A stretch of DNA of 61,432 nucleotides, filler included, from Bipalium vagum (Eukaryota), in NCBI GenBank assembly GCA_037834085.1. It is 3 parts of 3 records of this genome, joined end to end, with 100 filler letters (N's around TTAATTAATTAA, not from the genome) between each part and the next. Parts side by side here need not be neighbours in the genome. Positions count along the whole stretch, not along the records: positions 1 to 26,177 come from JBBMKC010159093.1; 2 more parts are not named here. One strand, 5' to 3'. The notes below the pieces were generated by a model that worked only from the letters and a program-made list of their open reading frames with translations, had not been told where the DNA came from and ran no database searches. The translations under genes were made by a program, and so were the position numbers. Below are positions 1 to 61,432 of this stretch, piece by piece. Each line of letters begins with the position of its first letter. Within the stretch, counting starts at the first letter, position 1.

Positions 1-481
1 AAATCTCAATTTCTGAGTGATAAAAAACTTGATACGAATTCATGGGTGGCAAAAAATGATGACTCGACTTTTCAATACCCAAATGTAATATATATATATA
101 TTTACATATACATATATAAATGTATAATATTAATATTACAACATATTATTTTTTATCTTAAATATTATATATGTATATATAGGTAAAAATTGAAAATATA
201 ATTTTTCATTTAATTTGTCGCCTTGCTAATATTAATAAACTTTTTAACGGTTATTTGTATTTGACAAGTTCATTGGTAGTAAATAATTTTTAAAATATAA
301 ATATATCTTATTAATGTGCTTAATTAATTTATATAATTTTAATTTATTTTAACATTTTTTGTGCTTAGCTTAATTAACAATTTATCATATTTTAAATTAT
401 AAAGATATTGCACTTATCAAATCTGCACACAGATTCAAATAAAAATATTTTTGTTCCCATCATCTTTCAACAATAATAATG

Positions 482-853
482 TACAGTGAAACCTGTCAAT
501 GTTGGGCGCTACCGGGACCGAACATTCTACCCAAAATATAGAGATGCCCAAATTATAGAGGGTTCATGAAAACAAAAGTCAATATTTAATTTTCATTAAC
601 AAAATTTACAGTTGCCCAAATTAACAAGTCTTACTGTCTATTAGAGTATTTTAAACATTTAAGTTCCACAAAATTTTTTATAAGAACTTAAATAAATTAT
701 TATTTTTATTATGTATTACAATTTTAATTTATTGCTTATAGCGAATTTATCTTTGCTTATATAGAACATGCTTATACCGAAAATTTTTTATATCGAGCTT
801 GCTTATATCGAGCTTGCTTATATCGAGCTTGCTTATATCGAGCGGTTACTGTA
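482..853. mobile_element. pogo/Tigger-like non-autonomous element (MITE-like) with mismatched ends
   Basis: Begins TA|CAGTGAAACCTGTC and ends CGAGCGGTTACTG|TA. TA-flanked CAGT...ACTG termini are typical of pogo/Tc1 elements. The two ends match only over ~5 bp. Confidence 0.45.
788..843. repeat. 15-bp tandem repeat TTATATCGAGCTTGC, ~3.7 copies
   Basis: Directly visible; degenerate copies (GCTTATAGCGAA, GCTTATATAGAA, GCTTATACCGAA) extend back to ~732. Confidence 0.9.
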
Positions 854-1260
854 TTAATATTTTATTAGTTTTTTATATTATTAATTTTTCTATAAAATCG
901 CATTAAGAAATAATTATTAGTATTAGTTTCCAATATTTATTAATATTATTGATATTTTTCGATATATTTTAAAAATGGCTCATCACATCAAATCTCAGAG
1001 AATAATTTTTTTTATAAATATTCATATATATTTTCACAAAGGTTGTTCCAAATCAACTGATTTTGAAGTCCTAATTTTCAATGAAACCATTGTTGACTTC
1101 ACAAACCAGCTACAAAAAGTAAATTCTTTTGTACTGATGAACTATTTGATGGAGCTATTGAACCACATAATTTTGCAACTGTGATAATGAAGTAGATTTA
1201 GAACAAAACTGCATTTTGATTCATTTGGTTAACAAACAACAAATTATGCTTCAATAATCA

Positions 1261-1992
1261 ATGATTGATTTATCTATAATTCTGGTTTTGATATTTTTTC
1301 GAAACTTCATCATCATCCTTGGTGACATTGGAAGGATTTCAGTTCGAGAATCGTCATCTCTGATCAATTTCAAAACGATCCACGACACTTGTGGCCAGTT
1401 CATTCCCATAACGAAAAATTGTGACCGGTCCCTCAATATTGTCGATGATTATTGCTACTCAAAGATTCATTTTACCCTTAAATATTGTGAACAGTTGTTC
1501 CAGAATAAAATCGATTCCTGCAGTGACATTGAGAAGAAAATCAAGGACCAATGTATGGAAAAGGTTGGATATATCAATGAAAAATGTGGAAAATATTTTG
1601 ATCAGCTACGACTCGTTTGTCAAATGAACTCCGACTATTTATCCGTAATGTGCGATAAATTGATAAAAAAGGAGGAGAGGCTTTGTGCTCGATTTAAGAA
1701 CAGGATCTACTTGAGCTGTCGTCGCGTTTACGAACATTATATGAATTATTGTGAGTCGTCCTTGTCGGACAGTTACCATTCGGATTTCTCAATTGACGAT
1801 TTGGAGTTCTTGTTTCGTCAGTTGGAAGAAAAATTTACATGGGTTAATACTGAATTTGATATCAATAGTTTTTCAATCAAAGCAAAACCAAACAATCAAA
1901 CTCTTGTGGAAAAGTTACAATTATTTCGAGGAGATTCAGTGGAAAAGAAGGATAAAGAAAAGGAAATTATGTGGATCGATATTTTATTATAA
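1261..1992 (+). CDS. 243-aa protein with 11-residue-periodic cysteines (C-x10 repeat), probably extracellular and helical; weak resemblance to the Cys-rich loop of DC-STAMP-domain (DCST1/2, Sneaky, SPE-42) proteins
   Basis: Longest real ORF, GC well above the flanks. Cys at residues 44,54,65,76,87,98,109,120,131,142,153,164. Hydrophobic N-terminus; AATAAA at 2096-2101. The true 5' end is uncertain. Confidence 0.75.
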   Translation: MIDLSIILVLIFFRNFIIILGDIGRISVRESSSLINFKTIHDTCGQFIPITKNCDRSLNIVDDYCYSKIHFTLKYCEQLFQNKIDSCSDIEKKIKDQCMEKVGYINEKCGKYFDQLRLVCQMNSDYLSVMCDKLIKKEERLCARFKNRIYLSCRRVYEHYMNYCESSLSDSYHSDFSIDDLEFLFRQLEEKFTWVNTEFDINSFSIKAKPNNQTLVEKLQLFRGDSVEKKDKEKEIMWIDILL

Positions 1993-2102
1993 TTTTTCTT
2001 AATCATTTATTTTTTTGTATAATCAAACTTTTATTTATTATTCTCTCATTTATTTGTAAATGAAAATAGTAGAGTTTTCTTTTAATATTTGACTTAATAA
2101 AT

Positions 2103-2151
<49 letters not shown>

Positions 2152-2163
2152 TATTATTATTAT
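2103..2163. repeat. (ATT)n microsatellite
   Basis: Directly visible. Confidence 0.95.
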
Positions 2164-2829
2164 ATTAATGTAATAAATATATCCTTTTAATTTTAAGTTA
2201 AGTGTTTTTTGTATATAAACACTTATTTATTTAAGTATGAAAAAATTAAAAGAAATAAATTAATTTAATTTAAAATATTTCGAAGTTTCGTAAAATTTGA
2301 GAATTTCGTTCAGGTGTTTCAAAAATGTGCTTTTGTTCCAAGAATTGTTCTGATAATTTATAATTAACGAAAATTTAACAAATAATAAGAAAAAGATAAT
2401 TAAAATATAAATTAATATTCATTAATTTGTAGAATTTATTTCTTGTATAATATATATATATATAATATTATAATAAAAGTCAAAGTGTAAGAGTGGACGA
2501 ATTTAACAAAACAAAAGCAAAATTAGAAAAAGAAAAAAAAATAGAAAAGAGCAGTACAAAAGAGCTGTCAGCCGTTTAATGAGTGAATTAATATTTTTCA
2601 ATATCTTTTATTTTATTTTTGAAAAAAAACATGTGTATTCCTGAAACTGAAAAATAAAACAAACTAAAAATTTAATATTAATAAATGTTTCAGTAAAACT
2701 AAAAAATTAAGCCTAGTGCCAAACCAAATGTAATATATACGTGGTAGGGCTAAGATGTACTTAGACTTTACCAGAAATAATGAAGATAACTGAACCAATT
2801 TTTTATTAATAATATATGTACGCATGTAT

Positions 2830-3290
2830 GGGTTTCATTTCTAGACATAACAGACGTTTACATCGAAGCACTTTTTCCACTGGTAGACATTCCATTAAAG
2901 CTCATTTCAAAGAAATTTTGATCCTTCTCCAAGAGGAATTTCATCATAGTATCCTTCATATCATCCTTTGAAACAAATGTTTGTCCTCGCATGTCTCTTT
3001 AGATGATTGGACAACCAGAAATCACTTGATTCCAGATCTGGACTGTAAGGGGAATGGTCCAGCTGCACAAATCCAGCTTTTGCTAATGTTTCTTGGAATT
3101 TCTTGGAAGTTTGATTAGAAGCGTTATCATGGAGCAAAAAAATCCTGATTCCGAGGCTTGCGTCGGATAGTTCAGGTTTTAAATAAGAAATTACTGTAGT
3201 AATCGGAATTTATGATTTCTTCATAAAATCTAACTTCAAGATGCTTTTTCAATCCCAAAAGACTGTTAACATGGCACATTTACAATGCAA
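2830..3290 (-). mobile_element. decayed mariner transposase fragment
   Basis: Minus-strand motifs MLTVFWD, LLHDNA and LDHSPYSPDLESSDF. Confidence 0.8.
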
Positions 3291-5199
3291 AATTAAGTAA
3301 TGTTTACAAAAGGTAATGACATAGGTAGTTAGGGGAAGAGAGGAAAATAAAAATTTTTTGGTAGAAGGTTTCAATACAAAACTGTTTTGTCTACCTTTTT
3401 AAAGGTAACGAAAGAAAATACAAAAGTATTATGGTAAAATATATTTGTTTTAATTTTCTTCATTTCAATTCTGGCAGCAATCAAATTATTGGGTTTCAAA
3501 GTGTTATAAAAGTTTAATAAATATTTATCTTGATATATTTAAAATTATAAAAATTTTCAACAATAATTTAACCATAAGAACATATGGAAAAAAAATTTTC
3601 GAATTTTTTGTAAATTTTGTTTTAATAAAATTAGAAAATACATTTTCTTGAGTGTTTTGTGAAAAATTGGGCTCAATTCTGAATTCTCTGAATTATATAA
3701 TTATAATAGTAATAATGTACCAGGTGTGATAATATCATTAAGTACTAATTATTTCTCTTATAACTACATAATATAATTATTTCAGATCTAAAATGTGATC
3801 ATACATTGATCTTAGAAGAGAGCCAAAAATAATTGGAACTAAAAATGCTAATTACTTAAAATCTCTTATTTTATTTTTTCTTCTAATACATACGTCATAT
3901 AATTTAATCTTTCAAAATTAAAAAAAATGTAATAATTATCGAATTACAGGAGTTTTTTTCCTTAAAATTGAANNNNNNNNNNNNNNNNNNNNNNNNNNNN
4001 NNNNNNNNNNNNNNNNNNNNNNNNNNNNNNNNNNNNNNNNNNNNNNNNNNNNNNNNNNNNNNNNNNNNNNNNNNNNNNNNNNNNNNNNNNNNNNNNNNNN
4101 NNNNNNNNNNNNNNNNNNNNNNNNNNNNNNNNNNNNNNNNNNNNNNNNNNNNNNNNNNNNNNNNNNNNNNNNNNNNNNNNNNNNNNNNNNNNNNNNNNNN
4201 NNNNNNNNNNNNNNNNNNNNNNNNNNNNNNNNNNNNNNNNNNNTTTTTCGTTTAAAAGAATATTTTTTTGATTTTTTGAATTTTACAATTTCATCTAATA
4301 TTTAAGTTTTATTATTTTTATTTAATATTATTTTTCTATTAAATAATACGTTTAATTTTTACTATTATTTGAACTTAATATTGCTCATAATTAAAGTGTA
4401 TAAAAATTTTATAAAATAATTTATTTGCAAGTACCAAATAAAATTGAAACAATTTCCCAAATGAAAAATATTTTAAATACTGAAATTAATTTAAAAATAA
4501 AGTCCAATAATCTAAAATCAAAACTTGAAATTATTTAAAATTTCCTATCGCAAATTCAATGAATCCATAATTTAATCGATTAAATAAAACCTAATTTTGG
4601 AATATTGTATTTTTATTATTGAATAAACATATGGGAATGGTTAATAGAAGAATTTTTCAATTTTATTTTCCTTTAATTATATATTAATGGGTTATCATAT
4701 TTCTAACTGAAATCCCTAAACCAGATACAATTCTGAAAAGATCAGAATTAATTTCTTCACCAGTATAAATTTTCCGCACATTGTTTATTTCGTTAGTTTA
4801 TAATTTTCATTTAATTAAAACAAATACAATTTTCGAATATTTTATTTTATTTTAAAATCCGATAGTAACGAATATGAACGAAAATATTTACTGCACAAAT
4901 TGTTTTATTAAATTAAATAATATAAAATAGAATTATAAAATATCTGTTCCAGAAATACTTTGAACCCGTTTATCAAAAATGATGCACAGATCATAGATTA
5001 ATGAAATTAATATATTATAGAAAGCTTATTTATTATTATTATTTATTATTTTATATTATTAAACGAGCGTAATTATTTTTCCTATGTTTTTATAAAATTT
5101 AAGCAATGTATTATTTTTAAAAATCAGTTTATGTAACTGAAGTTCTAGGAGTCGTTGTTGAAGTGCTGACAGTTTATGTTTTGTCTTAAAAGAAACAGC

Positions 5200-5650
5200 T
5201 TTTACCGGGTGAGCTGTTTTGATGAAATCTAATATGTAGTTACATATTACATCTTAAACGGATGGCGTAAATCGGAGAACCAGATGAATGGAATAAAACA
5301 GAAGTCAAGCAATCGAAGATATAAGATATTTACCATAAGACATATAACAGTATCTTTTCTGTATCATTATTATCGATATTAATACATGACAATGCCCCGT
5401 TTTATGTTGCTGAAATCGTTAAAGACAAATTAAAAAAGTTAAATTGGAAAGTATTACCTTTCCTGCCGTACTCACCAGATATTGCTTCCTTGGATTAACA
5501 CTTTTTTCCATTTGAGCAGAGACTCAAGAATTATTAAGATGTTTAAAAATTAGCTAGAGGGTTGGATTTTGTTGAAACATCAATGACGGAGTTCACAACT
5601 TGCCTAAAGTTTTGATTGATCTGATGAAGAATGAAAATTATTTGTAAAAA
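5200..5650 (+). mobile_element. decayed mariner transposase fragment
   Basis: LIHDNAP (~5379) and PYSPDIAS (~5466), with stops and frameshifts. Confidence 0.75.
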
Positions 5651-5959
5651 GAATTTCATTTGCTTTTCTCATTTGTCATTGATTTTATAAACTCTAAAAA
5701 GCGGTTTTATAATTGTACATTTAATAATTCCCCAGAAATTAAAGAGACATTTTCGACAAGGAGGCAAATCAATGATATATTCACCATACATGGTGTGGCA
5801 ATAAAGTTTCAAGAATATTATTATAACGTGGATTATACAGTTGTAAAATGAATTTTGTTTATGTTGGCTGCACATTCAGTTCATTGAAATTTCTGAATAT
5901 TTTATTTCAAGTAACTATTTGCTTATCTGAAATAATTAGCTTAATTAATCTACTAACAT

Positions 5960-6885
5960 TTTAAGTTTTGGACAATTTCAAAATGAACCAGACCTGTGAA
6001 ATGTTGAAAATCTTCTTTAGGAACAATACAATGTCCAAATCTAGAGTCTCTGAATGGCATTCTCGCTTTTGTGAAGGCCGTGATGATACTTTCGATAATG
6101 ACAGAAGTGAGCGTCTATTTACTTGCAGAAATAATGAATTAAAGAAATTATTGAAGCCGATTGACGTATTACATTTAGAATTATTGAAGATGAAATTGGA
6201 ATCAATATATTGTTGATTGAGGATTTAGGTTAGAAAAAGATATGTTCACGGTTTGCTCTTCACAGCTTGACTCCTGAACAATTGCAATGCAGAGTTGATT
6301 GATGAAGAAATTTCCTTTTCATATGTGATTCTGGCCAAACTTTTATCAAACCAATTGTCACTGGTGATGGGTCATGATGTTTTCAATATGATCCTGAAAC
6401 CAAACAACAGAGCATGCAATGATGTTCAAACAGATTTCCAAAACAAAAAAAGTTATGGCTAAAAAAATCAAAGATTAAAACCCTCTTAGTCACGTTTTGT
6501 GATTCTGGAGTCATTTACAAGGAATTTTTACCTTCTGATAAAACAGTCAATGCTTTTTATTACAAAGAAATGATGTCTCGGCTTTTGAAAATAATTCGTA
6601 GAATAGAATTTTAGTACAGTACTAAAGGAAGTTAGAGTTTACTGCATGATAGCACACCTGCTCATTACTCAATAATCGTTTTCTGGTTAAAAAAGAGTTA
6701 TGGTTATCAACCACCTACCATATTCACCGGATTTAGCTCCAGCAGATTTCATGCAATTCCCAAATCTGAAAGCCTTACCTAAAGGAAGAAAGTTTCAAGA
6801 TATTGAGGATGTTCAGAAGACTGAATCAATGATTGACCGTGTTAATACTTTGTCTAACATTTCTGGGGATATAACAAGTTATTAG
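5960..6885 (+). mobile_element. near full-length decayed mariner (DD34D) transposase pseudogene
   Basis: HTH region SKSRVSEWHSRF, IVTGDGS*CFQYDPETKQQS, LLHDSTPAH, HLPYSPDLAPADF. Confidence 0.85.
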
Positions 6886-7587
6886 GTTGTGTTTATTTCA
6901 CAAAATGTGAAAATGTGGATGTATCTCATTTCCTCTTGTAAAATATTTTTTCCTTATCAAAAAGTAAAATCGCCCTAATATGATTTAACGTCTCTTTATT
7001 TTCAAAAGAATTTATTTATTAAATAAATTTAAGACAATATTTCTAACAAGTTATAACGAGGATTTATTCATAAGAACTTACCCTTGTAAATTAATATATA
7101 ATTTCATTTAAATAATTTAATAAATAAATAAATTATTAATTTAATAAGTGCATAAAAAATCTTTATTAAGAACACCGCGAATTTATGTAAGAATTTTTAA
7201 AAATATTAAAATGTACGAATAAATCCCTAAATTGAGTTAAATTGATATTTAATGTCTAACCAGGAGTTCCGAAATATTGACCAAAAATTATTTCCAAAAT
7301 TTTAATGAAAAAATAATTCGGGGACCTTAGCTAATCACTTTTTATTTATATTATATTTTTAATTTAATGTTGTCAATTACATGGTTATACGTATTTGTTT
7401 CAGGTAACAGTCACAGTAAAACCATTAAAAGTAGAGTGCATAGATTAGTTTTAGAGAAAATGAAAATATATTTTCGTCGTAGACGAATCATAAAAATAAT
7501 AAAATAATAAAAAATCAAAGTCTTTTATTCAAGTTTTATTTTTACATAATATTTTAAGCAGACTTTTCAATTTTCTGTTTGTTTATA

Positions 7588-7861
7588 TCAGCCCAATCGG
7601 AAATATTTAGCCTTTTTTTCCATGGGAGACAAATAGTCTTTCTTTCCTAATCGAAAGTATCTGGCCCTCTTTCCCAGTCTGAAATATCTAGCACGCTTTA
7701 CCGCATCGATTTCTGCATCGGAAATGTCCTGACACTCTTCAAGGCAGGATGGAGATTTGTGGCAAAGACTTGCACAAATATTATCCTTCAATTCATAATC
7801 CATTGTCTTAACAGATGGTGTATGGATTATCATCATTATTGTTAAGGAGGACAGCAGGTAG
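7588..7861 (-). CDS. npp-22: neuropeptide prohormone, main coding exon: 2x ARYFRLamide + 1x AKYFRLamide
   Basis: KR-ARYFRL-GKR-ARYFRL-GKK-DYLSPME-KK-AKYFRL-G-stop: dibasic cleavage sites plus amidation glycines. Acceptor ttttatttattcag at 7862-7875 extends the frame to YLLSSLTIMMIIHTPSVKT. Minus-strand AATAAA at 7535-7540 and 7524-7529. Symbol is from recollection that planarian npp-22 encodes AKYFRLamide; orthology is unverified. Confidence 0.9.
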
Positions 7862-8456
7862 CTGAATAAATAAAATCATTGTGAATAAATATAAGAAAAA
7901 TATCCATTATTAAGGAAAGAATTTAATTTTTTGCTTAACTTTTCTGAAAAATGAGAGGAATTACAAAACTGTTTTTTTAAACGCATAAAAAATATAATTA
8001 ACGCGACCGGTTAATTCTTTAATAAATAATTTTTAAGAACCTCAGAAAGAATTGAATGATTGTAATTAGAAGAATTCCTGTCTCCGAGTATCATATGGAA
8101 AGTATTCAGAGAAAATTTCTAAATAATCAGATTAAAGAAAATTGCATCTGCATGATTAAAATTTACTGTACTCTTCTTTTATAATATAGACTAATAATAA
8201 ATTCTGGAGACGCCTGACTTCATTTCATTAAAACATTGAAATGAATATTCTCCATCTACGAATTCTTTTACAAAGAAACAGTTTCAAAAGATCTCTAAAG
8301 AAATTATCTGAAGCTCTTTATTTCATAAAACCATTTTCTTTAAAATAATACTTTATTTACTGAAATTATTTTTGTAGTTCCACTTTGTATATTGCAATCC
8401 TTTTCAAGTTTACTTTACCACTTTATATTTTAATTATAAAGAAAAAAAGATATATA

Positions 8457-8688
8457 TATTGGGTTGTTCGGAAAGTCATTTCGCTTTTTTATAGCTATCT
8501 TTAAATCTTAATTTAAAGCACTTAAGTCATTTTAAAGTTTGGGATATTCAAATTGCCTGGTAAATGGCAGAAGGCTTGGAACAAAAAGGACAATACATCA
8601 TTGATTAAAATATTTATTACTAATACAACGTTTGGTCTTACTTTTTACTTTTTTTTAAAAATGCGAAGTGACGTTCCGATAGGTAGTA
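8457..8688 (+). mobile_element. internally deleted mariner (MITE-like) in the putative neuropeptide intron
   Basis: Left TIR TATTGGGTTGTTCGGAAAGTCATTTCG; imperfect right TIR CGAAGTGACGTTCCGA; retains the transposase C-terminus LPGKWQK...EQKGQYIID*. Confidence 0.7.
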
Positions 8689-10786
8689 TTATTGCATCTG
8701 TATTTATGTAAATACAATCACCATCCTTTTAATCTTTCGTTTAATTGTTATTTAAGTAATGCTTTCTCTCAATAAATAAGTATTTTAAGTGTTGGGTTGT
8801 TCAATAAGTCAGTGCGTCATTTTTAGTAGTTTTAGTTTTTTTTAGTGTAGATAAAATTAATTTTTTAAGTAATTGACATTGATCATATTTTGTCATTTAT
8901 AGTAATTATTTGAAGTCATTGATGATTTTATTTTAGACCTAATTCATGAAGAGTACAATTTGTGTAGAAAATCGAAATTCAATTTCAAATATAGTGTGTT
9001 TCAAAAGTAAAAAAGAGAATTTAAACAATATAATCTTAAAACTGTTAAAACCAATTGATCTAGAATATCCAAGAAAGTGGCTCAAAATCATGGAAAATCA
9101 CTGTTTAACAATTGGACAAAGAAACTCAGCAAGATTTATAATAAAGGTGTTTATCATATATAGTTCGTATATCAACTTGTACATCGTTTCTTCGTTTTTC
9201 ACATAAAATAAAAATATTTGAAATATTATTTATGGTTTTAAAATTATTGTTGTTCAAAGTTCGCGCTTCTACTTTTAAAACACTATAAATTGAGAGATTG
9301 ATATACTGTTACACCGTTGTCTAAGATGTTTGAAGTGTCGGGAAAGACAATTTATTTCATTAAGAAAGGCAATATTAGTGGTAAAAACAATTTTGCTTAC
9401 AGATAAATTTGAAGAGGACTATATTATATAATTAGTATTATACTACATTTTTTATTTTTGAATGACAACGGTATTATTTATATTACTGAATGGCAATGAT
9501 TTGTCAATAATTTTATTAATGAAAATATTAATTAACTTATAGTTATAGGGTAAAATAAATTAAAATCACGATGGAATATATAATACATTTATATTTAATA
9601 TTTAATTATAATTATAATAAAATAAAAATTAGATAAATTACTTTTTAATTTTTGTATTTTATTTTAAGGTAAATAAATTATTTAAAAGTTTATTATATTT
9701 CTAAAAATAAGTGTAAAAATATTCCACTGGGAAAAGTTACAACTTTGAGTTTGATTAATTAATTATTCTAATTAAATTAGAATTAGATTAAGTAGTTAAC
9801 TAAAAAGATTACATGGATTTTATAATTTCTGATTTTTATAAATAAAAATATAAAAATATTAAATTAATATATATAAATATTAAGATGAAACTGATGGATA
9901 AGCAAAAACGTTTTAGTTTTAAACTTTAAATAAATATTTTTAGATTTCATTGGTTAAATATTGAATTAATTTTTTATTAATTATTTTCACTAATTTTCAA
10001 TATACCACTCAACATCTCTCGATTGATTTCTTTAGAAAATAATATTTCAGAATATTATTAATGAGTTCTGAAAATATTTTATTTTAAAGATAAATAAAAT
10101 TTAATAATAAAATATATAATACATTTTTTTTCTCAATTTTTAAAGTTTTGCTTAGAACATTTTAATTAAAACGGAAATTTATTCACTCTTAATTTTTTAT
10201 TTTAAATATAATTTTATTTTTCGCTCTATACAAATGACCATAAGGCAAAATTATTATTTTTAATCTTTTTATTTATCTACATTATTTGTTTATCATTTTT
10301 AAAAGGCCTTTTTTGAATATTGAGTCTAATAATAATTTTTTAAAAATAAATTTTTAGAACTTTGTTTACAAAAAAAACATTATAAAGCTTAAAATTTTTA
10401 AAAAAAATTAAATTAATATTTCGTTAATATTTTTCACTAATAAAATGGAAAAAAATGTTAATTAAAATTATTATTATTTTTTCTGCAAAATATTTTCATT
10501 TGTTATTTATTAATTTCTCTTTTCTTTTCCTAAAAATTATCATAATTTAATATTTTTAAATCAGCTCATTATCATTATTTTAAAAATTATAATTAATATT
10601 ATTAATGCCAAATTTAATTCTCAAATTAATTAAATCAGCTCGTAAATAATAAAAGTAAATTAAAACCCTGTACTACAAAAAACATTTTATAATTATCTAA
10701 AGTAATCCACTGCTATGAGCTGAAGAAGAATGTGAAGCAAGAATTTGACTTTTGTATTATATTTAGAACTGATAAATTGATCTCAC

Positions 10787-10794
10787 CTTTTCAT
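10787..10794 (-). CDS. candidate start-codon exon segment (ATG AAA AG|gtgaga) of the neuropeptide gene
   Basis: Phase-2 donor matches the phase-2 acceptor at 7861 and gives MKSYLLSSLTIMMIIHTPSVKT, a plausible signal peptide. Confidence 0.45.
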
Positions 10795-11235
10795 TTATGA
10801 AATTATAAAAACTATGATACTAATGGATAATCATCCTTAGTAAAAAACTTTCATTAAAATTAATTAATTAATTTAGCATCATTTTATTATTTCCATAACC
10901 ACTTAAATGATTGGAATTGGAAATTTGTTTTAATCATTCTTCACTCGAAGAAATTACTTTTCACATTTCAAGTCGTTAAAAAAGATATTTTATTTTCAGG
11001 TATTATTCTCGACAATGTTTAAATAGACTTTTAATTGTACAATCTATATTTCTCTCTGAACAAATATTTTATCTTTTTTTTATGTCCATCAGGCATTAAT
11101 AAAATGGCTCACAAGGTTCATTAAGTTTTTTGTTCTTAATAACTTTATGTCATTATGTCTAGGTCGCTAATAAATTTAAGCAAAATTTCTGGAAAATTTG
11201 AATAAATAGAAAATTTAAATTAATTTTAAAATTTT

Positions 11236-12340
11236 AAATGAAGGGAATATTTTAAATAATAACCAATTAATAAATTAATTAAAATTAAATGATATAATTT
11301 TATTTCAATTTCCTGGTTATTAAGTCAAACAAAAATGTATATTGAAATCAAGATATTTTGTAAAAAAAATGTAATTATTATTAATTATTTTATTTATTTA
11401 TCATTTTTGTAATTTAAACAATTTATCAGAAATTAAATATAAAATAATAATAATAATAATAATAAATAATAATAAAATTTTAAAAATTGACATAAAAAAG
11501 AAATTTCTTGTAAAATAATTACCTAAATATAAATGTTTAGTTATTAAAAAAAGGTTTGGAATAAATGAAAAATAAAAATTAATCATTTAAAATGATGATG
11601 ATGAAGTTTTTGTATTTTTTGTAATTTTCGAATTTTATTTTACTTAAAAGGATTAAAGGTAAGATATATAAATTAAATATTAAATGAATGGAATATTTTA
11701 ATCAATAACCAATTATTAAATTAATTAAATTAAATGATATATTTTTATTTCAATTTCTTGGTTCCTAAGTGTAAAAAAATGTATATTAAAATCAAGATAT
11801 ATTGTAAAAAATATTTTATTATTATTATTTAATTTATTACCATATAATATAATTTATTTATCAGAATAATTTAATTTTAATATTTAATATATTAACACAA
11901 TAAAAGTTTTTCATATAATATCTTAAAATCATTTTATTTTTACTAAAATATTTTTATAAATATATTTTTCAATTTAAAATGTAATTTAATTTTTAATTGT
12001 TTAAAATGGAATATTGAAATAAATAAATTATTTTAGTATTGATTTTTCCATTCAATAATAATTAAAACGCAAATTCTGTCTCACTGATTTAACAAAAATA
12101 ACTGTAATTTAAAAAATTTAACAGAAATTAAATATTAAAAAATAATAAAAGATAATAATAATTAATTTTAAAAATTGACTTAAATACAATTAAAGCAAAG
12201 TAACTTGAACTTAATTTTAATGTTTATTTATTAAAAGAAAAAAAGATTTGGAATAAATGAAACAAAAAATTAACCATTTAAAATGATTATGACGAAGTCT
12301 TTGTAACTCTTTTCAATTTTCGAATTTTATTTTACTTACA
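11236..12340. repeat. diverged local tandem duplication (~410 bp unit; second copy carries extra sequence)
   Basis: 11236-11646 and 11682-12340 share collinear blocks, e.g. AATAACCAATTA.TAAATTAATTAAA, AAATCAAGATAT.TTGTAAAAAA, TTTGGAATAAATGAAA and TTTTCGAATTTTATTTTACTTA. Confidence 0.85.
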
Positions 12341-12633
12341 TAATAAAGTTAAATATTGCGCGGATCAAAGGTGAGAAATATGTTAAATGTTAATAGTTTC
12401 AGAAAAAAAGATAACAACAGAAGAATCTGAAGAAACTGGACAAAAGAATTTGATTAGTGTTAATAAAATCAAAAGCAAAAAAATCTCTCAGAACCACAAG
12501 ATTTGTATAATATTATAATATAAAATATTATAATAATATAATAAATCATATAATAAACCGGGGTGGACGAAAAGTTAAGGACAGAAATACCGACATTCAT
12601 ATTGAAAATAATATTATGAACCACAAAAGTAAT

Positions 12634-12811
12634 TACATAAGGACCTTGAAGGAAAATTACCACAAATGCCTATTTCTTCAGTCTTCAACCACTTTCAAGA
12701 TGAATGGATAAAGAAAAATTGGAAACCCAGTTCTTGGAGCCTGTGGCAAAATAAATCAAAATTGAACCGACGATTTCCAGACAAACATGGGGCGGTGATG
12801 GCAAAATATTG
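12634..12811 (+). pseudogene. possible Mutator-like (MULE) transposase remnant
   Basis: Frame reads LHKDLEGKLPQMPISSVFNHFQDEWIKKNWKPSSWSLWQNKSKLNRR, resembling the F..YF...W....P..WS...(RTNN..EGWH)..LN region of MULE transposases with the central motif missing. Confidence 0.35.
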
Positions 12812-15596
12812 ATGAAAAAATGCCTTTAATATTTATGATAAAGTGAAATTAAATATTTTATTTTAATTAGTCTTAATCCACTGTTATATAATCCTATTTT
12901 ATCATTTCGAATCTTCGCAAACCATACCTGCTGTAAATAAAGGAAAACTTTTAAATTTCTGTGAGATCCATTTTTAGTTAAAAAAAATAAATTACATTGA
13001 CTGGAAAAGAACAAGAAATCAAAAATATAAACTTTAAAATTTTTTTTATATAGATTAATTGTATAAAAATAAATTTAAATAAAAAAAATATAAAAATAAA
13101 TGATATCAGTATTTGAAAATTATGATAAATTTTTAAGAATTTAATGTAAAGATGTACAATGATATAAAAATAGGAAATTAATTCAATGGTAGAAGGAATG
13201 AAAAAAACACTAATAATAATAAAAAAATAAAATAATATAAAAAAATAATAATAAAAAAAAATTAAAAATAATGATGATAATAATAATATTAAAAATANNN
13301 NNNNNNNNNNNNNNNNNNNNNNNNNNNNNNNNNNNNNNNNNNNNNNNNNNNNNNNNNNNNNNNNNNNNNNNNNNNNNNNNNNNNNNNNNNNNNNNNNNNN
13401 NNNNNNNNNNNNNNNNNNNNNNNNNNNNNNNNNNNNNNNNNNNNNAACATAAAATCGAGTAGTAGCGTTTTGGTGGTACTGGTAAATGTTAAACGTAATT
13501 GTGATTGACATAAAACGTCTTTATTTTATAAGAAAATATGTAATGGTTTTAAGTTTCATTAACATTTAACATTTTTAACATTGTAACTGGAAAAATATTT
13601 CTGAATTCTAAAATCCGATTGATATTAAAAGAAAAAAAGTTGAGAAAAGATAAAATTTCTAAATTTTCTGATTACTTTCGTTTTTTACAGCCATTATCAT
13701 TTTTCCATTGGAAAAAAATATAAACAAAAACATTCAACTTCTTACAATATAAACTATCATTCATTATCAGGCAAGTCATTATTTTTTGTATTACTTATAT
13801 TATATTTATTATATGAATTTAATGCCTTCACGGATCATATATTTCAATGACGATTTTTCTGGAACAAATTCTCAAAGAATCTAAAAGTATGGTTTTGTCA
13901 TATAGAACAGGCGTAGAATGATAGCTGACAGTGGAAAGATATTATTATTATTATTATATAATAATATTTATTTATATATAATAATAATATAATAACGAAT
14001 AAATGAATAAACTTTGTATTTTTATGATTATAATAGTTAATATTATTTATATAATATATAAAGTGGATTTAATAAATTAAATTAATATAATTACCCAAGT
14101 CTAAGAGTTTTAATTAAAAAAGAGAATCTATAGACCTATTTAATTTAATTATCAGGACTGGTTAGTGAAGCATAATGGTGTTCATTCTGGTTTTAATTAT
14201 TATTGATATTTACCAAATAAAATCTCTATTGAAAACAGAATAAAATAAGAGTATCCATTCTTTAATGGAATGAAATTTCCTTTGAAAACAAAGCCATAAA
14301 TTTATGAAAGGCCTTCGAATAAAACCTTGTTAAAAATATTTGGTTTCTGCCATTGTAATTATCTTAATTATATATTCCAAAAAAATAATTCAACTGTCAT
14401 TTTCTGTGTTATATATGGCCATTATTAGGGGAAATAAATTTCATAAAAATTCTATAAGTTCAACATGAAAGATTTATTACCTTCTCAAATGATGCTCAAG
14501 ACTGCAGAACATATCCCTGTACAACTTTTCCGATATTATTTACGAAATAATTGTTTTTTTTACATTTCCTCAGAAAATCACAAACTGATTTCCCATGTTT
14601 TCATACCAATTTTCTATGTTGGAGAATTTTTTTGATAAATTTTTATTTTTTCTTTTGTTATTCATAATTGAGAGAAGCTGACATTTTTTGTTACAACTAA
14701 AAGAATTTTTTTTCGTCTCCATAGTATTTACCAGTTGATTAGTCTATAATGAAATCTTCTGAAAAAAAAACCTCAAGGAAATTTACATGTCAGAAAATTT
14801 TAATTTAATCAAAAACTACGAAGAACGGCTTTTATTGTGGGTTTTTGTACCATCACTTATTTATATTGTTTGGTTTGTTTCAATGGTATTGAATTATTAT
14901 ATTTCTGCAAATTAAATTAAAAAATGTTATTTATTGATGTATATGTTTTGTTAGCTGCGATATCAACACATTGAGGAAGTTTTTCAAACTTTATTGATTA
15001 ACAAAGACTAATAATACTTAAACAAACTTCATAAATTCAATAATTAAATATTGGATAGAAATTTTAAACTTCCCAAAAGAATTTCATTATTTAATAAAAC
15101 AACATTTTAAATATTGGGCACATTATAAAAATTTAAAAATTCTAAAATCTGTTTAAGTACTCCCATGCTTTATTGGTTTTATTACTTTTTTATAATGATA
15201 TTTATTTTTTGGTTTTTCATTATTTCATTTATGTTAAATCTTATATTTTTTTTCACACATTTAGACAATCCTCGAAACTGGGAAAATAATTAAATCTCTT
15301 CGTTATTTTATGTACATTTAGAAAGATGTATATGATTTCTTGATTGGATTTTGTAACGAAAAGAAAAAATAATTATTTTTTACGAAAACTTTTGTTATTT
15401 TCTATTTTTATTTCAATGGTGTAATGTTTAAATAAAAAGTAAATATCTATACCGAATCATTTAAAATTTTCAGTGATTATGAAAACATCCATGAAAACAA
15501 AACATGAAAAACTTCTATAATTGTTTTTATAAAAGCAAAACAAGGGTTAGATCAAGATTATTTATTTGTTAAATGATGGTGTTAAAGGCAATCAAA

Positions 15597-15876
15597 TATT
15601 AGGTTGTTACATAAAGTTGCAATATGAAGTCCGCATCAACCTTATTCTCCGGACTTATCACCAACCGATTTCCATTTTTTCAAGCACCTGGAATTATTTA
15701 CTCGTCAAAAGAAGGCTTTTCGATGTTTCATGCTAATTTTTACAGTGTTGGAATAAATAACCTTGTCAAAAGTTGGCAACGTTGTGTTGATTACAATGAT
15801 GCATATTTAAATAGAATAGATAATTTTTTGGCAAATTAAGATAAAAATTGGCAATTTCATATGTAACAGCCTAATA
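15597..15876 (+). mobile_element. internally deleted mariner (280 bp) with both TIRs
   Basis: TATTAGGTTGTTACATAAAGTTGCAAT ... ATTGGCAATTTCATATGTAACAGCCTAATA; internal HQPYSPDLSPTDFHFFKHL and LVKSWQRCVDYNDAY. Confidence 0.9.
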
Positions 15877-16031
15877 TTTCAAGGAATAACCATTTTTGAA
15901 TTGATTTACATTTTGTTGAAATGAAATGACAATAAAGTCTGTGAGGTTCCAAAAATGCCAATATTTAAATGACAAAAACGAGTAGAAAAGAAAAATATCG
16001 TTTTTTGCAGAAGTGTGGTCTTTAATTCCAT

Positions 16032-16367
16032 TGGAAATTAAAAATTTCCACTGATAAGCTCACTATATTCATAGTGAGAATGCTTTTTCCTTACGTTTAA
16101 ACAGCTAACAACAAGAGATCATCTCACACAATCAGAAATCCGAAGGTACCATGCTTTGAGGTGGAATATTATTTTCCGAAAAACAGTCTTTCAGATATCA
16201 AAATAAACGGATAACCGATATTCTTGAATTTGTGCTGTCTTTAGGCAATCAGACATATGTAGTGAGTCTTCCGAAATTAAGTCATAAGAATGATTCCTAT
16301 TGTTGGGAATTCTTATGACATGAGACCTTATCAAGTCGCAGAAATAAGTTGCTCGACTTAAGTGGGA
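16032..16367. ncRNA. candidate structured RNA or structured repeat, family unknown
   Basis: Several perfect stems (8, 8, 11 and 6 bp) plus two long-range pairings within a GC-elevated island; no ORF. Confidence 0.3.
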
Positions 16368-17890
16368 TTTAGTACAGAGTTGGTAAAAGATGAACCAAAT
16401 ATGTTCTTAGATAGAATTTTTTCCATGGTGTCTTTGAGCTTATATTAATAAATATGGAAAAAGTTTTGAAAAAGATGATTCTTAAAAAACATTTGATGTA
16501 TTTCTTTGTTTCGTCATACTTTTTATTATCTATAACTAAAAATAAAGTTTTTTACAATTCCATAATCTTTTTTCGCTTCCTGCGCTGTAGTCATATTTGA
16601 AGATAGTTGATACTTTATTTAAAATAATTTTGTTTAAAATTTATCAATCAATGTTCTAAATTAAAATTCATCAATTTTGACATGTTTATTGAAGTGTCAA
16701 TCATCGAAGAGCAATCGATCTTTATAGTGTCACGCCAATTAAGATTTGTTGCATACGGCTTATTAAAATCTACCAACCTCGTCGACAGGGAAAAATTTCA
16801 CTATGATTTGATTAATATCATTAGTTATAAAATAATTAGTTATATTGGTTCATTGTCTTTTATAATAAAATGTATTTCAGCCATTTTAACTGCTCCCAAT
16901 TTCTAACGTAACCGTTTACACCACACATTTATTACTGTATGTTTGTGCATTTAGGGTTTAGTATTATTAATAAATGATCTTTATAAATTATATAAATAAT
17001 AATTACACAATATTATCTGGCTTACCTGAAAACTCGTGAGTTTTCACACTAATAATTTTTTTTCTTTTAATAATGATGAAAGAATGTAAATATTAAAATC
17101 TGTCGAAAAAAATAATATTTTTGATCTTTATTTTATATTTTTTTGATAGTTTTAATCAATCAATGAATAATTGCCTTCATTCAAAAATAGATAAAAAAAT
17201 GCAAATGTTTCTATTTCATTATGATAAAGGAAAATGCTATAAAAGAACGCAATAAGTTAATTAATGTTTTTTTTGAAGAAATTGGCTTTCACTTATTAAA
17301 ATTAAAAAATCATGTTGTTCATATGAGGGGATTGGGAGGGATTCATTTATTTTGAATTTTAACTAAGGTAGAAATTAATTTCAATATTTTTATTGAAAGT
17401 TAAGAAAAATGATTGAAGCTTTGCAAAACTCATCTCAAAAGGTAATCTTTAAGACTGTCTTTAGTTACAATATACATTTTTGGCCATTCATCAATAATTA
17501 TTCAACCATGGTTGGGATGTCTGGTAAATAGTAAAGCATAATTTAAATAACCAATAGGTCAATTCTGATTAGCCAATTTCTTCAATTTTTTTACGCAGGG
17601 TACCTAAAAGTACATAGAGCCGGATATTTGTATTATGACGATTTCAGTCTTCATTGAGGTATAAAGCATTCACAATTTATTTCTAATTGTGATGGAACAT
17701 CTTTAGACTAAGAGATCATCAAAGTGATGTATATAATTTTTTTAAACCACATATGAAAGATACCAAACATTTTATAATGTTTAACACATTAAAAATATTA
17801 ATACTTAAGAATACTTTTTGGAGATTGGAAATTATATATAGTTGAATGAATAATAGTTATCTTAAGGAAATATCTCTTCTGTTCATATGA

Positions 17891-19109
17891 TATAGGTTGC
17901 GTGAAAAGTTACGCAAGTAAGAATAAAACCACCAGAACTATTAATTTAAGTTGATTTTATTATTACATTAAAATTTGTATATTACGCTGATATAACATAT
18001 TATTCATGCAGTAAAACAAAGTGCTTATATAACTTTTTGAAGTTTGTCTGATTTATTTTAAAACCCCCTGTAAAATAGTCCTTACCAATTCCAGACACTT
18101 TGTCCAGTTCTTCTTCAAAATTTTATGTCATATCTGAATTGAAAGTTTGCAATATACTCGTATAAAGCTGCTATACCTTCTTCGTTTTTTGACTAAAAAC
18201 GTTTTCCAAGAAGAAATTTGTTTATGTTTCTAAAAAAGTAGAAGTTGCTCATTGCCAATCTGGTGAATAAAATATTTGTTCTAGCGAACATAAATAAAAT
18301 TTTTTGATTTTTGCCCTTTGCCAAGCCATAGTGTGAATACGTGGATTATCTTGATTAAAAATGATTTTTTCTTTTCTTTCATTGCATCCAACTGGTCTAA
18401 TAGCCTTGTTTTAGAAATCGAAGTTACCAATTATATATTTTCCTAGGTAATCTATTAGCAGAATATCCTTGGTATCCCAAAAAAACCATTGGTAGCACTT
18501 TTCTATCGTTTGTTCTCTTACCAGTTCTTTTAAAAATGGATATTCAGCTTACATCCACTATAGACGTTATCGTTTAAATTTAGAATCGTAATGTTAAATC
18601 TAAATTTCATCTATAGTTATGAAACGCCGCTAAAACAGTCATTTCTTTTATTAGTAATGTTTAAATGGTGTTCAAAACTTTAATTCCTAAAGATCTTTTA
18701 CTGAATTTTTCAAGAATGTGGCATCAGTTTTCTAAATACTTTTTTCATATCCAATCTTTTAAAATATGACTAACTCGATCGTCTTAGATTAACAAGGTTT
18801 CATCATTTTCACGCATGGTCACACTTAAATGTTTTTGTACAATTTTATAAATTAGTTCAACAATTTCGCCAATTACTGTGAATTTTAGATGCCGAGCAAA
18901 AATATATGATTGCGGGATATTCATTTTTTCTATACTAAAAATAATAAAAAACAAACCGAATTTAAATGTGTTAAACAATAATAAAGTGATTGATTCAAAC
19001 AAAATTTTAAATGTCTTAAGTTGAAACATGATATATTAAAATAGCAAAGAAATATTTGTTCTTATACTATTTTTAGGTGATTTTTTCATCTATTTTCACG
19101 CAATATATA
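17891..19109 (-). mobile_element. decayed ~1.2-kb mariner with both TIR remnants
   Basis: TATAGGTTGCGTGAAAA ... TTTTCACGCAATATATA; minus-strand RRFITIDEI and VFWDTK-like motifs. Confidence 0.75.
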
Positions 19110-22100
19110 AATCGAACGACTACAATGAAAGTTTGAATAACTTAGTATGAAAATTTTATAGTAAAATACTAGTCTCGAATTAGAAATATTTGTATTATAT
19201 AATTTTGTTCTGTATTTTGCTCCAAAATATTTTACCATATGTGTAGATATTTAATGATTTTAAATAACTTTATTTACTTTTCATAGATTTTTCTTAGGAA
19301 ATGCTTCTCATAACAGAAAGGAATCACGACAGTCTTATTAATAATTAAAATTTACGATTTACAGGAACGAGTGTTGTAAATTTAAAGTTTTCATACTCCA
19401 CATGTTTTGTTGAATTAATTCAACAAAGGTATTTATCATATAAAAGGATATTTAATAATAACTTTGAGAGAATATTATTTTTCATTCTGCCGATTAGTTT
19501 TGTTTGAATATTTTTGAATAATTTTATTTATTTTAAAATATAAAAATATCCAATGAAATATAAAATGCATCTAAGACCTTTTTATAATAGAATCAAGAAA
19601 TTATCTTATATTATCTATTATTTTTATGGTTTTAATATTTATCATTTAATATCCATTAATCTGTGAATGATGAAATCCCGTAATTGTTTATTTTCAAAAT
19701 TTTACAATAGATTAAATTATCTTTAAAATTATTTTCCTTATTGATTTTTGTTTATATTTATAGATTTATTTATTATTTTCTTAAGAAAAATTTTTTAAAA
19801 ATTATTTAACAATTTAAAAGTTAATTTGAACAATAAATTTAAAGAACCTCAATAATATTTATGTTTAAAGCATAAAAGAGAATAGAAAAAAAGAAAATTC
19901 TAACGGAAAATATTTTATATATAAAATTTATTTTAAGAGGTAGTAAATTTGATAAAAATCAAAAGATTTTTTCCAATTACATTTTATTTAAAATATTTAA
20001 TTTTAACAAAAAGGTTATTGTTTCAAACAAAATTTTTTAAACAAAATATCTTGAAACATCATTTGATATAAAAATAAAAATATTTATTTATCAATGAATT
20101 TGGAAAGTTTCTCGTGATAAAAATTAATGTTATCATAAATTATAAAGTTTTAATCATTTAAAATAAAGTTTCTCTAATTTTTTAAAAAAAATATAAGTAC
20201 CATTTACAAAAATATTAAATTCTTTATAAACTTTTAATTAATATAATTTTGAAGAAATTATTATTGATGACTTAAACACTTAATTTATTTTGTCCATATA
20301 ATTAATTTTGGAGTCAATTATGTTTATGTTTTTATATACTCAAGATGGCTAGCTAAAGTAAACAAAAATAGAGTTTTCTGTTAGCTAAATAAACATCGGC
20401 TATCTTGAACATTAATGATGTCAAATAATTTTAATTTTGATTTTTTTAGGATAATAAATATTTTTTTAATATAGGTTTCTTAACAGTCATGAAATTATTA
20501 AATATATAATAAAAAAATAATTATAATAAAAACTAAATATAATGAAAATTAATCAATTTAAAAAAAAAATTTATAATAAAGAAAAATGTATTTATAATAA
20601 AAAAATAAATATATAATAAAAAAGTAATTGTTAAAACCTATATGTATGAATTTTACAACTCTTTTTTCAAAAAAGATAAATAATCTCAATCAGAGAAAGA
20701 TTACCATAAAATTTACGTAGGATATTTCTTTAGAAATAAACAGGGAATTAAAATACACCACTGTAATCAGAATTGATTATTGAAATAAATAATTAATTTT
20801 TGAACTAATCCAATTCATTTTCATTTTTTTCTAAAAATTTGTTTATAATTTTATATATTAATTAACTGAAAAGTTTTTATCATATAATTATTGTTGTATG
20901 GGTTGTTAATTTATTAGTTTATTGATTAAAAACTCAGTGAACAGTAATATAAATCAACTTAATATTAAAATAATTGATATTATTATAAAAGAATTTTATT
21001 AAAAAAATTTGAAATTATTATTTATCTAAGTGAAATTAATTAAAACTGAAAAAATAATTTTCTTGTGATCAAAACAATAAATGTACTCATTTTAATGAAA
21101 TAGAGTATTAAAAGGCGTAATTACAAAAAAATTGAAACATTAGATTTTGAGATTTTCGAATTGCTCAAATTTAGTTTTAACATTGTTTAAATGTATCAAT
21201 TTGTAATATTTTTATCATATCACATTGGAAATCTTATTTTGTTATATCTGGTAATCTCCTTAAATTTTATTTAACTATAATATTTCACATTAATTTTAGG
21301 CTCTGAAAATCATGAAAAGCATAAAAATTAATCGATTGACATTTTTGTTCGAGTTCAAAATTAGACAGAAAAGCAACTGGTTCAAAATTAAGTTATAATT
21401 GTTGTGTGGGTGTCACTAAGTAACCCACTGTTCCCTGGTGTTATTTAAAATTCTATGGAGATGTTGAAAGCTTAACATTACTAATTGAAAACTAAAATCT
21501 AAGTTAACATAATTGGAGTTGTAGAAGATGTACATGTTGACCAAAACAGTATATTGCCATTTAGAGCCAATAAAAATGTTTGACCAGCTTAAAATATGGA
21601 TCAAAAGCTTTTATTTCTTTTGTACCAAACAAACAAACTTAAATATTTAAATAGAGTAATTTTCCTCTTAATGTGACTGAGAAATCAAAATATATATTAT
21701 AGTTTCTTTAGAAATCTTGAGATTTAATATGAAGATATCACTATAGTAGCCACTAAAAGTTAATAATAAACATAAATAAGTAACATATAATATGAAAAAT
21801 AAATAAGTATAATAAAAGATATTTAGCACCATAAAGTAATTATTTAGGGTTTCGTTTCAAATATTAGAATATTTCTGAACATGCAATAAAGACCTTAAAG
21901 TCTCTGGTTTTTCACTAGTATGAACTATTTTCTTTAGATGATGTTACTTACCTTACTTTATGTATAAATTAATAGAAAACAAGTACTCATCACCGAGTTT
22001 TGAGTGCTATCATCTATTTTAAACATAGGAATTTTGTTTTATTTATATTTTAGTATAAGTGTTTGTTAATCAATTCTTTGATATCTGAAAAAAATAGCTT

Positions 22101-23669
22101 AAACCTTGGGTAAATGAAAATTCTGAAGGCTCAATAATCAGCAAAATTTCTTAAAAAGGAAACTAGTTCCCTTATATGTTGAAAACGAATTAAGTACTTT
22201 TAGTTTTCATTATAAAGTTACCTTATTTATCATTTTTAATTTTATTCTTAATAATAACAAATAAAAATTCAGAAAATAATAATATAAGGCGACCATTGTA
22301 CTGGCTTGTTCTCAGGTTTGTTCTCAGGTTTAATCTCATTCTATACAAATAAATAACATTATGATTAAGCCAGTTGATTCTTGACCTGATAAACCTTCAT
22401 AACCCTTTCAGCTTCGCTGAGCAGATGAGCAGCACCATATAGCTTTCATTTAATCAAAGATAAATATGAGTTATTTTATTTATCTTTGATTATAACGTTA
22501 ATTTTTTCTCATCTAATAATAAAATCAATACTATAATTTTTGTAAAGATTATATTTTATGAAAAAAAATAAAATTCCCATTAAAAGATCAGAATGTGATG
22601 TTTCTTATTAAAAATCTTAAAGATAATAACAATTTTTACGAAAAATAAAATCATCCGAAAATATCTGAAAAATAAAGGGAAAATTTAATAAATTTAAACA
22701 AAGTCCATAAATCCTAAATTGCACATATTGTATTTTTCTCTCATTTCTCCCCAACAATTAGGCAGATATACAAAGTAGTAAAAAAGCATCTCGGAAATTT
22801 ATCTCCGGGAATTATTTCAAGCTTAAGAAACAGAAGGAGGACGATGTTTTGGTACGTTTAGCTGCGGTTGAAATAGGGAGAATGAAAATAATTATCTGAT
22901 AAAAAGGGGAATATTTCAGAAATTACAATCTGTATGAAACTGAAATCACTGGAATACAGTAAACTGGCAAAAAACGTTAAAAAGAATCATTATTTTTTAT
23001 CATTTTTCAATTATCAAAGCTTTTACAAATATTGAAAAAATCCAACCATTTAATTCTCAATGGAAATCATTCAGCAACAAGTTATGAGAAAATGTTGTAT
23101 GAGAAGAAAATCAATTTTGGAATTTTTTGTCCAATACATTAATAAAAGATTATTAAAGAAAATACAAAAAATTTAAATTTCATGGCAACCACAAAATTAA
23201 AAAATATTAATTGCAAATTTATTGAGATTTATGGAAGAAAAACCCAATGATTTTTGTGGAAGGCTTTAAATATTTACTTATACAAAAAATAAATTTATAT
23301 GAAGAAAGACATCTTATTTCTTTTTTATTTTTCTTTTAGAAACAGACTTCGAAAATAAGGAGTATCGTGAATTTGAGTAAATTCTGAAAAATCCTTTCCT
23401 TTCTTAAACTATTTTAGTAATTTAAAAAGACTGAATAATATATATATATATTTTTACAAAAGTTTTAATTTAATATCAGAGGTAACCCAGATAATTTGTG
23501 AAGTTTTTTGTTGTGTGAATTATGTATGTATAAAAATACCTGTCTTTTTTTTAAAAAAAATGGTTTTATAATGAAGTGTTATATTTTATCTTTATTGATT
23601 TTTTTGAATTGATCAATTTCTATAAAAATTAATATCTTTTTCTATTGTACATTCTATTGAAATCAATAA

Positions 23670-23935
23670 AAATGTAATTCGAGCACGTTTCCTCGATAAA
23701 TTCAAAATGAGGTCTAACCCTTCAGAGGCATGTCGTGAGAAAAGTTTAGCGTCCGAAGATGATGCCTTAAAGAAGAGAACATCTCAAAAATGGTTTGCAA
23801 AATTTTGAACGGTGATGAGTCACTTGAAGATATGCACACTCTGGGAGACCATCATACATCAATGACGAAGACTTAAAAAAGTATTGAGAAAAATTCCAAA
23901 CTGTCATTCCAAGATTTATCCAAAAACGTTTTGTC
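23670..23935 (+). mobile_element. mariner transposase N-terminal (HTH) remnant
   Basis: RARFLDKFK..., KRTSQKWFAKF, GDESLED..SGRPS..NDEDLK. Confidence 0.75.
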
Positions 23936-26104
23936 AATAACGATATTATTAAAATTTTTCATTAAAAATTTATTTATTTTAATTATGATAAAAATATTAT
24001 TTTTTAATATGATAATTTTTATTTTTCAAAATGTCATTTTGATAACGAAATGTTTTGAAAATTTTTTATTAATAATATTTTAAACCAATAGTTTTATTTA
24101 GCTTACAAAAATTGAAAAAATTAATTACTTAATATTATTATTATCATTACTATAATATTTATACTATCTCCTTATAACTATTTATTATATTACTATATAT
24201 TATATAGAATAAATGATTTCTAAATGATTAATTTTTATTAAACTTTTTCTTTCTTCAAACTTATACACAGAACTACAACTTTTTATTTTAATATATATTT
24301 TATATTAATTTATTAAGTTTATAAACATCAATTTTTGTTCAGTGGCTTTTCAAAATTAATTTTTTTAATTAATTATTAATTTTTATAGTGATAGTTTAGT
24401 CAAAGTAATTTCATAATTTTCTTTAAAAATCGGAAAAAGAAAATTTCTAATTTGCAGTTTACTATTATTAAAAAGTTGAAAAGAGAAATTTAATTAAAAT
24501 ATTTAATTTTTAAAATTAATTTAGTTGGAAAATTTAGATTTTTATATAACGTCAAAATTAAAGAAAAATATTTATAAAATATAAATTAAAAATATATTTC
24601 TTTAATAAGTATATTTAATAATAATAATAATAATAATAATAAAAATAATAATAAAATTATTTTAATCAATAATAAATGATATATTCTATAATTTTATATA
24701 TATGTATATATATATTCTATAATATAATATATTAAATCATTAAAAAAAATCTAAAAAATAAAATAGTTTGACATAATAATTTATTATTTAAACACATTTT
24801 AAATGTAAAATTAGCTTTATTTATGCCATATCGCGAGGGGGCTTATAAATATTGATTAACAATATTCTTTAGTATATATCTTCGAAATTTGTTAACATTA
24901 CAGTATAGGGGCGTATTTCTAATAAGCATTATAATAATGATAATAAAACATTGAAAAGAGAATGTGATATGTATAAAAGCGATACAACAACATCTGTTCA
25001 TTAATTTATTTTTATTAAATACATTTTGTTTTAATAAGATAAATTAAAATTAAAAGACAAAATTAAAAATTGTCATGTTTAGATGAATAGGTGAATACTG
25101 AATTGATTTTGTCTAGGTAGACTGTAATGAATGCTAAATTTTTTTGAAAGAAATCGAAGTCAATTTAACAATTAAAACAATATAATGATCTAAAAAAAAA
25201 TTTTTTACATTACAAAAAAAATATTTTCAATATGCATTTTTAACAAAGTTTCCATATTGAGCTTCTTAGATATAAAATGTGAGTGGGATATTTTTTTGTA
25301 AGATGATAACAAAACCGATTAAATATCCAAATAATAAATAAAAATGATACTTTGAAATTTGGACAAAAAAGTTTAAAAAAGAGCTGGACATGTCGTGAGT
25401 TGAGAGAAATGAAAACCTGTAAGACTAATACGACAAAAATATGGGGAATAAAATGTATGATTTGTAATACAAGATAAAAATACATTTAAAACAAAATAAA
25501 AAAAATTGAGGTTGAATTTGTAAAATAATTCACCAATTTTTCCCCAACATTGAATAAAAGAAAAATAGGGTATCCTTTTTTTTAAAGTTAAACATTCCAA
25601 CTTTGAGACAGGAATAAAAGGAAAAATACTTTGTAATATATATTGACATTGTTGTCAATAAACTTCATTCATAAAAAGTAATATATTAAGAAAATATTAT
25701 TTGCTTATAATAATATTTCCTCGAATAAATATTTCAAATATTTCGTGTCAAAAATTTCATTCAGACTTTATTTGTTTTAAAAACAATTAAATTAAAACAA
25801 ATATTTTTTTTTCATCCTTTTATTTACTTAAATTAATTCATTACTTTTTGGAATACGTTCTGTGGTAAACATCACCAGGTCCCGAAGATGATCAATATTT
25901 TGACCAGTTTTTTATAAGACGATATATGGAAAAATAGAAATATTTCAGTAAAAATATTTGATAAAAATGTGTAAACAAAATTCTGATTTCAGTCAGCAAC
26001 TGCTTGGAACATGTTAACAATTTTCAATAGATTTTTTTGTCGGCTAAATTCATATCAGAAATAATGCGTTTATTGATAATGGCATAACTATTTTCCTTTT
26101 TATT

Positions 26105-26106
<2 letters not shown>

Positions 26107-26177
<71 letters not shown>
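26107..26177. repeat. (AAT)n microsatellite at a scaffold end
   Basis: Directly visible. Confidence 0.95.
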
Positions 26178-26277
26178 NNNNNNNNNNNNNNNNNNNNNNN
26201 NNNNNNNNNNNNNNNNNNNNNTTAATTAATTAANNNNNNNNNNNNNNNNNNNNNNNNNNNNNNNNNNNNNNNNNNNN
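26178..26277. other. artificial scaffold-joining linker N44-TTAATTAATTAA-N44
   Basis: Exactly 100 nt; the central 12-mer has a stop in all six frames; identical to 44464-44563. Confidence 0.95.
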
Positions 26278-27468
26278 AATTTCATGCACAGATTTCATGC
26301 ACAGTTAGATTTGATCACACCAAAAAGGATCACAAAAGTAAAACAAAAGAATCAATGTTGATTTAGTTCATTTTGTACATCTGCTGTACCTGGGAGTCTC
26401 CACAGAAAGAAGAAACAGGACCATTCCATGACCGCAATCGATCCGGAAGATCTAGTTTAACCACAAAACAGGAAGACCGGTATATTATGATCAGTTCTTT
26501 GAGAAATCGCCGAAGTTCAACTTCAGAAATCACTGCTAATTTCAATGTCTCTCATGAAACAAAAATCAGCTCCACTACAGTAAAACGGCGTTTGCTTGAT
26601 GTCGGCCTAAGAGGCTGTGTAGCAGTCAAAAACCACGTCTAACAAAAGCGATTAACCTGGGCCAAAGAACATAATAATTGGACACCGGAAGACAGGAATA
26701 AAGTTCTTTGATCAGACGAATCCAAATTTGAAATTTTTGGCAATAAGCGTTGATCATTCGTCTGTCGTCGGCCTTGGGAAATTATGCTGGAAGAGTGTAC
26801 AGTGCAAACTATTAAGCATGGAGAAGAAAAGATCATGATTTCGGGTTGTTTTGGGGGTGGACAAGTCGGAAGATTTGTGAAAATTGATGGAAGAATGACG
26901 AAAGAAGTCTACTTGGACATTTTAAAGGAACATCTTTGAATTGTGGAGCAGAATTAATTGGCAAAGGATTCTTTTTCCAGCAGGACAATGATCCAAAACA
27001 CACTGATAAAGTGGTAAAGCAGTATTTAAGAGAGAAAACCGAAGGTTTTCTACCTGGCCATCTCAAAGCCCTGATTGCAACCCAATAGAACAACTCTGGG
27101 ATCATTTGAATAGAGAGGTGAGAAAAAATCCTCCAAGTGGAAATAGCAATCTTTGGTTATCACTTAAAATTATTTTGAAATCTGTTGATGGTCAGTACTT
27201 ACAAAAGTTGTGTGACAGACTACCTCGAATATGTCAGGCTCATATTAAATCTAGAGGTGGTCATTTTGATGAAAACAGCATTTAATTTAAATGTTAGTTA
27301 ATGTGCTTATTGTGTAAAAATACGTGTTATTTTTTATAAAAAATTTAAAAAAGTGTTTTAAAATTATTTATTTCTTTTATTGTTACCTTAAGAAATTTTA
27401 GAATGCGATCATTTCATTATAAAATAGCTATTTTATTAAGTGCGATTAAACTTATGGACGGTAGTGTA
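26278..27468 (+). mobile_element. Tc1-like (DD34E) transposon, 5' truncated, pseudogenised
   Basis: RSGRSSLTTKQEDRYI, VL*SDESKFEIFG, FFFQQDNDPKHT, WPSQSPDCNPIEQLWDHL; right end reads TA|CACTACCGTCCATAAG on the minus strand. Confidence 0.92.
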
Positions 27469-30399
27469 TATATCAAATCTTAACCTAAAAATTTACTGAA
27501 AAATTTACTTAATTTTCTTCGAACTTCTGCTTTCACCTTCGAGAATTGGGTTAAGCCGACTACACAGCCGACCAATCCGACTTACTTATTAACGTACTTA
27601 TTATATTTTTGTATGAAACATTTTTTATTCAAATTAGATTAATATATAACATGTTATCTTAAAGATGAACATATTATGGTTTCAAAGTGGTGATGCTTTT
27701 AAAACTTATACTCTTTCATATGCTCTTTCTGATAAAATCACTTTAAAATGTTTGAAAAAATAATGAGTACTTTTATTTTAAATGAATAATAATTTATATT
27801 TTTATTATTATTATTAAACTTTTTAAAAAAATTTATTAAATATTATTAACTTACATCAAAATATCTAACAAAAATTATTTAATTAAAAAAATATTAAAAA
27901 TATATAATCGAATATTTGTTTATTTTCAATGGTCAATATTTCAATAATCTTCGATAAAATTCTGTAATATTATTTAAATAAAATCAATGATGATCGATCG
28001 AATTATAGTTTTTATTTTTATAGGATAAAAATCTATTAATTAATAAAAATAATTTTAGCTTTTAATGATGTTTTGACTTTTCTATTTATTTGTTAGTTTT
28101 TATATTTATTATTTTCTAAATGTTTTTATGATAAAAAGACTGATTAATAATCGATAGCAAAGATGATATTTCAGACGTTAAATTACAAAAAAATCATAAT
28201 TTAACTCAAAATATAGAAAATAATTGAAAAAATATTTTAAAATATTATTTTAAAGTTCAAGTTTAAATTAGAGAAGATGAAATAAAAAATAGAATTAATA
28301 CAATAATATCAATTTAAGTTGGAATGTTTTGCGTTTCTGTAGTATAAAGTCGTGATCATCGGTAATTAATGTTTTCAACCTCAAAGGATAAGAAACACTT
28401 TGAGGACGACATAATAGAGTTGGTAGTCGGATGGATACATAACTGGCTACGTATTCATTGTTTCTAAAAAATATTTAGTCAACCCTAAAACAAGACTTAA
28501 ATATCTTGTAAGAATTTCATTTTAAAACATTGTTATTAATTTCTTGAGAATCTAATTAAGTTAATTAAAAACTTTTATCGTGATCGTAGAAAAAATTAAT
28601 TAATCATATTTACCACAACACATGTGAGAATCAGGTTTTCTTAAATGAAATTGATGTATTTAATTTTATTTTAGAAAAGTTTATGATTAATAATTTTAAG
28701 ATAAATGTTTCTGAACTACACTTAAGATTAGTTCAGACATAATTAAAACCTATTCATTCTTTATTCTGAAGCCCAGTGGAATTAACATATTTTGACTTCG
28801 TAAAAATCTCAGATAAGCCAATTAAAGCGATGTTTCACATTGAAAATTTGGCTAATACAGATTTTCAGAAGCAAATTAATTTTTTACTCCTGTTTTCTCT
28901 TGATTTTGTTTCCACATAACATTTTTGGATCAGAAAGAAAAACGAGAAGTCTTTCTCAAATGATAGATCATCAAGAAAATTTTATTTATATTTCAAAGAT
29001 TTTTATCACTTTCTCGTTTCTTCAATAATTTTTCCATCAAAGTTTCAGTAGAGAATCGTTCGATGTATCTAACATCATTTTGGGAACAGGTTAATTTTTC
29101 AAAAGAAAAAATCAAAGTATTTTTATTTTTCAAAATTGAATTGAATATTTATTTTAAGACTTTAACTTTGATTAAGTTCTTGTCAAATTTTTTCGAACAT
29201 TTTACTTTATAAATTTATCTATGCTTTATATATTTTTATTGCACCAAGATTTGTAAAACTATTCCGAAGGCCCTTATAATATTTTGTATATAATTAAAAT
29301 ATTTGCTTTGCTTATATAAAAACGTTTACAAAAGTTGAATACATTCAATTTTAACTTTAAAAATTTTGATTAAATGTATTCTATCACAAAGGGAAAATGT
29401 GAAAAATAGAAAGCCAATAGAAAAATAGAAAGAAATTGAAATAAATAGAAATAAAACGTATTTCATCAATCAAAATTTGCCAGATGCTCCATCTTTAACA
29501 ACAATTTAACGATCCCTTAGATCAGTGATTTTTTGCTGGATCCCCTCGGAGACATTCCTCTAGCTCGAGAAACCACTATACAATAATGTAATTCCTTTAT
29601 ACAGAAAACAGTATTTTTTAGCAACTCTTTTCAACATTTACGTTTTCTACAATGGCTTCGTCAATAATAAAATGAACAAGCACTAGGAGTTTTGCTTTAC
29701 CAGTTATAAAGAATAATTTTTAATTAATATTATAGTATGTTTCATAAATATTTGTGAAATTAAAAACCCGGTACATTTTTCATATTTTTTGAAAAGATAT
29801 TTTATTTTAAATATATATAATATGGGGTATTATTTTATCACACTACTTTATTTTAGGACAACAGCGTGAATTATAAAATGGATTTTTCATTGGAGAATAA
29901 AGTTTTAAAAATAAAATTTTATTAAACAAGTTTTTATTTATAAAACTTGAGCTTATTTATAAGACCTTAAAATTTTAACATGCTTTATTTGTGTATGAAT
30001 TCAAGTTAACAAAAATTACTTGATCTCGCAGCGCTCCAAAGAATTTTTTTCTGTTTCTTCGGTTTAAAAGGACACGTGGTACCATAAATTTAGAGAATCA
30101 AGAACTACTAATGCTGAATGATTTGCAACAGTTTGCTAACCACAGATGATTTTTGAAATTAAAAGAACAGTCGTAATCGACAAATTATACTTCATCATGA
30201 GAACCCAGCTTTCATGCTATTTCAAATGTATTATGGTGAGTGTTAACTTACTCGAATTCCATATGAAATAATAAACTAAACAATTACTAAAGTTTGTTTA
30301 TTTCTAAAATCTGCTGTTTCATAAAAATCAATAATTAAAACAATTGTAATTATTGATTTTACTGAATTATAAAGATTACGTAAAATCTTTAAAATTCCT

Positions 30400-31420
30400 T
30401 ATAGTGAGTAATAAGTAATTTCGCTTTATTTACTTTATTTTAGTTAGATTAAATATGGAAACAGCTGAAATCCGGACACTCATTTGACATTTTTAAAAAA
30501 AGATCTCAATGGAACGACTGAAAAAATATTCTAAGTAGAAATTGAAGGATGTTTTGTCAACTAGTGTAGCTCAAAAGTGGTTCAAAAAATAAGCCACGGT
30601 GAGAGTGACATTCAGGATGAAGGGCGTTCCGACAGACTTATCTAAATGAATTTTGAAAAACTACGCAAATCAATTGAAGATAATCCATCTACTAGCACTA
30701 GAAGATTGTCTAATGAATTTAATGAGCCCAAGAGAGCAGTTGTCCGACACCTGGAAACCATTAGTAAGGATATACACTGCAAAGAAGTGCCTCATAACTT
30801 AACAAAAAATCAAGATAATACATATTGAAGTATGCATTAAACTGTTTGAAAATCTCCCGAGTGACAGCTTTAGTTAGTTTATCAATTGTTACCTCAGATT
30901 AAAAATAAATTCAAACTTGGATCAAATGCAACGGAAGCGGAAAGAAATATCATCGAAGCTTTAGGAAAAGGATCAAGTGGTCAAAGACAATAAGATAATG
31001 GTTTACACGATTCAAAAAGGATAAGTTTCACACCAGAGACCTACCACATATCGGTATTATAGAACTGTTGGAGTTTATTCTTTGAACAGATTCACGCCAA
31101 ACAACGAGAGAAATGGTTTTATAAAATGAAATGTCATCATAGATGTGTTGCGGATGATCGCAAAAAGATAGGGGAAAATCAAAAAATCGGATCATGAGGG
31201 CCGCATGTTCTTTCTGAGCAAAACAAAAATCAAAGATTGGTCACATGCGCTTGTCTTCTTTCTCCACAACTTCATGTTATCCAAGGACATCAACCATATC
31301 TAAACCATATTATGATTGGTGATGAAAATTAGCGTCTCTACACCAACATTAAACAGAGTAATCAAAGCACCACTTCATCCGCATCTTTCCTTCTTTACAT
31401 CTAATGGGACGTGAAAGGAT
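30400..31420 (+). mobile_element. cluster of decayed mariner fragments
   Basis: METAEIR, AQKWFKK, DEGRSDR, IEDNPSTSTRRLS, EVPHNLT; second fragment PHVLSEQNKNQRLVTC, IMIGDEN. Confidence 0.75.
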
Positions 31421-34250
31421 TAAGAAAATAGTTTACAAACAATTCTTTAATTTCAAGATTTGAAATAAGAAATTTCTGACGCATATTCCTGATAGATTAT
31501 GGTGCAAGAAAGCTATAGAAGAATATTTTGAAAATAAATAAATGTTAAGCATTCTTGTTATCATATAAAAATTAAATGTACATTGATAGGTTCTTTTGTC
31601 ATAAAGTTGTAAAACTCCTTAATTAACAACTTACAAAATTATAATTACATCTTTTCCTTAGAATTAATTAATTAATATTTTTACTTAAGATTGAAAATAT
31701 TATGTTAGCGAATTTCATATTTTATTTTAAGAAAATAAGAATATTTTATTTAAAATTGCATTTGAAAAGTCTAAGTAGCATTGAAATGTCACTTAACATA
31801 TTCCTGGTATTATTTCTGCCTGTTAAGAATGAAATATAAATGATATTTTTACTTTTCAGCAAATCGTTTATACATTTAGCAAAGATAACCAAATGATGAA
31901 TCCAGATTTCTCACATAAAATTGAAAAAAGTATGTAATTAGCTGTTAGTGATAATGATTTATTTTCACTGGCTGATGAAGCAGTCCCAATTCATTAAGGA
32001 AATCACTTCATTTTATTTTTACATCTAAAATAACTTTTGGGACGTTTTATAAATCTTTAAAACTTTTATTTATTTATGGATATTTTATATATTTTGATTT
32101 ACATTAATTTTATTTTTTTTAATTATATTTTTTCTATTCTTTTTAGTTTAAGTTATTATTAAATATAGATAAATTAAGTTAAATATAAGTTAAGAACCGA
32201 AAAGATCAAAACAAGGAATGAATTAGAAGAAAATAGTGTTTTATAGTATAAATTAAACTGTAAATTATATAGCAGTGTCAATAATAATAGTTTCTCCAAT
32301 AAATATAGAAATATTAACAAGAACATAAATTAATAATCAAAAAGATAAAGATAAATTTCTTGTTATTACCAGTGTTCCAAAACATTTTATTTATTAAACA
32401 TGAATTAAACATTTACATTTTACAGATGAATCCATTTTAGTAAATTTGACTTTTAATATGTTAAGTTTTGAATTAGTTGGAAGTAACTTGAACACTGAAT
32501 ATCTTTCCAAAACTTAACGTGGCTCGTTTGTTATAAAATTGATCAGAAGGATTTAGAGTGTGTTAGGTTCGGTTTATATGAGAGGTTGCGTTTATTTATT
32601 TTTAATTTTAAATTGACTGGGTAACTGTAAATTGCTTGCAAGTAAACAATAGTTTCTAATTAATTCGTAAACGTGACTTTCGATAAATAAAAATTCGACC
32701 ACTAAGTCAAATAAAAACAATTTTTATAAATTTAAAAATTTTGTTTAAATATTGGTTAAAAGCTTTGTTGAACAAATAAAATGTTACTAGTAAATCCCGG
32801 AGAAGAATCAGAACAATATTAATTATGCTCTTCACTATCTTAGCCTTAAGAGCCCTCAAAAGTAAAATGCGCCTCTCCGCCCTACTTGACGTTGAGAAGG
32901 CAAAAAAAATTACAAGTTATTTGATGTTTCGAAAGTAAACGGGGATCTATCCGGTTACTTCGAATTATTTATTTAATTAATTATTTACTAACTTGTAATC
33001 AAGTTGGAAATAGAATTGTTCAATTTGGAATCAAGTTGCAATTCTCAAAGTTTAATAATAATAATTACAAATTACCGAAAACTATTTAAATTACTTATTG
33101 TATAATATTCTACGCAAGATCCTGGCCTTCTGTATAATAAGCTTAATTTAGAATTGATCGTCGGACTGATTTTCGATTTTGTATCTCTTTCTATCTTCGC
33201 ACAAGTATTTGAATTTCTCTTTGACTAGTTGAATATTTGATTTCCTTAGTCGCAAGTTTGAATAAATATTTCTTTTTCTTGTAGAATTAAATGACTCTTC
33301 TTGAATGAATGACTTCTTCTTTTGGGATCGTAGATTCGAACGTTTTTACTTCTCTCCTCCTGGATGATATTGAAGTGAATGTGTTTCCTTCTATTCTCCT
33401 AGTTTCTATAGAATTGAATTGGCTGTCTTCAGTTTCTTTTCACTGCAATGATATCCACTCGAGTAATTTAATAGTATCCGTCAGTTATATTGAAATTTGA
33501 TATAGTCTTGTCCGATTCAATTTGTAATCAGAGACGAGAATATGAATTTTTGAACACTTCTTGTAACTCAACACTTCGAAATTTTTGTTATTCTCCTGTC
33601 CTTTATTTTAACAAATATTTTATATTAATATTAAAATTTCTTAGTTATTTTTTATTTATAGTAACTTTAATATACTATAATTATTTTTTTTACGATTTTT
33701 ATTGTGACTTTAGTTACTTTTAATATCACTTTATTTTTAGTAATGATTTTTGTTATTTATTCTAATTTAAGAATTATTTTTAAGTTCTTCCATATTTTTT
33801 TATGAATTTTATTTATATTTTAATTATTTATTTAATTTTAAATATTTCACAGGATTTACTGGTAATTACAATATATTTTTTATACATTCATTAAGACGTT
33901 CTACTTAATATTATAATTACATTATCTTAAAGATTACACAGATTTATCATATAAAAGATTCGACAAAAATTAAATAACATCAGAAGTAGGTTAAGTTACC
34001 CAAAGATCATTCACAAATATAAAAAATTGGATTTTGATCATATATAAGTCACATAGAATATTAACAAAGGTTCATTTTACTTTTTGTCCTCTGGTAGTTG
34101 ACTTGGGAGTCCCCACAAATATTTTGTTTTGTCATATGTTCTAAAAAACATTTTTCTTGAAACGCCTTTTATTTTATATCTAGCTCATCATATAAGATTT
34201 TAAAATAATTTAAAACCGAAAAATTCACGTGTATCTTTATTTGCAGCTAA

Positions 34251-35215
34251 TACAGGGTCTTCCAAAAGAAGATTTACTACTTTTAACATATTAAATACTA
34301 AGTAGTTTTGTTTAAATAAAGTAATATTTAACATTATTCTAGCTAAACATTTGAAAATTAAATGTGGATCGTTATAATGTGCAACAACGGGCAGAAATTA
34401 TCAAAATATTTTATCAAAGCGGTAATTCAATTTCAGTAATCGTTAAAAAATTTAATGCAAAATTTGAGAAAAACAAATGTTCATCAAAACCAACAATTTA
34501 AAATCTGGTTAATGCTTTTGAAGCATTTGGCTCGGTAGCAGATAGACCAAAATCTGGACGACCTTGGTCTGCGCGTATACCTGAAAATATTGCAAGTACA
34601 CAAGAAAGTATTGAAAACAATAAATGCATCTCAACCAGTCATAGAGGACAGGAATTAAACCTCTCAAAATCCAGTTTGTCGCGAATAATGCATGAAGATT
34701 TGCATATGAAAGCCTATAAGCTGTTTGTAGTTCAGAAGCTGAAAGAATCAGACCATCAAAGTCCCCTGTTTTATTGTAATTTGTTGTTAGAAAGATCAAT
34801 TGCGGATCCTCATTTTTGGAAAAAAATCATTATGACTGATGAAATTCATTTTCACTTGAGTAAAGGTGTTTTTAATAAATAAAATTGTCAAATTTGGGCA
34901 ACAAAGCAACCCTATGTTTTGAAGGAAGTTTATATTAATCAACCAAAAACTATTACACAACTCAAAGACAACATTTCAGAACAAATCGCTATGATCTCAA
35001 TTGACTTATGCCAAAATGTTATGCAAATTCCATAAAATAGCCCAAACTTATAGGCTGCCAGAGGCTGTCATTTTAATGACATCATATTTATAATATAAAT
35101 TTTTGTAATATCTGTGTTTTAATAAAGGTATAAATAAAATTACTTGGCATTTTAATTTTTATGTAAGGAGAAATAGCGACTTAACATAGTAAAGCTTCTT
35201 TTGAAAGACCCTGTA
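34251..35215 (+). mobile_element. rosa/DD41D-like Tc1/mariner element with both TIRs and an internal deletion
   Basis: TA|CAGGGTCTTCCAAAAGAAGATTTACT ... AGTAAAGCTTCTTTTGAAAGACCCTG|TA; DRYNVQQRAEIIKIFY, SGRPWSAR, MKAYK, IIMTDEIHFHLSKGVFNK*NCQIW. Confidence 0.85.
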
Positions 35216-36420
35216 TTATTTATAATTTCATTTTACATAAAACTATAATCTCATCTTCTAAATACCATATATTATTTATTTGAATTCTGAAATGTTTAAG
35301 TTTCAGGAGTTCATGATAGAGATTTACTACGATAAAAATATATTTAGAATATAATATTTTACAATTATCAACTGCAGGCGTCTACATACTTCTAATCACG
35401 CTGGCCAGATTGGGATTGAAATCAATTTTGGTGGACCAAAATAAGTGGTTAAGGATTCTCTTATTACTATTTTCATTTTTATAATAATTAATAAAACAAA
35501 AAGTAATATTACAAAAGTACTAAGCAAACAAGGATAAATTACACTTAATGAGAAATTTATTTTAATTTTTGATTTTAAATTTTAATATTAATGACGGAAA
35601 AATTTGTTTAAATCTAAAACACCAATTATAAGCAATGATTGCAAGTGATCCTAAAATAAATTTTCCTTATAATTTGATTCCAGATACCTCTACCTGCAAA
35701 ATTTTGTACGCACATAAAAATTTTTACGCCTCCCAATTGTCAGATATTGGACTCGATTCCAGTCCAAGTTATACTTTCTTAATTTACACTAATTTAAATT
35801 AAATTTCATTATTGTTTCACGCAGTTTTCTTTTAATGATTTGTTAAAAAATTACATTTACTACATTATTTTATTAATAAATTACTGTTTATTACTTGTTA
35901 TTATTACTTGTTTATTATTTTATTTTTAATCATATTAATAACATATGTCATTAGATCTTCAGTTACATTTAAAAATTATAATTTTATTCAAGCTTTGCTG
36001 TTGTGAGGGTACTGTCGAAAACATGATATTGTTAATATTATCGTCATTTTCATTAAATTCTTATTATATGGATATGGTGATTCCGCATTACACTTTCATT
36101 TTTAAAATACATAAAATAGTATAAAAAAATTATTATACCTGTTTTACTTTAATTTTTTTAAGATTTGAGATAAGTTTTTGTGGATAAATTTCTTTTAAAA
36201 TCTAATGGCATTTTCATAAACTTCCGCTTAAGAGTCTTAGATAATTGTATTACAAATTAATTTAATCATAGTGATTAGGACAATTTTGTTAACAAAACTA
36301 TATCTTTCGATCTGAAACAAGTAAAACAACATAAATATTAATTCCCTAACGAAATCAGCTATTTATTATTATGTATTTATAAATTGAATCAATATCAGAA
36401 AAACAAAATTATCATTTTAG

Positions 36421-36722
36421 GTCTCGCTCGTGGCAAACTGTTTCTCATTCCTATAAGTCCACAGGATGGATATGGCTGTTGGCGTCCACTGTTATGATAC
36501 CAGAATTTTTGGTAGCAAATCTGGAATGGCTAAAAGGTTTGAAAGTATATAAATGTGCTGAAGTGTGGAATAACTATAATCATTACTTGAGTTTTACATT
36601 AGGTCTGTTAATAGTGATTTATATTATCCCTATTATTCTCATGATATATACACATGCCAGAATTGCATATTGCCTTCATAGGCGAGATGATATCTCATCA
36701 AACAGATTATTTAGAATATGTG
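36421..36722 (+). CDS. rhodopsin-class peptide GPCR, CCK/gastrin/sulfakinin-receptor-like; exon encoding ICL2-TM4-ECL2-TM5
   Basis: cattttag|G then SRSWQTVSHSYKSTGWIWLLASTVMIP...YKCAEVW...LLIVIYIIPIILMIYTHARIA; donor G|gtaaat. SR.WQT.SH..K is a hallmark of CCK-type receptors. Confidence 0.88.
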
Positions 36723-38259
36723 GTAAATTACTTTTACTTTTCAAATTATATAATTTTAAAAATGTGACTGATTTTATGGTTATAATTTTAAATCTAACTC
36801 CGTTAAAAGTTATCAAATATATAACAGTTTCAGTTGTAAAAATCAAGAAAAATCAACATAATAATTGAAAAATTAAACAAAATCCTACGTGAAAAATTAA
36901 GTATTAAAATGTAATTAATTTACTTTTTTAATTTCTCTTACCAGTAATTTCAGTAATCCCGTTAATCAAATAATCCCATTGCCTATCTTTGTTTGCTAAA
37001 AGGGAATTGCCTTTCAAAAATGTTATATTGTTGGATTATATATTTGTCAAACTCAGTGAATTGTATAAAATATATTTTCTAATTCTTTTTCAAAGAAATG
37101 TGCAAAATAATTGAAAAAAAAATGCTTATTTAAATTAGCTACACATAAAGATGAAAATAATTTAAAATTGTAACTTTATTTTTAATCTATCCAGTTATTT
37201 TTTTCTATTTGTTTTAATTTGAAATGTGTGACGAAAATGTTTTGAACTTCAAAGAAGTCATATAAATTTTTCCAACTGAGAGCGGAATTTGAGATTTAAT
37301 GATGAACTTCCGCTGATTACCCAACATGAGTTGATCATGATTTTTTGTGGACTACTGGAAAAAATCGTTGGGAATTACTTTAGAAATACAGAAAAAAGTA
37401 TCTCATACAGGCACGCGAACTTATATAAAAAGACTTTAATAATCTATAGGGAAATTTTGTAAATGTATTCCTCTTCATCTTACTTTATTAATGTTTGTTT
37501 GTTAGGTAATTAATTAAGTCTTATATTGATAGATTTGTGAAGATTACCAAGTTATACAAGAAAAAAATAATATTTTAACTACAACCTTTGATCTATTTGT
37601 GCATGAATATCTCAAAACATTTTCTTTATATTAAAATATAAATTATTATTATTGCTATTTTATTAGTAAAAGAAAGAAATCATTATAAGATAGAATCGCA
37701 ATTCTCATTTCTTTCTTCTCTTATTAACGGAATTATAATATAATATCAAATATAAGAAATATATAACAATAGTATTTGATTGGTATTAACATTAGATTAC
37801 TCTCTTGAAAAAATCAATATAATAAAAATAATATAAAGTTACTTTTTGAAGAAAAGAACTTAAACAATTATTAGAAAGCACAGTAAAAGTGCTTTACTGT
37901 AAAACTTAAACAGAAAAATAGTTACCGTAGAAAAAAGATTGCAAATAAGAACAAACCCCAAAAGATAATATCAAAGCGGAAGAATTTTATCGTTCTGGAT
38001 AAAGTTCACTGTACAAAAGAAGAATCAATATCTACAAAGTAGTTGATTTTAAATTTTTTAAGATTATTTAACGTAAAAGTTAATTAAATTCAAATAAGCA
38101 GTTTTAACATTTAGGTAAGATGCTATTCTTATTTATCCATTTACATAATATTTTTAACTGATAAAGCATAACTCAGGTTTAATGACTCAAAATTAAAACA
38201 GTATAATCTTTGATAAAACCTTGAATTGGTAAATAATTTTTTAATATCAATGTAATTAA

Positions 38260-38800
38260 TTCAAAATGAAATCAACACAATGTGAACAAAGCACGGTCTG
38301 TGTAATCAATTTTTTCAAGCTTTACAATGACAATTGGAAGATAACAATAAATCATTTTTTAAGCAAGGTTTGGTCAGGAGGACAGTTGAACGGATATTTG
38401 AACGTTATCAGAAGTTTGGTACAATAAAGTATTCAAAAAATTTCGACCCCAAACTAAATGTTTTAACTCTAAGACATTTGAAGTTATCACAGAGACCTAC
38501 ATCGAGTATCCATCAATTGTCACCAGAAATGTTGCCAAATCAACGCAAAATATTGAATGTCTCATAGAAAAGCAACAGCACAAATACACCTCAGAATTGC
38601 CTTATTGAAACATTTTGGTCTTTGTGAAGGCAGGAAATGAAGAAAGCTATAAAAATTCCGTCGCAAATACTAAAGTTTAAAAGAAAGTGGATTGACATTT
38701 CATAAAGAGTCTCGGAAAAACATGGTTTGAATCTATTCAGAAAATTTAATAGAAAACTGTATAAAACTTAGAAAATTGGTGCATATGCTTATGATAAATA
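38260..38800 (+). mobile_element. highly decayed Tc1-like remnant
   Basis: RRTVERIFERYQKFGTI HTH-like segment; IETFWSL-like segment near 38604. Confidence 0.45.
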
Positions 38801-40216
38801 ATAAACCTATGTCTGTAGATCTTAAATAACATGGATATATAACATAAGTATATAATATTTTGTTGTTCTTATTTAACTTATATACCTACAAATCTTAATA
38901 ATTTAATTCTTGCGGCATTAAACCTGGTTCAATCATTAATATACTGATTACATGTGGTCCGATTTTAAATGTAATTGTAAAATTGAATTGCATTTACATA
39001 AATAATTCAATCTCAAAATTTTATTTCACTGAATAAATAATCAAAATGATGACTAAAGATTTTTTTATCTCTTATTTCTTTTTTTTGTATTTTTCATGCC
39101 ACATAATAAAGAAAACCGACTTTTTACTAATAGCCCTTGAGAGTAAAATCGAAACTCAACATCTCTCATTCTCTCTTTAAAATTAAATTTATTACGGATT
39201 ATAAATATAAATAAACTGGTATACTTTAGATTGTTAAAAAATATTTGAAATGAAATATAAATTAATAATAACCAGTTTTTTCAGTCAATCGATTCATAAA
39301 AGTTGAGAATTGTTTTATATTTTTTATTTTTCGATCTGATTCAGTAATAGACCTTATTGTTTAATATGGATTCAGTAGTTTATATTCGATTCCTTTATCA
39401 TTTTTCTTTAAATATTGAATTTCATGTTTTAATCTTTCTCCAATGTTATGTGCAAATGTATTCTTTGATAATCTTTTTCTGTATTAAAGTACTTATTTTT
39501 CTGAACTTCTAATTATTTTTAGGATCCTAACATGATAATTATTCTTGATAAGAAATGGATTACTTAGTCATTAATCTTGAACGAGATTATTCTTTACCTT
39601 TTCAAGAGTCACTTTTTTCGTAACCTAATAATTTTCTTTGCCTGTCCATTTATACCGACTAAAGGGCCCATTTCATTAGAAGTTACTTCCTAAATGTTCA
39701 AAAAAAAATTTTAAAATGAAATTAAAAGCAAATATGATATCCAGTTTATATAAAAAAGAACATGTGCAGTATTAGAAACCGACAATGGAAAATATCATGC
39801 CAAAATGACTAAGGTAGAAAATTATTATTGGAAATTAGAATGTCACTCTTACTTTTCATATGTCCATCAGATTTTTACTTTTATATTAAGTTTTATAGAT
39901 TATATATTTTTATATTAAGTTTTCAAAAAGTGAAGATCTTTCCACTGGAAATTGCATGCTGAAAGATAACTGGATAGTCATTGGAATTGTTTTAATGAAT
40001 TATATATCTTGCCAACATAATAATGCATTAATGTTTATGTAAATTGTTACCATGAAACTGCTTTAATATCTTCGGATATAAATATTTTCTTTAATTTTAA
40101 TTCTTGTAAAAAAATTGATAACAGCAATTGTATGCCAAAAATTACATAACCGACATGTTTAAATAATACATCAAAGAAATAAAGATTTACAAAACTTTCA
40201 TACATTGTTTTTTAGA

Positions 40217-40218
<2 letters not shown>

Positions 40219-40267
<49 letters not shown>

Positions 40268-40278
40268 TAGTAGTAGTA
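40219..40278. repeat. (TTA)n/(TAG)n microsatellite
   Basis: Directly visible. Confidence 0.95.
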
Positions 40279-41037
40279 TTGAATAATCATTAAAATAATA
40301 AATAATTATAATTATAATTTTTAAATATCAGTATAATAAAGCAATTTTAAATTAAAAAGAAAAAAAATGCTATTACTTAAAATTTTATATTTTAAAAATA
40401 TTATGAAAATTTTTATTCTATTAAATTCAAAATCTCTAAGAAATGTTTAAAAATAGATAATAAATAATGTTACATTATTTATAAAATTGATCTCAAAATT
40501 AATTACACCTATTAATATCTGATTATAATTATAATTATTCTCTATTAATTTAACAGTTGGATAGTATTAGTTAAGGGATTACAACAAAGATAACAAATTT
40601 AAAAATAAATTATTAGACAAATAAAAGCAAATATTACCATAGATGGTATCATAAATAGATTTTATCTGAAATCATTCATAAATATTCTAAGGAAGGTAAT
40701 TATCTTATCCGTTGAAAAATAATAATTATATGTGCACATATATATTTAAAGAAATTTAAATATTTGATAAATGAATATTAATGAAATGTGAATATCAAAA
40801 GTTTTTTCTTTTGTCTATCTTCTACTGATTATGTTTCTTTATTGTACTTCTATTTTTTCACTCTTAAATTTAAATAATATTTCTGAGAAAGATTTATAAA
40901 ATATTTTATAACAAATACACAAAATAATTAACATTAAATTATTTTACAAATAAGTCCACGATTAATTGATTATTATAAATCTTAGATTTTAAGTGCTAAA
41001 TTAAGAAGTTGTTTAAAATCCTCGAAAAACTTTTATT

Positions 41038-41097
41038 GGGATTCGAACCCGGGACCTTCACATGCGCATGCACTGCTCTGACCGCTGAGCTACATCC
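41038..41097 (-). pseudogene. tRNA-Ala-like pseudogene or tRNA-derived repeat in the GPCR intron
   Basis: GGATGTAGCTCAGCGGTCAGAGC...CGCATGTGAAGGTCCCGGGTTCGAATCCC: A and B boxes present, anticodon stem unpaired, 3' acceptor strand missing. Confidence 0.75.
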
Positions 41098-41436
41098 TCA
41101 GACGTATTTTCAATATATCTCACAAATAGAATTTAGTAAATTCTTAAGGTAAATTTTTTGAAGAACATAATATTAATATTTATTATTTCAATATAAGAAA
41201 ATATAGAGGGGCCATAAAAAAATCGTTTTTATAAAAACCATTTAACGACACAAAAATAGATAATAATGATCTATTTGTGTACTGTAATAATATGTAGCTA
41301 AATATTTTGTTTTTTAAAAACTACATATATCACTAAAAAGATTTAAAATTCTTATAAAACCTTATGTAAACAGTCTTGATTTTAAAAATTTCAACCATGG
41401 TATTTCGGTTTTATTATCCTTATCATTTGTGTTCAG

Positions 41437-41637
41437 AAGACAAGTCGGAGATGGAAACGAGAAATAATAATCAAAACAGAAGAAACCCAGAACTTCAAAA
41501 TTATTATCAAAATCGAAAAATCCAAAAATTATTAACGGTGGTGGTGCTGGAATTTTTCTGTTTCTGGACTCCAGTATTTTTGGCAAATACATGGTTAGCA
41601 ATCCACAAAGATTCTGCTAAAAATTACATCTCGTCAG
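41437..41637 (+). CDS. CCK/sulfakinin-type GPCR exon encoding ICL3-TM6-ECL3
   Basis: tttgtgttcag|AA, phase 1 compatible with the previous exon (G+AA=Glu); RKIQKLLTVVVLEFFCFWTPVFLANTW; donor G|gtaatt. Confidence 0.88.
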
Positions 41638-41725
41638 GTAATTAATAATTGAAATTTTATAATAATTATAGTGACTTGTTCTTGAATTAATTTAAGATTT
41701 GAGCAATTTTTTCTCAATTTCTAAG

Positions 41726-41841
41726 CCACCATGTTAATTAGTTCATTAAAAATGAATCCAATATCATACGCTCTTATGTTATGTTGCGTAGTATTTGATG
41801 TTCATATGTGTATAGAGAGAATATTTGATAATTTTGGATGA
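41726..41841 (+). CDS. probable TM7/C-terminal exon of the GPCR (atypical, possibly frameshifted)
   Basis: MNPISYALM (NPxxY) at 41752-41778; in frame with acceptor tttctaag|41726, but TM7 would then be short; the alternative acceptor at 41697 is out of frame. Confidence 0.5.
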
Positions 41842-44236
41842 ATAATTTCCGTTTTGTCAGAATTTTTATATTATTTATAATTTTATTTTCTTTGAAAAGT
41901 TCTCATTTAATATTAAATTTACTACATTAAATTTAAAGTCTTCATTTACCCACTTACAAAAAACAAAAGATTATTTTAATCAATTTGTTTTTAAGGTATC
42001 TTAAAAATGTTACTGATATCATTTTGTAAAATTTTCAGGGCTTCTATCATGAGATATTTTGGACTTATTTGCGGAATTGACAAATAATTTATGAAACACA
42101 CCAACATATTTATATTATTACCTTAATATATAATATTAAGGTATTAAATAAAATAAAGGTACTGAACTTTCGAAACATTTTTACTTAGAATTAACCAGAA
42201 TAAATCACTAGAAAATTTTATTATAAACTTTTAGTAGGAATTTAAGCTTTGAATTTTTATCTTTCCCTTCACCAATGATTGGTGTTAATGATGAAAGACA
42301 ATAAGACAATAGTAAAAACAAATATCAAATGTTCCAACAAAAATCAATTCCCATTATTTGAAATCGAATAGATCAATTATATCTTGAAATCAATGACAAA
42401 CAGTAAAATGTACACAAAGAACGAAATATAAATCAATAACAATAGTTAAAATGAAAATATTAACCTTTAGCAATGAAAAGTGAATCGATTTATAAATAAC
42501 AAAAAAGGAATCCTTACCCTAACGTGAGAATTCCATCAACCCTTGGATCATCAGTTAGACGCATCTAAAAACGACTGAACTCCAATGATTCGGTTGCTTG
42601 TCCTTTAATAAGAGTGCATCAGTGATACCTATTTCAATTAAAATATTCTTTTTTTATTTTCTTTTCAAAACAATCATAGTTTTCTTTGCAAGTTGTTTTT
42701 GAATAAAAATATTCATCTTACAATAACAAAACAATCGTTAAGGATTTCAGGCCAAATTTCCTGATTTCCCTTCTTTTAAATACATAATCCTCATGTGCCC
42801 ATTATCCGAGCAATAGTATTGTTAAGATCCTAAGATGAGTGGTTAAAGTAATGTTAAAGTTGGAGCTTAATTTTGACTTAGGTCCTAACGGTTGAACGTT
42901 GCATGAAGATATGTTCGTTAAAATTATTTAAATTAAATGAGAAAACGATATAAAGTTTAATACTTTTATTTTTAATCAAAATAAAGTTTTAAACTACAAA
43001 TGAATGATACCGATCTTGACCGTTTAATGTGAATTTATTAATTATAATTATTATTTATAAAAATTCTCTCGTAATTAGGCTCAGAGGTCCTCAATGAAGA
43101 AAAACAAATAAATTTCACCTCCATACTTAGCGTGTGAAATATGAACAAAAAAATAAAGGGTAAATGAGAAAGAGGAGTTTAAAAGGTTAATTGATCCTCA
43201 GGTCCTGGCCTGAGTATTTAATTATTATTATTTTATAGAAACTGTCTTTTCTAACAAGACACGCCTGTTTAATAAGAAATGTGAATGTTTACAAAACAAT
43301 AAATGTTATTGAGGATCGAAACCAGTCTTGTAAATCTTAGATTTCAAGCCGGTGGTATATTATATTATAGAGATATATAAATATATTATATTATAGAGAT
43401 ATATAAATATTAATAAAAACTTGCTACAGATACTGTTTCAGGTTATAATTTAAATTATACGAATAAAACCAAATTATTACTTATGATCAGACTTATGAAA
43501 ATACCACTTTTATTAAAAATAAACTTTGACACTATTTAGTATCAAGTAAAAACAAAAAATTTACTTTCTCCTCTGTGCCTGACCAAAATCTGTTGGTGAA
43601 TTTGTCGTCGTAGGATAGGCTTAGCTAGGATCAATTTATCACGCTGTTGTTTGGGATTCTGATATCTGAGGTTCCGATAACGTTTCGTCTTGCTCTAAAC
43701 TAGAAAGGTAGTGTTCTTTGGTGGTTAATAGTTTTATGCTGTTTGCTCTGGAGAAGTCTCGCTTGGTCTATTTGTAATTCGTTCTGTCGTTCTTTGCTGA
43801 TTTCTCGAGTCTACATATATATTTTCTTGTCTTTATTGCTCCTGCAGCTTGATTTGCTCTAATTGAGACTTTGAAATTGACACTGTTGTAATTGATACTG
43901 TTGATACTGTTGAAATTGATACTGCTTTCTTTCACAATCTGACTGTTTCCAATTACAGAATTAAACTTTGAGGGAGGTCTACGACTTTGCCTTGTAGTTG
44001 ATTAAATGCGATATAAAATCTTGTTTTTTGATCATTTGGTTGTGCCATTTAAAAATGTTTGCTTTCTTTTATATAACTCTTTTTTCCTTTTTTTATTATT
44101 AGTAAGTCTCTTTTCCTTTGTATAATTTTATTAATTCCCTTTCCTTCTATTTTTAACATTTTCTCATAAAATTTCTTTTCTGCTTTCTATTTTTGGTAAC
44201 TTATTGTTACCTTAAAATTTTCCTAAATAAATTTAA

Positions 44237-44238
<2 letters not shown>

Positions 44239-44283
<45 letters not shown>
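44239..44283. repeat. (AAT)n microsatellite
   Basis: Directly visible. Confidence 0.95.
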
Positions 44284-44288
<5 letters not shown>

Positions 44289-44463
44289 TAATTATAAACT
44301 ATATCCCAATATTATTAATAATAATTCTTACATATTAAGCTACTATTTTATAATTTATCTTGTTTACTATATTATCTACTTTTATCTTATTATTATTTAC
44401 TTATCGTTTGTTATTATTTAATTATCATTTAATTTTCGTTTTATTATTTTCCGGTCAAAATCG

Positions 44464-44563
44464 NNNNNNNNNNNNNNNNNNNNNNNNNNNNNNNNNNNNN
44501 NNNNNNNTTAATTAATTAANNNNNNNNNNNNNNNNNNNNNNNNNNNNNNNNNNNNNNNNNNNN
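44464..44563. other. artificial scaffold-joining linker N44-TTAATTAATTAA-N44
   Basis: Identical architecture to 26178-26277. Confidence 0.95.
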
Positions 44564-44600
44564 TGATGAAGAACTGAAAAATAAAAGTTCGAAACATGTT
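44564..44600 (+). ncRNA. minimal type I hammerhead-ribozyme-like motif (Penelope-type), 5' truncated by the scaffold end
   Basis: (c)TGATGA-A-GAACT-gaaaaataaa-AGTTC-GAAA-CATG-TT: core boxes, 5-bp stem II, palindromic ACATGT in place of stem III. Confidence 0.5.
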
Positions 44601-45599
44601 TCATGAAAATATATATTTGAATAAATTTTGTATTTATTTAGTAAAAGGCGTATATTCGAAAAATAATATAATATAATATAGTATAATATAAAATAATATA
44701 AAATAATATAAAATAATATAATATAATTTAAAATAATTTAATATAATATATAATATAAATAATAAAATATAATAATGAAAAATAAAAAAACAATGAAAAA
44801 TTAATCATAATTAAATAATAATAATAGATACAAAAATAAATTTATTGTGTCAACTCTTGATTATCATCGATATCTTTCTTCTGAGATCGCTTAACATCAT
44901 TGTTGTGAGGATGTTCATCATTAAAAGAATTAAGAAAATGCCTAAATTTCATTATCTATTCCTTCACTGTGAAGCATCTTGATAGGAGCAAATTGAAATT
45001 TAATACTCCCTTCTGAAAGCAATTTAGAGCAAACCTTTAATTTGAAATTATTTCCCTGTAAAGTGCTCAACGTATCACTGTTGGTGAAATGATAAAATTA
45101 TTTAATCAAGCGTGGAAGCAATAGTTTAAGAGTCTGAATGAGAGCAACTTTCCGAAAATTATTAATTATCCTCAAAATGAAAAAAAAGAAAATCAGCTTG
45201 TCATCAAGGGATTTTTCTTTTATTGATATTGATATATATATAATTATTCCATATAAATTGAAAGGTAATGATTAAAAGTTATGAAAATTGAGATTATTAA
45301 TTAATTACTGATTTATGTGATTTAATCTTTATAACTTTTATCTCATTTGTTGGATTTATTTTTAGCATATTATAAAATATCAAAATATAAAAAATGAACA
45401 GATTTTTTGCAAAAGAATAAAAAATATTTTAAAAATTAATATTATCACCAAAACAATGTTGAGTATTTTTATTTTTTTAATAAAAAAATATAAATAAATT
45501 TTTTATATATTTTTTTCCACAATAATTTAAAATAATTATAATATTAGTGAAGCAAGCTTAACGGTTAGAAGGTTTTTTAGGCTTGTTTAAAGTTATTGA

Positions 45600-45950
45600 T
45601 TTTTTCAAGTGGTATGTGGTCTGGCATTATTTTTTTTCAGAAGTACCTCATTTCTGTAACTGATGACGAATATATTTGCTACATCTTCTCATACATTCAT
45701 TTCGATCTAATTCTGCAAAACAAAAGTGTACGTCGAACGTATTTTTCGGAATTAATTCAAATTGAATGACAAGTTTGAAATTCCACCATACACATAACAA
45801 CACCTTTTTGATAACCGTTATCCTTTTAGAACTGGTTTGGCCACCTGGCCTACATCCAGCCATTACTTTTTTTATCTATTTTACATTTGAGATAACAATT
45901 TGACCAATAAAACGTTCATCAAGGGGATTTTCAAGCAGAAGCATAATATA
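45600..45950 (-). mobile_element. mariner transposase remnant
   Basis: KKVLLCVWWNFKLVIQFELIP; NARPH-like segment near 45620. Confidence 0.75.
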
Positions 45951-47495
45951 CACTACCTGTACTTTTAAAAATATAAATATTGAAAAAATTGAGGTCACAA
46001 GACCTCCGCGATATTAAAAAAGGATAAAAAATATTTTAAGATTTCGGTAAATGTAAATTTATGTGTAAAATCGTTTTATTTTGTTTAAATGCAAATTCAT
46101 TATTTGTTTGAATTTTAAAAAATTAAATGATTCAAAAATATAAATAAAATTAAAATTTTGAATATTTATTAACATTATATATATAAATTTATTCTCACAT
46201 AAAAGAAAAATATATAACGTTTTATTAATTTAGAAAAATTTCACTATAAAATTTTTTGAAAATATTAAATTTGTAATTTGATATTAACAATTTTACGAAA
46301 CGAAGCATTTAAAATTCATAAAAGTCAATCGAAAAGTTTTCATAACAAAAATTTTATTTTCTTGATTAATTCTTGGCTTTAAAAATTGTTTACGATTCAG
46401 TAAAATATTAATATTTATCAAAGAAGAATAAAAAAAACTTTTTTCCTAACGAAAAAAATGTCAATTTTTCCCGAATAATCTGGCTGAATTATTGATTAGA
46501 ATGTTTTCCGAGAGATTTGCAGTAAATACATTTGAAATTGATGTAATGAAAAATAAATAAAAATTAATAAAAATACCCGATTTTTTTATAAAAGTTTCTC
46601 CAGTATTTTTCAAAAATAATATTAGTTTTAAGAAAAAATTAAATTTTTCTATTTTTGAAACATTTTATGAAAATTAATTATCGTGAAAATATCGTAGAAG
46701 GAAAGGAAATTCAATATGGCATAAAACAAATTAATTCAACAGAATTATTTAATAAATCTTATTTTTAAACTAAAAGATTTTAAATTTATCTTTCAATTAA
46801 AACAAAGTTATGTTCTATTTATAAAAAATAATAAAGTATTTATTTTTCTAAAATAATTAAGTTAATTTTTAACCAATTATTATTAATTAATATTAATGTT
46901 TTTTTTAAAAGAAAATAATTATTATAAATGGAAAAAATAATATTATAAATTTTAAATTGGAAGTTATTGTATTCACAGGTATAATGTAATATAAACAAAA
47001 TTTATTGAGGGATAATAATGATTACAATAATAAAAAAATTATTAATATTGATTATATTTGTAATTAATAAAAAAAGTGTTTTATCTTAATAATTCATTTA
47101 TAATTAATATTAATAAAATAAATTAATATTTTTATAAATTTTATTTTTCTCACTATCCGTAGCAATCTTCTTTAAATATTATTTTTATGATTATTTAAAT
47201 GAAATGATAAATTAAATATATAAATAGATAATAATCTGTAATTTTAATTTAATAATTCTGATAAGATCTACTGACAAAATATTTATTATTTTAACTGATT
47301 ATTTCAATTTCAATTATTCTTTTGTAAAAAATTGTTTTTTAAGTCTAAGAAAATAATGTTTTATAGGAGAAAAAGATTTTTTAACAATTTCGAAGGAATG
47401 TTTTATTTATTCTAATAATGTTTATTTAAATAATTATTAAAATATTAAAAAATATTTTGTCAGTATTGATTTAGAAATTTATTTTAAGTGAAATA

Positions 47496-48374
47496 TATCT
47501 TTGTCGACCCCAAAAACCTGTGCAAAATATATTTTGTTGGTTTGCTTAGATTTTTTGATATTGATATGTTTTAATAATCGTTATTAAATTATTGTTGTGT
47601 TTTAGTTTTATTTAAATTAATTGAATTCGATGAAGGAATACCAAAAACGGTTGACAGATGAGCAGACGTTGAAAACATTAACATCAGTACAGGAAAATTC
47701 AAGTCTTCTTTAAAGTAGACAGCATACCATACAAAACATCATACAAAACATCATTACAGGTACACAAAATAGGGCAAACACAGTAGCTATGCTTGGCAAG
47801 AAACAGGAGAGTCCAGAATAGTATTGCCAACGCCAATGACCTCAACATCAAAACTAAAACCATGCACTGTATTGCAATGTCCACAAATGGTGTACAACAC
47901 ATTTACCGACTTCCTTCCAAAAGCATAGTTAATACTCTACTATATATATTACAGAAACAAATTAGACGTCTTCCAACCTCAATACTCAATGAGAATGCAA
48001 GGTGTCATGTGGAAAAAGTTGTTCGTAATTGTTTGTTGCTGCAGGATTAACTGTTAACCAAGCAACTACTTTTCGTTTTCAAAACTCACCAAATTCATGG
48101 TTGGCAAGCTTTAGGATGATTTGGAAGCAGGCACTACACAGGCTCTTAATTCAATTCCACAATAAAGGTTTTATGATGCAGTGGCCTGAAAGACTGCGGT
48201 TGATTGTTGATGTTGAAGGATATTATTGTGATGAAAATATTTTGAATTAGGATTTATGCTTTTTTATTACAACTTATTATTACATAACATTATTGATTTG
48301 TTCAGTTAAACATAAAATCTTCTGTTTTTAAAAATTTTCTTTTTGGTCAGGTTTTTTTTGGGTCGACAAACATA
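47496..48374 (+). mobile_element. decayed mariner-like element with both TIRs
   Basis: TATCTTTGTCGACCCCAAAAACCTGTGCAAAA ... TTTTGGTCAGGTTTTTTTTGGGTCGACAAACATA; ILNENARCH and QWPERLRLIVDVEGYYC. Confidence 0.75.
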
Positions 48375-49098
48375 AATAATCGTCGGTCTGAAATCATATG
48401 AAAAATCCGACCAAGAAGAATTGTTCTTAAGGAAACATTTTATTTCTTATTCGACATTTCTGGAACAGGGGTATAATTTTCAAAGAGAATCAATCTGAAT
48501 AAAGTTGCTAGAAATTTTGTTCCTGGGAATAAATTATAATCCGAAGCAAAACAAAAGAAATACGGTGGACGCAACACAAAAGACTAATGTCAATTTTGTC
48601 GACTAATAAAATGTAATATCTCAGAAATTAATACATCCTATAAATAATTATTATTACATTGTCAAACTCTGTGAATGGGGATAATTACACTCCTAAGCTA
48701 ATGTGAAAGCTGAGCTGTAGAATTGTCTTACAAAAAGATATTCTCCTAGTAAAATAGACTTAAATTACCCTTTCCACTTTTAATATCTTCTATTAAATTT
48801 ACAGTCTTTAGACTTCCTCAGCAGACCTAATTATACCAGTAGAAGATTTCCATTTTTATCAAAGAAAATTGGAATAGTTTTTATCATCTTCCTAAGTTAA
48901 TTGAAAAGGAAAGTATAACATTCAAGAACGTCAAGCAAAAAAGTAGAACTTTAAAAGAAAGAAGAAAAAAAGTAAAAGAATATTATTTTTATTACGGTAT
49001 AATGCTTTTAAAAAATGTTCAATACTTTAAGATAAGAATATTTAATAAAACATAAGAAATCCGTATATTGACACTGTGAGATAAATTGAAAATTAGTG

Positions 49099-49171
49099 GG
49101 TGGACGTAGCTCAGTTGTCAGAGCAGTCCATGCGCATGTGAAAGGTCCGGGATTCGAATCCTGGTATCTCC
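49099..49171 (+). pseudogene. tRNA-Ala-like pseudogene or tRNA-derived repeat
   Basis: GGACGTAGCTCAGTTGTCAGAGC...CATGCGCATGTGAAAGGTCCGGGATTCGAATCCTGGTATCTCC; homologous to 41038-41097; defective stems. Confidence 0.75.
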
Positions 49172-49621
49172 GATTAATTTTCAACTAATAGAGAGCTATG
49201 TTTGACTTTTGTAGTAGTAAATAATAAATAATTTTAATTTTAATAATAGCAATTCAATAAAAAGAAGAAAGAAAAATGAAAAGAAGTAAAAGAATAATTT
49301 TATTTTTATTGTTATTTTATTATTATTTATTTTATATTATTATTAAAAATTAGTAATAGTAGTAGTAGTATGGACTAATATTTTTCAAATATTTTTAAAA
49401 ACTTTGATTACTTTCATTCAGATAACAATATTCAATAAAATAGAATAATAAATCCGTATATTGATAGAATATTAATGATAATATCGAGTTCGTTTGACTT
49501 GTGCCAAAATTCAGCCAGATGTCAAAACTGAAAATTTGAGATAAAATTTGACACTAATCCCTTTTTGGTTTTAACCAAATTTATTTATTATCATATTTAA
49601 AAAGAATCTTTTTTATCTCAC

Positions 49622-49776
49622 CCGGTGTAGTCGATATTTGATATCGTTTAAGTTCAACAGAATCATGGTTTTGATAAAAATATGAAGAGCCTGCGTTGGT
49701 TGATGACATGAGAGGGTTGACGAGATTCTCCTTTATCTCACTGTTTGAAGCGGGATAATAATTTGCCGCTGTATTC
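49622..49776 (-). CDS. cytoplasmic juxtamembrane exon of the RPTP-like membrane protein
   Basis: aaattttag|G ... CCG G|gtgaga; RNTAANYYPASNSEIKENLVNPLMSSTNAGSSYFYQNHDSVELKRYQISTTP; follows a 45-nt intron in phase. Confidence 0.8.
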
Positions 49777-49821
49777 CTAAAATTTAGATTCAATAATGAA
49801 GAGAATTTAGTTGAATTTTAC

Positions 49822-49978
49822 CTTAATTTTAAGCATGGTGGAAAAATTTCCATATTTATATTTCTTCTTTTCATAATCAAAATCAACAAGAAAAGAGCAA
49901 AGAAAATGATAATGGGGATCAAGATCGATGCCAGAATCAGTTCTGAAAATATTATAGTTGTTGGGAAATTACTGTCAG
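49822..49978 (-). CDS. transmembrane exon of the RPTP-like protein
   Basis: ccaacag|CT ... AG|gtaaaa; ADSNFPTTIIFSELILASILIPIIIFFALFLLILIMKRR = TM helix plus basic stop-transfer. Confidence 0.85.
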
Positions 49979-50026
49979 CTGTTGGAAGATATTTTATTCA
50001 GTAGGTTTAGTTTCAACATGAAATAC

Positions 50027-50102
50027 CTGTTAAGGGGTTGAGATTTCTTGACCATTTTCCCATGGCACAAACATCTTTAATGGAATTTTCATCAAAGATT
50101 GA
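50027..50102 (-). CDS. membrane-proximal ectodomain exon of the RPTP-like protein
   Basis: aattttag|SIFDENSIKDVCAMGKWSRNLNPLT G|gtattt; phase-0 start matches the donor at 58134; followed by a 48-nt intron. Confidence 0.8.
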
Positions 50103-51433
50103 CTAAAATTGATTATATAATGAAAATAATAAAAACGATTATATGAATTGTTTTTTCGATAATCAATTTCAAGGATTTTTAAATTATTAAAATTTGTTTA
50201 AATTAACTCTTTCAAAAGATGCAAGACTCCGGGTTAAAGAAATCGGTATATTACAATGTTCCAATATTAATTATACCGCGAAAATCTTTTGAAATGAAAA
50301 CAATCTCCCAACTGAAAATGGGATTTCTTTTTAAATGAATTAAAACAGGAATTTGAAAAATAAAACAAAAATATCCACCTACAGTGAGGCAGTCCTAATT
50401 AAATTGGGAATTCGGAATAAAACAGTAACGAAATATTATTCATTAAATTAATAAAAATGATATTTTATGTCAAACATTAAAAGAAATTAATGTAGGTCAG
50501 AAAATCCTAGCAGAAGTTTTGAATTATCTCCACAGACCTTTAGTCATAAAGGAATATAATGATTATGTTGATTGCTGGGAGAACATGTTGGAAAGAATGT
50601 TATTTTCTCTTTGTTATTACATTTATTATTTAGAATTTTATTTACTTTTTTTTTTATTTTATATATAACCATGGCAATGCTAAATAAAAAAAAATGTTAT
50701 TGAAAAGATAAATGAATTGAAATATAAGAGCCTGATACGTCTTCTTACATTCCCTCATCTGTGACCAATCTGGCTATTATTTAGGTCGCTGTTTATCTTT
50801 TTGTGTTGAAAATAATTCTCGGATATGGATGATAGAGAAATTGGAACTCGAGATGTTCACTGATAAAACACTTCATCATTTTACAAGGAGTTTGGTGAAA
50901 AGTTACACCATCAAATAGAAATTCAGTTATAAATAATTGAGTGACATTTGTAATCTGTTATAAAGACATATCTTTATTAGCTAATTCTCATTCGTGAATG
51001 TTCACATACACCGTTTTCACTTCTTTTTAACATTATTTTCAAATTACAACTGTAAAAATTACAAATTGTAAAAATGAGCAATTACAGAAGTAACATACGT
51101 ATTGTTCGTACTTCAAATATTATGTAAATTTAATACAGGTTTAAAGAAAAAATGGAAACATAAATGAAGACAGAAAAAGAATATTTGAATCAAACATGGC
51201 AGGGAAATCAATTTCAACTATTTCGTAATTGTTACATGTCAATCAAACCACAGTACACGAAATAGTCAAGAAATATAAAAAATACTCAAGGAAGTTATGA
51301 AAAAATTTAAAATAAGCACTTTAAAGCCAAAGACACGTTTTAATAACATCCTTTTTTTTAACATCTTTTTTTTGTTACAGGATAAAATTATTCTTATCAC
51401 ACAGCTTTAAGAAAACCACGCCAATATTAAATT

Positions 51434-52145
51434 TATGAGGGTGGATTGATAAGTACGCACTACCTGACGAACCAGTGTTGTCACAAAATAAAATTAACTT
51501 TATTATCGAGAAGAACAATCAGCCATTGTAATAATATAAAATTTTGATATTTATTCATCCTTTAGGTTTATTGTTTAAATCGTTTGAAATGATCAACTTT
51601 TTAATTCTGTACAAGATGGAGAAAAATGAATTTTGTGTAGTGATTCAACACTAATTTTTGAAAAGAGAAAACGAACAAAGAAACATTCGGAAAACTAGAA
51701 AAATTACGGTGAATCTGGTGATTACGTCAATTCTGATCGATATAATCTACGACATTTTTTTCTAAGATAGTCGAGAAAAGAATGTGAGTTAGTTAACACA
51801 ACAAAAAGAAGGGACGACCTCATTGCAAAAAGAAAAAAGTACTTTGACAATGTACCTGCTCACCAATACTGGTAAACTGAACAAAAATTGCATAAAGCTT
51901 CAACATGCAACATATTCTTCAGATTTAGCGCCGCCTGATTTCTTTTTATTTTCAGATTTCTAAAATAGCTTTTTGGAAAGAGATTTCGGTCAAATAACTG
52001 AGCATTTTGAAGCTTATGATAAATAATACTTTTCAAATGGTATCATAAGCCTCGAGCAATGTGAAATAAATACAAATTTTAAAATAGAATTATGTTGAAA
52101 AAAATGTTCTTTCTTAGGTAGTTTACTTATCCATCCATCCTTGTA
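51434..52145 (+). mobile_element. internally deleted mariner with TIRs (intronic)
   Basis: TATGAGGGTGGATTGATAAGTA ... TACTTATCCATCCATCCTTGTA; MEKNEFCVVI start, DNVPAH, HATYSSDLAPPDFFLF. Confidence 0.8.
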
Positions 52146-52679
52146 TTCATATATTTATATCCGTTTCACAAAACATACTTTCTAATTTGATTAAGAAATT
52201 AAGATATAATTAAAAATAATTTAAATTATATTAATTAAATTACCTTACAAAAAAGCCTTTCTTCGATCATTGATTCTAAATCAGGTTTTTCATGGAATAG
52301 AAAATAAGATGAAAAGGAAGACATGGAGGGTTAAGTTCAGAATTTTTGATTACATCCTTTTATACCAGATAACAATTTGGTACATTACTCAAATACTCTG
52401 GAGATATAAAACCAGATTATCTGTAGTTTTAGAGGATTTTATTTTTATTAAAAACTATTTGTATGAAGTGTAATACGATTCTGATCACTTCTATAACAAT
52501 AAACGCATTTCATTAAAACAATCAATTTTGCTCAAGTCTAAATATGCGTCTGATAGTTTTAAGTAGAATCAGCCCAGATCGTAAATCGAATGTATCAAAA
52601 ACGAACTCCAAAAAGTCACTTTTTAATAAAAAATTATTAATTTGTTATTGATTTATAAAATATTTTTCATAGGATTATT

Positions 52680-53690
52680 AAAAATGGACCGCTATACGAA
52701 AGATAATAATATTTTCATTGTTTAGAAATTATTTAAAAATAATGAAAGCTTGGCAGCTACAGTTCGCAATTTTAGTACAATAAATGGTCGGAATCGTGAT
52801 TTTCTTCTTTCAGCCGTAAAGAAATTAATTTTAAAAATGAGTGAGACAGGTTTAAATAGTAATATTTGAAAATATTCAACTAGTAGATCGAAACAAAACA
52901 TCGGATCAGTTTTGGAACATTAATTCAGCGCGGTTGTCAAAAAATTGATATTCCGAGAAGTTTTTCACAAGGTATTTTCATTAAAAATTTGAATATTCGT
53001 GCTTACAAAGTTCGATTTTCTCACGAACTGAAGCCCACTGGCAAACGAAAAGAAAATGGAATTCGTTGAATTGGTTGTAAAACAACAACAATCAGATGCT
53101 GATGATTCGAAAAGAATCATTTTCAGCGATGAAGCTCATTTCCATCTTCATGGTCTGTAAATCGTCCAAATTTTCGCAATCCAAAAGTGACTGTTGAATG
53201 AATAATACATCTGCAACGTGTCACTTTTTGGTGTGTATTTTGGCTGGATGTATCATCGAACCATTCTTCAATAATTTAGTTGATTAAGTAATAAAAATTA
53301 ATGCTGTTTGCTGTCGCGATACGATAATCCATTATTTAGTGTCTAAATTACAAGATACGGATTTGACAAATGTAGTTTCAACAAGATGTTACTACATTTC
53401 ATGTAACTAGACAGAATTCAATTACTACATAACTCTTTTCTTGGTTTTATTTCCTTTTTCTTTACCAAAATTGGCCTTCAGATCATGAGACATGAGATTT
53501 TGCCTTTGGAGTTATTTTTTAATGCTAACAAGACCACGACCATACACTCATTGAAGGAAAAATTTACGAGTCGTATCAACAAAATTTATCTAGATTTATA
53601 CAAACAGATCATTGAAAATTTTGACAGAGTCTATATGTGCCAAGTAAGTCGTGGAGGTAATTTATCAAAGATGCTATTTCATACTTAAAA
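52680..53690 (+). mobile_element. decayed rosa/DD41D-like transposase (intronic)
   Basis: MDRYTK, NNESLAATVRNF, AYKVRFSHELKP, IIFSDEAHFHLHG, QRVTFWC, NWPS, CQVSRGGNL. Confidence 0.8.
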
Positions 53691-55139
53691 GTCAGCAAAA
53701 TAGAGGAGTTTTCTCAATGTTAAAGGACCGATTTTATCAGGGAAAAAACAATCACACGACAATAGATGATTGTTTAAACGTTGTCCTTAATGTGGATAAT
53801 ATACGGGAGCTTAGTAATTTTTAAAAAATATATAATGATTTGGCTAGAAAAGGCAAGAAGTCGGGAGACTTGTTTTATTCTATATTTGATATTTCTTTAT
53901 GTAATATACAAATGTTTTATGTGTACATCTTTTTATAAAATAAATGTATATCTTGTCATTGCTATAATTTTAACATTACTGAAAAATACCGATATCATTT
54001 TGCAAGCATTCACATATGACAATGAAAAACCCTGTCAATAGTAAAACATTTTGAATATGATAATAATATAACTAATAATAATATTATTAAAAGAGTAACA
54101 CGTGTTAGAATGTGAACATTTTAGTCAATAATAAAAGTACAATTTTTAAATATTTCTTGAGAAAAGTCCATTAAGTGCGAATATTTTTAATTAAAATTCC
54201 GAATATAATATTCATGTCAACGAATCCTCTTAAGTGATGTCTGTGATTAAAACAATCAGAATATTTTTTTAATCAATTCCCAAAAGTTCTTGAGTAAAAA
54301 AAAATTTTTTTAATATTTGAAATTCCTTGAAATATTTATTTATTTTGTTATTAAAAACTAATAAAAAAATATTTTAAATTAATTTTAAAATATGATCCAT
54401 TTTTTTCAAAATGTTTTAAATATTTAAATATTAATAATAAATTTTAAAAATATATATATATCTTAAAAAATATGGTGATTATTTTCCAAGATTTTCAGAG
54501 TTTATGAAATTATCAATTATTTATTAATTAATCAATAATATGAAAATAAATAAAAAAATAATATCGAATTATAGGACGCCAATTTCTTACCTGATAGAAA
54601 TAATTCTTTACAATTAATAAGATTTATTACAGAAATAATTATTCGCCACGAAATCCACTTTTGGAGTCTTATTATTTGATTTAAAATAATTAATTTTAAT
54701 TATCATCGAATGCTCTCATAAAAACAGGTTTTATGGCTTCAAATTAATATTCCAAGATTCGATATTTAATTACACTGGTGTTGGGATAAATGAAATTAAA
54801 TTTTTCGATCTTTTTTTAATTTTCCCTCATAAAATTAATAAATAATCAAAATTCATCTCTGGTTTCAGAGAAAGAGCTGAAATAGCGCTACTCTAACTAA
54901 AATGAGAAGTACATTTTGGCAAAAAATTAAAACAAATCAACTTGAGATTTTAAATTAATTAATTTTAATTAATAAATAATAATTATTATTTAACTAAAAT
55001 AATCGAAATGCAAAGAAAATATTGCAGAAGGACCTTTCACTAAAATTTGAATAATTATTTTTCGAAACTTTATAACATATTATTATTAATAAAATTATTG
55101 AAAATATAAATGAAATATAAATTTACTTCATTAAGTAGA

Positions 55140-55870
55140 AAGAATTTAAAGTTAGCTGACGTAAAATGTTTCTGCCTTTTTTTTAATAAAAAAAAATTAA
55201 TTTTTTCACATAAAAAATGAACTTTATTAAATCAAATATGTTCCTTTTTGTTCTGTAACCTTTTTGTTCTCCATTACCATAATTTTATCACTGTAAAATT
55301 ACGTAGATTAATGATTGAAAAACTGCAGAATGTTCATTTTAGCAGTCTTATTTTGATGCTAATGTAACTCTGTTAAGAAAGTTCTGTATAGAGCGGAACA
55401 AGTGGTAGTCCGATTGTGCCAGATCAGGACTATAGGGTGGGTGTATCATAACTTCCAAATCAAGTTTTCTCAATTTTACCTGAGTCATGAGAGATGTATG
55501 TGCTCGTGCATTGTCCTGATAGAACACAATGCCTGTTCTGTTGACCAATTCTGGCTGCATTTTTTGAATCAATTGATTCAAACTTGTTAATTTCGCACAA
55601 TAGAATCCAGAATCAATTATTTTGCTAGGTTTTAGGACCTCATAATGCACGTTTCCTTTCCAATTGTACCATACGAATATCATTAACTTTCTTGAGTTGA
55701 CCTTGGATTTGCAGTCGTTTATGGATTTTTACCACTTTTTGACCAGGATCTTTTCCTCACAATATTGTCATATCTTATCCATTTTTCATCATCGGTTATC
55801 AACCGTTTACTTTTTTTTAATTATCAATCGTTTAAGAAATGGTTCCATTACAGACAAAAATTCGATCACT
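55140..55870 (-). mobile_element. mariner (DD34D) transposase remnant (intronic)
   Basis: ORF 55348-55683: WYNWKGNVHYEVL, FYQDNARAHTS, HPPYSPDLAQSDYHLFRS; upstream T.DDEKW.RYDN. Confidence 0.9.
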
Positions 55871-56252
55871 TAAGTTTTACATAAATAAAAAAGAGGTCCA
55901 GTTAAAAATAATAAATTTTAATTTTAATAATTTTTAATCTTAATATTATTATTAGTAGCAGTATTAGTGGTATCATTAATAATTTTTTTATGACTTAAAG
56001 AGTGACAAAGAATCTGGATCTGATCAATGTGATAACTCAAAATCAAAATTATAACCCTTATATAAAATCTACTATTCAAAGGTCAAATTAGTACATTGTA
56101 TTTATTATTTATTAATTATTATTCTATTTTACTTCTGCGATCATTTTTAAAGACTTGTGGACTGCTAAAAAATCTGCATCAGTAGCAGACATAAATAGAA
56201 ATGAGGCAGGAAAGATTTTGCAATTGACTTGAAAAATCAATTTATATTTAAT

Positions 56253-56286
<34 letters not shown>

Positions 56287-58133
56287 TATAAAAATAATAA
56301 TATTATATATAAATAATAATATTATATATAAAATATTATTAATTATAATAATAATATAAATTTTTCTATTTATTGAGATCTCGATCATCTTTGTGAATTT
56401 TTAATCATTCATCCTAATTTATTGAGATCCATCAAAGTTCTCCATAAATCGCGTATAATATTTTGGAAATTGTTTTAAACAAGTTCGTTTCATAAATTTA
56501 ATAATGTGACTCGTAAAAGATTTTTAAATAAATAAAACTTTTCTAATTAAATTAATTAAATTAAAAAAAAATACGTTATATTTCAGGTTGATGCATAAAT
56601 ACTGTCAAATGGTTTAATCTCACCATATATAGGTGACGTATAACAAATGGAAGTAATGGTAGGTGTACAAGTGGAAAATGACGACTTTTATGGGTGCAAA
56701 AATTTTTTTTTAAAAAAAACTAAACAAAATTCTTATTCAAATTTATTTCTATCGCTTTACCGAACTTTGACCAATTTATGAAGCTGTTTGTGAATACTGT
56801 AAAACAGTGCTCATTTTAATACGATCCTTTTATCAATCCAATGTTTGACATCCTTGAAGTTGTGCGAGTACTACTTAGACAGAAAATGAGATATTCATCT
56901 AAATAAGTAATAATCAGATAGAACAATGTCTGACGAATACGGCGGTGATATAAGACATCTTTATCAAGTACTTCCAAAGTATACCTAATCCAATTTGAAA
57001 ATGAGGTAATTAATAAATGAGGAAGTTCACATTAAAAAAAATTAGATATCAGGTTGAAAAGAAAATCGATTATGGTTCGATATAATCAAGGACTGGTCAC
57101 TAAAACATTTTGTGAAATGTTCTACCCGTGACAGAAACAATGGTTTTTTCCATTTCTCAAATAAGATCTAACTTGGATGAAGTCAGCTTAAATCAAATAT
57201 TGCAAAAAATTGTTTGACTTTGAATTTATGCTGACCAAGCATCAAACTTCAAGCATTTTCATTATGTAGAAAAGGTTCAATAATAAATCACATTAAAAAA
57301 AGTTTTTTATCGATATCTGCGCGTAGCCCGGGCAACAAAATCAGATCTTCATTTGGTGGCTTCAAAAAGAAGTTAATCATTATGAATTGTTTTAGAAAAA
57401 CCAGACAGCAATCTCAGAATATTTATGATAATATTATTTTGGTTTGAAGAAAAATTTGTGACAAACGACCTTGAAAATCTTAACAAAGTGACAAGTGCCA
57501 AAATAGTACCCAATCATCTGTCATTGTACTGACAACGGCAATCCTGACAAACTCGGCCAGAATATTTCGGCTGTCAAGTATCAACATATTAATATATATT
57601 TACCGCAATAAAACAAAACATGGACAATGATGAAAAATAATAAATTTAAATAAATCAAAAATAAATAAATAAACAAAAATCGATATTCTCATTAAAACAC
57701 TAAAAATATTTTCATAACATGTATTGATTGATTTCACTTTGAATTATATTTTATTTTTTTACTGAGATATTGTAATATAAATTTTGTAATAACATTGCTT
57801 AAAGGTTTCTTCGAAACCCCTGCTTTGTGTGATGAAGACATTCAGAAAGCGTTCTCCATGTAGAATATACTTAGAGAACTAAAGGTAAGAGAACTTTCTT
57901 TCTGTAAAATGTTAAGTCATTCTATTATTTTTTTGTTCAGCTGGACAAAAAACTGTTTTCATATTAAATAAACAGAAAATTTTCCCTTCATAGGCAAAAG
58001 AAGAACGTAGACAAAAATCGATAAAAGGGTTTCTGAACGAAAACAAAATGAAAACTAATATCAATTTAATAATTACTTTGTAAAAACCCTTGAAATTTGA
58101 CATATCGCTTTACCACAAAAAGGATTTACTTAC

Positions 58134-58561
58134 ACTAATGCAGGCTACAAGTACTGCACGGTAGTCTACTCCCTTTACGAGAGGCCTATTATGTGGATAT
58201 AGATTTTCAGTTTGCTTGCTACCTCCTAGAGGAAACATAAAAACTTGTCCGTGCAGAGATTCTTTCATCACTGAAGTAGCATTAAGCTCAGCTGCAATAT
58301 ACGGGATTTGTTGTTGTGATAAATGAGAACGATTAGTTCGAGCTAAAAAACTAAATATAATATCTCGGGATCTGTACATTTCAATGTCTTCAGATATATT
58401 ATACTGTCTAGCAACTCGAGTTATTAGGTAATTGGCGTCTACGACGATGAAATAGATACTAATTGATCCGTATTCAAAACTTGGCTGATTGACCGCAAGA
58501 TATATCACTGAGTTCTGTCTATCTACTTTCCCAATTTTCAATTCTGGCACGTCTCTGGGTG
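58134..58561 (-). CDS. membrane-proximal FN3-like ectodomain exon of a receptor protein tyrosine phosphatase-like protein
   Basis: cttttgcctttgtag|CA ... AGT|gtaagt; G.ISIYFIVV, PYIAAEL, F.LG, NRPLVKGVDYR match the juxtamembrane domain of R2/R3 RPTPs (YIAAEL..F.VGD..N.PL.PG..YR). No phosphatase exon is visible in the window. Confidence 0.82.
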
Positions 58562-58959
58562 CTACAAAGGCAAAAGAAGTATCAATGAATTAAAACAAAT
58601 CTTCAAATCGACTTACTTAATTTTAATTTTGTTAGAAAAAGTACCTTATAACAATGATTGTATATGAAAAAATTAATTGACTAAAAATTAATTATCAACC
58701 TTATGAAGACAATTAGAACTGCTTTCATTCAACATTGTTACATGACATTTTCGAAATATGTCTAATTAATAATATTGAATAATATTTCGTTTTTCCAAAT
58801 AAATTCTCTNNNNNNNNNNNNNNNNNNNNNNNNNNNNNNNNNNNNNNNNNNNNNNNNNNNNNNNNNNNNNNNNNNNNNNNNNNNNNNNNNNNNNNNNNNN
58901 NNNNNNNNNNNNNNNNNNNNNNNNNNNNNNNNNNNNNNNNNNNNNNNNNNNNNTAATAA

Positions 58960-59214
58960 ATATATAATAATAAAACAATAGTATTATTATTAATGATTAT
59001 AATATTAAATTACAATAAATAAAAATAATAAAAAAATAATTATAAGAATAATAATAAAACTATTAATAATAGTAATAATATTAATGATAATAATAATAAT
59101 TAATAATAAGAATGAAATTATTACATATATAATAATACATAAAACAATAATAATCGGAAATAAAAATAAATAAATAATAAAAATAATAAATAAAACAATA
59201 ATATTAATATTAAT

Positions 59215-59250
<36 letters not shown>

Positions 59251-59480
59251 CAATAAATAAAAATATTGATAATAAAATAATTAATAATAATAGTTATAAT
59301 ACTAATGATAATAATAATTATTATTATTATGATTATTATTATTATTATTATGGTTATTATTATTATGATTATTATTATTATTATATTAATAAATCAATAA
59401 GAATAAATAATAAGAATAAATCAAAAAAAATAAAATTATTACATATATAATAATTAATAAAAAAATTATATTAATAATAA
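58960..59480. repeat. degenerate (AAT)n/(ATT)n low-complexity tract
   Basis: Directly visible; explains the Ile-rich spurious ORF 59005-59253. Confidence 0.9.
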
Positions 59481-60818
59481 TAAATATGTATGAGATTATG
59501 GAGGTCAAATGAAACAGGTTCAAGTAGGTTGATAAATGAAACAGCTATCATACCATGGTTCCATTAATTTCAATGAAATAAACTTCTAAAAAATTTAAAT
59601 AAATTTAATTAAAAAAATAATTAAAAGAAAAAATAATAAATAATCAATAAATAGGTATAATGAAAATGTTTCTAATTTTTTTTTAAAAGTTATATTTTTT
59701 TCAATAAACATCAGCTTTAATACAAATTGATTTTTTTAAAAATATTTTAATTAACAATTATATTAAACAAAGTCATTCTGAAAATTTATTTTCCACAAAA
59801 AATTATATTAATTACTGAAAAAAAATTTGATCATGAAGAATTAATTATTTTGTAAAATTTTTGAAAAAAGAGGGTTTTTTTTATTAATTATCAACATATA
59901 ATGATTCTCACTGATCTCATTGAGAAATAAAAATATTTTTAATATTAATATAAAATATAAAATATTATATATTTTATTTTATATTTGGCTTTATCTGAAA
60001 TCTAGTTGAAATGATAAAAGAAGACATTTACTTTATTTATTATTATTTTTTAAAAGAAAATGAAATAAATAATACAATCGAAAAAGTTTTTTATACGTCC
60101 TTCTGATTTGATAATAAAAGAAAAAATAAATTAATATTAGGCTTGATAGCATAAATTCGTTTCTTTTTTCTATATCTGATAAGGGCTCTTATCAGATCAG
60201 AACTTATATAACGTATTTCAATAATATTTTACATATTGTGTAAATATTAACGATTAAACAAAATAATGAGAAAATTGCTTATTATTGATCTGTATAATAA
60301 ATAAAATGAGATTTCTTTATTGAACAGATTTTTTTCTACTTTAGTCAATCATTTTAGAAATTTCTCGTTTGATTTATGAAATTTACAATATTATGTTAAT
60401 TAACGATTTTTGAATAATTAAAAGCTTTTTTATTTTATTAATGAATGAAAAATAAAAGAAATGATTTTATGAATTTTGAATTAATTAACTTAATCAGTTG
60501 AAACGAATAATTTTCAGTGGAATTTGACAATAGTAAATTCAACGAAAATAATAAAACAAAAGTATCATATGCGAATCGTCATATGGAATATTTTAATTGA
60601 CATAAAAACAAAGAAAATATTATATTATTATTTTTGTTTATTCTGTTTTATTCTGATATTAAATGTTTAAAAATATATATAAATATTTCAGAAGAAAATA
60701 AAATAAAATTATTATTCTCAAGAAATAAAATTTTATTATTTAATTTTTACAAAAATTGTTTTAATTAATTAAAATTACAGAAATTTAAAATTAGTTGTAT
60801 TATTTGTAAAATATGAAT

Positions 60819-61352
60819 TACCGAATTATTATTCGCTCTAAGGCGCACCTGAAATTTTTATATTTGCTAAAAATCGGTATAACGCCTTATGAACGAATTC
60901 TAAAATTATATTTAAAAAAAAATTAGCGTCTTAAAATAAAAAGGCGCGTTATATTAACTTATTGAATTATAAGTTTTGTTTAAATAACGGCAGAATTTAA
61001 TGCGTGTTTTGAAAAAATAAATGTTACTCCAAAAATATCTCTTGATATTACAGGACCGAAGTAACTCCAGCTTTTCTGGTGACGATAAAGTACTAAAAAG
61101 GATGCCTTTTAGAAAACATTTTTACGAAGTTAATTTCAAACGTAATTCTATCGACCATGCAGTACAACATGGGAATATACCAGCTGTAAAACATTTCAAC
61201 AGTAATGAATCAATGGTAAGGAAAGTCGAAGAAGTATTTTTTTCTGTATTTAATATTTGTGAAAAAGTGTACAAGTTTGACAATCATTTCTAATGTGCTG
61301 AATAAAATCTGACCTATCCTATTATTTCTTTTCGCTTTATGCGCCTTATATA
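60819..61352 (+). mobile_element. pogo-family (POGK-like, Brinker DNA-binding domain) deleted element
   Basis: TA|CCG start, subterminal AAGGCGC repeats (60841, 60941; inverted ~61341), and peptide FYEVNFKRNSIDHAVQHGNIPAVKHFNSNESMVRK resembling BrkDBD. Confidence 0.7.
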
Positions 61353-61432
61353 CATTGCCGTCCAAAATATTAGCAATTTTTTTAAATTAATACATTAAAC
61401 AGTTTTTATGTATGTATTTTTTAAGCAAACAA

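Follow-up and report, generated by a model that had tools for sequence, protein, structure and literature searches.

In a 61,432-nucleotide stretch of DNA from Bipalium vagum, which was analyzed as a whole and is here called the window, we found an open reading frame that is almost certainly a real gene, encoding a 243-residue protein (P0001) in which twelve Cys residues form a ladder retained in full by its homologue (P0002). The interpretation that we lean towards, with modest confidence, is that P0001 is a secreted antiparallel two-helix hairpin of about 8 nm, folded at Gly103 and carrying six nested disulfides, which might serve outside the cell as a stiff rod with a structural or adhesive function. 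To judge from the sequences, P0001 and P0002 constitute an unnamed two-member family, apparently lineage-restricted, and the protein adds a variant to the known design of the disulfide-stapled helical hairpin.

The ladder gene and its secretory leader

The features of the gene are collected in Table 1. Base shuffling gave no open frame as long as that at 1261-1992 (0 of 5000 shuffles), and the homologue shares its start and its stop position. The stretch 815-2094 was also found within one contig of sequencing run X1, with zero differences; X1 may be the source sample, and this contig speaks for no more than the consistency of the sequence. We considered whether the ladder could instead lie on an internal exon, as a donor-like GTGAGT begins at 1751, and rejected this because P0002 retains 34 of the 79 residues past that site as well as the identical stop position. 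We saw no acceptor with a pyrimidine-rich tract in the interval 1150-1420. The first-pass annotation had placed the protein at 1390..1752, which is correct for the ladder alone; the gene spans 1261-1992 and includes a hydrophobic leader that had been missed.

That leader is hydrophobic in both homologues despite only 24% identity between them, with Kyte-Doolittle means over 19 residues of 2.47 (residues 2-20 of P0001) and 1.66 (P0002). It is also the sole hydrophobic segment, since the corresponding maximum after residue 25 was 0.44 in P0001 and 0.88 in P0002, in agreement with the earlier observation that no transmembrane segments follow the ladder. Secretion, previously raised as a possibility, can be regarded as likely on the basis of the leader.

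Immediately 5' of the start codon, the region 1040-1260 has a lower AT content and short open frames, as might be seen in a 5' UTR or the remnant of another exon. Further 5', at 796-843, a 15-bp unit is present in three to four head-to-tail copies, which sit in a stretch of high X1 depth, as expected of a dispersed repeat.

Table 1. Features of the ladder gene, with positions in the window
Feature	Position	Strand	Basis or remark
Uninterrupted open frame, 243 residues (P0001), likely a single coding exon	1261..1992	+	Shuffles and homologue P0002
Hydrophobic leader, residues 1-21, likely signal peptide	1261..1323	+	19-residue Kyte-Doolittle mean, both homologues
Predicted hairpin arm 1, C44-K101, six Cys, conserved acidic patch 60-63	1390..1563	+	Models and alignment
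Predicted turn, residues 102-106, midway between C98 and C109, G103 and N106 conserved	1564..1578	+	Model coil and alignment
Predicted hairpin arm 2, E107-C164, six Cys, conserved basic patch 144-148	1579..1752	+	Models
Predicted amphipathic helix 179-198 after the ladder	1795..1854	+	Low-confidence model, pLDDT < 50
RGD tripeptide R223-G224-D225, shared by P0001 and P0002	1927..1935	+	Alignment
Conserved C-terminal W-I-D-x-L-L	1972..1989	+	Alignment
First AATAAA 3' of the stop codon, possible polyadenylation signal	2096..2101	+	Weak in AT-rich DNA

Regularity and helical periodicity of the ladder

The Cys residues of P0001 lie at positions 44, 54, 65, 76, 87, 98, 109, 120, 131, 142, 153 and 164 (codon starts 1390, 1420, 1453 and so on to 1750), spaced by 10 residues once and then by 11 residues ten times, i.e. 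one C-x9-C followed by ten C-x10-C steps. Ten equal Cys spacings thus follow one another, while in 200,000 shuffles of the protein no run exceeded 5, a value reached in one single shuffle. When the 11 units starting at C54 to C164 were compared without their Cys, the mean pairwise identity was 6% for protein and 30% for DNA; since the units are that unlike in sequence, recent duplication fails to explain the 11-residue period, and from the DNA identity we could reject the idea that a 33-bp unit was recently copied in tandem to give the ladder. Pro is absent between C54 and C164, with P49 falling inside the 10-step and P210 in the tail. The spacing pattern, the non-repetitive spacers and the Pro-free run had all been described in the first-pass annotation and stand as given there. 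A search of the window in six frames found no second C-x10-C-x10-C stretch, nor was there a second copy of the ladder gene in it.

Eleven residues correspond to three helical turns, so that the Cys residues would come to lie on one stripe of each helical arm. Such an arrangement along one helix face, proposed earlier, is supported by the periodicity of the remaining residues of the ladder. Their hydrophobicity peaked at 98.5 (P0001) and 99.0 (P0002) degrees per residue, to be compared with reference values of 98.2 for a hendecad (11/3) and 102.9 for a heptad, the observed peaks being far from the latter, and the hydrophobic power was matched by only 2 of 20,000 shuffles for P0001 and 22 of 20,000 for P0002. 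Set out in rows of 11 residues, the ladder is hydrophobic at e and h and mixed at position d. Relative to the Cys stripe, the hydrophobic moment is tilted by about 33 degrees to one side, an effect stronger in arm 2, and some apolar surface would therefore stay exposed after pairing of the arms.

The midpoint of the twelve Cys falls between C98 and C109, and the center of the ladder carries a conserved Gly-aromatic-Ile-Asn, G103 and G110 being the only conserved Gly within the 11-spaced run. Arm 2 has a net charge of +5 in both homologues.

Predicted fold and register of the hairpin

With AlphaFold2 (AF2), the best full-length model had helices at 47-102 and 107-171 separated by coil at 103-106, at a poor pLDDT of 52 and a pTM of 0.40 (pLDDT 40-43 in the other four models). 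Prediction of residues 37-170 alone gave a best pLDDT of 80 (62, 56, 52 and 47 in the others) and pTM of 0.53, again with coil at 102-106, and in the best model arm 1 was itself interrupted at 82-87. Both predictions thus break the helix at the conserved G103.

The shape and center of the hairpin were inferred from the ranges over which known structures matched the AF2 model. Using VIA-align, short hairpins aligned to 65..142 (two rows), 48..159 and 66..140; the ranges 65..142 and 48..159 each sum to 207, as do C98 and C109, and other hairpin rows centered about two residues later (59..153). The structures matched are hairpins and coiled coils of a generic kind; the absence of a given family from them excludes nothing. 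Foldseek with the models against the PDB and a viral library gave zero matches at E ≤ 0.001.

As an additional measure of register we used a toy electrostatic model of two ideal 11/3 helices, with column-preserving shuffles and nine registers in all. Only one of six hairpin registers was charge-complementary, namely that turning between C98 and C109, which sets the acidic patch 60-63 opposite the basic patch 144-148; scores as low were obtained in 41 of 2000 and 53 of 2000 shuffles for the two homologues. In-register parallel pairing was unfavorable (1187 and 1435 of 2000 shuffles as low), whereas with an offset of 22 residues the score of the parallel pair came close to that of the hairpin (96 and 187 of 2000). 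Given the nine registers tried and the closeness of the shifted parallel pair, the charge test gives modest support; it is crude, and the two sequences are non-independent. Having only two sequences also meant that covariation could not be used. Taken together, we consider an antiparallel register centered on C98/C109 to be probable. Where a hairpin or a coiled coil had previously been suggested, the hairpin is thus favored by the AF2 models and the structure matches, and the in-register parallel coiled coil is disfavored by the charge test.

An unlikely alternative is that the chain makes no turn at all and forms helices of 18 nm, with two chains lying antiparallel in the same C98/C109 register as a domain-swapped dimer, or that hairpins are polymerized by disulfide exchange, either of which would give a covalent filament suited to an egg capsule, rhabdite or mucus. 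By geometry, an unbroken helix would indeed reach 180 Å, and the charge test is unable to separate the two arrangements since the contacts in the domain-swapped dimer are those of the hairpin. The conserved Gly-aromatic-Ile-Asn at the center, with coil there in both AF2 models, speaks against it.

Even less probable is that two to four chains form a parallel coiled coil held together by inter-chain disulfides. An a/d/e/h hydrophobic pattern suits hendecad bundles in either orientation, and the pattern in the ladder is compatible with this reading, as is the score of the pair shifted by 22 residues. The in-register scores and the net positive charge of arm 2 in both homologues nevertheless argue against it, and it leaves the even number of Cys and the central Gly unexplained.

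For the antiparallel hairpin, we suggest the following course of events. The hydrophobic leader would direct the chain into the ER, where disulfides form. Folding at residues 102-106 is predicted to pair C98 with C109, C87 with C120, C76 with C131, C65 with C142 and C54 with C153, and a sixth predicted pair, C44-C164, would be accommodated through one residue of slack at the Gly-Pro 10-step, with C44 to C98 spanning about 81 Å by geometry. Helix 179-198, or else another copy of the protein, may cover the hydrophobic stripe left over beside the Cys stripe. As a guess, matrix or a cell-surface integrin might then be bound by arm 2, through its basic face, and by the tail with its RGD.

If this fold holds, nature would here offer a model of a straight rod made of two helices and cross-linked by a disulfide at every third turn, having three times the rungs of twin-CX9C hairpins, from which protein design and the theory of coiled coils could benefit. 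For planarian biology, it is a further conserved protein, apparently restricted to one lineage and predicted to be secreted.

Search for relatives

P0002, an unnamed protein of 244 residues from Logan, was the one match among 308 candidates of near length. It is 52% identical to P0001 with the same start, length and stop position, and it has all 12 ladder Cys in register with unchanged spacings, plus one additional Cys in the leader, so that it is a relative with the same Cys spacing, as asked for in the first-pass annotation. Identity is 64% over the ladder, 24% over residues 1-21 and 43% over the tail. Longer homologues were not found among 7089 candidates (weak evidence, by the search's own caveat), nor shorter ones among 189. 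A HMMER search with the two-sequence profile against 1.84 billion representatives (E ≤ 0.001) gave four matches, being P0002 and three spurious ones: P0003 and P0004 are HYR_4C repeat proteins with scores summed over 37 and 6 short stretches, respectively, and P0005 has no Cys ladder. In scans by pattern, none of 362 matches in metagenome contigs and none of 28 in prokaryote genomes was confirmed. The protein collection does not hold P0001 itself and its coverage of this animal group is thus incomplete, making the small number of relatives weak evidence; orthologues in other flatworms may simply be absent from it.

Among family profiles, the Pfam model EST1_DNA_bind matched P0001 at E 0.0003, under its cut-off, and MCM_N, EGF_TEN, Colipase-like and two NCBIfam rows were likewise all sub-threshold. 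A sequence search of the PDB with P0001 gave four rows at E 0.03-1.3, none significant, and among the paper titles and abstract openings listed, we found none on this protein or on a long C-x10 ladder hairpin. The notion that it represents an undescribed family accordingly stands insofar as no named family was matched in the libraries searched, but the disulfide-stapled hairpin as a design was already known.

Comparison with known protein families

Kinship with the DCST1/2-Sneaky-SPE-42 proteins, which are expressed in sperm and needed in fertilization, was suggested by the earlier annotation and found no support beyond the Cys spacing. These proteins have five or six membrane helices (available parts of PMC3053230 and PMC8989947). 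SPE-42 is described in the consulted portion of PMC3053230 as a six-pass protein with six conserved extracellular Cys, 9-13 residues apart, between membrane helices 3 and 4, together with a RING and a DC-STAMP domain that in this family includes TM5 and TM6. The 9-10 residues between the Cys of P0001 are within that range; P0001 has instead twelve Cys and no flanking membrane helices. No DC-STAMP domain was matched in P0001 with Pfam at E up to 1 or 10, there is no membrane segment before the stop, and neither P0001 nor P0002 has any Cys past residue 164 that could contribute to a C-terminal RING. As only the Cys spacing fits, and three defining features given in the available text of PMC3053230 are absent, P0001 is not a member of the family. 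We also regard it as very unlikely that P0001 is a detached, lengthened and soluble copy of the extracellular Cys loop with a role in fertilization. The Cys spacing of SPE-42 and the prediction of DCST1/2 as a long (260 Å) assembly (PMC11052572, in the part available) would be in line with such an origin; against it stand the lack of membrane segments, DC-STAMP domain and RING, and no DCST-type protein was seen among the four HMMER matches or, as weak evidence, among longer proteins. The accessible parts of PMC13192892 and PMC11052572 hold no description of disulfides in the DCST loop.

A lipid or membrane binder resembling exchangeable apolipoproteins, in which amphipathic 11-mer helices are stapled by disulfides, appears just as unlikely. 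P0001 does share the 11/3 amphipathic periodicity characteristic of these proteins, an amphipathic helix follows its ladder, and a fragment of apoE3 was found among many generic structure matches (Z 8.3, rmsd 3.3, 78 aligned). No apolipoprotein model in Pfam was matched at E up to 1 or 10, however. Exchangeable apolipoproteins function by opening of their helix bundle, which six cross-links would be expected to impede.

Least probable of all is that P0001 belongs to the mitochondrial intermembrane space as a CHCH-type protein in extended form, or that it is a ladder of reduced thiols binding metal. Weak matches to CMC4/p8MTCP1, a protein with three disulfides, would be in line with this (PDB 1hp8 at E 0.049; Pfam CMC4 at E 0.021). 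Against it, the Pfam match has 15.6 bits for a cut-off of 28.9 and is Cys-driven over 40-50 residues, there is only one C-x9-C, the signal-like leader would argue for a secretory route rather than the Mia40-dependent import typical of CHCH proteins, and Cys residues 16 Å apart along a helix should, by geometry, form no metal cluster.

A twin CX9C (or CX9C-CX10C) motif together with a significant family profile match was not found in P0001. The predicted principle of construction is still similar. In Coa6 and Cox6B, C-x10-C occurs on an antiparallel, disulfide-tethered pair of helices (available part of PMC6743065), and the likeness of P0001 to CHCH/twin CX9C proteins lies in such a helix pair with nested disulfides at a spacing of about three turns, which in P0001 is predicted only. 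The difference is that the latter are small mitochondrial proteins with two disulfides, whereas P0001 would have six rungs at 11-residue spacing and a signal-like leader. The ladder protein would likely work like an extended CHCH hairpin without being a member of that family.

A long helical hairpin, as predicted for P0001, is also seen in Maxi (PDB 4KE2), a hyperactive type I antifreeze protein from winter flounder. With the full model it led the VIA-align rows (170 residues aligned at Z 10.5 and rmsd 7.4, 0% identity), and 132 of 134 residues of the core model aligned to it (Z 8.3, rmsd 4.0), although its Z equalled that of coiled coils with no relation to it and did not rise above the background that long helices give, so that the match concerns shape only. 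Maxi has an 11-residue repeat, is Ala-rich and is not known to carry a Cys ladder. Finally, the planarian PROG proteins form a planarian-specific tandem gene family with signal peptide, coiled coil and internal repeats (bioRxiv 10.1101/179986, in the part consulted). Compared by description only, they provide a precedent for lineage-specific secreted coiled coils, but the word cysteine is absent from the main text as available there, and the ladder gene is single in the window.

The tail and possible adhesion

The hydrophobic moment of the predicted helix 179-198 was 0.43 and 0.32 in the two homologues. Composition alone would give 0.024-0.034 RGD tripeptides per protein; the conservation of the tripeptide is unexceptional, as a run of five identities in the tail arose in 48% of shuffles. 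[quoted passage not shown] We take the conserved RGD as a weak lead to adhesion, and an extracellular structural or adhesive role can be put forward tentatively. The more specific proposal of a flatworm-specific adhesion ligand, in which a hendecad hairpin zipped by six disulfide rungs would bring its RGD tail to an integrin, on a design with a Cys at every eleventh residue that the SPE-42/DCST loop appears to use independently, is unlikely; if true, the C-x10 ladder would be a general and undescribed recipe for rigid extracellular rods.

Other features of the window

The GC content is 16-30%. A decayed mariner/Tc1-like transposase piece lies at 55348-55728 on the minus strand (Transposase_1, E 9e-09 over 55348-55725), and by eye similar decayed pieces were seen at 2961-3209 (−), 5965-6880 (+), 26367-27282 (+) and 34502-34882 (+), with no Pfam match for 34505-34879. 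An open frame of 159 codons at 58113-58589 (−) has the appearance of one exon from a larger gene and may resemble a receptor ectodomain; neither Pfam, above cut-off, nor the PDB sequences gave a match to it.

On the minus strand at 7591-7860, preceded by a T-rich AG acceptor, we noted a coding exon whose product would be a neuropeptide prohormone, with a pro-region containing four Cys and three A[RK]YFRL-amide peptides by prediction; by eye this exon matches Smed-npp-22 without being identical to it (PMC2953531, supplement file 5). Together with the GC content and the mariner relics, it points to a host that is likely a triclad planarian other than S. mediterranea. A rhodopsin-family GPCR exon is present at 36386-36865 (+; 7tm_1, E 1.4e-09). 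A putative second exon of the GPCR, at 41370-41642 (+), reads like helix 6. This peptide-receptor-like GPCR gene lies about 29 kb from the neuropeptide gene, as counted along the coordinates of the joined window.
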